From: Terriglobia bacterium
GTDB lineage: Bacteria; Acidobacteriota; Terriglobia; 20CM-2-55-15
Direction: 5' to 3'
DNA length: 64,000 bases
Assembly (NCBI GenBank): GCA_965218585.1
Contig: CBDCLE010000011.1
Span: 64,001-128,000 of the forward strand
Below the pieces are notes generated by a model. The model saw nothing but the letters and a program-made list of their open reading frames with translations. It was not told the DNA's origin and did not search any database. The translations under genes and the position numbers were made by a program. Positions 1-64,000 of the stretch are shown in pieces. The number at the start of each line of letters is the position of its first letter. Position 1 is the first letter of the stretch.

Positions 1-61
1 GGAGAATATCTATTAACCAGGAAGGGAACGATCCACAGTTGAAATGAGCCAAAACAGCGAA

Positions 62-81
62 GCCCGGGATCGCTCCCGGGC
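62..81 (-). terminator. Hairpin downstream of tRNA-Asp, putative terminator
   Basis: GCCCGGGA-TCGC-TCCCGGGC stem; short T tract follows on the minus strand. Confidence 0.5.
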
Positions 82-99
82 CAAATTGCTGCATTGAAA

Positions 100-173
100 C
101 GGGGCCGACGAGATTCGAACTCGCGACCTCCGGCGTGACAGGCCGGCGTTCTAACCAGCTGAACTACGACCCC
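100..173 (-). tRNA. tRNA-Asp(GTC), CCA not encoded
   Basis: Reverse complement GGGGTCGTAGTTCAGCTGGTTAGAACGCCGGCCTGTCACGCCGGAGGTCGCGAGTTCGAATCTCGTCGGCCCCG folds as a cloverleaf with anticodon GTC. Confidence 0.97.
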
Positions 174-252
174 GTGGACAATTGGTGATGATACCCGCTG
201 CGCGGCCCCGGTATCAATAGCCATTCCGGCTGGGTGAATCGCAGGAAACCAC

Positions 253-283
253 AAAAAAAGGTGGTCCGGAGGGGCCACCTTTT
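253..283. terminator. Rho-independent terminator, possibly bidirectional
   Basis: A7-GGTGGTCC-GGAG-GGGCCACC-T4, just after the stop of the M48 gene. Confidence 0.75.
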
Positions 284-308
284 GGATCCTGTTTGATCTC
301 GAAAGTGC

Positions 309-1391
309 TTAACCGCCCGAGCGCCGTCTCAGTACCGGCCGGTCGTCCTCTAACGGCTCCCGATCCGGATCGTCGTCACGGCGTTCCAGGCGAGGTCTTT
401 CGTCTTCCTCAACCTGAACCTCTTCGGCGTTGCCCTCGTCGGTCGAAGCAGTTGTCCGCCGTCTCAGGCTGGGGCGGGAGTCGTCCTCTTCTTCTTGCGG
501 CCGGCGGTTCTCGTAGTCGATCAACCGCTGCTGGACATCGAGAAATTCTGAAGTCGTCAGAACGTACTGATCGCGCTCCGGCAACACGAGCGCGATGTTC
601 CGCTGAGTCTTTTCGATCCGATCCCCGGTGGCCGGATGCGAAGCAAACAGCGACGATATTGTTCCGGGCTTTGCCGTCTCACGGGCCTGGATCTTTTCAA
701 AGAAGGTCACGGCCGCATTGGGATCGTATCCGGTCTTGTATGCGTACTGGCTGCCCAGGTAATCGGCTTCTTCTTCAGCTCCGCGGCTGAAACTCATGAA
801 CTGCGCCGGGATGGCAAACCCTGCTGCCTGGCGAATACCGAACCCTGCAACGCCCCCAAGGAAAATCAGAGGGATCGAAGCCCAGTTGATGATCTGCCCC
901 TTGGTCGCGTTCTCGGTACCGTGCCGGGCCGTGACGTGAGCGATCTCGTGAGCCATCACACCGGCCAACTCAGCTTCTTCGTCCGAGGTCAGAATGACGC
1001 CGGTATTGATGAAGACAAAACCACCCGGCAGGGCCAGCGCATTGATACTGTCGTCTTCGATGACACGGAAGGTGAACGGAACCTGCGCATCCGAATTGCG
1101 AACCAGATTCTGGCCAACGCGATTGACGAACTCGTTGACTACCGGATCATCGACAAGCCGAACCTGACGTTCCAGCTCAGCCGCCATCTGGCGTCCCATC
1201 GCCATCTCGCTCTCGAGCGAGGTGAAGTTCCAGCTAAAGAACCCGGAATTAATGTCTCGGTTTCCAATATTGTCGATGTCCGCATTCTTCGGCTTGTCCT
1301 GAGCAAGTGCCGGACTGGCAGTTGTCACAGTCAGCAGAACTGCGGCCAGCGTCAACCGGATCAGCTTGTCGATCATAGTGAGATTCTCCAA
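309..1391 (-). CDS. M48 family zinc metalloprotease (BepA/YfgC-like), secreted
   Basis: Signal peptide, INALALPGG, HEIAH (HExxH), ExEAD and SHP motifs. Confidence 0.9.
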   Translation of the reverse strand: MENLTMIDKLIRLTLAAVLLTVTTASPALAQDKPKNADIDNIGNRDINSGFFSWNFTSLESEMAMGRQMAAELERQVRLVDDPVVNEFVNRVGQNLVRNSDAQVPFTFRVIEDDSINALALPGGFVFINTGVILTSDEEAELAGVMAHEIAHVTARHGTENATKGQIINWASIPLIFLGGVAGFGIRQAAGFAIPAQFMSFSRGAEEEADYLGSQYAYKTGYDPNAAVTFFEKIQARETAKPGTISSLFASHPATGDRIEKTQRNIALVLPERDQYVLTTSEFLDVQQRLIDYENRRPQEEEDDSRPSLRRRTTASTDEGNAEEVQVEEDERPRLERRDDDPDREPLEDDRPVLRRRSGG

Positions 1392-1570
1392 GAATCTAGG
1401 TTAACTCATCGTAATGACTGCGCTTCCACGGTGTCAAGGTATTTGGACGAAGGAAACTCGAGTTAGGAAGAAGCTTAATTATGTTCTTCTTATCTCACCC
1501 CCTATCTGGTGCAGACAGAATTTGGCATCGAGAGGTTTAAAACCCTCAAAATATTTATCCGGAGAGGGCT

Positions 1571-2287
1571 TCAGACTGAGGGCACAGGCATTGCCACGAC
1601 GTCATCGATCGCCATAAGCTCCTTAACAACAAAGGGTTCTGCGTACTCGACACCCAGCTGATGCCCGTAGAAACGGCACTGGGTTCGAATCCGATCGACG
1701 AGTCTGGCCCAGGCTGGGAAGAGTTTCTCGATTTCCGTCATATCACCATGGAATTGAGAGGCGAAACAGTTGATCGACTCGAGCTTTCTTTCGAAGTAGG
1801 GACTGATGTCAACGGCAAAAGAGGGATCGACGTCCCAGTAGATCGTCGAATACAGGATCTTGTGGGGACGGTGGGGCTCTCCTCGGAGGTGCGCCTTTTT
1901 GAGGCCGGCTGCATAGCAGGCTTCATATCCCAGATGCGCCGTCGTGTAGTGATCGGGATGACGGCCGTCCCAGTAGGGAAGAATGACCGTCCGGGGTCGC
2001 CGGTCCCGAATCTGCTGTGCCACGACCATCCTGTTTTCGATGGAGTTCGTCAGCTGGAAATCCCCTAGATCCAGTCGAGTCCTGAACTGCGCCCCGAGAA
2101 CCTTTCTTGCGGCTTCGGCCTCAGCCGCTCTGACTTCCGGCGTACCCCGGGTTCCCATTTCGCCTTCGGTCAGATCCAGGATGCCGACCGTGTACCCCTG
2201 ATCCACCATCTTGAGGAGGGTGCCTCCACACGTCAGCTCCACGTCGTCGGAGTGGGCCGCGAGGGCCAGGATGTCTACGGTTTCCAC
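1571..2287 (-). CDS. bshB1: PIG-L family deacetylase, bacillithiol biosynthesis BshB1-like
   Basis: AHSDDVE, DLTEGEMGTRGT and HPDH motifs; C-terminal GVEYAEPF. Confidence 0.85.
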   Translation of the reverse strand: METVDILALAAHSDDVELTCGGTLLKMVDQGYTVGILDLTEGEMGTRGTPEVRAAEAEAARKVLGAQFRTRLDLGDFQLTNSIENRMVVAQQIRDRRPRTVILPYWDGRHPDHYTTAHLGYEACYAAGLKKAHLRGEPHRPHKILYSTIYWDVDPSFAVDISPYFERKLESINCFASQFHGDMTEIEKLFPAWARLVDRIRTQCRFYGHQLGVEYAEPFVVKELMAIDDVVAMPVPSV

Positions 2288-2532
2288 AGTCGGTCTAACT
2301 CTCTTTCGAGGTCCGCGGGTTCGATCGGGTATTCGAACGTCTTGTTGCCGCCAATCCGGACAACCGGCACATGGGCACCGTACTTCTCTTCAAGCTCGGG
2401 GTCTTCTTCGACGTTGGTCACCTTGAGTGTCAGCTGATAGCGTCCTTGAAGGTTTTCGATCACCTTCAAGGCGATATCACACAGGTGACAATCGGGGCGG
2501 GAAAACATTTCGATCTGAATGTCGCGACTCAT
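2275..2532 (-). CDS. Glutaredoxin-like protein (DUF836)
   Basis: SRPDCHLCD (CxxC) and VPV; start overlaps the ribF stop (ATGA). Confidence 0.8.
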   Translation of the reverse strand: MSRDIQIEMFSRPDCHLCDIALKVIENLQGRYQLTLKVTNVEEDPELEEKYGAHVPVVRIGGNKTFEYPIEPADLERELDRLWKP

Positions 2533-3509
2533 GCCGAATCCTGGGACGCACACTCGGGCGCGTCATCGCTCCAAACTTCCCGGATAGTATCGAACCTGCG
2601 GAAGAATCGTTCGGCCCGGGACCTGTCTTCCTGAATCTGCTCCTTCAGTGCATCGGCGCTGGGAAACCGCCGCTCATCGCGCAGACGGCCGATAAAGCGA
2701 AGGCGCGCGCGCATGGCACCTGCCGGCGGAGCACGATCGAGCAGATGGCTTTCTACGGTACGTTCTGTTTCGGGAAACGTCGGGCGAACTCCGATGTTGG
2801 TCAGGGAAGGGGACCAAGTCTCGTCATCGACTGCAGTCCGTGTTAAATAGACGCCGTCGGCAGGGAGCAACTCGTTAGTCGGCTCGATGTTGAGTGTGGG
2901 TACGGTTAACTTTTCGCCGCGCCCCTGGCCGGGGACAATCCTGCCTCCGATTTCGTAACAGCGACCCAGCAGACGGCGGGCTTCACGAGTCCGTCCCCGA
3001 GCGATCTGCCCCCTGATCCGAGAGCTGCTGACGGGAATGTCTCCCACCATTACGGCAGACACCTCGAATACCTCAAATTTGGATTTCCACGCGCCGAGCG
3101 TATGGATGTCCCCCCGGTGCTGGTGTCCAAAACGAAAGTTGTGGCCCACACACAAGGTTTCCGTCTGAAAACCATTCACCAGGTATTGCCCGATGAATTC
3201 TCCAGCGGTGAGGCTGGAAAACTCTTTTGTGAATTCCTGAATCAGGAGGACGTCGATACCGGATTTTTCGATGAGGTGTATTTTTTGATCGATTGTCGAA
3301 ATTGGAGTCGGGGCCCGTTCTGGAGCAATCCGCGCGAGCGGATGAGGTTCGAATGTAATGGCGACAGAGGGGAGGCCCGATTTGAGAGCGCGGTCTCTCA
3401 CCACCGACAAAATTGCCTCGTGGCCGAGATGAACACCGTCGAAATTCCCCACCGTGACAACGCTCGGCGACGGTGCTCCCACTTCGTCCAATGAACGGAT
3501 GATTTTCAT
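2529..3509 (-). CDS. ribF: Bifunctional riboflavin kinase/FAD synthetase
   Basis: GNFDGVHLGH, SSSRIR, GRG..L.VPTLN, NIGVRPT, VESHLLD. Confidence 0.95.
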   Translation of the reverse strand: MKIIRSLDEVGAPSPSVVTVGNFDGVHLGHEAILSVVRDRALKSGLPSVAITFEPHPLARIAPERAPTPISTIDQKIHLIEKSGIDVLLIQEFTKEFSSLTAGEFIGQYLVNGFQTETLCVGHNFRFGHQHRGDIHTLGAWKSKFEVFEVSAVMVGDIPVSSSRIRGQIARGRTREARRLLGRCYEIGGRIVPGQGRGEKLTVPTLNIEPTNELLPADGVYLTRTAVDDETWSPSLTNIGVRPTFPETERTVESHLLDRAPPAGAMRARLRFIGRLRDERRFPSADALKEQIQEDRSRAERFFRRFDTIREVWSDDAPECASQDSA

Positions 3510-4977
3510 CAGTAGTACACTCTCCCAGGCCACGAAATCTCAATGGGCCGGAACGTGTAAACCGCAGGCCGTCAGGCCAAACCGTTATAATAACCAATTC
3601 TTTCCGAACGTGCTTGGCTCCAATGGCTTACGTTGCCGGCGGGCGAGGTCATCCCTCACGACCACCTCAAGATGGCCCATTCCGCACACTGATCGAATGG
3701 ATTGAAGCTCGGCCAGGCAAGTTCACCAAGTAGGTGACAACAGAACGGAAAAGGCAACCGCCAGTAGCATCACAACTGTTGCTGACGTGTTACCATCGCG
3801 CCGCACTGATACAGATCGATGCCGGAGGTTAAAAAAATGAAGAGAATACTTGCGTATCCGCTGCTCGCATCCCTCCTGGGTCTTGGAGCTGTGGGGCTCC
3901 TCGCCCCGAGCCTCGTAGCGGCCCAGGATGCGGCAATCACCAATGTGCGCGTGATCGTGGGCGACGGCGAGGTCATCGACGCGGGCACGATCATCATACG
4001 TGACGGCCGGATTGCCTCCGTTTCCACGGGCCGGACCAACACCCAGGGCTTGGAAACGATCGACGCCGACGGCATGACCGCCATGGCTGGATTCATCGAC
4101 GCGCACAAGCACATCGGCACCAACGACAACGAGGCGGCCCAGATGCAAGCGCTCCTCGAGTCCGGAGTCACGACGATTCTGGCGGGGGGAGGCCGGCCCG
4201 AGGGCAGCCTCATGCTACGGGACCACATCGAAAGCGGCCAGATCAACGGTCCGCGGATCCTTCCCTCGGGAAGTGTCGGGCTCGGCAATAACACGCCTGA
4301 AATGGCGCGGGCCCAGGTTCGCGAGTTGGCGGCGTTGGGAGTTCGGTACACCGGCGAAATCGGCCTGAATCCCGACGGGCCGAGCGAGGAGGAACTCGAG
4401 GTTCTCCGGGCCATCGTGGACGAGGCGGAGAACGCGGGTGTCACCGTCAATGTCCATGCCACGGGCCCCTTGGCCATGGTGGCCGCCATCGACGCCGGCG
4501 TGCGGCGCCTAGTTCACACGCCCAACAAGGGCTGGGTGACCCAGGCCCAGGCGCGAAGAGTCGCCGAGACAGGCACAATGATCCTGGGGACCGTCGGCTT
4601 CGGCTTCCCGGTCTTTGATGTATTCGCGGATGACAACGAACCGAGATTCCGAGACGGCCAACCCTGGCCGGAAAACATCCTGCAGGGGACCGAGATCGAC
4701 GGCGCCCGAGTCGGCACCGAAGCCGGTATCACGGCTGTGAACGCGCGCACGATCTGGGATCAGGGCGGCATCCTTGGCTACTGCACCGATTCGAACTACG
4801 ACCCGCTGGGGCTGCTCCAGCATGAGTTACAGATCCACGCCACCATGTTCTCGGTGGAAGACATCATCCAGCTGATGGGACCGAATACCGCAGCCTACGT
4901 CAACATGGAAGACGATCTCGGAACACTGGAGGCGGGCAAGCTGGCCGACATCATCCTGCTGAACGGCAACCCCCTAG

Positions 4978-6527
4978 GAGCCTGCGCCGTAGGACGATTT
5001 TCGACTCGGCGAATTTCGCGATATGGCGATTGATCGGTATCGGTGACCGGGGAATGGGCGTTTTGGACGACGAGGCGCCGATGGGTGCGCCACGGGTGCT
5101 TGAATCGACCCTCGTTCGGCCTGATTTGCGGGCGGTATCCCTGTCATCAGGCTGCCTGAAGCCCCTGCATCCGCTTGACGTTCAATGCCAGACACACCAA
5201 GTTCCACTCGCCCTGGACCTTGTTCAGGCCGCGCAGGCTGAATCGGCGGAAGCCGAGCACCTCCTTGATCCACCCGTTGGGCGCCTCCGACAGCCATTTG
5301 CGCTGGGCGTACTGCACCCGTCCCGCCTCCATCGACAGCTTCTCGGCCATGCGGGCCTTCGCCGGATGCCTGGCGGCGTCTACCGCGACCGCGCGCCGGC
5401 CCTCCCGGCCCAAGGCCACATAGCCGTCCACGCCGCGCGCCTCCAGCGCCTCCAGGTCGTCCTCGTTGCAGTAGCCCGCATCCGCCAGCACCGTCTCGGG
5501 CCGTTCCCCATGGGTGGCCTCCACCTCGTCCACCAACGGGACCAGCCGACCCTGGTCGCTGGCGTTCGACGACACCTCGGTGGCGACGATCAACTGCTTC
5601 TCTCCCTCCACCGCCACCTGCGCGTTGTAGCACTGCTGAAAACCCTCCGATGAGGTCTTCATGATCCGGCTTTCGGGATCGGTGAAGTTGTCCTGCGCCT
5701 TCTCGTCCGGCTCGCCGTATTCCCGCTTGTAGGGCCGCCCGCTCTTCCGGTTGCGCTTCGAACCGGGCTCGCGTCCCCGCGCCTCGTCGGCCTCCCGTTG
5801 CCTGGCCTCCAATCGCGCCCTGGCCGCCCGGATCGCCGCCAGCCGATCCTCCCGGCGGCGCAACTCCTCGGGTAACTCATCGCCGCGATGCGCCTCCCCG
5901 AAACGCGCGTCCTCCGCCGCATCGGTCTCCCGCGCGCGCGACAGCAACGCTTCGATCTCGCCCTCCAGGCGCCGCTCCTCCTCCTGCATCCGACCGTAAC
6001 TCATCGCCTTGCGCTTGCTGGCATTGGCTCGAACCTTCGTCCCGTCGATCGACAACTTGCCGAAGTTCCCAACCCCGGTCTCGCGCGCCAGACCGACCAC
6101 CTCCACAAACAGCGCCTTGAAATCCGACAAATGACGCCGGCGAAACTCGCAAATCGTCCGATGGCTCGGAAAATTCCCCGCCGCCAACACCCGAAATGCC
6201 ACGTCCTCCTCCAGCTTCCGCGCCAGCCCTCGGGACGAAAACACCCCCGTCGCGTACCCGTAGATCAGCACCTTCGCCATCATCCGCGGCTCATACGGCG
6301 ACTTGCGACGACCGTCCCCCTCGTAAGGCGCGTAAAACGCCGTCAAGTCCAATCCGTCCACCAGATCGCTCACATGGTGTGCCAAGTGCCCCTCCGGCAA
6401 CCAATCCCGTATATCCGGCGCCAGCAGCAACCCCTGCTCCGGCTGGTACGGGCGAAACGTCGTCGGCATCGCATTCTCCTCCTAACTGCGACACTATTAT
6501 CTCATTCACTTCCTACGGCGCAGGCTC
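4978..6527 (-). mobile_element. IS1182 family element, copy 1 (1550 bp)
   Basis: Perfect 17-bp TIR GAGCCTGCGCCGTAGGA/TCCTACGGCGCAGGCTC; CTAG duplicated at 4974-4977 and 6528-6531. Confidence 0.93.
5147..6469 (-). CDS. IS1182 family DDE transposase
   Basis: WLPEGHLA, YGYATGVFSSR, IDGTK.RANASK, NFTDPESRIMK, LADAGY. Confidence 0.93.
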   Translation of the reverse strand: MPTTFRPYQPEQGLLLAPDIRDWLPEGHLAHHVSDLVDGLDLTAFYAPYEGDGRRKSPYEPRMMAKVLIYGYATGVFSSRGLARKLEEDVAFRVLAAGNFPSHRTICEFRRRHLSDFKALFVEVVGLARETGVGNFGKLSIDGTKVRANASKRKAMSYGRMQEEERRLEGEIEALLSRARETDAAEDARFGEAHRGDELPEELRRREDRLAAIRAARARLEARQREADEARGREPGSKRNRKSGRPYKREYGEPDEKAQDNFTDPESRIMKTSSEGFQQCYNAQVAVEGEKQLIVATEVSSNASDQGRLVPLVDEVEATHGERPETVLADAGYCNEDDLEALEARGVDGYVALGREGRRAVAVDAARHPAKARMAEKLSMEAGRVQYAQRKWLSEAPNGWIKEVLGFRRFSLRGLNKVQGEWNLVCLALNVKRMQGLQAA

Positions 6528-6715
6528 CTAGAGGGCTTTTGGAACATGCTCAACACCCAGGTGGTCCTTAAGGAGGGTGTGGTCGTGGTGGACAAACGCT
6601 GAATCCTCAAGGCGAGAAAACTGCGGGTTCCCATCTCATGGAGCGTCTCGATGTCCGGGAAGGGGATTGATCAGGACTTGACCTAGTTTTTTCCCCATCG
6701 ACCTAACTAGGCACC

Positions 6716-7237
6716 ATGGCCAGAGCATTTACCAAAGAATCCGATAACGAAGATGTCGACGATCCGATGCGCGACCCGATCGAGGTTTTACCTCTCGGTG
6801 CAAAGAACTACATCACTCCGAGCGGCGCTGCCCGTGTGAAGGAACGCCTGGACGACCTCATCCACAAGGAACGGCCTGCGGCGCTGAAAGCGGCTGGGCC
6901 TCGGGGCGATCCGGCCCGGAAGAAAAAACAGCGCCAGATCGACCGCCAGATTCGACTCCTCGGGGAGCGCATTGCCAATTTCGAGGTGATTGATCCCGCC
7001 AAACAGAGTGCCGACCGCGTGTCTTTCGGCGCGAGGGTCACGGTGTGCGACGAAGAAGGACGTGAAAAAACCTACCAGATCTGCGGTGTCGACGAAACGG
7101 ATCCGGATAACGGGAAGATCAGCTGGATCTCGCCGATAGCCAGGGCCTTAAGGTCGCGGGAAGTCGGGGACGAGATCACTCTTCAGTTGCCTCGAAGAAA
7201 AGTCCTGATGGAAATCGTCAAGATTGACAGCCGGTAA
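6716..7237 (+). CDS. GreA/GreB family transcription elongation factor
   Basis: NYITP.G, VSFGARVTV, YQICGVDE.D, ISWISPIARAL. Confidence 0.9.
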   Translation: MARAFTKESDNEDVDDPMRDPIEVLPLGAKNYITPSGAARVKERLDDLIHKERPAALKAAGPRGDPARKKKQRQIDRQIRLLGERIANFEVIDPAKQSADRVSFGARVTVCDEEGREKTYQICGVDETDPDNGKISWISPIARALRSREVGDEITLQLPRRKVLMEIVKIDSR

Positions 7238-7278
7238 ACCTTTGGTCCGGAACACTATACTTCGCTAGCGGGAAAACT

Positions 7279-7349
7279 GCCGAGGCTGGTGAGCCTCGGC
7301 CTGACATCCGGCCTTCGCCCGGCCTGACTACGCTATAATCCGGCCTGAC
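7279..7349 (+). promoter_or_regulatory. Hairpin plus three CGGCCTGAC direct repeats around a TATAAT box
   Basis: GCCGAGGCT/AGCCTCGGC stem; repeats at 7297, 7320 and 7341; TATAAT at 7334-7339. Confidence 0.4.
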
Positions 7350-7386
7350 CATTGAAGGGTTTCACATCACACGGAGGGACTATGCC

Positions 7387-8982
7387 ATGAAGCGCCTCGT
7401 CGCTGTACTCGGATTGCTGACCGCCGCCATGCTGGCCGTGAACGTGCCTGTCGCCGCACAGACGTTTCCGACCCACGACCCCGTCCTGCGGCAGATGTGG
7501 GAGGAGGGGATGGAGAGGTCTCAGACCTACCCTCTGGCTCAAGAGCTGTTCGACCTGGTCGGACCGCGTCTGACAGCCAGCCCCGGACACGAAGCGGGCA
7601 ACGACTGGCTCGTCGGCAAGTACGCGAGCTGGGGCATCGACGCCAAGAAGGAGCAGTACGGGACCTGGATGCGGTGGCAGCGTGGCCGTACACACGTCGA
7701 TCTGGTAGAGCCGCGCGTGCGCACGCTGGAAGCAACCCTGCTGGCCTGGAGTCCGGGCACCGAGGGGCAAACGATCCGTGGCGAAGTGGTGATCATTCCG
7801 GAGGTCGCCAGCCTCGCGGAGTTCGAGGCCTGGCTGCCGAGTGTCCAGGGGAAGTTCGTCGCCATCGCGTTCGCCCAGCCCACGTGCCGACCCGACGCCG
7901 ACTGGGAGCAGTGGGCGACCGAGGCGTCGTTCGATCAGATGCGGGAGGAGAGAAGCGCGGCGGAGCAGGCCTGGAAGGATTCGATGGCCCGGGCCGGACT
8001 CGAGATCACTGGGCGGGGCTCGGAGACGGCCATTGCCCGCCGTCTCGAGAGTGCGGGCGCGGCCGGTGTGATTGCGTCGCGCTGGTCAGGTGGCTGGGGT
8101 GCCCACCAGATGTTTGCTGCCGGCACCGAGCGGATCCCCGCGTTGACGGCTGGTTGTGAGGATTACGGGTTGCTTTATCGTCTTGCCGAGAATGGACAGC
8201 ATCCCGTGATCGAGGTCATGGCCGATTCCGAGTTCCTCGGCGAGGGTCCGGTGTTCAACACGATTGCCCGGATTCCGGGTACGGAGCTGCCGAACGAGTA
8301 CATCGTGCTCTCGGCGCACTTCGATTCGTGGGACGCGGCCTCAGGCGCGACGGACGATGGGACCGGCGCAATGACGATGCTCGAAGCCATGCGGATCTTG
8401 CAGGCGGCCTATCCCAACCCACGCCGCACGATCATCGCGGGACACTGGGGTGGAGAGGAGCAGGGCCTCAACGGCTCCCGAGGCTTTGCCGCCGACAATC
8501 CCGAGGTCGTGGAGAATCTCCAGGCTCTCTTCAATCAGGACAACGGAACGGGGCGGATCGTGAACGTGTCCTACCAGGGCCTGATCGGAGCATCCGGCTA
8601 TCTCTCGCGCTGGTTCTCCGGGCTTCCGGCCGAATTCTCCGCGGACGTGAAGTTCGACTTTCCAGGGATGCCCGGAAGTGGTGGCAGTGACTACGCTTCG
8701 TTCGTCTGCTACGGCGCGCCGTCGTTCAGCCTCAGGTCGCTCAACTGGAGCTACAGCCCCTACACCTGGCACACGAATCGCGACACCTTCGACAAGGTGA
8801 TATTCGCCGATCTCAAGCACAACGCCACTCTGTACGCGATGCTCGCATACATGGCATCGGAGGAGGAAGATCGCCTGCCACGAGACCGCCGGACCGAGTT
8901 TCCCGTGGACCCGGATACGGGTGAGGCAGGATCATGGCCGGAGTGCCAGCCAGCGCGTCGCAGCTGGTCAGAGCGCCAGTAG
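7387..8982 (+). CDS. M28 family peptidase (carboxypeptidase Q-like), secreted
   Basis: Signal peptide, GPRLTASPG, SAHFDSWD, GATDDGTG, GEEQGL, SDYASF, WHT..D. Confidence 0.9.
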   Translation: MKRLVAVLGLLTAAMLAVNVPVAAQTFPTHDPVLRQMWEEGMERSQTYPLAQELFDLVGPRLTASPGHEAGNDWLVGKYASWGIDAKKEQYGTWMRWQRGRTHVDLVEPRVRTLEATLLAWSPGTEGQTIRGEVVIIPEVASLAEFEAWLPSVQGKFVAIAFAQPTCRPDADWEQWATEASFDQMREERSAAEQAWKDSMARAGLEITGRGSETAIARRLESAGAAGVIASRWSGGWGAHQMFAAGTERIPALTAGCEDYGLLYRLAENGQHPVIEVMADSEFLGEGPVFNTIARIPGTELPNEYIVLSAHFDSWDAASGATDDGTGAMTMLEAMRILQAAYPNPRRTIIAGHWGGEEQGLNGSRGFAADNPEVVENLQALFNQDNGTGRIVNVSYQGLIGASGYLSRWFSGLPAEFSADVKFDFPGMPGSGGSDYASFVCYGAPSFSLRSLNWSYSPYTWHTNRDTFDKVIFADLKHNATLYAMLAYMASEEEDRLPRDRRTEFPVDPDTGEAGSWPECQPARRSWSERQ

Positions 8983-9115
8983 CTCGCGAGACAAAAGCCA
9001 AGATGGCATACACTTCACCGCTCCTTTCATGTGAAGTGTTGCATCGACCGGTTGAGCCGGGGTGATTTATCGGGCGTTGAGAATCATTTTCATGGTCGTT
9101 TAGGGCAACAGCACT

Positions 9116-10069
9116 TTAGTTTGTAGTGGGAGCTGGAACCTCCCGCAGTGCCTCTGCGACAGGGTCATTCCCGAAGATTCCGTCCAACATAACGTTTGCG
9201 ACAATTGGACCTTCCTCCGTTAGCGTTATCCATGCAATATGATCGAAACCGCCGACGCCCGGTCCCGTAAGGTCGCTTCCTCCTCCCGTCGTCGCCAGTT
9301 CGTAGTACCAATTGCCGCTCACATTCGATCTCGAATACCTGGTGTGGTGATGACCTCCAAATACGTTTCGAGGTCGAGTGCCTAAAATCTCTTCAATTTC
9401 AGCCCAGTTCGAATCGTCACCGTACAGCCACATGGGCCGATGAAGGAACATCATCGTCCATCGAACGTCCTCGTTCGCGTCTATTGTCTCCTGAAGCCAG
9501 GCAAACTGCGCTTCTCCGATATGTCCGAACGGTGTCATCTCGAGTCCCGGCGGTCCCGCTGGGTCCTCGATACCTCCCGCAGGTCGATCCTCGCTGTTCA
9601 AGGCAACGAACAGCACGTCTTGATATCGGAAACTGTAGTAAGGTGAACCGAATTGTTCGCGCCATACTGTTTCCAGTAAAGACCCGGCAAGATCATGGTT
9701 GCCGCCTACGAAGAAGAAAGGCATGTCCAATTGATCGACCAATCCCCTGAACTCACCCCACTGGCTTTCGAGTAATTCTCGACTGGCAAGTTCACTGTTA
9801 TCCGTCCCGTCGATCAGGTCTCCCACCGAAATTACAAACGTCGGTTTCAGTAAGTTCAGCTTCTGAACAGCCGCGCCAAACACACCCGGACGAAGTCCTC
9901 CTGTACGATCACCTACGATGGCAAAGGAAAAGTCTGCCGGATCATCGTAAAACTCGAAGTGAGTCGATGCAGTCGTACCATCTTGTTCCTGGGCGGCGGC
10001 GGGCGGTTCAAACACCAGCTGCGAAGCAACCAGGCAAGTCAACAGAAACAAAGTCAATCGGCGAATCAT
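9116..10069 (-). CDS. Calcineurin-like metallophosphoesterase, secreted
   Basis: GDRTGG, VGDLID, GNHD, HRP and GHHH motifs. Confidence 0.88.
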   Translation of the reverse strand: MIRRLTLFLLTCLVASQLVFEPPAAAQEQDGTTASTHFEFYDDPADFSFAIVGDRTGGLRPGVFGAAVQKLNLLKPTFVISVGDLIDGTDNSELASRELLESQWGEFRGLVDQLDMPFFFVGGNHDLAGSLLETVWREQFGSPYYSFRYQDVLFVALNSEDRPAGGIEDPAGPPGLEMTPFGHIGEAQFAWLQETIDANEDVRWTMMFLHRPMWLYGDDSNWAEIEEILGTRPRNVFGGHHHTRYSRSNVSGNWYYELATTGGGSDLTGPGVGGFDHIAWITLTEEGPIVANVMLDGIFGNDPVAEALREVPAPTTN

Positions 10070-12634
10070 AAATGAACCTCCACAGGCGGGTGTCTTTCAA
10101 TGTTCAAGAAGATGCGGGCCGACTTGGATGTCGGTACTCAATCCACCGGCACGCGCTCGCGCAGCTCTTCAAACCAGTTCAGGACAACCGAAATGTTGTT
10201 TCCTCCAGAGTAATCAGTTACCAGCTTTTTCATGAGGAATCTCCCGTCGATCGGTGACAGAGCGTAGGCGCGGGCCCCGACCGCGTTGGTCCGGTATCCT
10301 CTATTTGGAAAGAGTTCTATGCCCACTCCCAGCGTAAAGTCCGGTGCAAGCTGGACCGGGGCGGCCATCATGTCACCCGCCTGGTTCAGATAAAACAGGT
10401 CACGGCCGTCCGGTCCCCATAGCGGCTGTGCGCCGCCTGCGACTGATATCTTGATGCGTCGCTGGTTCGCTTCCGGAAACGGGCGCACCCAGACCTCCAT
10501 CTGACCTGTTTCGTTCGACTGATAGGCCATCCAGTTTCCGTCGGGAGATACTTCGGCGCCGAACTCATTGTATTCCGTCGCAAGCACCGGCGCGATCTCA
10601 CCAGTGGCGCCAACTGTGAGCCGAATGACGTCAAAGCCGGCGCCCGACCTCGCCTCTGCAATCATTAACCGTGAGCTGTCCGGAGTCAGGGAATTCGGCA
10701 TATGGACCCGGGGACTTTCAAAGACGAGTTCCGCTGGAGCCGCGCCATCAGCCGCCCTCGAAAATATGTTGAAAACGCCGTTCCTGTCAGACGAAAAAAA
10801 GATACGTTGACTGTCCCGGCTCCAAACCGCAAACAGGTCCTCTGTCGGATGATCGGTCAGACGTGTCATGTTCTCGCGCTCGAAATCCCAGATGTAGATA
10901 TCTCGGTTGCGGCCACCGACATCGACAGCCACACGAGTCCCATCGGGCGAAATCCGGGGATAGACGTAGGGCCGCGCCGGTGCTCCCACCTCTTCCTCGC
11001 GGCCCTCGCGGTCGACCCAGACAAAACTGGAGGTCCCTTCGGGCTCCGTTGGCACGTAGGCGAGTGTTCCGGTCGCCGAAATGTCGAATTCCGCTCTTCC
11101 ATCCCGAGCCGAGGCAAGCGCTTCAACTCCCATTGTCATCGGCGCCCCCGCGACCTCTAACGAGCCGATGTCGAACGGCACCGCCTGCAGTCGTCCCTCA
11201 TCCGCGTAGATCAGATGCCCGCTTGCGGCGTACTGGGCAGCGCTCCCGCCTCGCAGGAGGGTTCTAATTTCGAGCGTCTCCAGGTCGATGACAGCGATAT
11301 TGAAACCCGCACCCGGTTCCTCCGGGACGATCGTGAACAGAGCGGCGCGGTCTCCGGGAAGGATTTCAGGCCACGCGTAGAAAAGCTCACCTCGTTCCGG
11401 ACCCGGACGAACAAGCAGCTCCGGCTCTCCACCTTCAGCAGGAACCCGAAACAGGCCCACGTTGTTTGCGAAAACGATCGTGTCATCAGCACCCCAGCTC
11501 CCACCGAGCTCCCTGACAGGAACAGAGGTGACAAGACTCGGGCTTCCTCCACCGACGGGCACCCGCATCAGATTTCCGGACACCCCGCTGAAGAAAGCGA
11601 CCCACTGGCTGTCCGCTGAAAAGAACGGACTGGCTCCAGTGCTCAGTGACACCGTGTCCGAGCGTTCCAGGGAGCGGATCACGAGTGAAGCGTTCGTTGA
11701 ATACGCGATGTGTGCGCCGTCGGGTGAAATGGCGGTCAAGCGCATCAGGGCGTTGGATCTCAGCGGCGCGATCGGAGTGACGTCCAGGCGCACAACTTGA
11801 CGTGACGCATCTGGACCGGAACGAGTCGTCACCAACCACCCGACCAACGCGGCGACACAAACGATTCCACCGATGGCTGCCCACATGAACTTCAGGCGCG
11901 CGCTTGCGGCGCCCGGGCCCGGCGTTCGGCCGGCGACGTCCAGCGTGGGTCGTGCCAACGCATCCCGGACATCGATTCGCGCATCACCGATGTGCTGAAG
12001 CCGATCTCTGGTATTTTTTTCCAGACACCGGACGACCAGACGCCGGATCAGCGGAGACAGGGCGGGGAGCGCGGCCAGATCCGGATCACTCTCGAGCACC
12101 TTGGCCAGAGTTTCGTTCAGCGTTGGGCGGGCGAATGCCTTTCGTCCTGTCAGCATCTCGAAAAAGACGCAACCGAACGCCCAGATGTCGGCCCTCCTGT
12201 TGGCCGTCTCTCCCCGGGCCTGCTCAGGCGACATGTACGCTGCCGTCCCAAAAATCGTGCCCGGCTTCGTCGCCAATGCACTCAACGTCGGAACGTTCGA
12301 CAGGGAATCACGCTCATCAGCGGCAAATGCCTTCGCCAAACCAAAGTCGAGCACCTTCACCTTTCCATCAGGCGTAACTTTGATGTTCGACGGTTTCAGA
12401 TCACGGTGGATGACACCTTTGTCATGGGCCGCTTCTAACGCCTCGGCGATTTGGAGGGCCAGCTTGAGTGATTCCTCCACGGGAATAGCACCACTCTTTA
12501 ACCGATCAGCGAGCGTGTTCCCTTCGACGAGTTCCAAAACAAGGAAGTGCGTTCCGTTGTCTTCTTCAAACCCGTGAATGTGAACCGCCCCGGGTTTTCC
12601 GGAGACTCCATTTCTTGAGAGGATGGGAGTCATC

Positions 12635-13863
<1,229 letters not shown>

Positions 13864-14126
13864 AACGGTCTCCGGGATTCCCGGGGCGGTTCAATGACTG
13901 CAATGTTGGGATGGTTCAGAGAAGCGAGTAGTTTGGCTTCACGTTCAAACCGTGCAAGACGATCCGCGTCTTTCGCATACTCTTCCGGCAGCGTCTTAAT
14001 AGCGACTTCACGGCCAAGTTTCGTATCACGGGCTCGCCACACTTCTCCCATGCCACCCTTACCGAGGAGTGTGCTGATCTCATAATGGCCGAGTTTGGTG
14101 CCGGATTCCATCGTTTTGGCAGTGTT

Positions 14127-14149
14127 GTGCGGTCATAGACCGCACCTAC
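14127..14149 (-). repeat. GTAG-type REP-like palindrome
   Basis: GTAG-GTGCGGTC-TAT-GACCGCAC on the minus strand; degenerate relative at 30826-30847. Confidence 0.55.
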
Positions 14150-14349
14150 AGTAAATTTGGCTAAACGATACAAGAGGTGAGGGTTATTGGCAAGAAAAGG
14201 GTCAAGTCCTCGCAAACGATCTTCTCGGACGCTGAGAATTACTTTTTGTTCGTTCCCCGCAGCCTCACTGCCAACCCGGCGATAACCCCAGTAGTATCAG
14301 CAGAAAACAAGAGCGCCTGTATAATAACTAATTTTTGAGGGGAGGACCG

Positions 14350-15147
14350 ATGACGGGCACCAAGTTTGAAGAGCTTGTCCAGATCATGGCTAGGTTGAGG
14401 GGGCCCGATGGATGCCCGTGGGACAAGGAACAGGACTTCAGGTCTCTGAAGCCGATGCTCGTCGAGGAGGTCTACGAAGTCCTCGAAGCCATCGATAGAG
14501 AGGATCACCACGGATTGGCCGAAGAACTGGGAGATCTCCTTCTGCATGTTGTCTTCCATGCCCGCCTCGGGGAAGAGCTGGGCGAATTTGGGATCGACGA
14601 TGTAATCGACGGCATCTCGGAAAAACTCATCCGCCGGCACCCTCACGTATTCGGCGAGGAAAAAGCGTCCTCGGCCAGTGACGTTGTCGACAACTGGGAG
14701 GCAATCAAGAGCCAGGAGAAAGCAGACGGAGGAGAGGCTCCTCCGAATGTGCTCGACGGCATTCCCAGAAAACTTCCCGCGTTACACGAGGCACACAAGA
14801 TTTCCTCTCGTGTGGCTCGCGTCGGTTTCGATTGGCCAAAGATCGACGCCGTCTTCGAAAAGCTTCAGGAAGAGATTCCCGAGTTGCGCGAAGCGATCGC
14901 GGAGTCGGGGAGCCGGACTCATCGCGACGAAATCGAAAGCGAGCTCGGAGACATGTTCTTTGTCCTGGTCAACATCGCGCGTTTCCTGGAAATCGACAGC
15001 GAGTCTGCACTCAAGAGCGCGAACCGGAAGTTCCGGTCTCGCTTTGATTACGTGGAACAGGAACTACTCCGTGCCGGCAAACCGAGTTCCGAATGGACCC
15101 TTGAGGAAATGGAATCGCTTTGGCAAGAGGCGAAGAAGAAGGTGTGA
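14350..15147 (+). CDS. mazG: Nucleoside triphosphate pyrophosphohydrolase MazG
   Basis: GCPWDKEQ, EEVYEV, EELGDLL, KLIRRHPHVFG, GFDW, second ELGD domain. Confidence 0.95.
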   Translation: MTGTKFEELVQIMARLRGPDGCPWDKEQDFRSLKPMLVEEVYEVLEAIDREDHHGLAEELGDLLLHVVFHARLGEELGEFGIDDVIDGISEKLIRRHPHVFGEEKASSASDVVDNWEAIKSQEKADGGEAPPNVLDGIPRKLPALHEAHKISSRVARVGFDWPKIDAVFEKLQEEIPELREAIAESGSRTHRDEIESELGDMFFVLVNIARFLEIDSESALKSANRKFRSRFDYVEQELLRAGKPSSEWTLEEMESLWQEAKKKV

Positions 15148-16463
15148 GCCGTGCCAAAGCAATTCGCGCAGATTGGATCTGTCCGGTTTCAACCCCGCCG
15201 GTCAAAGATGGAGTCATTCTGATCGAAGATGGGCGGATCGTTGAAATCGGACAGGGGGCTCCCGACGGTGTGCCTGTCGAGTTCTTCGACGGTTGCGCGA
15301 TTATCCCCGGTTTCGTCAACACGCACGTCCACCTCGAGTTTACCGTTCTTCGGGGATTTCTTGAGAACCTTCCGTTTTTCGAATGGATCCGCGCTCTGAC
15401 GCGAACCAAGTACAAACACTTAACATCGGAAGATCTTCTGTGTTCGGCGCGACTCGGCGCGATCGAGTGTCTTGAAGCCGGCGTGACTGCCGTTGGCGAA
15501 GTGACGGATCTGGGAGCTGGCTGGTCGGCAATGAACGAATTCGGCTTGCGGGGAGTTGCCTATCAAGAAGTCTTCGGCCCGTCTGAAGACGTGGCACCGG
15601 ACGCCCTGAGGGCGTTGATCGATAAAGTGGACGCGATGCGCGGGAACGAGTCACCCACCTGCCGGGTCGGAGTGTCTCCTCATGCGCCCTACTCGGTTTC
15701 GGCAAACTTGTACCGCGAGGTCTGTGGGTATGCGGACAAGGCGAACCTCCCGATCGCAGTCCATCTGGCGGAGTCATCCGAGGAAGGGAATTTCGTTCGA
15801 GACGGGACCGGGCCCTTCGCCGAATTCTTGAAAGGTCGCGATATCCCTGTCACTGCTTACGGAATCACGCCTATCGCCTATCTCGACAGTTTGGGAATTC
15901 TTCGCCCACAGACCCTGGCTATCCACACCATCGACTGTGATGCCCAGGATGTAGAACTTCTCAAAAAGTCTGGGACTGCCATCGCTCACTGCCCGAAATC
16001 GAACCTGAAGCTGGGGCATGGAATCGCACCGGTCAGCGAGTTTCTGGAGGCTCGAATCGAGGTCGGTCTCGGCACCGACAGCGTCGCAAGCAACAACGTC
16101 GTCGACATGTTCGAGGAAATGCGCACCGCGGCCTTTCTTCAGAGAACCCGATCGGAAAGCTCTACGGCGATTACCGCGACTGAGGCGCTCGGTATGGCAA
16201 CGCTCGGCGGGGCTCGTGCGCTCGGCTTGGGAAAATATCTCGGCAGCATCGAAACAGGCAAACTGGCCGACCTTGCGGTTGTCGATCTGGGAGACGTCGC
16301 ACTCCAACCTGTTTACGATCCCGTCGAGACGATGGTGTACTCTGCGAGCCGGAAAAGCGTTTTAGCTACTTTTTTGGGCGGGGAACGGGTGAGGGTCGAT
16401 TCTTCCGCGCTTCTCTCCGAAGCAAAGGAAATCGCCGACCGTCTCCAATTAGCTGAACTCTGA
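15144..16463 (+). CDS. Amidohydrolase, MTA/SAH deaminase-like
   Basis: PGFVNTHVH, SPHAPYS, HLAES..E, HCPKSNLKL, GLGTDS. Confidence 0.85.
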   Translation: MSRAKAIRADWICPVSTPPVKDGVILIEDGRIVEIGQGAPDGVPVEFFDGCAIIPGFVNTHVHLEFTVLRGFLENLPFFEWIRALTRTKYKHLTSEDLLCSARLGAIECLEAGVTAVGEVTDLGAGWSAMNEFGLRGVAYQEVFGPSEDVAPDALRALIDKVDAMRGNESPTCRVGVSPHAPYSVSANLYREVCGYADKANLPIAVHLAESSEEGNFVRDGTGPFAEFLKGRDIPVTAYGITPIAYLDSLGILRPQTLAIHTIDCDAQDVELLKKSGTAIAHCPKSNLKLGHGIAPVSEFLEARIEVGLGTDSVASNNVVDMFEEMRTAAFLQRTRSESSTAITATEALGMATLGGARALGLGKYLGSIETGKLADLAVVDLGDVALQPVYDPVETMVYSASRKSVLATFLGGERVRVDSSALLSEAKEIADRLQLAEL

Positions 16464-16476
16464 CGACTCCAGAGGC

Positions 16477-17070
16477 TCAGACTTTTCGCAAGAGGTGGCC
16501 GAGCTTGTCTTTTTTCGTCCGCAGATAATGTTCGGTGGTGTTGGAGGGCGGAATCTCGATGGGGACACGTTCAATCTCGTCGATACCGGCTTCTTCAAGA
16601 GCAGCAAGCTTTTGCGGGTTATTCGACATGAGCCGGACTCGCCGGACAGCAAACTCATTCAGAACTGCCCCGCACAGTGTATAGGTTCGCTGATCGGCTT
16701 CGAATCCGAGCTGATGATTGGCCTCAACGGTATCGTGACCGGAATCCTGAAGTTCGTAAGCCAGCAGCTTGTTCATGAGACCGATACCGCGGCCTTCGGC
16801 TAACTGATAGATCAGGATGCCCTCGCCTTCTTCGGATATCTTTTGAAGGGCGAGTTCCAACTGATCGCCGCAGTCGCAACGGGACGAAGAAAAAGTCTCT
16901 CCGGTAAGACACTGGGAGTGAATCCGCACCAGCGCAGACGGCTCATTCCAGGGAGTGCCCATCACCAGAGCGATGATGCTCTCGTTGCCGGACTTTTCCT
17001 CGAAACTGAAAATCCGGAAAGTCCCGAACTTCGTAGGAAGCGCGGCCTCGGCCACTTTGCGAATATCCAT
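16477..17070 (-). CDS. ribA: GTP cyclohydrolase II
   Basis: VRIHSQCLTG, RCDCG.QL, EGRGIGL.NK, SNNP.K, YLRTKK.KLGH. Confidence 0.95.
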   Translation of the reverse strand: MDIRKVAEAALPTKFGTFRIFSFEEKSGNESIIALVMGTPWNEPSALVRIHSQCLTGETFSSSRCDCGDQLELALQKISEEGEGILIYQLAEGRGIGLMNKLLAYELQDSGHDTVEANHQLGFEADQRTYTLCGAVLNEFAVRRVRLMSNNPQKLAALEEAGIDEIERVPIEIPPSNTTEHYLRTKKDKLGHLLRKV

Positions 17071-17112
17071 ACGCAGGCAATTCTAACACGTTGTAGAGGG
17101 TCGTTTTAGAGC

Positions 17113-17697
17113 TCAGTTGGCTGTGGGACTGACGACGATGTCGTCGGGACTGCCCACCACGCGGTCGGGCCCGGAAGACCTGAGGCTGTAACTCCCATCG
17201 CCGGATTCATAACCAATAGGGCTACCCCATGCATCGTCCCGAATCAATTCCGATATGAACAAGGGATGCAAGATGTCCGATAGGTAGCCATCCGGGCTGA
17301 TTTCCGGAAGGGCCCCGTTTTCGTCTCGATATGCATTCACCCCAAACGCGAGTTGTTGCATTGCGACGGTGGTCTGTTCGTTGTTCTGCGCTTCCAGAGC
17401 CCTGAGGAACATACCGACATCGACCCACTGCCGATCACCCAGGCGGGCTGAAACGATCATCCAGTCTCCGTCCGGTCCCCTCTCGAACTGGAACGCCATC
17501 TTGACGCTCGTTTCGGCAATCATCCGGTCTCCGCTCTCGGTGACAATCCTTTCGATAGCAACGTCGGAAGGAACCAGCTCGGAGTCTCCAAGGCTTGCAA
17601 TCTGAGACCTCGCGTTGCGCGCTGACAGGCCCGAACCACAGCCGCTCGGTGCGACCAGGAGAAGGAGTCCCAGTGCCGACAAAACCGCGTATCTCAT
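17113..17697 (-). CDS. Putative lipoprotein with GspG (T2SS pseudopilin)-like C-terminal domain
   Basis: Hydrophobic N-terminus ending PSGC; DAWGSPIGY...LRSSGPD...G.PDDI. Confidence 0.6.
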   Translation of the reverse strand: MRYAVLSALGLLLLVAPSGCGSGLSARNARSQIASLGDSELVPSDVAIERIVTESGDRMIAETSVKMAFQFERGPDGDWMIVSARLGDRQWVDVGMFLRALEAQNNEQTTVAMQQLAFGVNAYRDENGALPEISPDGYLSDILHPLFISELIRDDAWGSPIGYESGDGSYSLRSSGPDRVVGSPDDIVVSPTAN

Positions 17698-17833
17698 AGG
17701 GAATATGAGTCTATCACGTTGTGATATGATCCAATCCAATTCGAGAGTAGCGTATTCGATGGCTGCGGCGAATGCGCTTTTTGTCGTCACATCCAGACTG
17801 TTTTCAGCATCTACTCAAATAGCGGGGGATCGA

Positions 17834-18529
17834 GTGCGGGTCAACGTTCTTTTCTTTGCGTCGCTGAAAGATATTGTCGGATCGCGGGATCTTACCCTTG
17901 ATGTCAGCCTCAACTCGACAGTGGCGGAGGTTCTCGAACAACTCGAATCGAACCATCCCGGCCTGAAACCGTATAGGCCAATCCTCCTGACAGCCGTAAA
18001 CGAAGAATACGTAGAACAAACCCACACGGTCGAGGAGGGAGACGAAATCGCCGTTTTCCCCCCTGTAAGTGGAGGAGAAGTGTCCGGCCATTCTTTGAGA
18101 CGAAACCGCCCCCATGAGTTTTACGAAATCACGCAGGAACCGATCGATTCGGTAAAGATTTCCCGAGAACTGCTGCAAGACGAGGACGGGGCGATCTGTG
18201 TATTCGAAGGCGTCGTTCGAAATCATTCGAAAGGGAAGGCGACCCGATACCTGATCTACGAAGCCTACGAAGGAATGGCCCTGAAAAAATGCGAAGAAAT
18301 CGGCCAACTTGTCCGCAAGACATGGGAAATCGATTCCATCGGCATTGTCCATCGTCTGGGTCGACTCGAGATTGGTGAAGCTTCGGTGGCGGTCATCGTA
18401 ACGTCACCTCATCGTCGTGCTGCATTTGATGCCTGTCACTACGCAATTGACCGACTGAAGAAGATCGTCCCTATCTGGAAGAAGGAATATTTCGAAGACG
18501 GGGAAGTCTGGGTCGAGGGACAGAATTAA
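17834..18529 (+). CDS. moaE: MoaD-MoaE fusion, molybdopterin synthase
   Basis: VLFFASLK...AVN.EY...PPVSGG (MoaD) fused to FEGVVRNH...HRLG.L.IGE...VPIWKKE (MoaE). Confidence 0.92.
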   Translation: MRVNVLFFASLKDIVGSRDLTLDVSLNSTVAEVLEQLESNHPGLKPYRPILLTAVNEEYVEQTHTVEEGDEIAVFPPVSGGEVSGHSLRRNRPHEFYEITQEPIDSVKISRELLQDEDGAICVFEGVVRNHSKGKATRYLIYEAYEGMALKKCEEIGQLVRKTWEIDSIGIVHRLGRLEIGEASVAVIVTSPHRRAAFDACHYAIDRLKKIVPIWKKEYFEDGEVWVEGQN

Positions 18530-18530
18530 A

Positions 18531-18551
18531 TTGGGGACAGTGAGCAATTTC
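18531..18551. repeat. Single arm of the GGGGACAGTGAGC palindromic element
   Basis: GGGGACAGTGAGCAATTTC matches the arms of the palindrome at 30357-30438. Confidence 0.6.
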
Positions 18552-18562
18552 GGAGCGCTCAC

Positions 18563-20036
18563 TAGTACTACTGTGTTACAAACGGTCTATTTTATGTTAG
18601 CATCCGGTCATGAGCGCCAAATCGAAGGCGCCAGGCACTCAGGAAAAACGTTTTGCGGCCTATTTGGAACGCCTGGCGTCGGCCGCAGGACACGCCGATC
18701 GTCATGAACCGTTGAAGTCGTACTGCACCGGGTTGTTGCTGCCGATCAAACGTAAGAGTGTGGAGCCGATGGCTGCACGATTGGCTCCGGATAATGTACG
18801 CCGAATGCACCAGTCGCTACATCATCTGGTCGCGGATGCGCCCTGGGACGATGCGGCTCTGTTGGCAGAAGTTCGACAGTACGCGCTGGGGGCGATGGAA
18901 GCCAACGGTCCGATTGAAGCCTGGATTGTCGACGACACCGGATTCGTGAAAAAGGGGACCCACTCGGTGGGTGTGGCCCGGCAATACTGTGGACAGGTCG
19001 GCAAACCTGAGAACTGCCGGGTGGCGGTGAGCCTGTCGGTGGCGACAGCGAAATCCAGCTTGCCGGTGGCATGGCGACTCTACCTCCCCGAGACCTGGGC
19101 GAAGGATCCGGAACGTCGAAGCAAAGCCGCTATTCCCGAAGACGTTCGATTTCAAACTAAACCTCAAATTGCTTTGGAACAAATCCGGCAGGCCGTCGAT
19201 GACGGCATTGCTCCGGCACCGGTTCTGGGCGATACGGCCTACGGCAACAACTACAAGTTCCGGCACGGCATCACCGAACTCGGACTTAGCTACGTCCTAG
19301 GGGTGCAAGGCACCACGACCGTGTGGAAACCGGGCCAGGGTCCCTTGCCGCCGAAATCCTTGACCGGCCGCGGACGGACACCGACCCGCATGCAGCGCAA
19401 CAAGAAACATCAACCGGTTTCGGTCAAGCAACTGGCCCTCTCGTTGTCTCCCCAGCGTTGGAAGAACGTCTCCTGGCGCGAAGGCACCTCCGAGACCCTG
19501 CGTTCCCGTTTCGCCGCAGTTCGCATTCGTCCCGCTCATCTGGATCACGAGCGCCACTCGCCGCATCCGAAAGAGTGGTTGTTGGTCGAGTGGCCCAAGA
19601 CCGCATCCGAACCGATCCGGTACTGGCTCTCCACTCTTGGGGCCCATACCTCGCTTTCCGATCTGGCCGGTCAGGCCAAACAGCGCTGGATCATCGAACG
19701 CGACTATCAGGAACTCAAGCAGGAACTCGGTCTGGGACACTACGAAGGTCGCGGCTGGCGTGGATTTCACCATCATGGCACCTTATGTATTGCCTCTTAT
19801 GGGTTCCTGGTCGCCGAGCGGAGCCGTTTTTCCCCCTCTGCATTTGTCGAGCATGTTGGACTATCCGTCCCCAAACTCCCCAAACACTTCAAACCCCGCG
19901 GAACCCCGGATCCGGCCCGAACGACATAACCCCTGCTCGATTGCCACGCTTCGCATTCGCATCGCCCGCTTCCTGATTCAGCAGCTTCCTCGTTGTCCGT
20001 TCTGTGGACCGCTTCGTTTGTAACACAGTAGTACTA
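18563..20036 (+). mobile_element. IS701 family element
   Basis: Perfect 22-bp inverted repeat TAGTACTACTGTGTTACAAACG/CGTTTGTAACACAGTAGTACTA; target duplication CTA or TA, so exact ends are ambiguous. Confidence 0.9.
18610..19929 (+). CDS. IS701 family transposase
   Basis: RKSVEPMA, IVDDTGFVKKG.HSVGVARQYCG, RW.IERDYQELKQELGL.HYEGR.WRGFHHH. Confidence 0.93.
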   Translation: MSAKSKAPGTQEKRFAAYLERLASAAGHADRHEPLKSYCTGLLLPIKRKSVEPMAARLAPDNVRRMHQSLHHLVADAPWDDAALLAEVRQYALGAMEANGPIEAWIVDDTGFVKKGTHSVGVARQYCGQVGKPENCRVAVSLSVATAKSSLPVAWRLYLPETWAKDPERRSKAAIPEDVRFQTKPQIALEQIRQAVDDGIAPAPVLGDTAYGNNYKFRHGITELGLSYVLGVQGTTTVWKPGQGPLPPKSLTGRGRTPTRMQRNKKHQPVSVKQLALSLSPQRWKNVSWREGTSETLRSRFAAVRIRPAHLDHERHSPHPKEWLLVEWPKTASEPIRYWLSTLGAHTSLSDLAGQAKQRWIIERDYQELKQELGLGHYEGRGWRGFHHHGTLCIASYGFLVAERSRFSPSAFVEHVGLSVPKLPKHFKPRGTPDPARTT

Positions 20037-20192
20037 CTCGGTCATGCCGATATTCAGACCACAGCCAATATCTACACGGATGTTAACGACGACGATGTTC
20101 AGAAGGCCGCCGACGTGTTAGATGAGGCCCTGAAGATTTCTTGTGGTACATCTGTGGTACAAACGCCTTCCATCACCGAAGTGGTGCAGTAG
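20034..20192 (+). pseudogene. C-terminal remnant of a tyrosine integrase
   Basis: LLGHADIQTTANIYT (box II His and catalytic Tyr), pointing toward the tRNA 3' end. Confidence 0.8.
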
Positions 20193-20243
20193 GGCTCAAT
20201 CGTTCGTAGACGTGATGCTCAAAGGAAATCCCGCTAAGCCCAA

Positions 20244-20270
20244 CAAAAAAAGCCACCTTCCGGTGACCTT
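20244..20270 (-). terminator. Rho-independent terminator after tRNA-fMet
   Basis: Minus strand GGTCACC-GGAA-GGTGGCT followed by a T tract. Confidence 0.65.
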
Positions 20271-20297
20271 AATCGTTCCCTTATGGGCTGCCTGTTA

Positions 20298-20369
<72 letters not shown>

Positions 20370-20446
20370 TCGTGGTTACCATCTTAAGAACTCTGTTACG
20401 GATCGTCAAGCGGACGAGAGTGGGGGAGGGCAGTAACCCTTTAATC

Positions 20447-20776
20447 TCAACGAACGGATTCGGGTCGAGGGCCGTCGGAGGGTAAGACCAGAATGATTTC
20501 ACCGGGTCGGACCAGCCTCAGGTCTTCGCGCGCACGGCGCTCGATTTCGGACGGTTCGGTGCGCAGGTTACGGATTTCCTGTGCCAACTGTACGTTCTCG
20601 GTTTCCAGTGTCTGGATCTCGGCCTGGAGTTCGGCCAGTTCGGTGGTTTTTCGACGGACTTCCAGCAGGCCACGGTCGCTGATCAGGGTTAAGACGAGAG
20701 TGGCCAGAGTCAACAGGCCGAAAACGGCGAGACCCACTCGGACCATCATTCCCTGAGCTATGCTTCGGTTGTCCAT
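20447..20776 (-). CDS. ftsB: Septum formation initiator FtsB/DivIC family
   Basis: TM helix, coiled coil, IERRARE.L.LVRPGE. Confidence 0.8.
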   Translation of the reverse strand: MDNRSIAQGMMVRVGLAVFGLLTLATLVLTLISDRGLLEVRRKTTELAELQAEIQTLETENVQLAQEIRNLRTEPSEIERRAREDLRLVRPGEIILVLPSDGPRPESVR

Positions 20777-22167
20777 CGTTCCCCGTATTCGAGGAGCTGC
20801 TCCAGTTCCCGGCGGCTCGTCGCTTCCGCGTAAAATCTGACGACCGGTTCTGTGCCCGAAGGCTTGGCCAGGACCCAGCTGCCGTCTCCAAATATCAGCT
20901 TCAGACCATCGGTTCGGTCTGTCTTCTCAACCTTCTTACCGAAGAAGTCTGAAACGTTGGATGCAATTTTTGCGTCCAACGCATTCCGAACAGATGGCTT
21001 AAGCCGAATGTTCAGACGACGATTATACACTGCACCGGTCCGTTCAAAAAGGTTTTTCAGTAGTGTGCTCAATGATTTCCCGCGCTCGGCGACCATTTCG
21101 GCGACCAGGAGGCAGGCCAAGATCCCGTCCTTTTCCGGCAGGTGTCCCTGAATCGCAAGGCCCGCACTTTCTTCGCCTCCCAGAATGATCCGGCCCTGTT
21201 CGATATATTCCCCGATGTATTTGAAACCGACGGGAGTTTCGAGTACCTCCAGACCGTGGAGCTCGGCGACGCGATCGATCAGGTGGGTTGTGGCCACGGT
21301 GCGGGCGACGGCCCCACCCCAACCCCGGCTCTCGACGAGGTAGTCCAGAAGCAGGGCGATGACTTCGTTCGGGTAGACGTAGTCGCCGTTCGAATCGAGT
21401 ATGCCGAAGCGGTCCGCATCGCCGTCGGTTCCGAATCCAAGTGTGAGTTCCTCATGCAGCACGGCATGCTTCAGGCCTCCAAGATTCTCCTCATCGGGTT
21501 CGGGGTGGTCGCCGCCAAAGTAGACGTCGCGTTCGGTGTGCAGGGTATAGGGGGTGATTCCTTCGGATTCCAAAAGATAGTCGAGATATCCCGCCCCGAC
21601 GCCGTGGAGCGGGTCGTAACCGATGCGAATTCCGGATCTGCGGATGGCTTCGAAGTCGATCTTTGTTGTGAGGCTTCTGAGGTATTCGTCCCGGATATCG
21701 ACGCCTTCGATGTTCTCTGGCGCCGGAACCGATTGAAATTGCCAATCACTCTTCTGAAGCTCGATGATGGCACGCTCGATACTTTCTGTCACATCAGGTA
21801 AGGCGGGCGAGCCATCGGCGCCGGAGAACTTCAGGCCGTTATATTCGCCAGGATTGTGACTGGCTGTTATGTTGATTGCTCCGTCGAGTTTTCGGTGGCG
21901 TACTGAGAAGGAAACAGCGGGAGTGGGCACAGGCTTGTCCGAGACGAGAGCGTGGATGCCGTCTGCGGAAAGGACGTTTGCAACCTGGGCGGCGAAGTGT
22001 TCAGAAGCGAATCGAGTGTCGTATCCTACCAGCAGCGTCGGTGAAGGTGATCGCTTAAGGATGTGTTGCGCGATTGCTTCGGTTGCCAGCCGTACGTTGG
22101 CAAAGGTGAAGTCCTCGGCGATGATCGCGCGCCATCCCGAGGTTCCAAACTTGATCGTAGCTGCCAT
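20758..22167 (-). CDS. Phosphoglucomutase/phosphomannomutase
   Basis: FGTSGWR, TASHNP, DGDADR, GGEESAG, PSGTEP. Confidence 0.93.
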   Translation of the reverse strand: MAATIKFGTSGWRAIIAEDFTFANVRLATEAIAQHILKRSPSPTLLVGYDTRFASEHFAAQVANVLSADGIHALVSDKPVPTPAVSFSVRHRKLDGAINITASHNPGEYNGLKFSGADGSPALPDVTESIERAIIELQKSDWQFQSVPAPENIEGVDIRDEYLRSLTTKIDFEAIRRSGIRIGYDPLHGVGAGYLDYLLESEGITPYTLHTERDVYFGGDHPEPDEENLGGLKHAVLHEELTLGFGTDGDADRFGILDSNGDYVYPNEVIALLLDYLVESRGWGGAVARTVATTHLIDRVAELHGLEVLETPVGFKYIGEYIEQGRIILGGEESAGLAIQGHLPEKDGILACLLVAEMVAERGKSLSTLLKNLFERTGAVYNRRLNIRLKPSVRNALDAKIASNVSDFFGKKVEKTDRTDGLKLIFGDGSWVLAKPSGTEPVVRFYAEATSRRELEQLLEYGERWTTEA

Positions 22168-22225
22168 ACCCGTCGCTATCTTAACAGTCGTTTCTCAGTA
22201 AATGACGGGAAGGTATCCGCCCTTT

Positions 22226-22543
22226 ATGACTGAATCAATGATCGCCATGGTGACCTGCGGATCACGTGACGAAGCGGGAGCGATTGCCGAAGCACTCGTC
22301 TCCGAGAAGCTCGCCGCTTGTGTGAACGTGGTTTCTTCAGTTGAATCCTGCTATCGGTGGGAGGGCCGGTTGAATTGGGATGCCGAATGCCTGCTGGTAA
22401 TCAAGACTACTGCTGGCGGCGTCGATCGGGTCCGGCAGCGTGTTCTCGAGCTTCACAGCTACGATCTGCCGGAGTTCGTCGCCTTCAAGATCGACAACGG
22501 ATCCGAATCTTACTTGAAGTGGATTGAAGACTCAGTGGATTAG
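22226..22543 (+). CDS. cutA: Divalent cation tolerance protein CutA
   Basis: LAACVN, S.YRWEG, IKT, HSYDLPE, YLKWI. Confidence 0.92.
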   Translation: MTESMIAMVTCGSRDEAGAIAEALVSEKLAACVNVVSSVESCYRWEGRLNWDAECLLVIKTTAGGVDRVRQRVLELHSYDLPEFVAFKIDNGSESYLKWIEDSVD

Positions 22544-22558
22544 GTGAAAGAAATACTA

Positions 22559-22627
22559 ACCGAGAGACGCTGAGGGCGCAGAGGACGCAGATAAATAATT
22601 TGTCCGCGTCCTCTGCGTTTCTGCGTT
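22559..22627. repeat. CGCAGAG-type imperfect palindrome between convergent genes
   Basis: CGCAGAGGACGCAGA...TCCGCGTCCTCTGCG with short tandem units. Confidence 0.5.
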
Positions 22628-22631
22628 GTTC

Positions 22632-23771
22632 CTATTCTTCAAACGCATGTTCCAGATCCGCAATCAGGTCCTCGATGTCTTCTATTCCAACCGAAATTCG
22701 AACCAGACCGGCTGTGACGCCCAGGCGTTCTCTGTCTTCCTCCGGTACGGACGCGTGAGTCATTGTTGCGGGGTGTGAGATCAGCGTTTCTACGCCGCCC
22801 AGGCTTTCGCCGAGAGAACAGAGTCGAACGCGTTCGAGAAACCCCGAGGCCGCTTCCAGCGATCCGAGGTCGAACGCGATCATCGCTCCAAAACCGGACA
22901 TCTGCTGTTTCGCCAGTTGGTGTTGAGGGTGATCTGAAAGGCCCGGGTAGTACACGGTTTGAACCTGGCTTTTTGAATCCAGATACTGTGCAATCGCCAT
23001 TCCGTTGGAATTGTGGGCCTCCATCCGGATTGGAAGCGTCTTGACGCCGCGCAACACCAACCAGGAATCGAATGGTGACAGGATCGCGCCTGCGGCGTTC
23101 TGGATGAAGTGGAGTTGCTCTCCATCTTTTTGGTCCTTCAGGACGGCGACGCCTCCAACACTGTCGCTGTGTCCGTTGAGAAACTTCGTCGTACTGTGGA
23201 TGACAATGTCTGCGCCCAGCGCAATAGGTCGCTGGAAGTAGGGGGTCATGAACGTGTTGTCGACGACGAGCCGGCAGCCGGCGTCTCTGGTTACGCTTGA
23301 AATTCCTGCGATGTCGCCGATGGACATCAACGGATTTGTCGGTGTTTCTACGAAGACCATCTTGGTGTTCGGGCGAATCGCATTGCGTACATTGTCTGCG
23401 CTGGATGTGTCGACCCAAGTGAAGTCGACACCGTAGTTGCGTACGATGCTTTCGAAAAGACGAAAGGTTCCACCGTAAACGTTCTCCGTGCAGACGGCAT
23501 GATCGCCTTTCTCGAGCAAGAGCTGTGTGATCGCCGTTTCCGCAGCCATTCCAGAAGCGAATGCGCACGCGGAGGTGCCACCTTCCAGGGCAGCCATGTT
23601 CTGTTCGAGAGCGTTTCGTGTGGGATTTTCGGTCCGGGCATACTCGTAGCCTTTGTGCTTTCCCAGTCCTTCCTGAACGTAAGTAGATGTCTGGTATATC
23701 GGAACCGTAACCGCGCCTGTGGTCGGATCGGGTTCCTGACCTGCGTGTATTGCGTCAGTTCTAAAGCCCAT
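22632..23771 (-). CDS. PLP-dependent cystathionine gamma-lyase/synthase
   Basis: PIYQTSTY, FASGMAA, ETPTNP, VDNTF, HSTTKFLNGHSD, ESLGGVE. Confidence 0.93.
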   Translation of the reverse strand: MGFRTDAIHAGQEPDPTTGAVTVPIYQTSTYVQEGLGKHKGYEYARTENPTRNALEQNMAALEGGTSACAFASGMAAETAITQLLLEKGDHAVCTENVYGGTFRLFESIVRNYGVDFTWVDTSSADNVRNAIRPNTKMVFVETPTNPLMSIGDIAGISSVTRDAGCRLVVDNTFMTPYFQRPIALGADIVIHSTTKFLNGHSDSVGGVAVLKDQKDGEQLHFIQNAAGAILSPFDSWLVLRGVKTLPIRMEAHNSNGMAIAQYLDSKSQVQTVYYPGLSDHPQHQLAKQQMSGFGAMIAFDLGSLEAASGFLERVRLCSLGESLGGVETLISHPATMTHASVPEEDRERLGVTAGLVRISVGIEDIEDLIADLEHAFEE

Positions 23772-23821
23772 AGAGGCAGATCTTACTTTAATTTTGTGGA
23801 ATCTGAGTAATCCGGGTATCG

Positions 23822-26086
23822 CTATTGGTGATTATCGATCTCTTCGAAATAGTCACCCTTGACGAGGACTTCGCGCGGCCTGCTGCCTTCCGGTGGGCCG
23901 ACCATGCCGTCTGCTTCCATCGCGTCCAGTAGACTGGCTGCCCGGCCGTAGCCGATTCGCAGGCGACGCTGCAGGGCGGACGTGGACGCTTTCCCCCCAT
24001 TTCGACAACGAGGCGCAGGGCAGTGTCGTAAAGTTCGTCGGTGGCGCCGTCCGGTTCCATCCGTGCTCGCCGCTCTTCTGGAGAGTCGAGGATGTTTTCG
24101 TTGTATGAAGGCCTGCCCTGAGCTTTGAGATAGTCCGCTACACGTGTGACCTCTTCTTCGGTCACCATCGGGCCGTGTGCGCGCATGAGGCGCGGAAGAA
24201 CCCGGCGGCAGGAAAAGCATGTCACCGCGACCCAGGAGCGATTCGGCTCCGTTCGCATCGAGAATAGTTCGGGAGTCGATCTTGGTGGCAACACGGAAGG
24301 AAATACGAGCCGGGAAGTTAGCTTTGATCAGACCCGTGATGACATCCACAGAAGGTCGTTGCGTCGCCAGAATGAGATGGATTCCGACCGCGCGCGCCAT
24401 TTGCGCGAGGCGTGTTATCGATTCCTCGACCTCGCGGGAAGCGACCATCATCAGGTCGGCCAACTCGTCGATTACGATCACAATGTAGGGGAGCTGCTCG
24501 CGGTCCTCTTCTTCCTCTTCGCCAAAACCCGGAATCGGTAGCTGTTTGATGTGTTCGTTGTAGGCTTCGAGCGTCCGCACACCCCGTTTGGCCAATTTCT
24601 TGTAACGGCCTTCCATTTCCCCGACGGCCCACTTCAGCGCGTTTTGCGCAGCGACAGGTTCGGTCACTACGGGGACCAGGAGGTGGGGGATGTCCTGATA
24701 CAGCCCCAGCTCGAGCCGCTTGGGATCGATCATGATCAGTTTTACCCGATCCGGTTTCGACCGAAACAACAGCGACAGAATCAACGAGTTTATGGATACA
24801 GACTTTCCGGTTCCCGTAGATCCTGCAATCAGAAGGTGCGGCATCCTGTGAAGATCGGAGACGATGATGCGCCCTGTGATGTCCTTGCCCAAAGCCAGCG
24901 GCAGCAAGGCTTTAGATTTCAAGTATTCGGGTGATTCTATAAGTTCCCGAAGAGTGATCGTGGCGCGATCGGGATTCGGCACCTCGATGCCGACTGTCGA
25001 TTTTCCGGCAAGCCGGTCGATGCGAATCGATTCTGCTTCCAGTGCAAGGCAGAGGTCCTGATCCAGTCCCGTTACCTTGGAATACTTGATTCCGGGCTCG
25101 GGTTTGAATTCGAACGTCGTTACGACAGGCCCCGGATGAATCTGCTGGACCTGTCCTACGACTTCGAATTCCTTTGTCTTTTCTTCGATCTGGTCTGCGC
25201 GTTCCCGAAGTTCCTCTTCATCTACGGGTATCTGATCCTCCGGCGGCAGTAACAGTTCAGGGGAAGGGAAGTTGACGGTTTTCAGCGGGACTGGCTCCAT
25301 TTCCGTGACGACGGGCTCGTCGATAGGGATCAGGGAAGGCTGCTCGGCCACTCTCCGTTTGCTGGCCCGGGGCGGGGGCACATCTTTGGGTTTTTCCGCC
25401 TTGGGTTCGGGTTGTGTGACGAGGGCTGGAGCTTTCTTTCGCTCGATGCGTCGCCGCACTCGCTCTCTTGATTGTTCCTCCAGCCATCCGACGGCCTGCT
25501 GTTGCCACACGGCCACAAAGCGCAGGCGTGGCCGAAGAAAGTCGATCGTCCTCTGAAAAGAAAAAGTCGTCGCAAGAAGAAGCGAAACCAGAAAAGACGC
25601 GACCAGTACGATCACGGTGCCGAGCGGGTTGAGCGTAGCACTCAACCATTCGGCGAGGAGTTGACCGCCACCCCCGCCTGCCGGAATCTGTCCGCCGATC
25701 CGGGGAACAGCAGGGGAGAGCGCAAGGCCAGTCGCCAGTGTCAGGACCATCAGCGACATTCCGGCCAGTCGGGTCCCCACAGTGCCGACACTCCATGACG
25801 CCAGCCAATGGAACGCGTAGATGCCGAGGAAAACCGGCAGTAGAAGGCCTGCATAACCGATCGCCTGAAACAGCAAGTCGGAAGCATGTGAACCGACGAC
25901 GCCAATCAGGTTGGCCGGTTGATCTTCAAATCGGACGTTTCGGCTGATGTTGAACGAAGGGTCCGTCGCGTCGAAGGAGACGAGGCTGAGACTGATCAGT
26001 ACCGCGACCGTAACCAAGAGCAGACCGACGAATTCGTTGATCCGACGGTGCTCGGTGGGCGTGAGGTAAACCGTCCACTTCATCAC
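23822..26086 (-). CDS. ftsK: DNA translocase FtsK, with two compensating frameshifts near 24195 and 23995
   Basis: 4TM N-terminus, PHLLIAGSTGTGKS, IDELADLM, ATQRPSVDV, gamma domain LQRRLRIGYGRAA; the RAHG..V.EEEV segment lies in another frame. Confidence 0.93.
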   Translation of the reverse strand: MMKWTVYLTPTEHRRINEFVGLLLVTVAVLISLSLVSFDATDPSFNISRNVRFEDQPANLIGVVGSHASDLLFQAIGYAGLLLPVFLGIYAFHWLASWSVGTVGTRLAGMSLMVLTLATGLALSPAVPRIGGQIPAGGGGGQLLAEWLSATLNPLGTVIVLVASFLVSLLLATTFSFQRTIDFLRPRLRFVAVWQQQAVGWLEEQSRERVRRRIERKKAPALVTQPEPKAEKPKDVPPPRASKRRVAEQPSLIPIDEPVVTEMEPVPLKTVNFPSPELLLPPEDQIPVDEEELRERADQIEEKTKEFEVVGQVQQIHPGPVVTTFEFKPEPGIKYSKVTGLDQDLCLALEAESIRIDRLAGKSTVGIEVPNPDRATITLRELIESPEYLKSKALLPLALGKDITGRIIVSDLHRMPHLLIAGSTGTGKSVSINSLILSLLFRSKPDRVKLIMIDPKRLELGLYQDIPHLLVPVVTEPVAAQNALKWAVGEMEGRYKKLAKRGVRTLEAYNEHIKQLPIPGFGEEEEEDREQLPYIVIVIDELADLMMVASREVEESITRLAQMARAVGIHLILATQRPSVDVITGLIKANFPARISFRVATKIDSRTILDANGAESLLGRGDMLFLPPGSSAPHARTRPDGDRRRGHTCSGLSQSSGQAFIQRKHPRLSRRAASTDGTGRRHRRTLRHCPAPRCRNGGKASTSALQRRLRIGYGRAASLLDAMEADGMVGPPEGSRPREVLVKGDYFEEIDNHQ

Positions 26087-26094
26087 GTCGCATT

Positions 26095-26907
26095 CTATCT
26101 AAATCCTATAGAGAAAGCGAGTAAGACCACAATACCAAGCGTTATCCGATAATAAACGAACGCATATGTTGTGTGTGTTGCCAAATAGCGAAGAAGGAAG
26201 GCGATGGCTGCGTATCCGACTATTCCGGAGGTCAGTATGCCAACCAGTAGCACCCCCAGTTGGTCACTGCTCATCCCTTCGTTGAAGAGGTCGAACACCT
26301 GCTTGGCGCCCGCTCCCGCTATCAGCGGAGCTGAAAGCAGAAATGAAAAGCGGGCTGCCGCATCGCGTTCGAACCCCCGGAACAGGGCTGCTGTGATAGT
26401 GACACCCGACCGTGACACTCCGGGAATGATCGCCAGCGCCTGTGCAAAACCCACGATCAAGGCATCGGTCCAGGAGACACCTTCGAGGCGTTTTTCTCTC
26501 CGTCCTCTCCACTCGGCAGCGACGAGGACAAGTGCCAGACCGATGAGTGTAAACGCCACCACGAGAGGACTGCGCAGGTATGCTTCGACGAAATCCTCCG
26601 CCAGGAACCCGGTCACTCCTCCTGGCACGGTTGCCGCGGCAATAAGCAGGACCATGCGGGCGTCCGGTTCGGCCCAGTGCCCCCGGGCAATGCGAACCCC
26701 GGAGCGTGCGAGGGCTATCCACTCTCTTCGGAAGTACCAGAGCAGGGCAAACAGCGTGCCGATATGGAGCGCTACATCGAAAGCCAGGCCCTGTTCTTCC
26801 CAGCCCAGGAACCAGGGAACGAGGATCAGGTGGCCGGTACTGCTGATGGGCAGGAATTCTGTGACTCCCTGAACCACACCCAGAACGATTGCCTCGAGTA
26901 CGTCCAT
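26095..26907 (-). CDS. uppP: Undecaprenyl-diphosphate phosphatase
   Basis: QGVTEFLPISSTGH, PGVSRSGVT, ARFSFLL. Confidence 0.95.
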   Translation of the reverse strand: MDVLEAIVLGVVQGVTEFLPISSTGHLILVPWFLGWEEQGLAFDVALHIGTLFALLWYFRREWIALARSGVRIARGHWAEPDARMVLLIAAATVPGGVTGFLAEDFVEAYLRSPLVVAFTLIGLALVLVAAEWRGRREKRLEGVSWTDALIVGFAQALAIIPGVSRSGVTITAALFRGFERDAAARFSFLLSAPLIAGAGAKQVFDLFNEGMSSDQLGVLLVGILTSGIVGYAAIAFLLRYLATHTTYAFVYYRITLGIVVLLAFSIGFR

Positions 26908-26917
26908 CAGTGTCGGT

Positions 26918-28579
26918 TCAGATTTCCATGATGACGGGCAGGATGAAGGGGCGCTTGGAAAGCTGTTTGGAAATATACCGCTTCAGCGCGCGTCGAATTT
27001 TCTCTTTGATCACAGCCCAATCCCCACGTTCTTCGAGTGACGAGTCTTCGATGGTTTCGATCACGAGATCCCGGCATTCTTCGACCAGTTCGTCGTCATC
27101 CGTGACTGTCATGCCTCGAAATACCACTTCCGGGGGACTTTCCAGTTCGCCCGTCTGTTTGTTGATCACGATAACCGGCAGAACGATACCGTCTTCGGAA
27201 ATGTGCCTCCGGTCGCGCACCACCAGATCGGCCACTTCTTCCAAGCTCCCCTGATCGATCAGAACACGCCCGACCGGCGCTTTCCCGACTATCGAAACGC
27301 TGTCGGCATCGAGTCGGATCACGTCGCCGGTTTCTGCGATCAAGACTTCACGTTCAACGACTCCGGTCTGTTCGGCTATTGCTGCGTGACGATGCAAGTG
27401 ACGGTAGTCGCCGTGAATCGGGACGAAGAATCGGGGTTTGACCAGCATCATCATGAGCTTGAGTTCTTCTGCGCTGGCATGGCCGCTGACATGGACGGGT
27501 GGGGTTGAACCGTCCTGATAAATGACGTCGGCCTGCCGGCGATAGAGATGGTCCATCATTCGGGAAATTGCCCGTTCGTTACCGGGGATCATTCTGGACG
27601 AGAGGACCACCGTGTCGCCTGCATCAAGATGAAGGTCCTTGTGTTGGTCCACCGCTACGCGCGCCATCGCAGACATCGGTTCTCCCTGACAGCCGCTGAC
27701 GACGACACAGACCCTGTCTCTAGGGTGGTTCTTGATCTCCTTTGGGCGTATCACCAGTCCAGGAGGAAGATCCAGCGATCCCAACTGCTGGGCCATGTCG
27801 CTGTTGGTCAGCATTCTCCGTCCGAGAAAAGCCAGGTGCCTGCCGTGTCTGTGGGCCGCGTCCGCAATGATCTGAATACGGTGGATCGCGGATGTGAAGC
27901 AGGAGACGATGATGCGGCCTTCGGCCTCCCCGAAAATGCTTTCGAAACGACCCTCGACAGCACGTTCCGACGGCGTATATCCCTCGCGTTCTGCGTTCGT
28001 GCTGTCAGAGAAAAGAGCCAGGACGCCCTCGCGTCCGTAAGCGGCGAATGCGGGCAGGTCGAAGTGGTGGCCGTCGATCGGAGAATGGTCGATTTTGAAA
28101 TCGCCTGTATGAATGATGAGTCCTGCCGGTGTTCGAATGGCCAGCGCGAGCGAATCGACGATGGAGTGTGTGACCGCGATGAATTCTACGCCAAACGGTC
28201 CCAACCGGATGGAATCCTCCGGATGAATCTCGATCAATGTTGATTCTGTCAGGAGGTCATGGTCTTCCAGTTTCCGGCGAACAAGTGCAAGCGTGAACGG
28301 GCTGCCGTAAACCGGAACATTAATGTAGGGAAGAATGAAGGGAAGCGCCCCGATATGGTCTTCGTGGCCGTGTGTCAGGACGATCGCACGGACTTTTTCA
28401 CGATTGTCGAGCAGGTAAGTGATATCCGGGACAACGATATCCACACCCAGCAATTCCTGTTCGGGAAACAGAACGCCGCAATCGACGACGATGATGGAAT
28501 CATCGGACGAAAACGCCATCATGTGCATGCCGAATTCGCCCAGTCCGCCGAGGGGGACAACTTCTAAAGTGTCAGTCAT
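26918..28579 (-). CDS. rnj: Ribonuclease J
   Basis: PLGGLGEFG, THGHEDHIG, HTGDFK, SDSTNA, QGEP, HVSGH. Confidence 0.95.
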   Translation of the reverse strand: MTDTLEVVPLGGLGEFGMHMMAFSSDDSIIVVDCGVLFPEQELLGVDIVVPDITYLLDNREKVRAIVLTHGHEDHIGALPFILPYINVPVYGSPFTLALVRRKLEDHDLLTESTLIEIHPEDSIRLGPFGVEFIAVTHSIVDSLALAIRTPAGLIIHTGDFKIDHSPIDGHHFDLPAFAAYGREGVLALFSDSTNAEREGYTPSERAVEGRFESIFGEAEGRIIVSCFTSAIHRIQIIADAAHRHGRHLAFLGRRMLTNSDMAQQLGSLDLPPGLVIRPKEIKNHPRDRVCVVVSGCQGEPMSAMARVAVDQHKDLHLDAGDTVVLSSRMIPGNERAISRMMDHLYRRQADVIYQDGSTPPVHVSGHASAEELKLMMMLVKPRFFVPIHGDYRHLHRHAAIAEQTGVVEREVLIAETGDVIRLDADSVSIVGKAPVGRVLIDQGSLEEVADLVVRDRRHISEDGIVLPVIVINKQTGELESPPEVVFRGMTVTDDDELVEECRDLVIETIEDSSLEERGDWAVIKEKIRRALKRYISKQLSKRPFILPVIMEI

Positions 28580-29389
28580 GGGCCGAGATTATATACGAGC
28601 GCGTGGTGAAGCCGGACGAAGGTATCGACAGACAGGTCTTCGGCCCGGGCATCCGGGGGGACACCTTCGTGCTCGAATGTCTTGAGGAGCCCATCGCGTC
28701 CGTGGCCGGGAAACGAGGGCACAAGATTGTTTACGAGTTTCTTTCGCCGGGAGGAAAAAGCCTGTTTGACGAAAAGCATGAAGTTCGGGGAGTCAACGGT
28801 ATCGGCGCGCCATGTCATGCGAATCATGCGCGACCACACCTTGGGTTTGGGTGTGAAAGCGCCCGGTGGCACCCTGAATCCGCCTTCTGTCTCCGCGTAA
28901 TACTGTATGCCCACCGAAAGAACTCCGTACTGGCGGGACCCAGGATCTGCAAGTATCCGGTCTGCGACTTCCTTTTGAAGCATGACCGTGACGGATGCGA
29001 TTGACCCACGTGCCTGGGTAAATCGCTCGATCAAAGGAGTGGCGACGTTGTAGGGCAGATTCGCGACGATGTGGTACGGAGAGTCCGAAAGCCGAGTGAA
29101 GTCCATTTCAAGAGCGTCGCCCTCGATGATCTCGACGTTGGAGGAAACGCGGGTCCGAAGAGCCCTAACCAGATCAGAATCGACCTCAATCGTGACGACG
29201 CGTCTCACCCGCCCGGCCAGAGTCCGGGTCAGCGTGCCTTTCCCCGGGCCTATTTCGATGACTGTGTCCAGGCTTCCAACCCGGCGAGAAGTCGACGATC
29301 TTTCGAAGAATACGGGGATCAGAGAGGAAGTGTTGGCCGAGACGTTTCTTAGGCACTTGAGAGGGCTGCTGGTTCACTGTCTGGGACAA
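28576..29389 (-). CDS. rsmA: 16S rRNA dimethyladenosine transferase RsmA/KsgA, frameshift near 29280
   Basis: PKKRLGQHFL in one frame; EIGPG.G.LT, ANLPYN, F.PKPKV.S and RRKKL.N in another. Confidence 0.88.
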
Positions 29390-29390
29390 A

Positions 29391-29466
<76 letters not shown>

Positions 29467-29693
29467 GTGCTACACGGCTCGAAACACGGATCGTAGCCGA
29501 ACCACCATTTGTACCATTGAAAGGTACCCAAAGCAAACCTGGTAGTCGGTCCCACTTTTGGGGCTATTTGTGTAATCCAGGCTACACACGTGTCGAAATA
29601 TCGCTTCCCCCCTTTGACACGCCCGGCAAAAATACGTGTAATTGTAAGCCCGCTTACGGGGTCTACTTATTTTCAAAGCATCAGGAGGACGTT

Positions 29694-30353
29694 ATGCCAC
29701 TTCGGTTGGGGGCCACCGCGCCCGATTTTACTGCGGACACGACGGAAGGATCGGTCCAATTCCATGATTGGATTGGGGATGGTTGGGCCGTGCTGTTTTC
29801 GCATCCTAAGGATTTCACACCTGTCTGTACGACCGAATTGGGGTACGTGGCCAAGCTCAAGCCTGAATTCGACAAGCGCAACACGAAGGTCATCGGACTC
29901 AGTGTCGACTCGGTTGAAGATCACATAGGCTGGTCGAAGGACATCGAGGAGACGCAGGGTGTCGCCCCGAACTATCCGATGATCGGTGACCCCGAACTCA
30001 AAGTCGCCAAGCTCTATGACATGCTGCCTGAAGACACCGAAGGTGGGGCCAAGGGCCGGACTGCGGCGGACAACATGACGGTTCGTAATGTCTATGTCAT
30101 TGGTCCGGACAAGCAGATCAAGCTCATCATCACCTATCCGATGGCAACGGGACGGAACTTCGACGAACTGCTTCGCGTCATCGACTCGCTTCAGCTGACC
30201 GCGAACCACAAGGTCGCGACACCGGCGAACTGGAAGGACGGTGACGACTGCATCATTGTCCCGGCCGTGTCCGACGAAGCCGCGAAAGAAAAATACCCTG
30301 ATGGATGGAAAACACTAAAGCCGTATCTGCGGATCGTGAAGCAACCGAAATAA
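29694..30353 (+). CDS. 1-Cys peroxiredoxin (Prx6 family)
   Basis: FSHPKDFTPVCTTE, GRNFDE, VATPANW; RBS AGGAGG. Confidence 0.93.
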   Translation: MPLRLGATAPDFTADTTEGSVQFHDWIGDGWAVLFSHPKDFTPVCTTELGYVAKLKPEFDKRNTKVIGLSVDSVEDHIGWSKDIEETQGVAPNYPMIGDPELKVAKLYDMLPEDTEGGAKGRTAADNMTVRNVYVIGPDKQIKLIITYPMATGRNFDELLRVIDSLQLTANHKVATPANWKDGDDCIIVPAVSDEAAKEKYPDGWKTLKPYLRIVKQPK

Positions 30354-30356
30354 GGT

Positions 30357-30438
30357 AAATAGGGGACAAATAAATAGGGGACAGTGAGCGATTTCAGTAT
30401 GAAGAAATTGCTCACTGTCCCCTATTTATCCCCTATTT
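30357..30438. repeat. 82-bp palindromic REP/MITE-like element
   Basis: ATAAATAGGGGACAGTGAGCGATTTC and GAAATTGCTCACTGTCCCCTATTTAT arms with duplicated outer AAATAGGGGA. Confidence 0.75.
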
Positions 30439-30444
30439 GATTCT

Positions 30445-30804
30445 ATGCTCATATCAGAGGTCCTGGCGTCTCACAAAGAATGGCTGGAGTCCGACGGCTC
30501 GCGTGGCGAGCGCGCCCAACTTCAGAACACCGTACTGCAACAAGCCGACCTGCATGATGCGAACCTTGAGCGTGCCGACCTGAGCGGTGCGAAACTCAGC
30601 GTTGCGGATCTGATGCGGGCCAATCTGCGTGGAGCCAACCTTCAGGGTGCGGATCTCTGGATGTCGGACATGAAGGACACGATTCTGGACGGGACGGACC
30701 TGCGTGGGGCAAACCTCGCCGAAGTGACCGGCCTCAAGGCGAACCAGCTTGCCCAGGCTGTGGTCGACACCAAGACCCAACTTCCCGACACATTGGCCGA
30801 CTGA
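30445..30804 (+). CDS. Pentapeptide repeat protein
   Basis: HKEWLES.G.RGERA.L followed by A(D/N)L.. pentapeptides. Confidence 0.85.
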   Translation: MLISEVLASHKEWLESDGSRGERAQLQNTVLQQADLHDANLERADLSGAKLSVADLMRANLRGANLQGADLWMSDMKDTILDGTDLRGANLAEVTGLKANQLAQAVVDTKTQLPDTLAD

Positions 30805-30883
30805 TTTCAAACTGCGGTCTCGGTTGTGCGCTCCAAGAGCCACCTACAGCCCCCGCGGTGCCTCTGTGGTTCGCTTCTTCGAG

Positions 30884-32056
30884 TTAACGGTAGGCGGAGA
30901 TGCCCGTGATGGCTTCTCCAAGGATCAGCGTATGCATATGGTCGGTTCCTTCATACGTATAGACTGACTCGAGGTTGACCATGTGGCGAAAGACCGGATA
31001 CTCCAACGTCACGCCGTTGGCTCCCATCAGGTCCCGGGCGAGGCGTGCGGTCCGCAGGCCGACGCGAACGTTATTGCGCTTTGCGAGGGAAGTTCGTGCG
31101 TAGTTTGAAGTCCCTGCTTCTCTGAGCTTTCCCAGCCTCCAGGCCAGCAGCTGACCTTTCGTGATTTCACTCAGCATGTCGGCGAGCTTTTCCTGAACCA
31201 GTTGAAACGAGGCGATCGGACGGTCGAACTGCGTCCGTCCCTGCGTATAATCAGCCGCCCAGCCGTAGCAGTTCATTGCGGCACCGATGGCACCCCACGC
31301 AATGCCGTAACGTGCGTGGTCCAGGCAGCCGAGGGCGCTCTTAAGCCCGCTGGTTGCTGGAAGGCGGTTGTCCTCCGGTATCTCGACGTCGTCCAGGATC
31401 AGGTCCGAAGTGACAGATGCTCTGAGCGACAGTTTCTTTTTGATCTCCGGAGCCGCGAATCCCGGCCGATCCGTTTCGACAATGAATCCCTGTATGTTGC
31501 CGTCATCGTCCTTGGCCCAGACGATGGCAATGTCGGCAATGGACCCGTTGGTAATCCAACGTTTGGTTCCGTTGAGCGCCCACATTTCTCCGTTACGCCG
31601 CGCCCGGGTTTCCATGCCGCCAGGGTCGGAGCCATGGTCTGGTTCGGTCAAACCGAAGCAGCCGATCTTTTCTCCCTTTGCCAGGAGTGGAAGCCAAAGC
31701 CGCTTCTGCTCTTCGGAACCATAAGAATAGATGGGTTGCATAACCAGCGCGCCCTGGACGCTGACGAAACTTCTCAGGCCGCTGTCGCCGGCTTCCAGTT
31801 CCTGCATCATGAGGCCATAGGCCACGCTGTTCATGCCTGCGCATCCGTACTCTTCGGGCAAGTTGGCTCCGTAGAGGCCAAGTCCCGCCATCTGGGGAAT
31901 GAGTTCGGCTGGGAAGGTGGCTGCTTCGAAGTGGTCTTCGATGATGGGATCGACGTGGTCGTTGACGAATCCGCGGATCGTGTCGCGGACCATTCGTTCC
32001 TCGTCGGACAGAAGATCGTCGAGCCGGTAAAAGTCGACTCCCTGGTAAGAAGGCAT
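30884..32056 (-). CDS. Acyl-CoA dehydrogenase, glutaryl-CoA dehydrogenase-like
   Basis: DSGLRSFVSVQ, GCFGLTEPDHGSDP, KRWITNG, NLESVYTYEGT. Confidence 0.9.
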   Translation of the reverse strand: MPSYQGVDFYRLDDLLSDEERMVRDTIRGFVNDHVDPIIEDHFEAATFPAELIPQMAGLGLYGANLPEEYGCAGMNSVAYGLMMQELEAGDSGLRSFVSVQGALVMQPIYSYGSEEQKRLWLPLLAKGEKIGCFGLTEPDHGSDPGGMETRARRNGEMWALNGTKRWITNGSIADIAIVWAKDDDGNIQGFIVETDRPGFAAPEIKKKLSLRASVTSDLILDDVEIPEDNRLPATSGLKSALGCLDHARYGIAWGAIGAAMNCYGWAADYTQGRTQFDRPIASFQLVQEKLADMLSEITKGQLLAWRLGKLREAGTSNYARTSLAKRNNVRVGLRTARLARDLMGANGVTLEYPVFRHMVNLESVYTYEGTDHMHTLILGEAITGISAYR

Positions 32057-32113
32057 CCGTGTCTCCGGAAAAAAGCGCTTTATTATACAGTAGGCGTCTA
32101 GGATTGCGTGCTT

Positions 32114-32304
32114 GTTGCCGTGAGGTTCAACGTTAGCGAACGGATTTCGCTCGGTCGTTCATTCAGACATCCTGTCTGACACGACCGGCGAGCCCGTCAT
32201 CGTCGACGATGACGGGCCCTTAGAGAGAGCCGGAAGGTTAGGGACTTGCATTGGGAAGGACCCGCACCGGTCCGCACGGTGCGGGTGGACAACGAGGCGG
32301 TAGC
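32114..32304 (+). ncRNA. Structured RNA, probable 6S RNA
   Basis: 191 nt; ends pair (GTTGCCG/CGGTAGC, GTTCA/TGGAC); 3' hairpin CCCGCACCG/CGGTGCGGG; apical hairpin GCCCGTCATCG/CGATGACGGGC. Confidence 0.55.
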
Positions 32305-32388
32305 CGAGGCGTTCAGTGTAAGAAGATAATAGGATGAGGACTCGAAATGTCAGGTGTAGAGAGGGACGGTGGGCTCGACGTTAATCGC

Positions 32389-33584
32389 ATGAAAGCTACC
32401 TACGCAACCGAAATCGTCAAGACACTCCGAGAGCGCGGACACGAAGCATACTTCGTCGGCGGCTGTGTGCGCGATATGGTGATGGATCTCGAACCCACCG
32501 ACTATGACATCGCCACCAGCGCTCTTCCTGAGGAGGTGGTCGAAATCTTTCCGCGGACCGAACCGATCGGAGCCAGGTTCGGCGTGATCCTGGTTGTTCA
32601 TGAGGGTGTTGGGTTTGAAGTCGCTACTTTCAGGTCGGATGAGGCATATGTCGATGGACGCAGGCCTACCGGCTGTTGTCTTCACGAATCCTAAAGAAGA
32701 TGTTTTGAGGCGGGATTTTACGATCAATGGTCTGCTTTACGATCCGATTGAGAGACACGTCATCGATTATGTTGACGGGCAGGCCGATATAGAAAAGCGA
32801 ATTGTGCGCGCCATCGGCAACCCGCATGAACGTTTCGATGAGGACAAACTGCGGATACTCCGCGCGATTCGCTTCGGTGCACGGCTGGGATACTCGATCG
32901 AGGATGAAACCTGGGCCGCGGTTCGAGCGATGTCCTCAAAGATCGACCAGGTGAGTGCTGAGCGCATTCGAGATGAATTGGTGCGAATTCTGTCGGAAGG
33001 CGACCCTGCCCACGGAATGCGTATGTTGGAAGATTCAGGACTGCGAAAAGAAATTCTGCCAGAACTCGCCTGGACAGATCATCTCGACCGTTGCCTCGGG
33101 TTGATCAAAGGTCGGGTCGAACCGGATCTTGCGATGGCGGTCCTTCTTCACGAGTGTTCGGTCGAAGATGTGGGGCGTATCGTCGGTCGCTTGAAGTTGT
33201 CGAATGCGGAACAGGCGCATGTTCAAGTGCTCGTTGGAAATCAGGCCATCTTTGACCAGGTTCGAAAAATGCCCATCGCCGGGCTCAAGCGCTTTCTCCG
33301 TATGGACCGGTTCGAAGACCACCTGGAGCTCCATCGGCTACACCACGAGGCTGATGGTGGAGACGGGGCATCTCTGGAATTCGTTCAGGAAAAACTCGAC
33401 CTGTGGTCGGAAGAAGACCTTTGGCCTACGCCCTTGATATCGGGCGACGACCTGATTACATTGGGAATGGAGCCCGGCCCTTCTTTTAAGAAAATCCTGA
33501 CAGTGGTCGAAGACGAACAGTTGGAACAGCGACTCTCCGATCGGGACGAGGGCGCTCAAGTTCGTGCAGCAACAGTTCAAGTAG
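32389..33584 (+). CDS. cca: CCA-adding tRNA nucleotidyltransferase, frameshifts near 32670 and 33550
   Basis: VGGCVRD, DYDIAT and EVATFR in one frame; RRDFTIN and EDKLRILRAIRF in the next. Confidence 0.85.
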
Positions 33585-33593
33585 AGGTTCCAG

Positions 33594-33833
33594 TTGAAAC
33601 ACCTGCTCGCTCTAGTCCTTCTAATCAATCTCAACACGGCAACCATCGAGCAATTAGATCAGCTTCCGGGGATCGGGCCCGTTCTGGCCGAGCGAATCGT
33701 TGAATTTCGCGAGAAAAGAGGTGGTTTTCGAAGAGTGGAAGAGCTGCTTGCTGTCCCTGGAATCAGCGAACGAAGGTGGCAGGTGTTGCGACCTCTGATA
33801 GAGGTGATTGAGGCTGACCCGAAGGATCAGTAG
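33594..33833 (+). CDS. ComEA-like helix-hairpin-helix protein
   Basis: INLNTAT.EQL.QLPGIGP.LA.RI, VPGI. Confidence 0.85.
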   Translation: MKHLLALVLLINLNTATIEQLDQLPGIGPVLAERIVEFREKRGGFRRVEELLAVPGISERRWQVLRPLIEVIEADPKDQ

Positions 33834-36540
33834 TCGGGTCTTCGGCCGGGCCTGGCAAGAGCGCGTCGTTTTCGCTCAGGAAGAAACCCGAGGAAAAGGA
33901 ATGAATCGGGCAGTACGTGTGTGGAACTGTGCCGAAGATAAATGCCTGTGTGAATCGGGTCTCACAGTAAGGCGTCGCCAGCGTCAAAGTGTCCCCGTCA
34001 ATGCTGACCATTTCGACGCCGGGGGGATCATAGAAGTTCATGTCTTCGTCTTCCCGGACAGGGTAAAGCTCATCGGCCGCCAACATGAATGACACCCAGA
34101 TGGGCAGAGCTGAGCGCGAGCCTTCCAGATCCAATTCCCGGTTGTCATCGAAGCCAACCCAGGCAATGGCCAGCAGGTCCTTGGTATACCCCGCGAACCA
34201 GCCGTCTCTGGATGTGCCCGTTTTGCCTGCAGCAGGTAACCGAAATCCTCTGGCCCGGACGCCCGCCCCCGTGCCCCGATTTATGACGTTTTCCAGGAGG
34301 TTGGTCATCAGGTACGCAAGTTCGGGTGCGATGACTTGTTCCGATTCCATCTGATACGTTTCGATCACGTCACCGTCTTCGTCAGCAACCTGTCGGATTG
34401 ACCGGGGTTCTACGCGGACACCCTCATTGGCGAGCGCGGTGTAGGCTCCTGCCATTTCGATCGGAGTCACTTCAAACGATCCCAGAGCAATCGAAGGATA
34501 CGGGCGGATGTCGGCGTTGAGGCCGACACGGTGCGCGAGGTCGGCGATACGGTCGAATCCAACGCGCTCTGCGACTTTCACCGTAGGAACGTTGAGCGAG
34601 CGCTGGAGCGCCTCCCGGACGGGGATCATCCCGTAGAAGACGTTCTTGTAATTGTTCGGCTCGTAGTACTTGTCGTCTTCGTAAAAGAAAAGAGTCGGCT
34701 CATCCATCACTGTCGTGACCGGCGTAATGACCAACGCTTCGCCGATTGTTCCGAGTTCGTCTCTGTCCGGAAGCACGATGAAATCCATTTCTTCCAGAAG
34801 TCCGTCCGCCGCCTCTTCTTCTCCCGTCTTCAGGGGGTGGTCGGCTGCAGACTGAAGTATTCGGCCTGCGTCAGAACGAGGCCTTTCATCGATTTCTTCT
34901 TCCTCTTCGCCTTACATCTACCGAAACCGCTTCCTCGATTTCTTCTTCAGTATCGGGCATCAAGCGCGTAGGCAAATCCGTCGAGAAGAATCGCTTCGGA
35001 GCTTTCATCCACTTCTTCGACTGGATCGACTATCGGGTTGAACGCTGTTTCGAAAGCAGTTGCGTATACGAAGGGCTTGAAGATGGAACCGGGCTGACGG
35101 AATGCCTCGGTGATCCGGTTGTATTGGCTGGCGCCATAGTCGCGGCCGCCAACCATGGCCTTGATTTCTCACCGGTATGCGGGTCCAGGGCAATCAATGA
35201 CGCCTGGACTGGGGGCCGTGCCCGAAGAAGTGCCGCGCCCTAAGGCTTCCAGTTGTGCGTCGACTTGAGCGATGCCCAATGCTACGGCTTCGACGGCGGC
35301 CTTCTGGAGATCCGGATCGATAGTGGTGTAAATACTCAGTCCATCGTTGATCAGTTCTTCCTGCGAAAAGTCGTTGAGCAGCTGGTCCCGAATGTAGTCC
35401 ACCATGTACGGGGCTTCGCTCTCATCCACTCTCATCTCGGCAATCTGAATTTCTGAGTCCCGCGCCCCGGCAAGCTGCGTCATGTTGATCATGTCCAGAT
35501 CGTACATTCCGTCCAACACGATGTTGCGGCGCTCAATCGAGCGTTCCATGTTGTTTCGAGGCGAGTAGGCGCTCGGGGCAGGGAGCATGCCCACCAACGT
35601 GGCTGCTTCCGAGATCGTCAAGTCTGAGATGTCTTTTTCCAAAGTACGCAGCGGCCGCTTCTCCGAAGCCGTGGATGGCAAAGGAGCCGCGGTTACCCAG
35701 ATACATTTCGTTGGCGTACATGGTCAGGATGTCGGATTTCGAGAGGCGCTGCTCTAGGATCAGAGCCATGAAAATTTCCGGAATCTTGCGGTTCCACGTC
35801 CGGTCGCCGCGATCGAGGAAAAAGCTGCCCGCCAGCTGCATCGTCAATGTGCTTGCGCCCTGGAGATTTTCACTCCGGACATAAGTGGCTATGAAGGCCC
35901 CGCCGGCCCTGATGAGATCGATTCCCAAGTGTCGGAAGAAACGCTGATCTTCGGAAGCGACAATGGCATCGGTCAGATGGGGCGGTAGCTGTTCCCATTC
36001 GAGAAGTCGTCGCTTTTCCCGGGTATCGTCAAAGAGGCTTGTTACCAGTTCGGGAGGTAACGCGACTTGATCGACTTCAAACCCGGTGAGCATTTCCTGA
36101 ACACGGCCGACGAGGGTTCCGCTGAAATCGACCCGATAGTCGGGACCCCGGTCCGGAGAGATGATGATGCTGGAGCCTTGATCGCCGGGGATGAACTGGT
36201 AGACGTTGTCCTCGGAAGGCGTTCGGTCTCGCGGTTCGAGTCCGGCGCGCCGCAGGCGAAGGATAACGTCGGTGGGGGCGATCTCCTGACCCGTGTAGAC
36301 GATGTATGGAGTAGCGTAAATTCGGGCGGCGTTCTTGAAGATTTCACCGGAAAGCCTGCGATCGATGATCGTGGCATAGATGTTGTAGTAGTGCATGAAC
36401 ACTACGCCACCACCGATCGCCGCAATCAGCATCAGCGCTGCGGAGATCTTGACAAAAGGGGAAAGCAGGAAAGATCTTACGGCTCCTGACTTTTGCTTCG
36501 ACCTTCCGGTCCGTTTCCGGGTGCTGGTCTGCCTCTGCAT
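33763..36540 (-). CDS. Class A penicillin-binding protein (PBP1A/1B), several frameshifts
   Basis: [28 protein letters not shown] and GKTGTS motifs spread over ORFs 35533-36540, 35169-35681, 34947-35156 and 33763-34788. Confidence 0.88.
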
Positions 36541-36614
36541 AACCGATTTATTATAGCCCAGAAGACGAGTTAAGGTTCAGAAAGGAGCATAGTTAGCCTC
36601 CTTGGCCGTATCCC

Positions 36615-37043
36615 TCAGGCGGAGTCGGGTGATTCGGCAGCCCGTAGTCGTTCGTAGTGTTGGCTCGGGATTGTCGTGGGGCGTGCCCGCTCTTTGTCCA
36701 CAACAATATGCTTCGTGCTTCCCTCAGCCAGAAGCTTGCCGGTTTGTGCGTGAGTGATTTCGTAGGAGAAGAGCATCGTTCTTTTCCTGAGGCGCTTCAA
36801 AGATGTGCGAATGAGGATTTCGTCATCGTAGCGGGCGGGCGAATGGTACCGGCACTCGGCGTCAGCTACGGCGATGGCGACGCCGTCGTTCGCCTCCATG
36901 TCGCTGTAGCGGAAGCCGGATTCCAGACAGAAATCAGTGCGCCCGATTTCCATCCATACCAGGTAGTTCGAGTAGTAGACGACACCCATTTGATCGGTCT
37001 CTGCGTAGCGGACCCGAATTCGGGTTTCTGCAACAATAGACAT
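36615..37043 (-). CDS. Acyl-CoA thioesterase, YbgC/4HBT family
   Basis: RVRYAETDQMGVVYY.NY..W.E.GR. Confidence 0.9.
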   Translation of the reverse strand: MSIVAETRIRVRYAETDQMGVVYYSNYLVWMEIGRTDFCLESGFRYSDMEANDGVAIAVADAECRYHSPARYDDEILIRTSLKRLRKRTMLFSYEITHAQTGKLLAEGSTKHIVVDKERARPTTIPSQHYERLRAAESPDSA

Positions 37044-37168
37044 TACGGATTACCTTAAAGCACTGGCACTCAGCCCCTCCCTCATTGGGAGTGCCGACAC
37101 ATTGTACTCTCTTGCTTGACCCCTGTCGGGGATGCGGCTAGCATGGCCAAACATCAGAGGAGACAACC

Positions 37169-38218
37169 ATGAGACTTTCCAGCCGCATATTGGTCGTTGC
37201 AGTGTGCCTGGCCCTGTCGTCAACGGCCGCCTTTTACCAGGCGCAGACTGTACCCGACATCGTAACGGCCGCCAACGCGTTTCTGGCAGCCCTCGATGCC
37301 ACCCAGTCCGACACGGCACGGTTCGACTTCGAGGATGAAGAAAGAATGAACTGGTTCTTCACTCCTGTCCCCCGTCAGGGACTCACGTTGGGAGAGATGG
37401 AGCCGTACCAGCAGCAACTGGCACAGGCTTTGGTCGCAGCTACGTTGAGTTCGAGAGGGGCTGTCAAGGCCGTGACAATCCTGAGCCTCGAGCAAATTCT
37501 GTATGAACTCGAGGGTGGAGAGGCCGCCCGGATCAGGCGCGATCCCGAACTCTATTATTTCAGTATCTTCGGCGAACCCTCCATGACGGGCACGTGGGGA
37601 TGGCGCATGGAGGGTCACCATATTTCGGTCAACCTGACGATGGACGACGGCGAGGTCATCGCCTCAGCGCCGACCTTCCTCGGTTCGAATCCTGCCGAAG
37701 TCAAGGAAGGACCCCGCCAGGGCTTGAGAGTTCTGGGAAGGGAAGAGGACCTCGCGCGAGGCCTGCTGTCTTCACTGGACGCGACTCAGACGGAAACCGC
37801 CATCATTGAGGAGACCGCTTTCAGGGATATTCTCACCAGCAATTCCAGAGTTGCCGAGATCGAAGGAGATCGGGCCGGCCTAGCTGCCTCGGACATGACC
37901 GAGGAACAGAGGAACCAATTGGCGTCCCTGATCGGCGAATACGCCAATCGACTGTCGCCGAATATCGCCACCGACACGTTGGGACGGATTCGCGAGGCCG
38001 GCGTCGACGAAATCCACTTCGCGTGGGCCGGCAGTGCGGAGCGGGGAGATGCGCACTATTACCGGGTCCATGGGCCGACGTTTCTGATCGAGTACGACAA
38101 CACACAGAACAACGCGAACCATGTCCATTCGGTGTTTCGCGATCTGGAGAACGATTTCGGACGTGACACGCTCCGGGCGCATTACAGAACGGATCATCCG
38201 CGGGCGTTTGCTGATTGA
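37169..38218 (+). CDS. DUF3500 domain protein, secreted
   Basis: W.F.P..R.GL, WGWRMEGHHISVN, PTFLG.NP, YYRVHGPTFLIEYDNTQ..ANHVH. Confidence 0.85.
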   Translation: MRLSSRILVVAVCLALSSTAAFYQAQTVPDIVTAANAFLAALDATQSDTARFDFEDEERMNWFFTPVPRQGLTLGEMEPYQQQLAQALVAATLSSRGAVKAVTILSLEQILYELEGGEAARIRRDPELYYFSIFGEPSMTGTWGWRMEGHHISVNLTMDDGEVIASAPTFLGSNPAEVKEGPRQGLRVLGREEDLARGLLSSLDATQTETAIIEETAFRDILTSNSRVAEIEGDRAGLAASDMTEEQRNQLASLIGEYANRLSPNIATDTLGRIREAGVDEIHFAWAGSAERGDAHYYRVHGPTFLIEYDNTQNNANHVHSVFRDLENDFGRDTLRAHYRTDHPRAFAD

Positions 38219-38439
38219 GGCGTAAGAAGATAGGGGTGGGGCAAGCTGGCCCGGGAGCGATTGTCGAGTTTTCTCCGACTTCAGAAGGAGATTTCATCGT
38301 CCCAGTTGCGGCGGCAGGAACATGAGCGCCGGGCCTACGAGCGCCGCTTTTCGAAAATGGCCCGCCGTCTCACGAAAGATCTGAACAAACGGAGATAAAA
38401 CAAAGGGATCGCGCCTTCGTGTTGAAAAGCAGGTAAGGC

Positions 38440-40074
38440 CTAAACGTCAGGTTCTCGGTATGTGCCGTACACGCTTCGGAGGGTGTCACAGATCTCTCCC
38501 AAGGTGGCATATGCGCGGACACAATCCAGAATAGGATCCATCATGTTCGCCTCGGCTTGGGCCGCTGCTTTCAAAGCACCCAGGGTTTCGGAAACTTTGG
38601 GATTGTCCCGCCGTTCACGCAGTTTTCTGAGATCTGCGATCTGCCGATCGGCAACGGCGTCATCGATCAGGAGGATGTCGATTGGCACCTCGTCTTCGAC
38701 CTCGTACTCGTTGACGCCCACTACGATCTTTTCCCTGTCCTCGATGGCGCGCTGGTAGGTATAAGCCGCGTCCTGGATTTCCCTCTGTGGAAAGCCTTTC
38801 TCGATGGCTTCTACCATGCCGCCAAGTCCGTCGAGCTTTTCGAAATACTCCCAGCAACCCTTTTCCATGTCGAGTGTCAGGCGTTCTACAAGGTAAGAAC
38901 CGCCAAGCGGGTCCGCCGTGTTCGTTATCCCGCTTTCGTGCGCAATGATCTGCTGCGTCCGGAGCGCAATGCGCGCCGTCTCTTCGGTGGGCAGGGCCAG
39001 TGATTCGTCAAGCGAGTTCGTGTGCAACGACTGCGTGCCGCCCATGACCGCGGCCAGCGCCTGAATCGTCGTTCGGACGACGTTGTTGTAGGGCTGCTGC
39101 GCTGTCAGTGAACATCCTGCAGTCTGGGTGTGGAAACGAAGGACCGCGGCCTTCGGATTCTTCGATCCGAATCGATCCCGCATCACCCTGTACCAGATCT
39201 TCCGTGCCGCGCGGTACTTCGCTACTTCTTCGAAAAGATCGTTGTGCGCGTTGAAGAAGAAGGAAAGCCGGGGAACGAAGTCGTCGACATCCATTCCCCT
39301 GCGGCGGGCCCATTCGACGTACTCGATGCCGTCGTACAAAGTGAACGCCAACTCCTGTAAGGCGGTCGCTCCCGCTTCGCGAATGTGATATCCGCTGATC
39401 GAAATGGTGTTCCACCGGGGCACGTGCCGGGTACCGAATTCGATCGTATCCACGATCAGCTTCATGGAAGGCCGGGGCGGGAAGATATATGTCTTTTGTG
39501 CGATGTATTCCTTGAGAAGATCGTTCTGTATCGTCCCCGAGAGCGTGTTCCATTCGACGCCCTGTTTTTCGGCCACCACGAGGTACATGGCCCAGATGAT
39601 CGGTGCAGGCGCGTTCGTCGTCATGGAAGTGCTGATCTGGTCGAGCGGGAGCCCTTCGAACAGCGTTTCCATATCCTCCAGTGAGTCGATAGCGACGCCA
39701 CACTTCCCCACCTCTCCTTCAGACATCGGATGGTCGGAGTCATACCCCATGAGCGTGGGCAGGTGGAACGCTACCGAAAGGCCCGTCTGACCGTGATCCA
39801 ACAGATAGCGGAAGCGTTTGTTCGTGTCGAGAGCCGTTCCGAACCCACTGAACTGACGCATCGTCCATAGCCGCTCGCGGTACATGGCCTCGTGTATGCC
39901 GCGTGTGTAGGGTGGCTCTCCCGGTGCACCAAGATCTGTTTTCGGATCGAACCCAGGGAGATCCTCAGGTGTGTAAGACTCCTGGATCGGTACTCCGGAG
40001 ACCGTCGTATAGCGGACTCTTCGACTGGCCGATTTCGCCTTCGAGGTCACGTCTTCTTTCAAGTCTTTGGCCAT
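38440..40074 (-). CDS. Methylmalonyl-CoA mutase family, N-terminal (large) subunit
   Basis: [42 protein letters not shown]; no B12-binding domain. Confidence 0.92.
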
Positions 40075-40102
40075 ATACAACATGGTATCGAACTTCTCTT
40101 CT

Positions 40103-40190
40103 AAAAGTAGGGACACGTCACTCTTTTTGAGGTCGAACGGGTGTGAGACCAGACGCCCGTTGGTAAAAAGAGTGACCTGTTCCTACTTTT
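40103..40190. repeat. 88-bp palindromic REP/MITE-like element
   Basis: AAAAGTAGGGACACGTCACTCTTTTT and AAAAAGAGTGACCTGTTCCTACTTTT arms around an inner stem AACGGGTGT/ACGCCCGTT. Confidence 0.7.
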
Positions 40191-40279
40191 TACTATCGCG
40201 TCCCGCCTCTTCCATGCGCGACGTGCCGAGTGTGCTAAGATTCGCCGTTTACGCCGCGTGACAGGGGAAGGACTGAGGG

Positions 40280-41710
40280 ATGGCTGGAATAAAGATAACC
40301 AAGCGGGCCAACGATTATTCAAGGTGGTATACGGATGTGATCGCCGCGGCCGAGCTAGCGGATCATACACCTGTTAAGGGCTGCATGGTGATCCGTCCGA
40401 ACGGTTATGCTATCTGGGAAAAAATGCAGCGGGCCCTGGACGACATGTTCAAGGAGACAGGACACGAGAATGCGTATTTTCCGTTGTTGATCCCCGAAAG
40501 CTTCCTTGCGAAAGAGGCCGAACATGTCGAGGGATTTGCGCCCGAAGTAGCGGCGGTGACTCACGCCGGAGGCGTAAAGCTGGAAGAACCTCTGGTGATC
40601 CGGCCGACTTCTGAAACGATCATCTGGCATGCGTATCGAAACTGGATTCAGTCCTACCGCGACCTTCCTATCTTGATCAACCAGTGGGCCAATGTAGTCC
40701 GATGGGAGATGAGGACGCGATTGTTTCTCAGGACGACGGAATTTCTCTGGCAGGAAGGCCATACGGCCCACGCGACTTACGACGATGCCGAGCGAGAAAC
40801 GGTGACGATGCTCGGAGTGTACCGTCGGTTTGCGGAAGAGTTCATGGCCGTGCCAGTGCTGTCGGGACTCAAGAGCGAGGCCGAGAAATTTGCAGGGGCG
40901 CATCACACCTACTCGATTGAGGCCATGATGCAGGACGGCAAAGCGTTACAGGCTGGGACGTCGCATCATCTTGATCAGGGCTTTGCGAAGGCTTTCGACG
41001 TGAAGTTTCAGAATGAAAAGGGAGAGCAGGAATATGTCTATGCGACCAGCTGGGGCGTGTCGACTCGTTTGATCGGAGCATTGATCATGGCTCATAGCGA
41101 CGACCGGGGAATCGTTCTCCCGCCCCGGCTTGCCGCGACACACGTGGTCATTATTCCGATCTTCAGAAAGCCCGAGCAACGGGCGGCGGTCATGGAGCGT
41201 GTGGATCAATTGACGGCCGGCTTCTACGGCATCGACTTCAAAGTGGACGATCGGGAACAACACAGCCCCGGGTGGAAGTTCAACCACTGGGAACAGCGAG
41301 GTGTGCCCCTGCGGATGGAGATCGGACCGAAGGATCTGGAGAAGAACCAGGTGGTTCTGGTGCGCCGGGACAACACGGAAAAGAGCTTCGTGTCCCAAGA
41401 CGGGCTCGCGGCCACAATCAGCGACGCGTTGAGCGGCATTCAGTCGGGCCTCTACCAGCGCGCGCTGGAGTTTCGTGAGGCGCACACGCAGGAAGTGGAC
41501 GATTACGGGGCCTTCAACGAGATACTCGATGGCGAGGGTGGTTTTCTCTGGAGCCACTGGTGCGGCGCTTCGGAATGTGAAGATAAGGTGAAAGCGGAGA
41601 CGAAGGCCACAATCCGCTGTATTCCCACCGAAGGTGAGGCCGAACCGGGGAGTTGCATCAGATGTGGCGAAGCGTCGGAACGCCGGGTCGTCTTTGCACG
41701 CGCGTACTGA
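40280..41710 (+). CDS. proS: Proline--tRNA ligase, archaeal/eukaryote-like type
   Basis: [39 protein letters not shown]; C-terminal Zn-binding Cys and FARAY. Confidence 0.96.
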
Positions 41711-41829
41711 TCATCCCTGTTGAAGCTTACCTATCAACGATTGTTCGTCGCGTGGTCGCCGAAGTTCGATCTTCTTAATGTTGTCGTATGTGTTGCCATC
41801 GAAGACTACGCGGTTCTATGGAAGGGGCT

Positions 41830-42200
41830 GTCAAGAGAAACACGTCCCCGCCGAGCGGACCACCGTACCCAACACTGTCGTGGCAGCCAGCCCCTGTCTC
41901 CGTTGAGACGAACTGTTGATCCGGCATCGCAGAGAAGTCGATCACTCATCACAACGTGGTGTGGTTTCGAGAAACTGAAAAGCGCAAAGGGGTCGTGATT
42001 GCCGACCACGGTTCTATCTGAGCCTCGAGGGCTATCGCTTTTCCAGGTCGTGCGAGGGGGGATAGAGTATTACATGGGCCTTCAGCAAGCGCTGTGTGCC
42101 AACCGCGTATCGGATCCTCACCCTCGACCCTACCGTTCCGACGCCTCACCGACGACGAGCGGTCGAATGCCTCGCGCTGTCGGCAGAAGTCTGGAAACGG
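41830..42200 (-). ncRNA. Candidate bridge/seek RNA of the IS110 element (boundaries approximate)
   Basis: Structured non-coding end with an 8-nt target match and 7-nt and 5-nt donor matches. Confidence 0.65.
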
Positions 42201-43262
42201 CTATGTCGCCAAGTTCAGTTTCTTTGCGTTAAACGTGTCTCCTTTCTTCCACATCTTCAGTGCGGTCGCTGCAATCTTCCTCGCCAGTGTCAGCCGAGCC
42301 ATCTCCTTACGCTTGCCGTCTTTCTGGAGCCCCTCCAGGTAGCTTTTCCAAGGTTCGGCCCCCATGCCTCCGGTCGCCGCCCCGATGAACACATCTTTCA
42401 AACGTCGGTTGCCGTTGCGGTTCAGTCCCCGCGTGGCGATCGGCTTTCGACGACGTACCACACGACTCCCTTCCTGCTCATACTCCGCACTCATGTGCAT
42501 TGCCACGGCCAGACCGCTGTAGTTCCAGAGCTGGCGTTTGGTTCGAAATCGATGCGGGGTGTCCCCCGTCGCTACAATCAAGGCGCAACGTATCGGTCCC
42601 AACTGGGGAATCGTCTGCAATATCCCCACCGCACGATGCTTGCGGCTCTCGGTTAACATCGCCAGCTTCGCTTTTTTTCTTAACCCTCTCAGATGATCCA
42701 GCTCCTCATACAACCATCCGGTACGCCGCCGTGCACCGGTATTGGCGAGCTGTTCGATCCAGTGTTCCCGCTGCGATGGGAGGTAGACGCCGTGGCCCGG
42801 CGTCCGGATCCCACGTCCTCGATACATTGCCTTGATCCGAACCATCGTCCGCTGCGTATCCAGGGTCAAGGTCTCATATCCGCGGACCAGTTCTTTCAAC
42901 GTCCGCGTCGCATCGTGCCCGTGGTAGACCGACCGCAGCCATCCGGCCCGGAGCAGCTCGGCCAGTTTCAGGGCATCCACCCGGTCGGTCTTGGACCCGT
43001 CACTGAGCAGTTTGTTCCGTCTGGGATCACACACGATCACTTCGCTCACATATCCCCGGACCACGTTGTAGAGCCATTCGGCCTGCGTGGTTTCTTCAAA
43101 CGTCACGTGCAGCTCACCACTCAGACTCTCCAGCAAATCAATGATTGGCCCGGCCTGGGTCTCTACGATCTTTTCCCAGACCAGTTTGCCGTCTGCGTTT
43201 AAGACCATCACCACCGTCGTTGCCTGGTGCACATCCATGCCGATATACTTGGCCTGTTTCAT
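42201..43262 (-). CDS. IS110 family DEDD recombinase
   Basis: YIGMDVH, TFEE, KTDRVDALKLA, IPQLGP, YSGL.....SA. Confidence 0.93.
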   Translation of the reverse strand: MKQAKYIGMDVHQATTVVMVLNADGKLVWEKIVETQAGPIIDLLESLSGELHVTFEETTQAEWLYNVVRGYVSEVIVCDPRRNKLLSDGSKTDRVDALKLAELLRAGWLRSVYHGHDATRTLKELVRGYETLTLDTQRTMVRIKAMYRGRGIRTPGHGVYLPSQREHWIEQLANTGARRRTGWLYEELDHLRGLRKKAKLAMLTESRKHRAVGILQTIPQLGPIRCALIVATGDTPHRFRTKRQLWNYSGLAVAMHMSAEYEQEGSRVVRRRKPIATRGLNRNGNRRLKDVFIGAATGGMGAEPWKSYLEGLQKDGKRKEMARLTLARKIAATALKMWKKGDTFNAKKLNLAT

Positions 43263-43828
43263 TTACGTGCTCCTTTGTCTTTGAATTCAACGCAGCTACG
43301 TTGAATGGGTTGTTGTCGGGAGATTTTCCTCCTGGCAACAGCCGACAAAGGGGCGTCCTTCCTTATAGCGTAACGCTTGCGATTGGGTCCGTGCGTGGTC
43401 AACCCCCAGAGCAGGATGGAATCCCGACTGAAGGCCATCGACAGCGATTCGCGATTTCCCGAGAAAACGGGCTCGCGGGCCACCGCCCGGAAAAGAGTCC
43501 TCGAGACGAGACGCCACATTACCAGCGGGAAAGAGTAGTTCAACCAGATCAGATGAGTAGCTCGTTCCCAGACAAGATCGCTCACCATTTGGTAGTTTCC
43601 GTCGGTGACCCATCGCTGATTCTGAGTCTGTACGTCGACCTTGGATCGAAACTCTTCCGGTGGGCGTTCTTGCCAGTCAGGGCCCCAATACAGAGCATCG
43701 AGTTCGATGTGGTGTAGATCGAGGGCATGTGCGAGGCGACGTGCGAGTACGGTCTTCCCAGAGCCGGTTGTGCCGATGATCGCGATTCGCATCACTGTTG
43801 AGGACCTTGCCGAAGAGTCAGTCTGTGA

Positions 43829-44464
43829 ATGAAGGTATCAAACGTGTCTGATGAATCACAGGTGTGGCTGCGGCAGTTTCTTTACCTCGGCCTGCTGACA
43901 GCGTTCGTGCAGGTATTGCAGACCACATCAGCATTGCTGTTGTGGATCGGGACGTCCTCGCCCATTCTGCTGGTTTTCGGGATGGATGCGCTTGTCGGCG
44001 GAACCCGTGAATTGATTCTGGCCAGACAGATTGCCCGGTACCATACTGCGGACGTGGATCCGGGGACGGACAGGGTGTTGTTTGGAATCGTGGCTGGCGG
44101 ATACCTGTTGGTCGGTGCCATCGCCCTTGTCTTGAGTGTCGGCCAACTCTGGGGGCGCCGGGCTCCGGAGGCGACCCTGCTGGGTCTGGCTCTGGCGGCG
44201 GCCTCCATGCTGATCGTTCCGATCATCGGGTCGTACATGAAGGCGCTGGCGATGGAAGTGCGCAGCCCGGCCCTGAAAGCTGCCGCGATCTTTACGTTCG
44301 GGAACTCCTACCTTTCGATGGTGTTACTGATTGGCCTTCTGATTAACGCGGGCATGGAGCGATGGTGGGGCGACCCTCTCTGCGCCCTGATCATGTCACC
44401 GTTCATCATCTACAAGGGAATTCAGATCCTGACCGAGCACAGGAGTGAAGAGTTTGCGGAATGA
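43829..44464 (+). CDS. Cation efflux (CDF)-like membrane protein
   Basis: About six TM helices, S..L..FG.D and WWGDP motifs. Confidence 0.65.
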   Translation: MKVSNVSDESQVWLRQFLYLGLLTAFVQVLQTTSALLLWIGTSSPILLVFGMDALVGGTRELILARQIARYHTADVDPGTDRVLFGIVAGGYLLVGAIALVLSVGQLWGRRAPEATLLGLALAAASMLIVPIIGSYMKALAMEVRSPALKAAAIFTFGNSYLSMVLLIGLLINAGMERWWGDPLCALIMSPFIIYKGIQILTEHRSEEFAE

Positions 44465-44548
44465 CCCAGGTTGGGCTCGACACACCCAAAAAAGGGAAAA
44501 CTTGGCTTGCGATTTACCAGGTCATTAGGTGATAGTCAAAGAAGCAAT

Positions 44549-44567
44549 GAAAATGACATTCGTTTTC
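44549..44567. promoter_or_regulatory. Fur box upstream of feoAB
   Basis: GAAAATGACATTCGTTTTC, 14/19 to GATAATGATAATCATTATC, inside the palindrome AATGAAAA...TTTTCATT. Confidence 0.75.
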
Positions 44568-44591
44568 ATTTAGCCTGACTGGAGCCCTCTG

Positions 44592-44834
44592 GTGATTGAG
44601 TTAGACAGAACACGCCTGAAGTTGTCAGACGCGACGCTATCCCAGTGGTATCGGATCGAACGGCTGGACGGTCCCGAACTGGAGTGTCGCCGCCTGCTTG
44701 ATCTGGGTTTCACTCCCAACGAAAAGGTTGCCGTAGTGCGGTCGACGCCACTGGGAGATCCCCTCGTCGTTGCCGTTCGTGGAACGCAACTGGCCCTCCG
44801 AAAGCTCGAAGCTTCCTGGATCCTAGTCCAGTGA
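44592..44834 (+). CDS. feoA: Ferrous iron transport protein A
   Basis: [25 protein letters not shown]. Confidence 0.9.
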
Positions 44835-46786
44835 CAACGCCCGTTGAGGTGGCAGATTCGGCTGAACAAGGCGCCCGGCCGCTGACGGTGTGTCTGGTGG
44901 GCATGCCGAACTCCGGCAAGACCACATTGATGAATGCCCTCACCGGTGGGCATTTCCATACCGCGAACTATCCTGGCGTGACCGTCAGCCTGCTTCAGGG
45001 AAAGAGCCGCCCCGAATGGGGGCCACCGCTCACTCTTGTCGACCTGCCCGGTGTTCACAGCTCGGTCAATCCATCTCCCGAAGAAGAACTTTCCTGCAGG
45101 GTCATAGAGTCGCAGGACCCGGCCGTTGCTGCGGACGTGTTCGCGCTGGTCGTAGATGCGACACAGTTGGAACGCCACCTGAAGTTCGCTGGTTTTGTGG
45201 CCCGTCAGAAGAAGCCCGTTGTTTTGGTCCTGACGATGGTGGATCTGCTCGGACGCGTCGACCAGTCGCTCGATGCCGGAAAATTGGCCGAGGCGCTCCG
45301 AATTCCCGTGGTAACGGTCGATGCACGCGAGGGGCAGGGTGTTGAGGAGCTCGTAAAAGAGTGTCGTGCCGCCGCCGGGCGGGTATGGGAGCCGAACGCG
45401 CTGTCCGATCTCGGCGACGACCCTGTGGCTGCGTACTCGATGGTAAGGGAAGTCCTGGATGCCTCCGGTGCCCTGGTCCGGTCTGCTGCCCGGGTCGAAG
45501 GGGATTCGCTCACCGCCAGGATCGACCAGGTTGCTCTTCACAGGCATCTCGGTTTCCCTATGTTTGTGATCGTTCTAGCCGGGTTGTTCGCGTCGATCTT
45601 CTGGATGGCAACACCGTTCATGGACGCAGTTGAGTTCGGATTCGGCTTCGCGGGAGACATGGTGACGGGTCTGTTTCCCGAAGCACTCTTCGCACGGTTT
45701 GTTGCTGAGGGATTGATAGGAGGAGTGGGTGCTGTCGCCGTGTTCTTCCCGCAGATCGTGATCCTGTTTTTCCTCATGACGCTGCTGGAGGATTCCGGAT
45801 ATCTGGCCCGAGGGGCCACCCTGGTCGACCGGCCCCTCTCGTACTTGGGACTACACGGGCGGTCGTTCGTTCCGATGCTTTCTGGTTTCGCCTGCGCGAT
45901 CCCAGCGGTTTTCGCGGCTCGTTCGATTCCGACCCTGCGGGAGCGATTGTTGACGATCTGGATTTTGCCGCTTATGAGTTGCAGCGCCAGGCTACCAGTC
46001 TATGCATTGTTGTTGGCTGCGCTGCTGCCCCAAGCTGCCTGGGCAGGTCTCAGTCTCGCCGCGATTTATCTGGCAAGTCTCCTGATCGGTTCGATATCCG
46101 CTGGTATCGTTGGACGATTTATCATGCCGGACGATACATCCTCGCTACTCGCAATGGAGTTGCCCGTATATCGCGTACCTCGTTGGAAAGTCATTCTGAG
46201 AGCAACATGGTCCAGATCGTCGTCCTACCTACGCAAGGCGGGCATGCCGATCGTAGTTATCGCCATCGTTCTGTGGCTTCTCTCAAACTTCGGCCTGGGG
46301 AGCGCTCAATCACAGTTCGCTGGAGTTGGGGAGCCACCTCTGATCGTTGAGACGGAAATGGGCCAGTCGCTGGCAGCACAATTGGGGCAATTTACCGAGC
46401 CATTGCTCGAGCCGATGGGCGTGGACTGGCGTGTAGGCGTCGGTCTGATCTCGGCATTCGCTGCGAGGGAAGTCTTTGTCAGTGCCATGGCGATCGTGTT
46501 TGCGGTTGAAGGTGATGATGAAGACACTCAGGCTGCGGGACTACTCGAGCAGATGCGGACAGCGACCTTTGCCGGTAGCAGCCAGCGAATTTTTACCGTG
46601 TCGAGCATGATCGGTCTTATCGTTTTCTTCTTCTTTTCCCTCCAATGTATCGCCACTGTAGCGGTTGTCCAGAAGGAGACCAACTCCTGGCGTTTCGCTG
46701 CGATCCAGTTACTCTTCTACACCGGCGTCGGATATGGAGCCGCCGTTGTCACCGTCCAGGGACTTCGCGCACTGGGTGTGGCATAG
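44831..46786 (+). CDS. feoB: Ferrous iron transport protein B
   Basis: [43 protein letters not shown]. Confidence 0.95.
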
Positions 46787-46823
46787 TTTTCTGGCTGAAA
46801 CATTCGAAAGTGACCGGATCTAG

Positions 46824-46945
46824 CAGCCTGTCGGACTAACACCAAATCGAAAATCTAAGCCATTGATATGACTGTGTTTACAGTTTCGAGCTGAAAAGGG
46901 CCGTCGTTGAAAACAAAGGACTTACGCCGAAAGTCCGACAGGCTG
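46824..46945. mobile_element. 122-bp MITE with CTAG target duplication
   Basis: TIR CAGCCTGTCGGACT/AGTCCGACAGGCTG; CTAG at 46820-46823 and 46946-46949. Confidence 0.8.
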
Positions 46946-47518
46946 CTAGGCCTTCCCATTCAAATCCCCTAGTCGCTGGTAGTCTTCTGGAGTGTTGATG
47001 TTGTTGAACATACGAGTGTTGAAGCCGGCTTCCTTGAGTGCTTCCTCCGAGATCTCTTCATGCCGAACCGCCGCGGAGAATCCTTGAATCGAATAGTCTC
47101 CCGACTCCAAATAGTCTTCGAGCTTGCTGAGCAGCCCCCGGCGAGCGCCCAGGCATAGTGCGACGTATCCCTCGATACGGCAGAGAAGCAGGTTGTCGGT
47201 GGAGGTGCGGAGCCGGTTGGCAAGGTAGTTCAGGAATTGTGGTTCGAGCAGCGGCAGGTCTACGGCAGTAATCAGGTTGTTTTCGGTTGGGGTCGTTCGA
47301 AGGGCCGTCCGGATACCTTCGAGCGGTCCGCGGCCAGGCCGGATGTCGGGAACGAGATCCCGGCCCACGATCCGGACTTCCGAGGCGACCTCCCGGAGAA
47401 GGCCTGCCATGTGTGTCACGAGCGTCCCCTCGCCCCAGGGCAGGGACGCCTTGTCGGTCCCCATCCGGGACGCCTTGCCCCCAGCCAGTACGAATCCCGT
47501 GATCGCTTCATCGGACAT
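46946..47518 (-). CDS. mobA: Molybdenum cofactor guanylyltransferase
   Basis: LAGGKASRMG.DKA, GPLEGI, AVDLP, NINTPED. Confidence 0.92.
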   Translation of the reverse strand: MSDEAITGFVLAGGKASRMGTDKASLPWGEGTLVTHMAGLLREVASEVRIVGRDLVPDIRPGRGPLEGIRTALRTTPTENNLITAVDLPLLEPQFLNYLANRLRTSTDNLLLCRIEGYVALCLGARRGLLSKLEDYLESGDYSIQGFSAAVRHEEISEEALKEAGFNTRMFNNINTPEDYQRLGDLNGKA

Positions 47519-47565
47519 CAGTCCCTCCTTCGAAGAGATGATAGCCCAGCCCGCCAGGGCAGTGT

Positions 47566-47596
47566 GACGTTATAATGTCTTGACGCTATAACGTTA
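47566..47596. promoter_or_regulatory. Tandem palindromic operator, probably for the RHH antitoxin
   Basis: TGACGTTATAATGTC and TGACGCTATAACGTTA immediately upstream of the RHH gene. Confidence 0.5.
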
Positions 47597-47614
47597 TGAA
47601 GCTAATGTAGCGAT

Positions 47615-47845
47615 ATGGCAGACCCCAAGCGAACGACGATCTACTTCGATCCAAGTCTCCACAAGGCTCTCCGGATGAAAGCGGCGGAGACCGATCAGAG
47701 TGTGTCGGATCTGGTAAATGTTGCCGTCAGGCGCAGCCTGGCCGAGGATGCCGAGGATCTGGAGGCGTTGGATGAGCTCAGGCAAGAGCGGGAACTCAGG
47801 TTCGAGGACTTCGTTTGGAGTTTGAGACGCCGTGGAAAGATATAG
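47615..47845 (+). CDS. CopG/ribbon-helix-helix protein, putative antitoxin
   Basis: KRTTIYFD..LHKALR.KAAE...SVSDLVN.AV...L.EDAEDL. Confidence 0.8.
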   Translation: MADPKRTTIYFDPSLHKALRMKAAETDQSVSDLVNVAVRRSLAEDAEDLEALDELRQERELRFEDFVWSLRRRGKI

Positions 47846-47919
47846 CTGTTAATTTGCACGGAAAAGTGATCCGGGTTTTGCATTGAAAATTGACCCGGGT
47901 TAGAGAGCCGGATTATGGC

Positions 47920-48699
47920 TCATGGGTTGGGGTTTTTCCGGGGTTTAGTCTCCTTTGTGTGTGTGGAACTGTTTCTAAAACGGTAACTGTCATTGCCGGT
48001 TTCGACGATGTGGCAATGGTGGGTGAGGCGGTCGAGCAGCGCGGCGGTCATCTTCGTGTCGTTGAAGACCCGGGGCCATTCACCGAAGGCAAGGTTGGTG
48101 GTGAGGACCCTGCGGGTGCGCTCGTAGAGTTTGCTCAGCAGGTGGAACAGCAAGGCGCCGCCGGCCTGCGAGAACGGCAGATAGCCGAGTTCATCGAGAA
48201 TGACCAAATCGACTTGCAGGAGCCGGTTGGCGATCTGCCCAGTCTTACCCTTGGCTTTCTCCTGTTCCAGCGTGTTGACGAGTTCGATAGTGGAGAAGAA
48301 CCGGACTCTGAGGCGATGGTGAGTGATGGCCTGCACGCCGATGGCCGTGGCGAGATGGGTCTTGCCGGTGCCCGGTCCGCCGATCATCACGATGTTGTGA
48401 GCGTCGGCGACGAAGTCACATCGATACAGTGAGCTGAGCAGTGCCTCATCAACGGGGCTTTCATTGAAGTCGAAGTTGGAGAGGTCGCGATAGGCTGGGA
48501 AGCGGGCGGTCCTCATCTGGTAGTTGATGGAGCGGACCTCGCGCTCGGCGACCTCGGCCTCGGTTAAGGTGTGGAGCATGGGCTCTATGTTTGAGAAAGC
48601 CGGAGCGCCTTGCCGCGCGAGTTCATCGACCGCTTGCGCCATGCCATGGAGTTTGAGCGACCTCAGCGCGCTGACCAGAGATTCAGATGACATGGCCAT
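47920..48699 (-). CDS. istB: IS21 helper ATPase IstB
   Basis: [32 protein letters not shown]. Confidence 0.95.
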
Positions 48700-50209
48700 C
48701 TCCTCTCAAGCGGTCGTAGCGATGAACATCGGCCTTCGGTTCATTGAGCAGTGTCAACGCATCGGGTATATCGATGAGGCTGGGCGGCGAGGCTTCCAGT
48801 AACCGGCTCAGGATATTGAGCACATGTTGCTTGGAGGCGGCCCCGGCTGCGAGTGCGATCTCGGCGGCACGCAGCACCGCCGGCTCATCGTGGTGCAGCA
48901 CCAGCGCCAGGATCTCCACCATCTCCCGGTCCCCGCCAGGTCGCTTGAGCCGCGCCGCCTGGAGGCGCTTGAAAGGTTGGGGAAGCTCGGCGAAGGGAGC
49001 GCCGTTCCTCAACGCGCCCGGTTTTCGTTGGAGGACGCTCAGGTAGTGGCGCCAGTCGTAGACGGTTCGCCCTGACCGGCAGTCGCGCCCGCGCGCGATC
49101 ACCCGCGGATGCTCAGCGATGATCTGGCCTTCGGCGGCAATCACGATGCGTTCGGCGTAGACGCGGACACTGACCGGCCGGTTGGCAAACGCGGCCGGCA
49201 CGCTGTAGCGATTACGCGCGAAGGCGATAAGGCAGGCCGGAGAAACACGCTTGGTGTGCTCGACAAAGCCATCGAACGGCGTCGGCATGCGCATCAGATG
49301 CGCGTGCTCATCGGCCCAGACCTCGGCGACTGTACGCTGGGGCTGCTCCGGGTGATGGATCTCGTCCCAGAGACCCCGGCATCGCCGCTCAAGCCACATG
49401 TTCACGTCACGGAAGCCAGCAAACTCAGGCGCGTCATGGAACAGACGGGGCCGCGCGTCCCGGACGTTCTTCTCGATCTGGCCTTTCTCCCATCCGGCGC
49501 CAGACGTGCAGAACTCCGCTTCGAACAGGAAATGGCTCACCATCGCCTTGAACCGGGCGTTGACCACCCGGGCCTTCCCTCGGCCCACTCGGTCCACCGC
49601 TGTCTTCATGTTGTCGTAGATGCCCCGCCGGGGCACACCGCCCAACGCCGCCAGACAATAGTTGTGGGCGTCGAACAGCATCTCGTGGGACTGTAGCGGA
49701 TAAGCCCGCAGCATGAACGCCCGGCTGTGGCAGAGTTTGAACTGCGCCACCATCAGCTTCGTGCGTTCACCGCCGATGACCACCCAGTCCTCGCTCCAGT
49801 CGAACTGGAACGCTTCGCCGGGCGCAAACACCAGCGGCACGAACGTGTCCCGGCTCACCTTCGAGGCTTCTTGCTGTTGGCGCCGCCATACCCGCGCAAA
49901 CGCCGCCACACGGTCATAGGACCCCGTGTAGCCAAGCTTCATCAACTCGCCGTGCAGCTGCTTGAGATTACGCCGCTCCTTGCGACCCCGGGCCGATTCC
50001 CGCTTCAGCCACGACGCCAGCAACTCGGCGTAGCCGTCCACTTTGCTCCGGCTCCTGCGCTTCGGATAGACCGCCTCCAGAGCGCCGTTCGCCAAGTGCT
50101 TCCGGATCGTATTACGCGACAGCTTCGTTCGCCTGCTGATCTCTCGAATCGATACGCCCTCTCGTACATGCCAGCGTCTGATCACACTCAATATCGCCAC
50201 GTCTATCAC
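48683..50209 (-). CDS. istA: IS21 transposase IstA
   Basis: [46 protein letters not shown]. Confidence 0.95.
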
Positions 50210-50450
50210 TCCTTTGCCCTCCTGCTCTGTTAATCGGCAGGAATGGGTATACACGTGGGTCAAATTTCGATGCAAATACCCGCTTTAAGTGGATCAGTTT
50301 TGGGTGCAAATCAACAGCCTGCGCCTTGAAGTCGATCCGGCCAGCTATTGGCTCTATACCTCCTCCCCCGTCGATGCTCAGAAAAGGGCCGAGGCGGTCC
50401 ACCAATACGGCCTCGTCGAGGCCATCGAACACCTGTCCAGGAGGTAGCTT

Positions 50451-51293
50451 ATGTTGAAAATCATTCCACTCGTGACGGTGGCGATTCTCGCCCTGTCGGT
50501 GCCGCTGATCGCACAGGACGGAGACGCGGTGTTGCGGATCATCGAAGCCGAAGATCAAATCGTCCAGATCCGGGCCCGGACCCGGCACACCACTGTCATT
50601 GTGCTACCCGCGACGGAAACCGTGCTGGATTTTGTCGTGGGCGATTCCGAGTATTGGCACCTGACCGGGGCCACGAATCTGGCGTTCCTCAAGCCCATCG
50701 CCGAGGGCGTGACGACCAACGTCGCGCTCGTGTGCGCTTCGGGGACGATCTACTCGTTCCTCGTCACCGAGAGCGGAGAGCACAATCCGCATCTTGTCGT
50801 GCGCGTCGAAGCGCAGGCGGACGCCGATCCGCGCATCTCACCGGCGGGACATGAGCCCGCCTTTGTCGCACGGAGCCAGGTCGCCGCCTATCAGCAAATG
50901 GCGGAGTCGGCGATCGAGACGGCCCGGGCCGCGCAGGGGGACGCCGATGCCCGGATCGCGGATGCGGTGGCGCTCGCGGCGAGCGAGGCCGAGGAGTTCC
51001 GGGCGGAGTATCCCACCCGCCTCAAGTTCTCCTACCGATTGGAGGATGACGCGCTCAAGTGGCCGTTCCTGGTCGAGGGGATGTGGCATGACGGGCGCTT
51101 TACCTACCTGCGCTCGAACGCCCAGGAGTCGCCCGCCCTCTACGAAGAGAAAGACGGCCAACCGGCGCTCGTGGCCTACGACCTGGGCGAGGACGGGCTG
51201 TATATCGCCCGGCATGTTCTAGGTGACGGATGGTTGCAGATCGGCAAACAGAGAGTCCGGTGGCGCTTCACCGCGCCGGAGATCGGGCCGTGA
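50451..51293 (+). CDS. VirB9/TrbG family type IV secretion core protein
   Basis: Signal peptide, TTVIVLP, VGDS..W, FLKP, DGRFTYL. Confidence 0.8.
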   Translation: MLKIIPLVTVAILALSVPLIAQDGDAVLRIIEAEDQIVQIRARTRHTTVIVLPATETVLDFVVGDSEYWHLTGATNLAFLKPIAEGVTTNVALVCASGTIYSFLVTESGEHNPHLVVRVEAQADADPRISPAGHEPAFVARSQVAAYQQMAESAIETARAAQGDADARIADAVALAASEAEEFRAEYPTRLKFSYRLEDDALKWPFLVEGMWHDGRFTYLRSNAQESPALYEEKDGQPALVAYDLGEDGLYIARHVLGDGWLQIGKQRVRWRFTAPEIGP

Positions 51294-52639
51294 GCGGATG
51301 GCGGCGGCTCTATGCGAAACCGGCGGGCGCGCTGCCGGGCGGGATTGTCACTCAATGGGGCGTCGGGATCATCGCCATCCTGGTCCTCCTGCTTCTGAGC
51401 GCCTACATCTATTTCGGGGGCGGTGAGGAAGCGGAGCTTGAGGAGGGCGCGGAGACGGTGCAGGCCCCGGCGGGGAGTTTCGCGGATCGGATGGCTTCGC
51501 AGGTCGAGGCCGAAGCTCTCCGGGCGGAGACCCGCCGACAAGCGACACAGCGGGCGTTGGAGCAGCAGCGGCAGCAACAGGGAGACACCGGCGGTGGGAT
51601 CGGTGCGGGGCGGGTGAGCGTGGATGAAGCGATGCTCCTGGCCGGTCCCAGTCCCGACACCGGCCAGCCCTACACCGAGGAAGAATGGGAACTCCGCGAA
51701 CGCTTGCGCCTGGAAGCGATCGAGCGGCGGAGCCGTTCGCTTCGCAGTTCGCCCCTCGCGCAGACCTACCGGCAAGTAGACGAGACGGCAGGGATTGCCA
51801 GGCCACAGGGGACTGAAACCGAAAGCCCGGTCGGGACCATGAGAGCGGAAGGAGCAGCGGCGCTCGAACAGGCGCTCGACACGCTTGGAACGGTCACAAC
51901 CAGCCTGGAGGATCAAGTCGAGGCGGAGGCCCGGGCGGATCAGGCGTTTATCGAAGCACTGCGCGGGACGGAGGCAGCGGCGTTCCCCGCAGTCGCTTCA
52001 GCGGGCGCGGCGGACGTGCCGGCGCCACCGCGCGATTACTCTTCCCCGGTGCGGGTCGGAGAGCCGGAAGATCCTCCCGGCTGGGAACGGATCTATGAAG
52101 GCTCATTCCTGGAGGCGACGCTGGCGACACAGCTTTCCGGTGACTTCCCCGGCCCAGTCCTGGCCGTGGTTTCGGTGCCGTTCTACTCGGCAGACCGGCA
52201 GCGGATTTTGGTGCCGCGAGGGACGCGAGTCATCGGCACGGCTCAGGCCGTGGCGAACCAGGACCAATCGCGCCTTGCCGTCAGTTTCCACCGTTTGATC
52301 CTGCCCGATGGCCGTTGGGTGTCGCTGGAATTTCATGGGCTCAATCAACTCGGCGAGGGAGCCTTGAAAGATCAGGTGAACCGCCACTACTTCTCCATGT
52401 TCGCCGCTGTCGGGGCGGTCGGTGTCCTCAGTGGACTGACGGCGGCGGGCGGCAACCCTTACGAGGGTGGCGTGGCGGGCTTCGGGGCCGGTGCCGGACA
52501 AGGGCTCGGCCAGGCCGCGACGCGCATCCTGGATCGTTTCCTGAATCGTTTGCCCACCATCACAATTCGCGCCGGTCACCGGCTTCGCGTCTGGTTCACT
52601 TCCGACGTGCGGGTTCCCCGGCCCCAACAAGGAGACTGA
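51290..52639 (+). CDS. VirB10/TrbI family type IV secretion core protein
   Basis: N-terminal TM; ILVPRGTRVIG, RL.V.F.RLILPDG, G..DQVN.HY, PTITIRAG. Confidence 0.85.
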   Translation: MSGWRRLYAKPAGALPGGIVTQWGVGIIAILVLLLLSAYIYFGGGEEAELEEGAETVQAPAGSFADRMASQVEAEALRAETRRQATQRALEQQRQQQGDTGGGIGAGRVSVDEAMLLAGPSPDTGQPYTEEEWELRERLRLEAIERRSRSLRSSPLAQTYRQVDETAGIARPQGTETESPVGTMRAEGAAALEQALDTLGTVTTSLEDQVEAEARADQAFIEALRGTEAAAFPAVASAGAADVPAPPRDYSSPVRVGEPEDPPGWERIYEGSFLEATLATQLSGDFPGPVLAVVSVPFYSADRQRILVPRGTRVIGTAQAVANQDQSRLAVSFHRLILPDGRWVSLEFHGLNQLGEGALKDQVNRHYFSMFAAVGAVGVLSGLTAAGGNPYEGGVAGFGAGAGQGLGQAATRILDRFLNRLPTITIRAGHRLRVWFTSDVRVPRPQQGD

Positions 52640-52640
52640 A

Positions 52641-53440
52641 ATGAAAATGTACCGGAAAGTCTTGACCGTTACAAAGACACGATGGCGAAGATCACCCTGG
52701 ACGGCCAATTGACCCAGATGACGGATCAGTTCAACCACCTGCAAGAACAGGCGCTCGGAAGTGTCGGCGCGCTCACCGATCCGTTCACCGACCTGGCATC
52801 GGTGCCGACGCAGTTCATCGGCGTGGGCCTGTCGTGGAAGAACGACTTTGCCGGCGTTGCTGCGGAGTTGGTGTCCTCGGTGGAACAGATGGGCGAAACC
52901 GGCACGAGCTTTACCCAATCGTGGCGCGGGCGGCTCATCGCCGCCGACACGGTGACAGAGAGCGACATCATTGGTCTGTACAACTCTCAGCGGTCCGAAG
53001 TGGCCGAAAGAGCGGCACGGGGCTACCTCGCGGCGCGAGAGGAAGGCGAGAAACGCCTGGTCCTCGATCACGCCACGAGCGATGCGGCGGCGAATCTCAT
53101 GGTTGCGGCGCGCGAGGCCGTGGCCTCCTACGAAGGGCTGCGGAACAACACCAATACCTCCAACACCGTGCTCGCTCAATCGCAGGTGGCCGGGACCCTG
53201 ACCCAGGGGAACCTCACCGCGGCTATGGCGCAGTTGATGGCGTTCGAGGCGGCGAAGGCGGCGGCGGAAGATTACGAACGCGAGATCGCCCGGCGCGAGG
53301 CGCTGGCGGAATGGGTCGAGGCCCAACGCCGAGCGCGCGTCACCTTTGAGGCGCAACAGGCCGGGCTCGATGCCCGGCGCGAGGCGATGCGGGAAGGGTT
53401 GCTCTTCCAGATTCATCCGTTCTATGGCGGAGGAAACTAA
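52641..53440 (+). pseudogene. Helical T4SS-associated protein (TrbJ/VirB5-like), N-terminus damaged
   Basis: RBS GGAG and ATG at 52641 are out of frame with the 252-aa Q/A-rich helical ORF after virB10; family call rests on position only. Confidence 0.45.
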
Positions 53441-53517
53441 CCCGGTACGCCGATGCAAATTCAACTCGATCCGGCGATCCCGGCCCAGATCCCCCCGGAG
53501 CAACTCCGGGATTTCAA

Positions 53518-53835
53518 GTGGCGCTAGTGGGCAAGGGTTCTTTTATCGTTGGACTGGTGATCGCTGTGGCCGGAGGCTTAGGCCTTGAACAAGCCTGGTT
53601 TGGCTGGGTACTTGCCGTGCTCGGCCTGATCGTCGGATTCTTGAATATCAGCGACAAGGAGAATCAGGCCTTCCTCTTAGCGGCGATCGCGCTGATCGTA
53701 GCCGCAAACGCCGTCGGAGCGATCCCCTTCATCGGGGAGGTGGTGACCCGGATCATCGCGAATCTCGTGCTCTTCCTGGGGGGCGCGGTCTTGGTCGTAG
53801 CGGTGAAGAGCCTGTTTGCGGTAGCGAGAGACTGA
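53518..53835 (+). CDS. Small membrane protein (about 4 TM)
   Basis: Hydrophobic ORF with LGLIVGFLNI..KE...FL; 5' end may be truncated. Confidence 0.65.
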   Translation: MALVGKGSFIVGLVIAVAGGLGLEQAWFGWVLAVLGLIVGFLNISDKENQAFLLAAIALIVAANAVGAIPFIGEVVTRIIANLVLFLGGAVLVVAVKSLFAVARD

Positions 53836-54104
53836 AGTCGTTCTGACGCAGGCGGCATCGGGGCCGGAAAGCCCTTCCTCTGAAGAGAAGCGTTCACACC
53901 CAGTCGCTTTTCCAGCGCCATCGCCACCTTCGCCAACACAGACGGAGGCGATCGAGTCGTTGGCGTTGATAGATGACGGAGAGGCTTCTCAGGGGTTCCT
54001 CATAGGAGGCGAGCCGCTCCGAGACGTGACGCTGACAAGCTGGCCATGGTGGAGCGGCCCGTTGCTTGTCAGATCACCGCTTTTGCACCAGGATTGCCCG
54101 CTAT

Positions 54105-54344
54105 TCATTCCCCCCATTTGCGGCGCGGCCGATCCTTTAGCCGGTTGATCAGCCAGCTTGCGCCCTCGACGGTCGACGGTTCGACAGTGGACAAATCATC
54201 TGCGTTGCGTTCCTTCTTGAGCCGTGCGATATGAGCCAGTTGCTTTGGAGTCGGGGGACTTGGACCGGTACTCCGAAAGAACCACGCCAGCGAACCAACA
54301 ATAGCCACGATGAACACGACAGCCAGGAAGATCAGAAGGCCCAC
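54105..54344 (-). CDS. Hypothetical single-TM protein
   Basis: Hydrophobic N-terminus then PPTPKQLAHI; GTG start. Confidence 0.4.
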   Translation of the reverse strand: MGLLIFLAVVFIVAIVGSLAWFFRSTGPSPPTPKQLAHIARLKKERNADDLSTVEPSTVEGASWLINRLKDRPRRKWGE

Positions 54345-54635
54345 AACTTACTCACCTGCGGCCCTTGTTTCGGCACCGGAATTTCGCCCAGGATTGCGTT
54401 TCAGGGGTGTCCCTACAGGTAGAGTCGTGCTCAGTGAAACACCGTCTTCGGGGAAGGCCCTGCAGAACGCCGCGATTGGACCGAGCGTCAAACCGCTGTC
54501 GTTCAGAGTCACCTTCCAGTGCCACGCGCTGAAACAAGAGATTCTTGATCCGGTCCGCCGCCTGCAGATGGAACACACCATAATCGAGCAGCGGGTTCGA
54601 GAGCAAGGCATTGAATCTGGACGGTACCCGGACGC

Positions 54636-55499
54636 CTACTTTTGGAAGTGCCCGCAGCCAAAGAGGCCCGGAATTTCAAAGGGGAGAGAGCCAAGTTCTG
54701 CAGCATACCGGCTACCGAGGTCCATCATCGTGATCCCCTCGATGGTGCGGAAGCCCGCTTCAGCCATCAACGCACTCATCTGAGCCAGACTGAAGTCGCT
54801 ACGCATCGGCTCTCCTCTCCTGGCAACGTACGCTTCAAGCTGTGCTCGCTTTTCCCGGTGCTCGGGCCATGCGGAACGGGCGTCGAGCATGTAATCGACA
54901 ACAAGCTGCGAACCGGTGGCTACGCCGCCCGCAATAGAGCGGACGGTCGAGGCAAGCACCTCCCGCGGTAGATAGTAGATCACCCCCAGCAGCGACAGGA
55001 ACGCTCGTCTTGCCGGTTCGAACGCCGATTCCGACAGCGCGTTCATCACCGGAATTCGCTCAAGGTCCGCGGGGACAAAATGCAATCCACGCGGTATATC
55101 CAGGCCGGCTCGTCGCAGGCGCTCCTGTTTGATCTCCTGCATGGCGGGCCGGTCGATCTCGAATACTTGAAGACGTGCCATGAGATCGGGCCGGCGCAGG
55201 GCAAACGAGTCCATCCCGGCCCCGATGATCACGTACTGGGTGATGCCGGCCCTGACTGCGGTCTCGAGTGCCTGCTCGGCGTAACGCGCCCGGATCAGTG
55301 TCCCGAGCGCGGCCGGTCGGAGGCGGCGTAGCACGCAGTGCGCCATGAGCCAGCCGGCGGGACGAATTCGCAGAATCCGTCGCGCCGATCGCCCGCAAAG
55401 CAGGATGGCGTACGGATCGTCGACGAGCTGTACGCGGTCCCGCTGGTGCAGGGCACGGACTGCGGCGACGAGGTCAGCAGTCGAAACTCGTGTCTTCAT
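54636..55499 (-). CDS. SAM-dependent methyltransferase, LCM/TIGR00027 family
   Basis: STA..VAAVRA, DPYA, QYVIIGAGMDS, FEIDRP, GVIYYL. Confidence 0.88.
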   Translation of the reverse strand: MKTRVSTADLVAAVRALHQRDRVQLVDDPYAILLCGRSARRILRIRPAGWLMAHCVLRRLRPAALGTLIRARYAEQALETAVRAGITQYVIIGAGMDSFALRRPDLMARLQVFEIDRPAMQEIKQERLRRAGLDIPRGLHFVPADLERIPVMNALSESAFEPARRAFLSLLGVIYYLPREVLASTVRSIAGGVATGSQLVVDYMLDARSAWPEHREKRAQLEAYVARRGEPMRSDFSLAQMSALMAEAGFRTIEGITMMDLGSRYAAELGSLPFEIPGLFGCGHFQK

Positions 55500-55570
55500 G
55501 TGTGCAATTCATAGAGATCGTTTCATTTGGAATTGGGGTAAAACGTTCGGGAGTTTCTAGTCTAAAACCT

Positions 55571-55735
55571 CTAGAAAATTCCGTTGAGCGGCGGCTTTTG
55601 ATCCGGACTTCGACGGGCCGTGGGAATCCGAACCGTTACCGGTCCCACTCCGGTCTGCAATTCCCGTTCGAGAAGAAAACCGTTGCGCACGCCCCCGGCG
55701 GTACCTGCCTCGGTTCGACGACCGCCATCGCTCAA
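55571..55735 (-). pseudogene. IS256 transposase fragment
   Basis: RTEAGTAGGVRNGFLLERELQTGVGPVTVRIP resembles RTETGNAGVVRNGYLPERELQTGLGPVTVQIP of the IS256 at 61.5-62.7 kb. Confidence 0.75.
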
Positions 55736-55997
55736 AGTTGCAACACAACCGTTCGGTCCTGGTGCATACAGGCAAGGGAATTGGCGATAATGGGATATGG
55801 CGCATCGCAAAACTGAACAGCATCCCCTTTTTCCCGGACGTTGGTTCGAAGATGACATCATTCTCCTCTGCCTGCGCTGGTATTTTCGCTTCAAACTGGT
55901 GCCGTCGGGCTACATTGAACTTATGTGGCATTTAGACTATCCCCAGAAGGGGGTATTCCCTTGACTCCAGTAGCCCCCACAGGTAGTAGTCCGGGGT

Positions 55998-56562
55998 ATG
56001 GAGGACTATCCTCGGACGCTTCAGGTCGGTGTCGATGAGGACGGTGTGATTGTGGCCCAGAAACTGACCGACAGCACGACCGATGATGCAGGCGTCGCCC
56101 CGGACCTTCTCGATCAGATCCCAGAGGACAAGAAAATCGTACGCTTCACCGGCGACGGAGCGTACGATCGGAATTCCATCTACGAAACATTTGCGGAACG
56201 CGCCGCAAGGGTCGTCGTCCCTCCACTCAAGAACGCCGTTCCGTCGCGATCCAGAACACGAGCGGCAAATGCCCGGAACAGAACGGTGAATCGCATCAAG
56301 AAGGTCGGTCGCAGGCAGTGGAAGAAGGATGCACGGTATCACGGCCAGGCGCGGGCCGAAAACACGTTCTTCCGATACAAGCAAATCCTCGGAAGCCGAC
56401 TACGCTCACGCGACGCTGGCAATCAACGAATCGAGGCCCGACTCGCCTGCACAATCCTCAATCGGATGATCGAGCTCGGAGCACCGAAATCGGAGGCGAT
56501 CCGAAACTGAGGGAGAGCGCGGTGAGGGCATATGGGGCCGATGTCGATCCATGCAACAACGC
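55998..56562 (+). pseudogene. IS5 family (IS903-like) transposase 3' fragment with its right end
   Basis: GDGAYD, W....YH...AE..F.RYK, NRM..LG; end ATGCAACAACGCC. Confidence 0.78.
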
Positions 56563-56678
56563 CATTCTTCGTTGTGGATTGGAGGCAGACATGAGGAACT
56601 TGATGTCCACAACTGATATAGACTCTGGAAGCAGCGATCTCCGGTTGGAAGCCGGGCGCCCTGATTGGATTTCTGACA

Positions 56679-57185
56679 ATGGGACATATAAAACGCTTGT
56701 TTGGAATCGGTGCCGTCGTTGTGGCCCTTCTGGTCACGTTCGTGATCGGCTGGCTGGTGGCGAGCCTGGGCATCGGATCGACAATGGACTTGGAGTCACT
56801 GCCCGAACTGGAGCGCCAGTTCGCCGAGCGAATGCGCGATGTCTCCCTGGTCGGCCGCTTTACCATTGCAGGCCGGGAAGACGAGTCGGCCCGTCCGGAC
56901 CGGTACGATATCGCCAGTGTTGAGAAGGTCGGCGGTGACCGCTGGCGGTTCAACACTCGTCTTCGCTACGGGGAGAGAGACGTGACGCTGCCGGTCGCAG
57001 TAACCATGCTGTGGACAGACGACACCCCCATGGTAATGCTCACGGATACGACAATCCCGACGCTCGGCACGTTCAGTGCCCGGGTGTTCTTCTACGAAGA
57101 CCGCTACGCTGGCACCTGGCAGCATGGTGAAATCGGCGGCCATATGTTCGGCAACATCGAACCCACCGCTGACGCCGGACCCTGA
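56679..57185 (+). CDS. Conserved hypothetical membrane-anchored protein
   Basis: N-terminal TM; W..DTP...LT...IP.LGTFSARV and YAGTW.HG..GGHMFG. Confidence 0.7.
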   Translation: MGHIKRLFGIGAVVVALLVTFVIGWLVASLGIGSTMDLESLPELERQFAERMRDVSLVGRFTIAGREDESARPDRYDIASVEKVGGDRWRFNTRLRYGERDVTLPVAVTMLWTDDTPMVMLTDTTIPTLGTFSARVFFYEDRYAGTWQHGEIGGHMFGNIEPTADAGP

Positions 57186-57309
57186 CGACCGCCCCGCACT
57201 CAGAACGGCCTCAGCGTGGTCGTGCGCTGCACATTCATCCCACGCCTTGCACCATCTGATCTGGCCTCCTCTCTCTGATATGCAGGACCTGGTCGGACAA
57301 TCAGTGCTC

Positions 57310-57702
57310 CTATTGTAAACGTTCCCGGAGAGCTTCATAAGGGGTTTGGCCGTCGAAGGCGGCATGGGGTCGAGTGAGATTGTAGAAGCGTTCCCATTGC
57401 GTCAGTTTCTTGTTCAGGTCGACATCATCGACATAGTCGAGCAGTTGATAGAACTCCTCCTGATCGGTTCGATGGGAGCGTTCCACCTTGCCGTTGAGCT
57501 GTGGAGAGCGTGGCTTGATGTAGACGTGACGAATGCCCTTGTCTTTGACGTGCCAGTGAAACTTGGCTTGGAACTCGTGCCCGCGGTCGGTCCGGATGCT
57601 CTGCACAGGAAATGGGAACGTTTCCAATACATGATCGACAAAGGCGATCACGTTGGCCTGGTTGTGGCGCGGATATATCTTTAGAGCACGAATCCGCGTT
57701 GC
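57310..57702 (-). pseudogene. IS481 family transposase C-terminal fragment
   Basis: IRTDRGHEF, YIKPRSPQLNGKVERSH, YNLTRPH..F.GQTP. Confidence 0.82.
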
Positions 57703-57706
57703 ATCA

Positions 57707-58010
57707 GAGGTTGTTCCAGTTGGTGTGTAAAAAGAAAGAGGCGGTGTACGCTTTCGGTGAAATCTAAACTGAGCGCACAATCCCGGGTGCAACCGGGAGA
57801 AAGGTACACCACCCATGGAGAAGAGGAACATACCGGCAGCAGTGGCGTCAACGAATGCGTATGAGGCTCTCGAGGACTGGGCGCGATCCCGGGTCCAAGT
57901 CTGGCTTCAGGAGTTGCTTGAGGACGAAGTCACGCAGTTTCTGGGCCGGGAAAAGTCGGAGCGGAGTCCGGATCGGCGAGGGTACCGGAACGGTCACGGG
58001 AAACCGCGCG
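57707..58010 (+). pseudogene. IS256 family left end and N-terminal fragment
   Basis: LQELLEDEVTQFLGREKSER...GYRNGHGKPR, truncated. Confidence 0.7.
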
Positions 58011-58163
58011 ACGTGCCCTTCCGGCACAAGATCCATCACGTTTGGCGGAAACAGCACGCTTTGATTCACGTTCCATTCTCGAAAGGTTTTGGTCATGCCC
58101 AAACCTTCCCTCATTTCACCGTCGGTTTCGGTCCGGTCTGATAGGGATTACGGGGACAGGCTC
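58008..58163 (-). pseudogene. Left end and N-terminus of a second IS1182 type
   Basis: End GAGCCTGTCCCCGTAAT after CTAG; MTKTFREWNVNQSVLFPP.VMDLVPEGHVAR. Confidence 0.75.
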
Positions 58164-58167
58164 CTAG

Positions 58168-59564
58168 CAGCCTGCGCCGTAGGAAGTGAATGAGATAATT
58201 CTGTCGCAGTTAGGAGGAGAATGCGATGCCGACGACGTTTCGCCCGTACCAACCGGATCAAGGGTTGCTGCTGCCGCCGGATTTACGGGATTGGTTGCCG
58301 GAGGGGCACTTGGCGCACCATGTGAGCGATCTGGTGGACGGAATGGACTTGACGGTGTTTTACGCGCCGTACGAAGGGGACGGTCGTCGCAAGTCGCCGT
58401 ATGAGCCGCGGATGATGGCGAAGGTGCTGATCTACGGGTACGCGACGGGGGTGTTTTCCTCCCGAGGGCTGGCGCGGAAGCTGGAGGAGGACGTGGCGTT
58501 TCGGGTGTTGGCGGCGGGGAATTTTCCGAGCCATCGGACGATTTGCGAGTTTCGCCGCCGTCATTTGTCGGATTTCAAGGCGCTGTTTGTGGAGGTGGTC
58601 GGTCTGGCGCGCGAGACCGACGCGGCGGAGGATGCGCGCTTTGGGGCGGCGTTTCGGGGCGACGAGTTGCCCGAGGAGTTGCGCCGGCGGGAGGACCGAC
58701 TGGCGGCGATCCGGGCGGCGAAGGCGCGCCTTAAGGCGCGGCAGCGGGAGGCCGACCAGGCGCGGGGACGCGAGCCCGGTTCGAAGCGCAACCGGAAGGG
58801 CGGGCGGCCCTACAAGCGGGAGTACGGCGAGCCGGACGAGAAGGCGCAGGATAACTTCACGGATCCGGAAAGCCGGATCATGAAGACCTCGTCGGAGGGA
58901 TTTCAGCAGTGCTACAACGCGCAGGTGGCGGTGGAGGGAGAGAACCAGTTGATCGTCGCCACCGAGGTGTCGTCGAACGCCAGCGACCAGGGTCGGCTGG
59001 TCCCGTTGGTGGACGAGGTGGAGGCCACCCATGGGGAACGGCCGGAGACGGTGCTGGCGGATGCGGGCTACTGCAACGAGGACGACCTGGAGGCGCTGGA
59101 GGCGCGCGGCGTGGACGCCTACGTGGCCTTGGGCCGGGAGGGCCGGCGCGCGGTCGCGGTGGACGCGGCCAGGCATCCGGCGAAGGCCCGCATGGCCGGG
59201 AAGCTGGCGACCTCGCCGGGACGGGCGCAGTACGCCCGACGCAAATGGCTGTCGGAGGCGCCCAACGGGTGGATCAAGGAAGTGCTCGGCTTCCGCCGAT
59301 TCAGCCTGCGCGGCCTGCACAAGGTCCAGGGCGAGTGGAACTTGGTGTGTCTGGCATTGAACGTCAAGCAGTTGCAGAGGCTTCAGGCAGCCTGATGACA
59401 GGCATACCGCCCGCAAATCAGGCCGAACGAGGGCCGATTCAAGCACCTGTGGCGCACCCAGCGGCGCGTCGTCGTCCAAAACGCCCATTCCCCGGTCACG
59501 GATGCCGATTGATCGCCATCTCGCGTAATTCGCCGAGTCGAAAATCCTCCTACGGCGCAGGCTC
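58168..59564 (+). mobile_element. IS1182 family element, copy 2, with internal deletion
   Basis: TIR CAGCCTGCGCCGTAGGA/TCCTACGGCGCAGGCTC; CTAG at 58164-58167 and 59565-59568; highly similar to copy 1. Confidence 0.93.
58226..59395 (+). pseudogene. IS1182 transposase lacking 51 aa including the IDGTK motif
   Basis: 389 aa versus 440 aa in copy 1; LARET joins directly to DAAED. Confidence 0.88.
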
Positions 59565-59592
59565 CTAGCCCCGATTACCCTCCTGCTGAGAC

Positions 59593-60564
59593 TCAGGTTT
59601 CATCGTTATCCATCATCCGCAGGCACCAGTTGAGGGGTTCAACGACTAGAAGGCCGCGCCCTTTCGTGGCGAACGGGTCTCGCAGGAGTGCCATGCGGGC
59701 CTTGTTGCTGCAGGCCCTTACCACGAGCGCGAGCACGTAACGGGAGCCCATCTTTTCAGCGGCACTCCACTCGTTGTTCGTCATCTCCAAAGAAGGGAAC
59801 CGGGAGAGCATTGTACCTTTGACCTCGACCGCCACGAGTTGGCCATCGTTGTCTTCGTAGCCGATATCCCAACCGGGAGTCTCGCCTTCCTGTGCCACCC
59901 AGCGGAGCGAGTCCCTACCACGACCGGATAACGTTTGCCGAAGGTGATTCAAGACGCGTTCTTCCGCCCAATCGCCAACTTCCCGAGAGCGGTCAGACCT
60001 GCGAGTGCCGCCGCTGGTAGCGCCAAGGGCGGAACGTGGCCTTCGCAGAAAGAGACGAGTTGCGTCATCTTCGAAGGTAAGCGGTGCGCTCAAGGGATCG
60101 CGTGGCAGAGTCGGAGGGGCGGGAGATCTGCTGTGAGCTGCACTGAGGATACGGTCGAAGACATCTCGTGAAATCTCGCGTACGCCGGTACGCCATCCCA
60201 AAGCGTGGCCGATACGTTCGTAGGCCACACCGTTGTTTTTCGCTGGCACTGGTACGTCGAAAGGTTGGTAATCCTCAATCGCACAAAACCATCGCCGCTG
60301 TCGGGCGGGTGTATTCGTGCCCTGGTCGGGATCCTGCCAGACGTCACCGATGATGCCTGTTCCGAAATACTCAGCTTTTCCTCGCCTTCCGCCGGCCCGC
60401 CGAACACCCCGGTAGTAGACGAAAAGCCGGCCCGAAGCCACTCGGTTCCGGTACGCGTTTGGAAACTGGTACTGAACGCCCGTATCATCGGCCCAGAAGT
60501 CGTACTCTCCTCCCATTGTCACTTCATTTTCGACGAGCACGAGAGTGTAGGGGGGTGATGACAT
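59593..60564 (-). CDS. DUF3883 (NOV-C) PD-(D/E)xK nuclease with N-terminal PUA/EVE-like domain
   Basis: G..AE, GWDI, VEVKGT, MT.NEW, Y.LALV; N-terminal FVYYRG...YFGTG.I...GVREIS...FDRIL. Confidence 0.75.
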   Translation of the reverse strand: MSSPPYTLVLVENEVTMGGEYDFWADDTGVQYQFPNAYRNRVASGRLFVYYRGVRRAGGRRGKAEYFGTGIIGDVWQDPDQGTNTPARQRRWFCAIEDYQPFDVPVPAKNNGVAYERIGHALGWRTGVREISRDVFDRILSAAHSRSPAPPTLPRDPLSAPLTFEDDATRLFLRRPRSALGATSGGTRRSDRSREVGDWAEERVLNHLRQTLSGRGRDSLRWVAQEGETPGWDIGYEDNDGQLVAVEVKGTMLSRFPSLEMTNNEWSAAEKMGSRYVLALVVRACSNKARMALLRDPFATKGRGLLVVEPLNWCLRMMDNDET

Positions 60565-60606
60565 TCTTCCTTCTCCTCATTTCAGGCAGCCGCTTTAATT
60601 CTAGCC

Positions 60607-60735
60607 TGAACCGCCCCGGTCCTTTGGAAAGTTCCATTTTCTTGAAAGGACGGAATCGATGGGAAGCAGATAAAACCGCCAGAGGTCCGTAAATGCGCCA
60701 CACGTATGGTGTGGAAGCAACCAGAATCGATCGGA
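60607..60735 (+). pseudogene. Degenerate IS3 left end and orfA start
   Basis: TGAACCGCCCCGG identical to the IS3 TIR at 12581, then PEVRKCATRMV. Confidence 0.6.
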
Positions 60736-60809
60736 GCGAAACGAGAAAGCCAGCGATGATTATTCAGGTCTGCGGGCTCGCCCGACGGCCTCCCCGTAGT
60801 CCATGAGCC

Positions 60810-61010
60810 GCCGTAGCGGAGGCGGGCGACGGCGCCGACCTGGCCTGCGACGGACGGAGAAGCCCCGGCGTCGAACAGGCGACCGAAGTATTTAGCCAGA
60901 TGCGGATCAGTGAGCGGCCGGCCTCCCAGCCACTCATCGACGCGCCGGAGCGCTCCGGAATAGGCCCGCCGGGTGTTCCCTGAAATCGAGGCGGCGGCCA
61001 GATGGTGGGC
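60810..61010 (-). pseudogene. Tyrosine recombinase N-terminal (SAM-like) fragment
   Basis: SGNTRRAYSGALRR..EWL.GRPLTD..LA.Y...L...G.SP. Confidence 0.55.
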
Positions 61011-61058
61011 GCTTATGGCTTGTCTGCCCTGAACGTGTCTACGCCACAAACTGAATCC

Positions 61059-61322
61059 TCACCCCGCAGGCTGAGGCGATCTTGGTAACCGTACCGAGCC
61101 GAGGATCTCTGTTCCCCCGACAAGCTGCGGGAAAGGCCCACACGGTCCACGTCGGCTCGACGTGCGATTTTCAGATACGCCGCCCTGTAGCGCTGCCACG
61201 TTCCGAAAGGCTTTCATCAACAATCGAGGGTCACCGTCGAACTCCTCGATCGCGGCGTTCAGGTACGCAGCGATGTCTTGACGTGTTTTGAGGTAGTCGC
61301 TAGCGCGGTGTTGTTTCACGGG
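61059..61322 (-). pseudogene. Addiction-module antidote (HI1420-like HTH), frameshifted
   Basis: ASDYLKT..DIAAYLNAAIEE...D...L..A...VA...GG. Confidence 0.7.
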
Positions 61323-61439
61323 CACTTTTGCTTCTCTTGTTGATAAGCCTTCCAACAGGCCTGGATCATTTTGATGTCGCGGGCCTACCGTTTCTTCGTT
61401 CCGCCGACCAGGAGGATCACGAGTCTTTCATTATCGAGG

Positions 61440-62825
61440 GAGTTATTGTCAAAAGTGGTGTTTTGCCGATTGACTCAAGCGGCGGCCTGATCGACGTGGG
61501 TCACTTCGATTCCATCGTTGAATTTCACTCCAGTAATCACCTTGGGCAGATCATCGAATCCTCGTAATCGTCGCCAATTCTTCTGAGCGCACTGTCCCAG
61601 TTTGAACATCATGTGCAGCATGCCAACCCGCGTCAGGCAACCCCTGGATCGCTTGGTTCGGTGGCGAATGGTAGCAAAAGTCGACTCAATGGGATTGGTC
61701 GTTCGGATGCTCTGCCAGTGCTTGGCCGGGAAGTTGAAGAAGGCCAGCAGTTCTTCTTTGTCTTTCTGGAGGCAGCGAGTGGCTTTCGGATACTTCGGCT
61801 CATAGGTTTCAATGAACAGATCGAATGCCTTCTCGGCGTCTGTCTGTGTCTGAGCCCGCCAGATCGCGTGCAAAGCCTGTTTCGCCTTCGCCTGGGCCGA
61901 CTTCGGGAGCCCGTTCAGTACGTTCATGGTCTTGTGCATCCAGCAACGTTGGTGACGTGTCTCGGGATAGATTTCCTCCAGTGCGGCCCAGAATCCCATC
62001 GCACCGTCTCCGATGGCCAACTTCGGGATATTCATCCCACGCGACTTCAGCTTTAACAAGACCTCGCGCCAACTCTGTGTCGATTCCCGGACACCGTCTT
62101 CGATTGCCAGAAAACGTTTCTCTCCGCGTTGATTCGCGCCGATCACCACCAGTGCGCACAACTTGGTTTCTTCGGCCCGCAGTCCGCTGTAGATACCGTC
62201 GGCCCAGACATAGACCCAGCGATCGGCATCCAATCGCTCCTCGCATCCCCGGCGGTACTGCTCGGCCCAGACCTGTTTCAACCGCGATACCGTGCTCGCC
62301 GACAGGCCCTGCGCCTGGGGTCCGACAAGAACTTTTAGAGCGTCACCCATCTCGCCGCTGGAGACGCCTTTCAAATACAACCACGGCACCGCTGCTTCCA
62401 GCGATTTCGTTTTCCGAATGTAGGGAGGTACCAGGGCCGACCGGAACGTTACCGGGTCGCCAGTCTTCGCTCGGACTTTCGGGATCTGGACCGTTACCGG
62501 CCCCAAACCGGTCTGCAGTTCACGTTCAGGCAGATAACCGTTGCGCACCACCCCGGCGTTGCCCGTCTCGGTTCTCCGATCGCCGTGGTGGGATAGCAGT
62601 TCCGCCAATTCGGTTTCCACCGCGCGTTGGATCAGTTGCTGAGCTCCAACTCGTAGTAGCTCTGTTATCGGATCCTCAATCGTCTCTCGACCCTCCGGTC
62701 CAGTCACGTTACTCTTGCTCATAGTGGCGTATCTCCCTTGGTTGCTTTGAAGTCTGGTAAACAACAAATCAACCAGATACGCCGCTCTTCCTCAATCCCT
62801 TAAACACCAGATTCGGTTATAACTC
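61440..62825 (-). mobile_element. IS256 family element
   Basis: Imperfect TIR GAGTTAT...TGGTGTTT; 9-bp target duplication TTATCGAGG/TTATCGAAG (one mismatch). Confidence 0.9.
61475..62722 (-). CDS. IS256 family transposase
   Basis: RNGY, YLKGVS, VWADG, IGDGA.GF, QRCW.HK, RTTNPIES. Confidence 0.94.
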   Translation of the reverse strand: MSKSNVTGPEGRETIEDPITELLRVGAQQLIQRAVETELAELLSHHGDRRTETGNAGVVRNGYLPERELQTGLGPVTVQIPKVRAKTGDPVTFRSALVPPYIRKTKSLEAAVPWLYLKGVSSGEMGDALKVLVGPQAQGLSASTVSRLKQVWAEQYRRGCEERLDADRWVYVWADGIYSGLRAEETKLCALVVIGANQRGEKRFLAIEDGVRESTQSWREVLLKLKSRGMNIPKLAIGDGAMGFWAALEEIYPETRHQRCWMHKTMNVLNGLPKSAQAKAKQALHAIWRAQTQTDAEKAFDLFIETYEPKYPKATRCLQKDKEELLAFFNFPAKHWQSIRTTNPIESTFATIRHRTKRSRGCLTRVGMLHMMFKLGQCAQKNWRRLRGFDDLPKVITGVKFNDGIEVTHVDQAAA

Positions 62826-63377
62826 TTATCGAAGCTATAGTACACGCGGTATCCGGGGCCGAAGTCGATTCTAAGTTCGGAAAAGCCCTTCCCTACCCCC
62901 TTTGCGATCGCCGAAGTTTCCCAGCTCGATCCGGTCGATTCACGTCTGAACGCGAGCTCGAATCTCAGTGTCCTGGTTCTGAAGCCACTCGTCAAAGTAG
63001 TCCGTACCGACTTCTGCTACGTAGTGAACGAGGCTGCCACAGAAATAGTTGAAGGTTGGAAAGATGGCGGTTGATCCGCCCGACTCCGTAGAATCGGGTT
63101 GAGAAATATTGTTGTGAGGAACCGCCAATGGAAGCATATCGAATTGTGAATCGCGGGGACAGCCGCTCCCTCGCAGAATATCTGACAGAGGACGAGCAGA
63201 TTCTGTTGCCAATGGTCGAGTTGATCGAAGGATCACGGATGGCGATCGATGAGCTGACAGCTCAGGGGAAAGAACTTGGGGGGTCAGATTGAAACCATCT
63301 CTGTGAATCGCACAAATAAACGGCGAAGAAGTTCTCGCGCTCGACAGACGCGCGTTACGATGAAGCCCTCACCCTTT

Positions 63378-64000
63378 TCATTCCTGCGGGTCATCAGTAA
63401 TACTCCCTGAGAACGGTTCAGAACCATAACGGCAATCAAGCAGATTTGGACAATGACCGCAATCGGGGCTGCGTGGGGTACAAATCTTCATTGTGAAATC
63501 CAGGACCGCATAGTTATATTCCTGAAATGCTCGCGGTGGCGTCAGCCTTTCGGCCAGATCCCTCACCCAGGAAACACCACGTGGGTCGCGGTTGTAAGGA
63601 TTGCCAGTCATACGGCTAAGCCAGCGGACCACATTACTGTCAATTAGAACAGCCCGCTTACCCCGGTGCAACGAGAGCCATGCCGCTGCCGTATACGTTC
63701 CAACGCCCTTGAGTTTCGTAAGCTCATCCATGTCTTCCGGCAGGGCGCCGCTGTGTTCAACCGCAACGGCTGCAATGTCACGAAGCAAACCAAGCCGAAA
63801 ACCTAGCCCCAATTTTCGGACTATAAGAGAGACCTCATTTAGATCGGCACCCAATAGGGCTAACGGTGTAGGGTAACGCTTCTTGAACTCCTCATAAACG
63901 CCCTTAACCTGGCTAGCTTGTGTACGTTGTAAAAACAACTCGGCAACAAATGTAAGCCAGGCGCCCGTGTCTATCCGCCATGGATATTCCTGATAATTCT
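63378..64000 (-). CDS. HhH-GPD DNA glycosylase, Mig (G:T mismatch)/MutY-like; 5' end outside the window
   Basis: YPWR, AELFLQRT, LGL..R, LKGVGTYTA, DSNVVR, LDF...IC and a C-X6-C-X2-C-X5-C FeS loop. Confidence 0.82.
   Translation of the reverse strand, partial: NYQEYPWRIDTGAWLTFVAELFLQRTQASQVKGVYEEFKKRYPTPLALLGADLNEVSLIVRKLGLGFRLGLLRDIAAVAVEHSGALPEDMDELTKLKGVGTYTAAAWLSLHRGKRAVLIDSNVVRWLSRMTGNPYNRDPRGVSWVRDLAERLTPPRAFQEYNYAVLDFTMKICTPRSPDCGHCPNLLDCRYGSEPFSGSITDDPQE

Follow-up and report, generated by a model that had tools for sequence, protein, structure and literature searches.

The window, the whole 64,000-nucleotide stretch of DNA that was analysed, contains an insertion sequence that interrupts a gene for an AAA-type kinase-like protein; all features are read on the minus strand (Table 1). 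It was originally predicted that excision would restore the host gene in frame, and this is borne out: the frame after the right-hand AC reads RVVFDGNTYDNIKKIELR, is colinear with intact homologues, and preserves the Y..I..I.L spacing of the uninterrupted homologues in genomes G009 and G016. Since removing the element together with one AC restores the frame, the target held a single AC. In a related type (L114), neighbouring tandem repeats show uninterrupted target copies, also with a single AC. In the host gene and at the L114 empty sites, insertion leaves no duplication beyond the shared core. The genome of the window holds 16 copies of the element, 99.87-100% identical across 1557-1559 of the 1559 bases (blastn), and the element junctions were taken from all 16. 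The left end is identical in every copy. The 16 copies interrupt genes.

Table 1. Coordinates of the element, its predicted guide RNA and the interrupted host gene.
Feature	Position	Strand	Remarks
Interrupted host gene, N-terminal 141 codons	43372..43795	-	AAA-type kinase-like; weak Pfam AAA_18/AAA_33; homologues in G009, G016
Interrupted host gene, C-terminal remainder	41713..41812	-	in frame after one AC
Whole insertion sequence	41813..43371	-	1,559 bp including the core dinucleotide at either junction
Left end	43357..43371	-	core AC 43371-43370, then right donor GC..., then left subterminal inverted repeat
Left subterminal inverted repeat CTATAAGGAAGG	43368-43357	-	partner of 41825-41816, 2-nt indel
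Candidate -10 hexamer TATAAG	43362..43367	-	direct reading
Transposase / bridge recombinase gene, 353 aa	42201..43262	-	Pfam, PDB matches, alignment
Bridge/seek RNA core domain, predicted, 128 nt	42000..42127	-	target-binding loop, then donor-binding loop
Right target guide GATACGCGGT	42102..42111	-	5' side of target loop; complementary to top strand ACCGCGTATC (core + right target)
Apical hairpin of target-binding loop	42075..42101	-	sequence differs between types
Left target guide GTAATAC	42067..42073	-	3' side of target loop; same as top strand of left target + core
Donor-binding loop, 5' side UGGAAAAGCGAU	42034..42045	-	position mirrors right target guide
ATAGC, originally predicted right donor guide	42031..42035	-	last 2 nt of loop + 3 nt of apical stem AGCC/GGCU
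Left donor guide ATAGAAC	42011..42017	-	3' side of donor loop; identical to last 5 nt of right end + core
3' non-coding remainder between RNA domain and right end	41835..41999	-	conserved blocks
Right end	41813..41834	-	TTGACA, inverted repeat, left donor ATAGA, junction dinucleotide 41814-41813
Candidate -35 TTGACA	41834-41829	-	direct reading
Right subterminal inverted repeat CCTTCCATAG	41825-41816	-	pairs with left repeat

The transposase frame is open in all 16 copies. The predicted identity of the gene as an intact IS110/IS1111 recombinase agrees with the Pfam matches to PF01548 (DEDD_Tnp_IS110, 3.4e-17, residues 7-146) and PF02371 (Transposase_20, 3.9e-09). Sequence matches in the PDB are the ISCro4 transposase (9t56, 1.6e-09) and the IS621 transposase (8wt6, 4.2e-07). 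The predicted catalytic residues are the RuvC-like DEDD residues D10, E56, D93 and D96, which line up with the ISCro4 transposase, plus S258; they are invariant among 13 aligned relatives. In the family alignment S258 falls within GLAVAMHMSA, where GL is followed by six residues and S-A, with Val replacing Pro and Ala replacing Gly. Variants of the IS110-family serine motif with SG, TG and occasionally TA are described in PMC11187229. Against the NCBIfam model NF033542 (IS110 family RNA-guided transposase) the protein reaches 129.5 bits where the cut-off is 140, with positions 1-342 of 343 covered; in annotation, this standard model would leave the transposase unnamed. Since both Pfam gathering scores are passed, the protein is best classed as a divergent IS110 member rather than a non-member. 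Its nearest named matches are 25-28% identical. Among the best of these is a plasmid record named 'IS110-like element ISAzs32 family transposase' (26.5% identity over 96% of the protein, a comparison of proteins only), and Durrant et al. (PMC11208160) list ISAzs32 among the six elements for which they examined the bridge RNA manually. One DNA contig skips 165 nt inside the transposase coding region (depth 2, side 29), and this skip was disregarded.

The non-coding DNA is unevenly distributed, with 388 nt downstream of the gene (42200-41813) versus 109 nt upstream (43371-43263). The subterminal inverted repeats, CTAT(AA)GGAAGG and CCTTCCATAG, agree at 10 positions with a 2-nt indel, and the G002-type relatives carry a perfect 9-mer repeat (TATGAAAGG/CCTTTCATA). 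Almost every related type has TTGACA or a near variant ahead of the right end. In the joined ends, TTGACA is followed by 18 nt (14 from the right end, 2 of core and 2 from the left end) and TATAAG, a candidate promoter that would be complete only once the ends join as a circle. Junction promoters are known in the IS110/IS1111 family (PMC11187229; PMC11208160). A crude consensus scan of the minus strand ahead of the RNA finds no sigma-70-like promoter, which is consistent with co-transcription of the RNA and the transposase. Four sets of assembled contigs contain no circle junction and no contig joined across the element, which is not evidence of absence. Blocks in the stretch from the RNA domain to the right end, among them TTCAGTTTC and GGGGCTGGCTGCC, reappear in related elements.

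The predicted RNA domain is identical in 15 of the 16 copies. The minimum-free-energy fold has two internal loops, and the consensus fold adds compensatory pairs; the two hairpins named in the original prediction are present in both folds as the apical hairpins of these loops. In the apical hairpin of the target-binding loop, helices 2 and 3 have changes on both sides in 4/4 pairs. The covariance model of the domain, R1, finds all 16 copies as well as related elements. Over 30 distinct sequences, 94.6% of the cells are paired and 18/25 pairs are changed on both sides, compared with at most 50.5% paired in slid controls; the alignment behind these pair counts was itself made to fit the model's structure, which biases them to that extent. 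The fold energy of the single sequence is no lower than that of shuffles (z = -0.30). R1 has no match at fourteen distant loci (Pirellulales, Phycisphaerales and others, 32-45% identity), so RNAs at those loci, if any, lie beyond its reach. A terminator-like downstream hairpin, GGTCGGCAATCACGACC, was considered as the other partner of GGUCG and rejected, as covariation (L034, G048) favours the upstream CGACC. Rfam, scanned over 41500-43700 with E values up to 10, gives no matching family, the sole result being a chance snoRNA match in the coding region. Two metatranscriptomes hold contigs 90-99% similar to the element, including 41810-42354, and cover a variant at 95-99% similarity; as assembled contigs they are silent on transcription, ends and strand.

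Related elements in other genomes have 50-82% transposase identity, a common RNA scaffold, and differing guides with correspondingly differing flanks. The related loci were compared by pairwise blastn. A search of the genome contigs with the single protein gives no relative, and a search with an alignment gives 25 loci. Across about 24 IS types, three of the four predicted guides track the insertion flanks or the element ends.

Both target guides are found on the first loop. The segment complementary to the core and right target, predicted as TACGCGGT at 42109-42102, is exactly placed and correctly paired, but its length was understated, since the match extends to 10 nt (42111-42102). The consensus right flank of the 16 copies is AC-CGCGTAT. 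For this guide the cognate match over 24 IS types is 7.92/9 versus 4.80 for non-cognate pairs (0/20,000 permutations), and a single-base switch is seen in the G007/G017 type, which has GATAAGCGGT and is inserted at ACCGCTTATC in three loci. The left target guide lies exactly where it was predicted (42073-42067). It had been described as a weak match to the target in the window, but it equals the 16-copy consensus of left flank and core, GTAAT-AC, and would pair with the bottom strand. Over 19 types its cognate match is 6.11/8 versus 4.16, again with 0/20,000 permutations. The consensus of the 16 insertion sites, GTAAT-AC-CGCGTAT in one orientation, thus equals the two target guides. The individual sites match the left guide at 3.19/5 positions on average versus 5.88/8 for the right guide, in line with the relaxed left target that was originally suggested. 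The right half bears most of the specificity; a weak left half is tolerated with a good right half, and vice versa.

ATAGAAC, the left donor guide in the second loop, was likewise placed exactly by the original prediction (42017-42011) and is supported by covariation. It matches the right end plus core at 7/7 positions in 16/17 types through eight variants (ATAGAAC, ATAGATC, ATAGGAC, ATGGAAG, ATGCAAG, ATAGACG, ATAGGAG and ATAGAAG), with 0/20,000 permutations (n=17). The right donor is different, and its pairing is weak in all readings tried (15 types). A short right donor guide, if present, is more likely to lie on the 5' side of the loop, UGGAAAAGCGAU, where GCG would face the core C and GC. 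Complementarity, scored on the 3' part of this side, is partial and unconvincing, with a mean of 4.2/8 over 15 types and a best value of 6/8, and its permutation result (5.33 versus 4.43) is confounded by kinship. A further candidate, UCUAU after the left target guide, was tried as the partner of the left end and rejected; it sits in or beside the closing stem.

Three other explanations of these matches have to be weighed. Should the guide matches be due to chance, the region would be merely transposase-binding or regulatory, with no RNA guide. The chance values originally given for the two words (0.6% and 2.4%) are right for one pre-specified word, but are too optimistic once strands and windows are left free: of 5,000 dinucleotide shuffles of the 388-nt region, 302 (~6%) contain a match of at least 8 nt to the 16-nt target when both strands and every window count. 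Matches of 7 nt to the 16-nt donor junction, on one strand or the other, are expected ~0.4 times by chance (our own arithmetic), and a donor match of this length is unremarkable. A 9-nt donor match in the shuffle test is the right end itself. A guide match in a single sequence is therefore not beyond chance, and the match here is held to be real because of the comparison with the 15 other copies and the related elements. The permutation tests count related IS types as independent and overstate significance, most of all on the donor side, because ends and guides are both inherited. However, the guides covary with the flanks in about 24 types, the stems covary, and close relatives differ by single-base switches in guide and target. 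Among five new types at fresh loci, searched with the model already fixed, L104, L106 and L114 match on both sides, L107/L119 on the left side only and L108 on neither, so that two of the five have no right-side match. It is very improbable that chance accounts for this pattern.

The remaining two explanations concern the donor loop. In the full four-guide reading of the original prediction, ATAGC is the right donor guide and pairs with GCTAT. The word is exactly placed at 42035-42031 and is fully complementary to the first five left-end bases here and in the L018 and L034 types. However, as a guide it shows no covariation: over 15 types it scores 5/5 only in the 2 types with the right donor GCTAT and 1-3/5 in the other 13 (mean 2.5/5), and it is unchanged in G001, G002, G021 and G029 (L020), where the right donor is GCAGT and the match is 3/5. 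Moreover, three of its five bases belong to the apical stem AGCC/GGCU, as its 5' strand, and compensatory changes (AGUC/GACU, GGUC/GACC, AGGC/GCCU) preserve this stem. This reading is therefore unlikely. It is less likely still that the RNA is a target-only seekRNA whose second loop does not bind the donor. The protein would then read the ends by their inverted repeats, and ATAGA plus core would repeat the right end as internal DNA, perhaps as a transposase-binding site, and would keep pace with that end by homogenisation at the DNA level or because the same protein recognises both. According to PMC11187229, an 82-nt ISEc11 seekRNA with the target segments alone sufficed for transposition, and end recognition in IS1111 elements may differ owing to their inverted repeats; the weak right-donor pairing in every register and the kinship-confounded permutations on the donor side also fit such an RNA. 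Against it, the word lies on the 3' side of a loop that mirrors the target loop, with both flanking stems compensatory, and the 2-nt core is part of the word, which changes with it from AC to TC, AG and CG. Donor-complementary loop nucleotides are also reported for IS1111 bridge RNAs in PMC11208160. The preferred reading is a two-loop RNA with two target guides, a left donor guide and possibly a short right donor guide.

Under the preferred two-loop reading, a mechanism can be outlined from IS621, ISEc11 and their relatives. The element would leave as a circle with its ends joined as CCATAGA-AC-GCTATAA, forming the TTGACA-18 nt-TATAAG promoter. A single transcript would carry both the transposase mRNA and the RNA, and the RNA would be trimmed and bound by the protein. 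Sequence comparison shows that in loop one the 5' side GAUACGCGGU is complementary to the top strand of the core and right target, and that the 3' side GUAAUAC equals the top strand of the left target plus core. In loop two, the 3' side AUAGAAC repeats the terminal bases of the right end together with the core. By analogy with the published relatives, one loop of the RNA would hold the circle junction while the other held a genomic site like GTAAT-AC-CGCGTAT, and S258 and the DEDD site would swap strands at the core.

The intact, multi-copy element is very probably an active IS1111-type member of the IS110 family with its own guide RNA. As far as sequence goes, its IS1111 grouping is given by the downstream RNA, the subterminal inverted repeats, the guide order and the site-specific insertion in one orientation. 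The reversed guide order that was predicted for a downstream RNA is found, with the top-strand-complementary guide preceding GTAATAC here and the same order in all related types; in IS1111 seekRNAs the top-strand-complementary guide also comes first (Siddiquee et al. 2024, PMC11187229). As described in the same source for ISEc11, ISKpn4, ISPa11 and ISPst6, common features are a DEDD transposase of ~340-350 aa with a long non-coding region downstream, subterminal inverted repeats (7-17 bp in the group) and a promoter at the joined ends (a candidate here). The guide for the top strand is 5' of the guide for the bottom strand, the two overlap at the insertion point, and close relatives are naturally re-targeted through guide changes alone (PMC11187229). 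Differences from the ISEc11 group are a serine motif (GLAV....SA) that lacks the usual Pro and Gly, a transposase that shares no more than 28% identity with any of the plasmid-borne IS110-family proteins found, and Acidobacteriota as the hosts of the related loci.

With IS621 and ISCro4 (PMC11208160; 8wt6, 9t56) the element shares a two-loop RNA in which target and donor each have an internal loop of their own. According to PMC11208160, further common features are a left guide equal to the top strand with a complementary right guide, a 2-nt core in target and donor, and a short right-donor pairing. The donor loop is a simple internal loop like that of IS621, whereas many IS1111 RNAs are described with a multi-loop (PMC11208160). 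Unlike IS621 and ISCro4, the RNA is at the 3' rather than the 5' end, the right guide comes first in either loop, and the inverted repeats are long.

The element belongs to the already known bridge/seek-RNA recombinase family, whose mechanism class is published; it is thus not a new kind of system. The original suggestion that it is possibly uncharacterised is true of the clade but not of the mechanism class, and the known picture of the family mechanism is unchanged. Bridge/seek-RNA recombinases are under development as programmable DNA-insertion tools, and the characterised members are mostly from Proteobacteria and Firmicutes. Together with its relatives, the element makes up a series re-programmed by nature, with about 24 guide sets, the cores AC, TC, AG and CG, a conserved 128-nt scaffold and a divergent 353-aa enzyme. 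It can help to show which RNA positions are free to change and provides candidate orthologues.

The core dinucleotide is not treated equally at the two junctions. The left junction is AC in 16/16 copies, and the right junction is AC in 10, AA in 5 and GC in 1, so the AC core that was originally predicted stands on the left but is found in only 10/16 copies on the right. A left junction that is always the donor AC and a right junction that follows the target dinucleotide are expected if the top strand alone is cut 5' of the core and exchanged, replication completes the process and core mismatches are tolerated. This asymmetry touches on the debated question of double-strand exchange versus top-strand transfer. 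It is possible, although rather doubtful, that the clade gives natural evidence of asymmetric one-strand transfer by an IS1111-type element and that it also offers a compact and divergent set of re-targeted recombinases, with four cores and a simple two-loop 128-nt RNA, that could serve as a new orthologue series. Among the types the core differs (AC, TC, AG, CG), switching in concert at both junctions and in the two left guides, target and donor. In every type, both core bases are present in these two left guides. On the right guides, core position 1 is often unpaired: TC-core types retain GU in the right target guide, which mismatches that position, and AC-core types retain GA in the candidate right donor guide. 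The predicted core pairing departs in part from the IS621 rule: unlike in IS621 and ISCro4, the right guides pair core position 2 and not always position 1.

Judged from its sequence, the element is a divergent member of the already known IS1111 bridge/seekRNA group, since every defining feature of IS1111 architecture that could be tested was found and RNAs of this kind have already been described. One report gives predicted bridge RNAs in 93% of IS1111 elements (PMC11208160), and another gives experimentally shown seekRNAs for four (PMC11187229). The transposase passes the Pfam thresholds for both DEDD_Tnp_IS110 and Transposase_20, is a sequence match of the solved ISCro4 and IS621 transposases, and scores 129.5 bits with the NCBIfam IS110 model, which is under the cut-off of 140. 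Across an alignment of 13 relatives, D10, E56, D93 and D96 (acidic) and the serine S258 do not vary; the serine motif (GLAVAMHMSA) is unusual, without Pro and without Gly. Among 72,556 plasmid records the best matches are only 25-28% identical. In a large protein collection, 7,978 of 8,000 scored candidates reached E <= 1e-20, and among those scored, mostly metagenomic and named merely "transposase", many have 353 aa and 70-75% identity. A full-text literature search not directed at the clade itself had no paper on it among those listed.

Features of the element in window coordinates
Feature	Position	Strand	Length
Whole element	43371-41813	minus	1,559 bp
Left end		minus	109 nt
Transposase open frame	43262-42201	minus	353 aa
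Non-coding right part		minus	388 nt
RNA domain (target loop, then donor loop)	42127-42000	minus	128 nt

The core of the original prediction, a recombinase whose target and donor guides can be read in its non-coding end, is retained. Of the four guides, one was probably misassigned and another was rated too low, and the chance estimates were too generous. All four segments lie at the coordinates proposed for them. The right target guide is longer than proposed, as GATACGCGGT (42111-42102) is the reverse complement of ACCGCGTATC. The left target guide GTAATAC had been called weak because the left flank of the window copy is GCGTT, but it exactly matches the consensus left flank together with the core. 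ATAGAAC, taken as the left donor guide, is indeed identical to the final bases of the right end together with the core. The probabilities attached to the matches were too favourable: when the non-coding region was shuffled 5,000 times, a match of at least 8 nt to either strand of the 16-nt target occurred in 302 of the 5,000 shuffles, and a 7-nt donor match is unremarkable. Taken from the single sequence, the case for the guides is thin.

In the genome from which the window comes (26 contigs, 4.55 Mb) the element occurs in 16 copies, 99.87-100% identical and all with open frames. Their flanks vary, therefore they result from separate insertions. The left junction is N5-AC-GCTATAAGG in 16/16 copies; the right junction is CCATAGA followed by AC (10 copies), AA (5) or GC (1) and then mostly CGCGTAT. 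The consensus insertion site is GTAAT-AC-CGCGTAT, to which single sites match on average at 3.19/5 positions of GTAAT and 5.88/8 of CGCGTATC; the poorest right halves are those of the two sites whose left half is perfect. No unoccupied perfect 14-mer target was found in this genome, which has only four with at most two mismatches. As had been claimed, excision restores the host gene: without the element and one AC, an AAA-type gene results whose downstream frame is colinear with uninterrupted homologues. In one copy (L008/L033, contig C1, ~69267) the right flank (GCGTATT, then CGCTATAAAGACAG...) is like a decayed left junction plus left end at ~14/20 bases. This copy may adjoin the remnant of an older copy of the same element, and its right target is displaced by one base.

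The guides were compared with those of relatives. A transposase search of 61 related genomes gave matches in 16 (the window's own included), several of which contain multi-copy elements with transposases 50-82% identical. Junctions were set by copy-to-copy comparison, with further copies added. The non-coding regions have a common scaffold and differ exactly at the proposed guide positions. The left donor guide varies jointly with the last bases of the right end and the core (ATAGAAC, ATAGATC, ATAGGAC and others), and the target guides differ with the site. The right target guide of the G007/G017 type is one base apart from that of this element, and its target is changed at the matching base.

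Target guides and insertion sites of related IS types, named after their genomes
IS type	Right target guide	Left target guide	Site
G002	GCCCAAGTTG	GTACTGTC	GGYAYTG-TC-AACTTG..
G021	GGTATAGGC	ATATAGTC	GTATAG-TC-GCCTATAC
G001	CACAAGATG	TAAATC	CCTGATAAA-TC-ATCTTGT
G007/G017 (82% identical)	GATAAGCGGT		ACCGCTTATC, three loci

Permutation tests set cognate guide-flank pairs against non-cognate pairs. The cognate mean was 7.92/9 vs 4.80 for the right target guide (n=24 IS types), 6.11/8 vs 4.16 for the left target guide (n=19) and 6.88/7 vs 5.68 for the left donor guide (n=17), with 0/20,000 permutations at least as high in each case, a significance that is overstated since related types cannot count as independent. 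Rows that shared both guide and flank were combined, and multi-copy types were represented by consensus flanks. The type at locus L084 was left out since the right-end pattern missed it; that at L080 was entered with its partial second RNA copy removed and the outer flank taken. Neither the right-target contrast nor the agreement of the eight donor variants hinges on statistical detail. The cores of related types are AC, TC, AG and CG, and the full core is always present in both left guides (target and donor). The GU of the right target guide is kept even in TC-core types; on the right-target side, therefore, core position 1 is in some cases left unpaired.

A second scan, of named genomes, was made once the RNA model was fixed. 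It placed the clade in Acidobacteriota (Terriglobia, Blastocatellia, Pyrinomonadaceae); more remote proteins came from Pirellulales. The model matched 9/23 new loci and usable flanks were obtained for five new types. The guides match the flanks on both sides in three of these (L104, L106, L114), on the left side only in L107/L119 and on neither side in L108.

The covariance model of the RNA domain, R1, has 128 positions and 25 pairs, and its search of 151 genomes across the phylum found the RNA in 10 (the window's own included). Both internal loops are already present in the single-sequence fold, the energy of which is ordinary (z = -0.30). The target loop is closed by the stem CGAGGG.G.GGAU/AUCC..CCCUCG and has the right guide on its 5' side, a variable hairpin at the apex and the left guide on its 3' side. 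The donor loop is closed by CGACC/GGUCG, with the hairpin AGCC/GGCU at the apex and the left donor guide on the 3' side. In the alignment of all R1 matches (30 distinct sequences), which is fitted to the model and so favours the structure, 94.6% of cells are paired and 18/25 pairs have both-sided changes; sliding the partners by 1-3 columns gave at most 50.5% pairing. An independent MAFFT alignment of ten sequences recovered the same helices with 9 compensatory pairs.

The segment ATAGC, proposed as the right donor guide, is probably not that guide; it has 1-3/5 matches in 13/15 types. It is made up of the last two donor-loop bases and three that belong to the AGCC stem. Complementarity to the left end exists only in the two types that have GCTAT at the start of that end, and four types with a GCAGT start keep the segment unchanged. 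A donor loop symmetrical to the target loop should have the right donor guide on its 5' side (UGGAAAAGCGAU), where GCG lies opposite core C plus GC. Matching changes are found there in a few relatives (CC vs GG in L075, ACA vs TGT in L080), and the mean match of this side to the right donor is only 4.2/8. The candidate guide is probably short, and can be likened to the 2-bp right donor reported for IS621 (PMC11208160).

The dinucleotide at the right junction (window 41813-41814 and its equivalents in the other 15 copies, contigs C1, C2, C4, C15 and C26) varies, while the left AC does not. Under an exchange of both strands around a staggered 2-nt core, cores with a mismatch would be expected equally often on either side; by our own arithmetic, all six variants would then fall on the right with a chance of ~1.6%. 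The observed pattern is exactly what would result if a cut 5' of the core led to transfer of the top strand and then replication. One-sided (top-strand) transfer with tolerated core mismatches fits the junctions and is put forward only as a lead. For IS110 elements, two preprints propose that the top strand is inserted and that circles are single-stranded (10.1101/2025.10.25.684509; 10.64898/2026.08.31.748434). No sigma-70-like promoter was found ahead of the RNA on its strand, and in joined ends TTGACA (41834-41829) would lie 18 nt from TATAAG (43367-43362). This candidate joined-end promoter, with none ahead of the RNA, fits the published idea that mRNA and RNA arise jointly from a junction promoter and are processed afterwards (PMC11187229).

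Several insertion sites have unusual surroundings. In L107 and L119 a long palindromic repeat has the element in one of its arms; GGGCGGGAGCGAC lies to the left and the complement of that sequence ~40 nt to the right. The other arm contains the full cognate site, inverted. Upstream of the L114 element (~900-1190) are ~75-bp tandem repeats, each with the uninterrupted target GAAACTCC-AC-GAGGCTGAAGCC. In these repeats the empty target is seen with a single core, and the element targets a repeat family. The target of L024 and other G001 copies is a longer REP-like palindrome, TCAAGTCCTGATAAA-TC-ATCTTGTCGGACGTTGAGAAT, conserved around all copies. Related elements in L039 (genome G048) and L080/L085 (G098) are inserted in DNA encoding the left target guide of another copy; such DNA inherently amounts to a left half-site with core. 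In L080 the outcome is a full copy with the 3' portion of another RNA domain and another right end behind it. Contigs assembled from two metatranscriptome libraries (X15/X16), which as contigs are no evidence of transcription, contain a 95-99% similar variant that carries two changes (window 42074-42075) immediately before the left target guide, and one contig runs beyond 41810 into the flank ACCGCTTATCCGC, which is the G007/G017-type target.

Transposase residues 128-290 also weakly match NCBIfam NF052498 (TIGR-Tas RNA-guided endonuclease; E = 1.7e-08, 34.7 bits vs a cut-off of 100). The 5' untranslated part (43263-43356, minus) has two hairpins, TTGTCGG...CCGACAA and TTCAACGTAGCTGCGTTGAA, both kept in relatives such as L104; the second was scored terminator-like on the plus strand by a scan. 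They may block read-through from outside or serve in translation control. In the ~165 nt from the RNA domain to the right end (41835-41999, minus), the blocks TTCAGTTTC and GGGGCTGGCTGCC.CGACA are conserved across related types.
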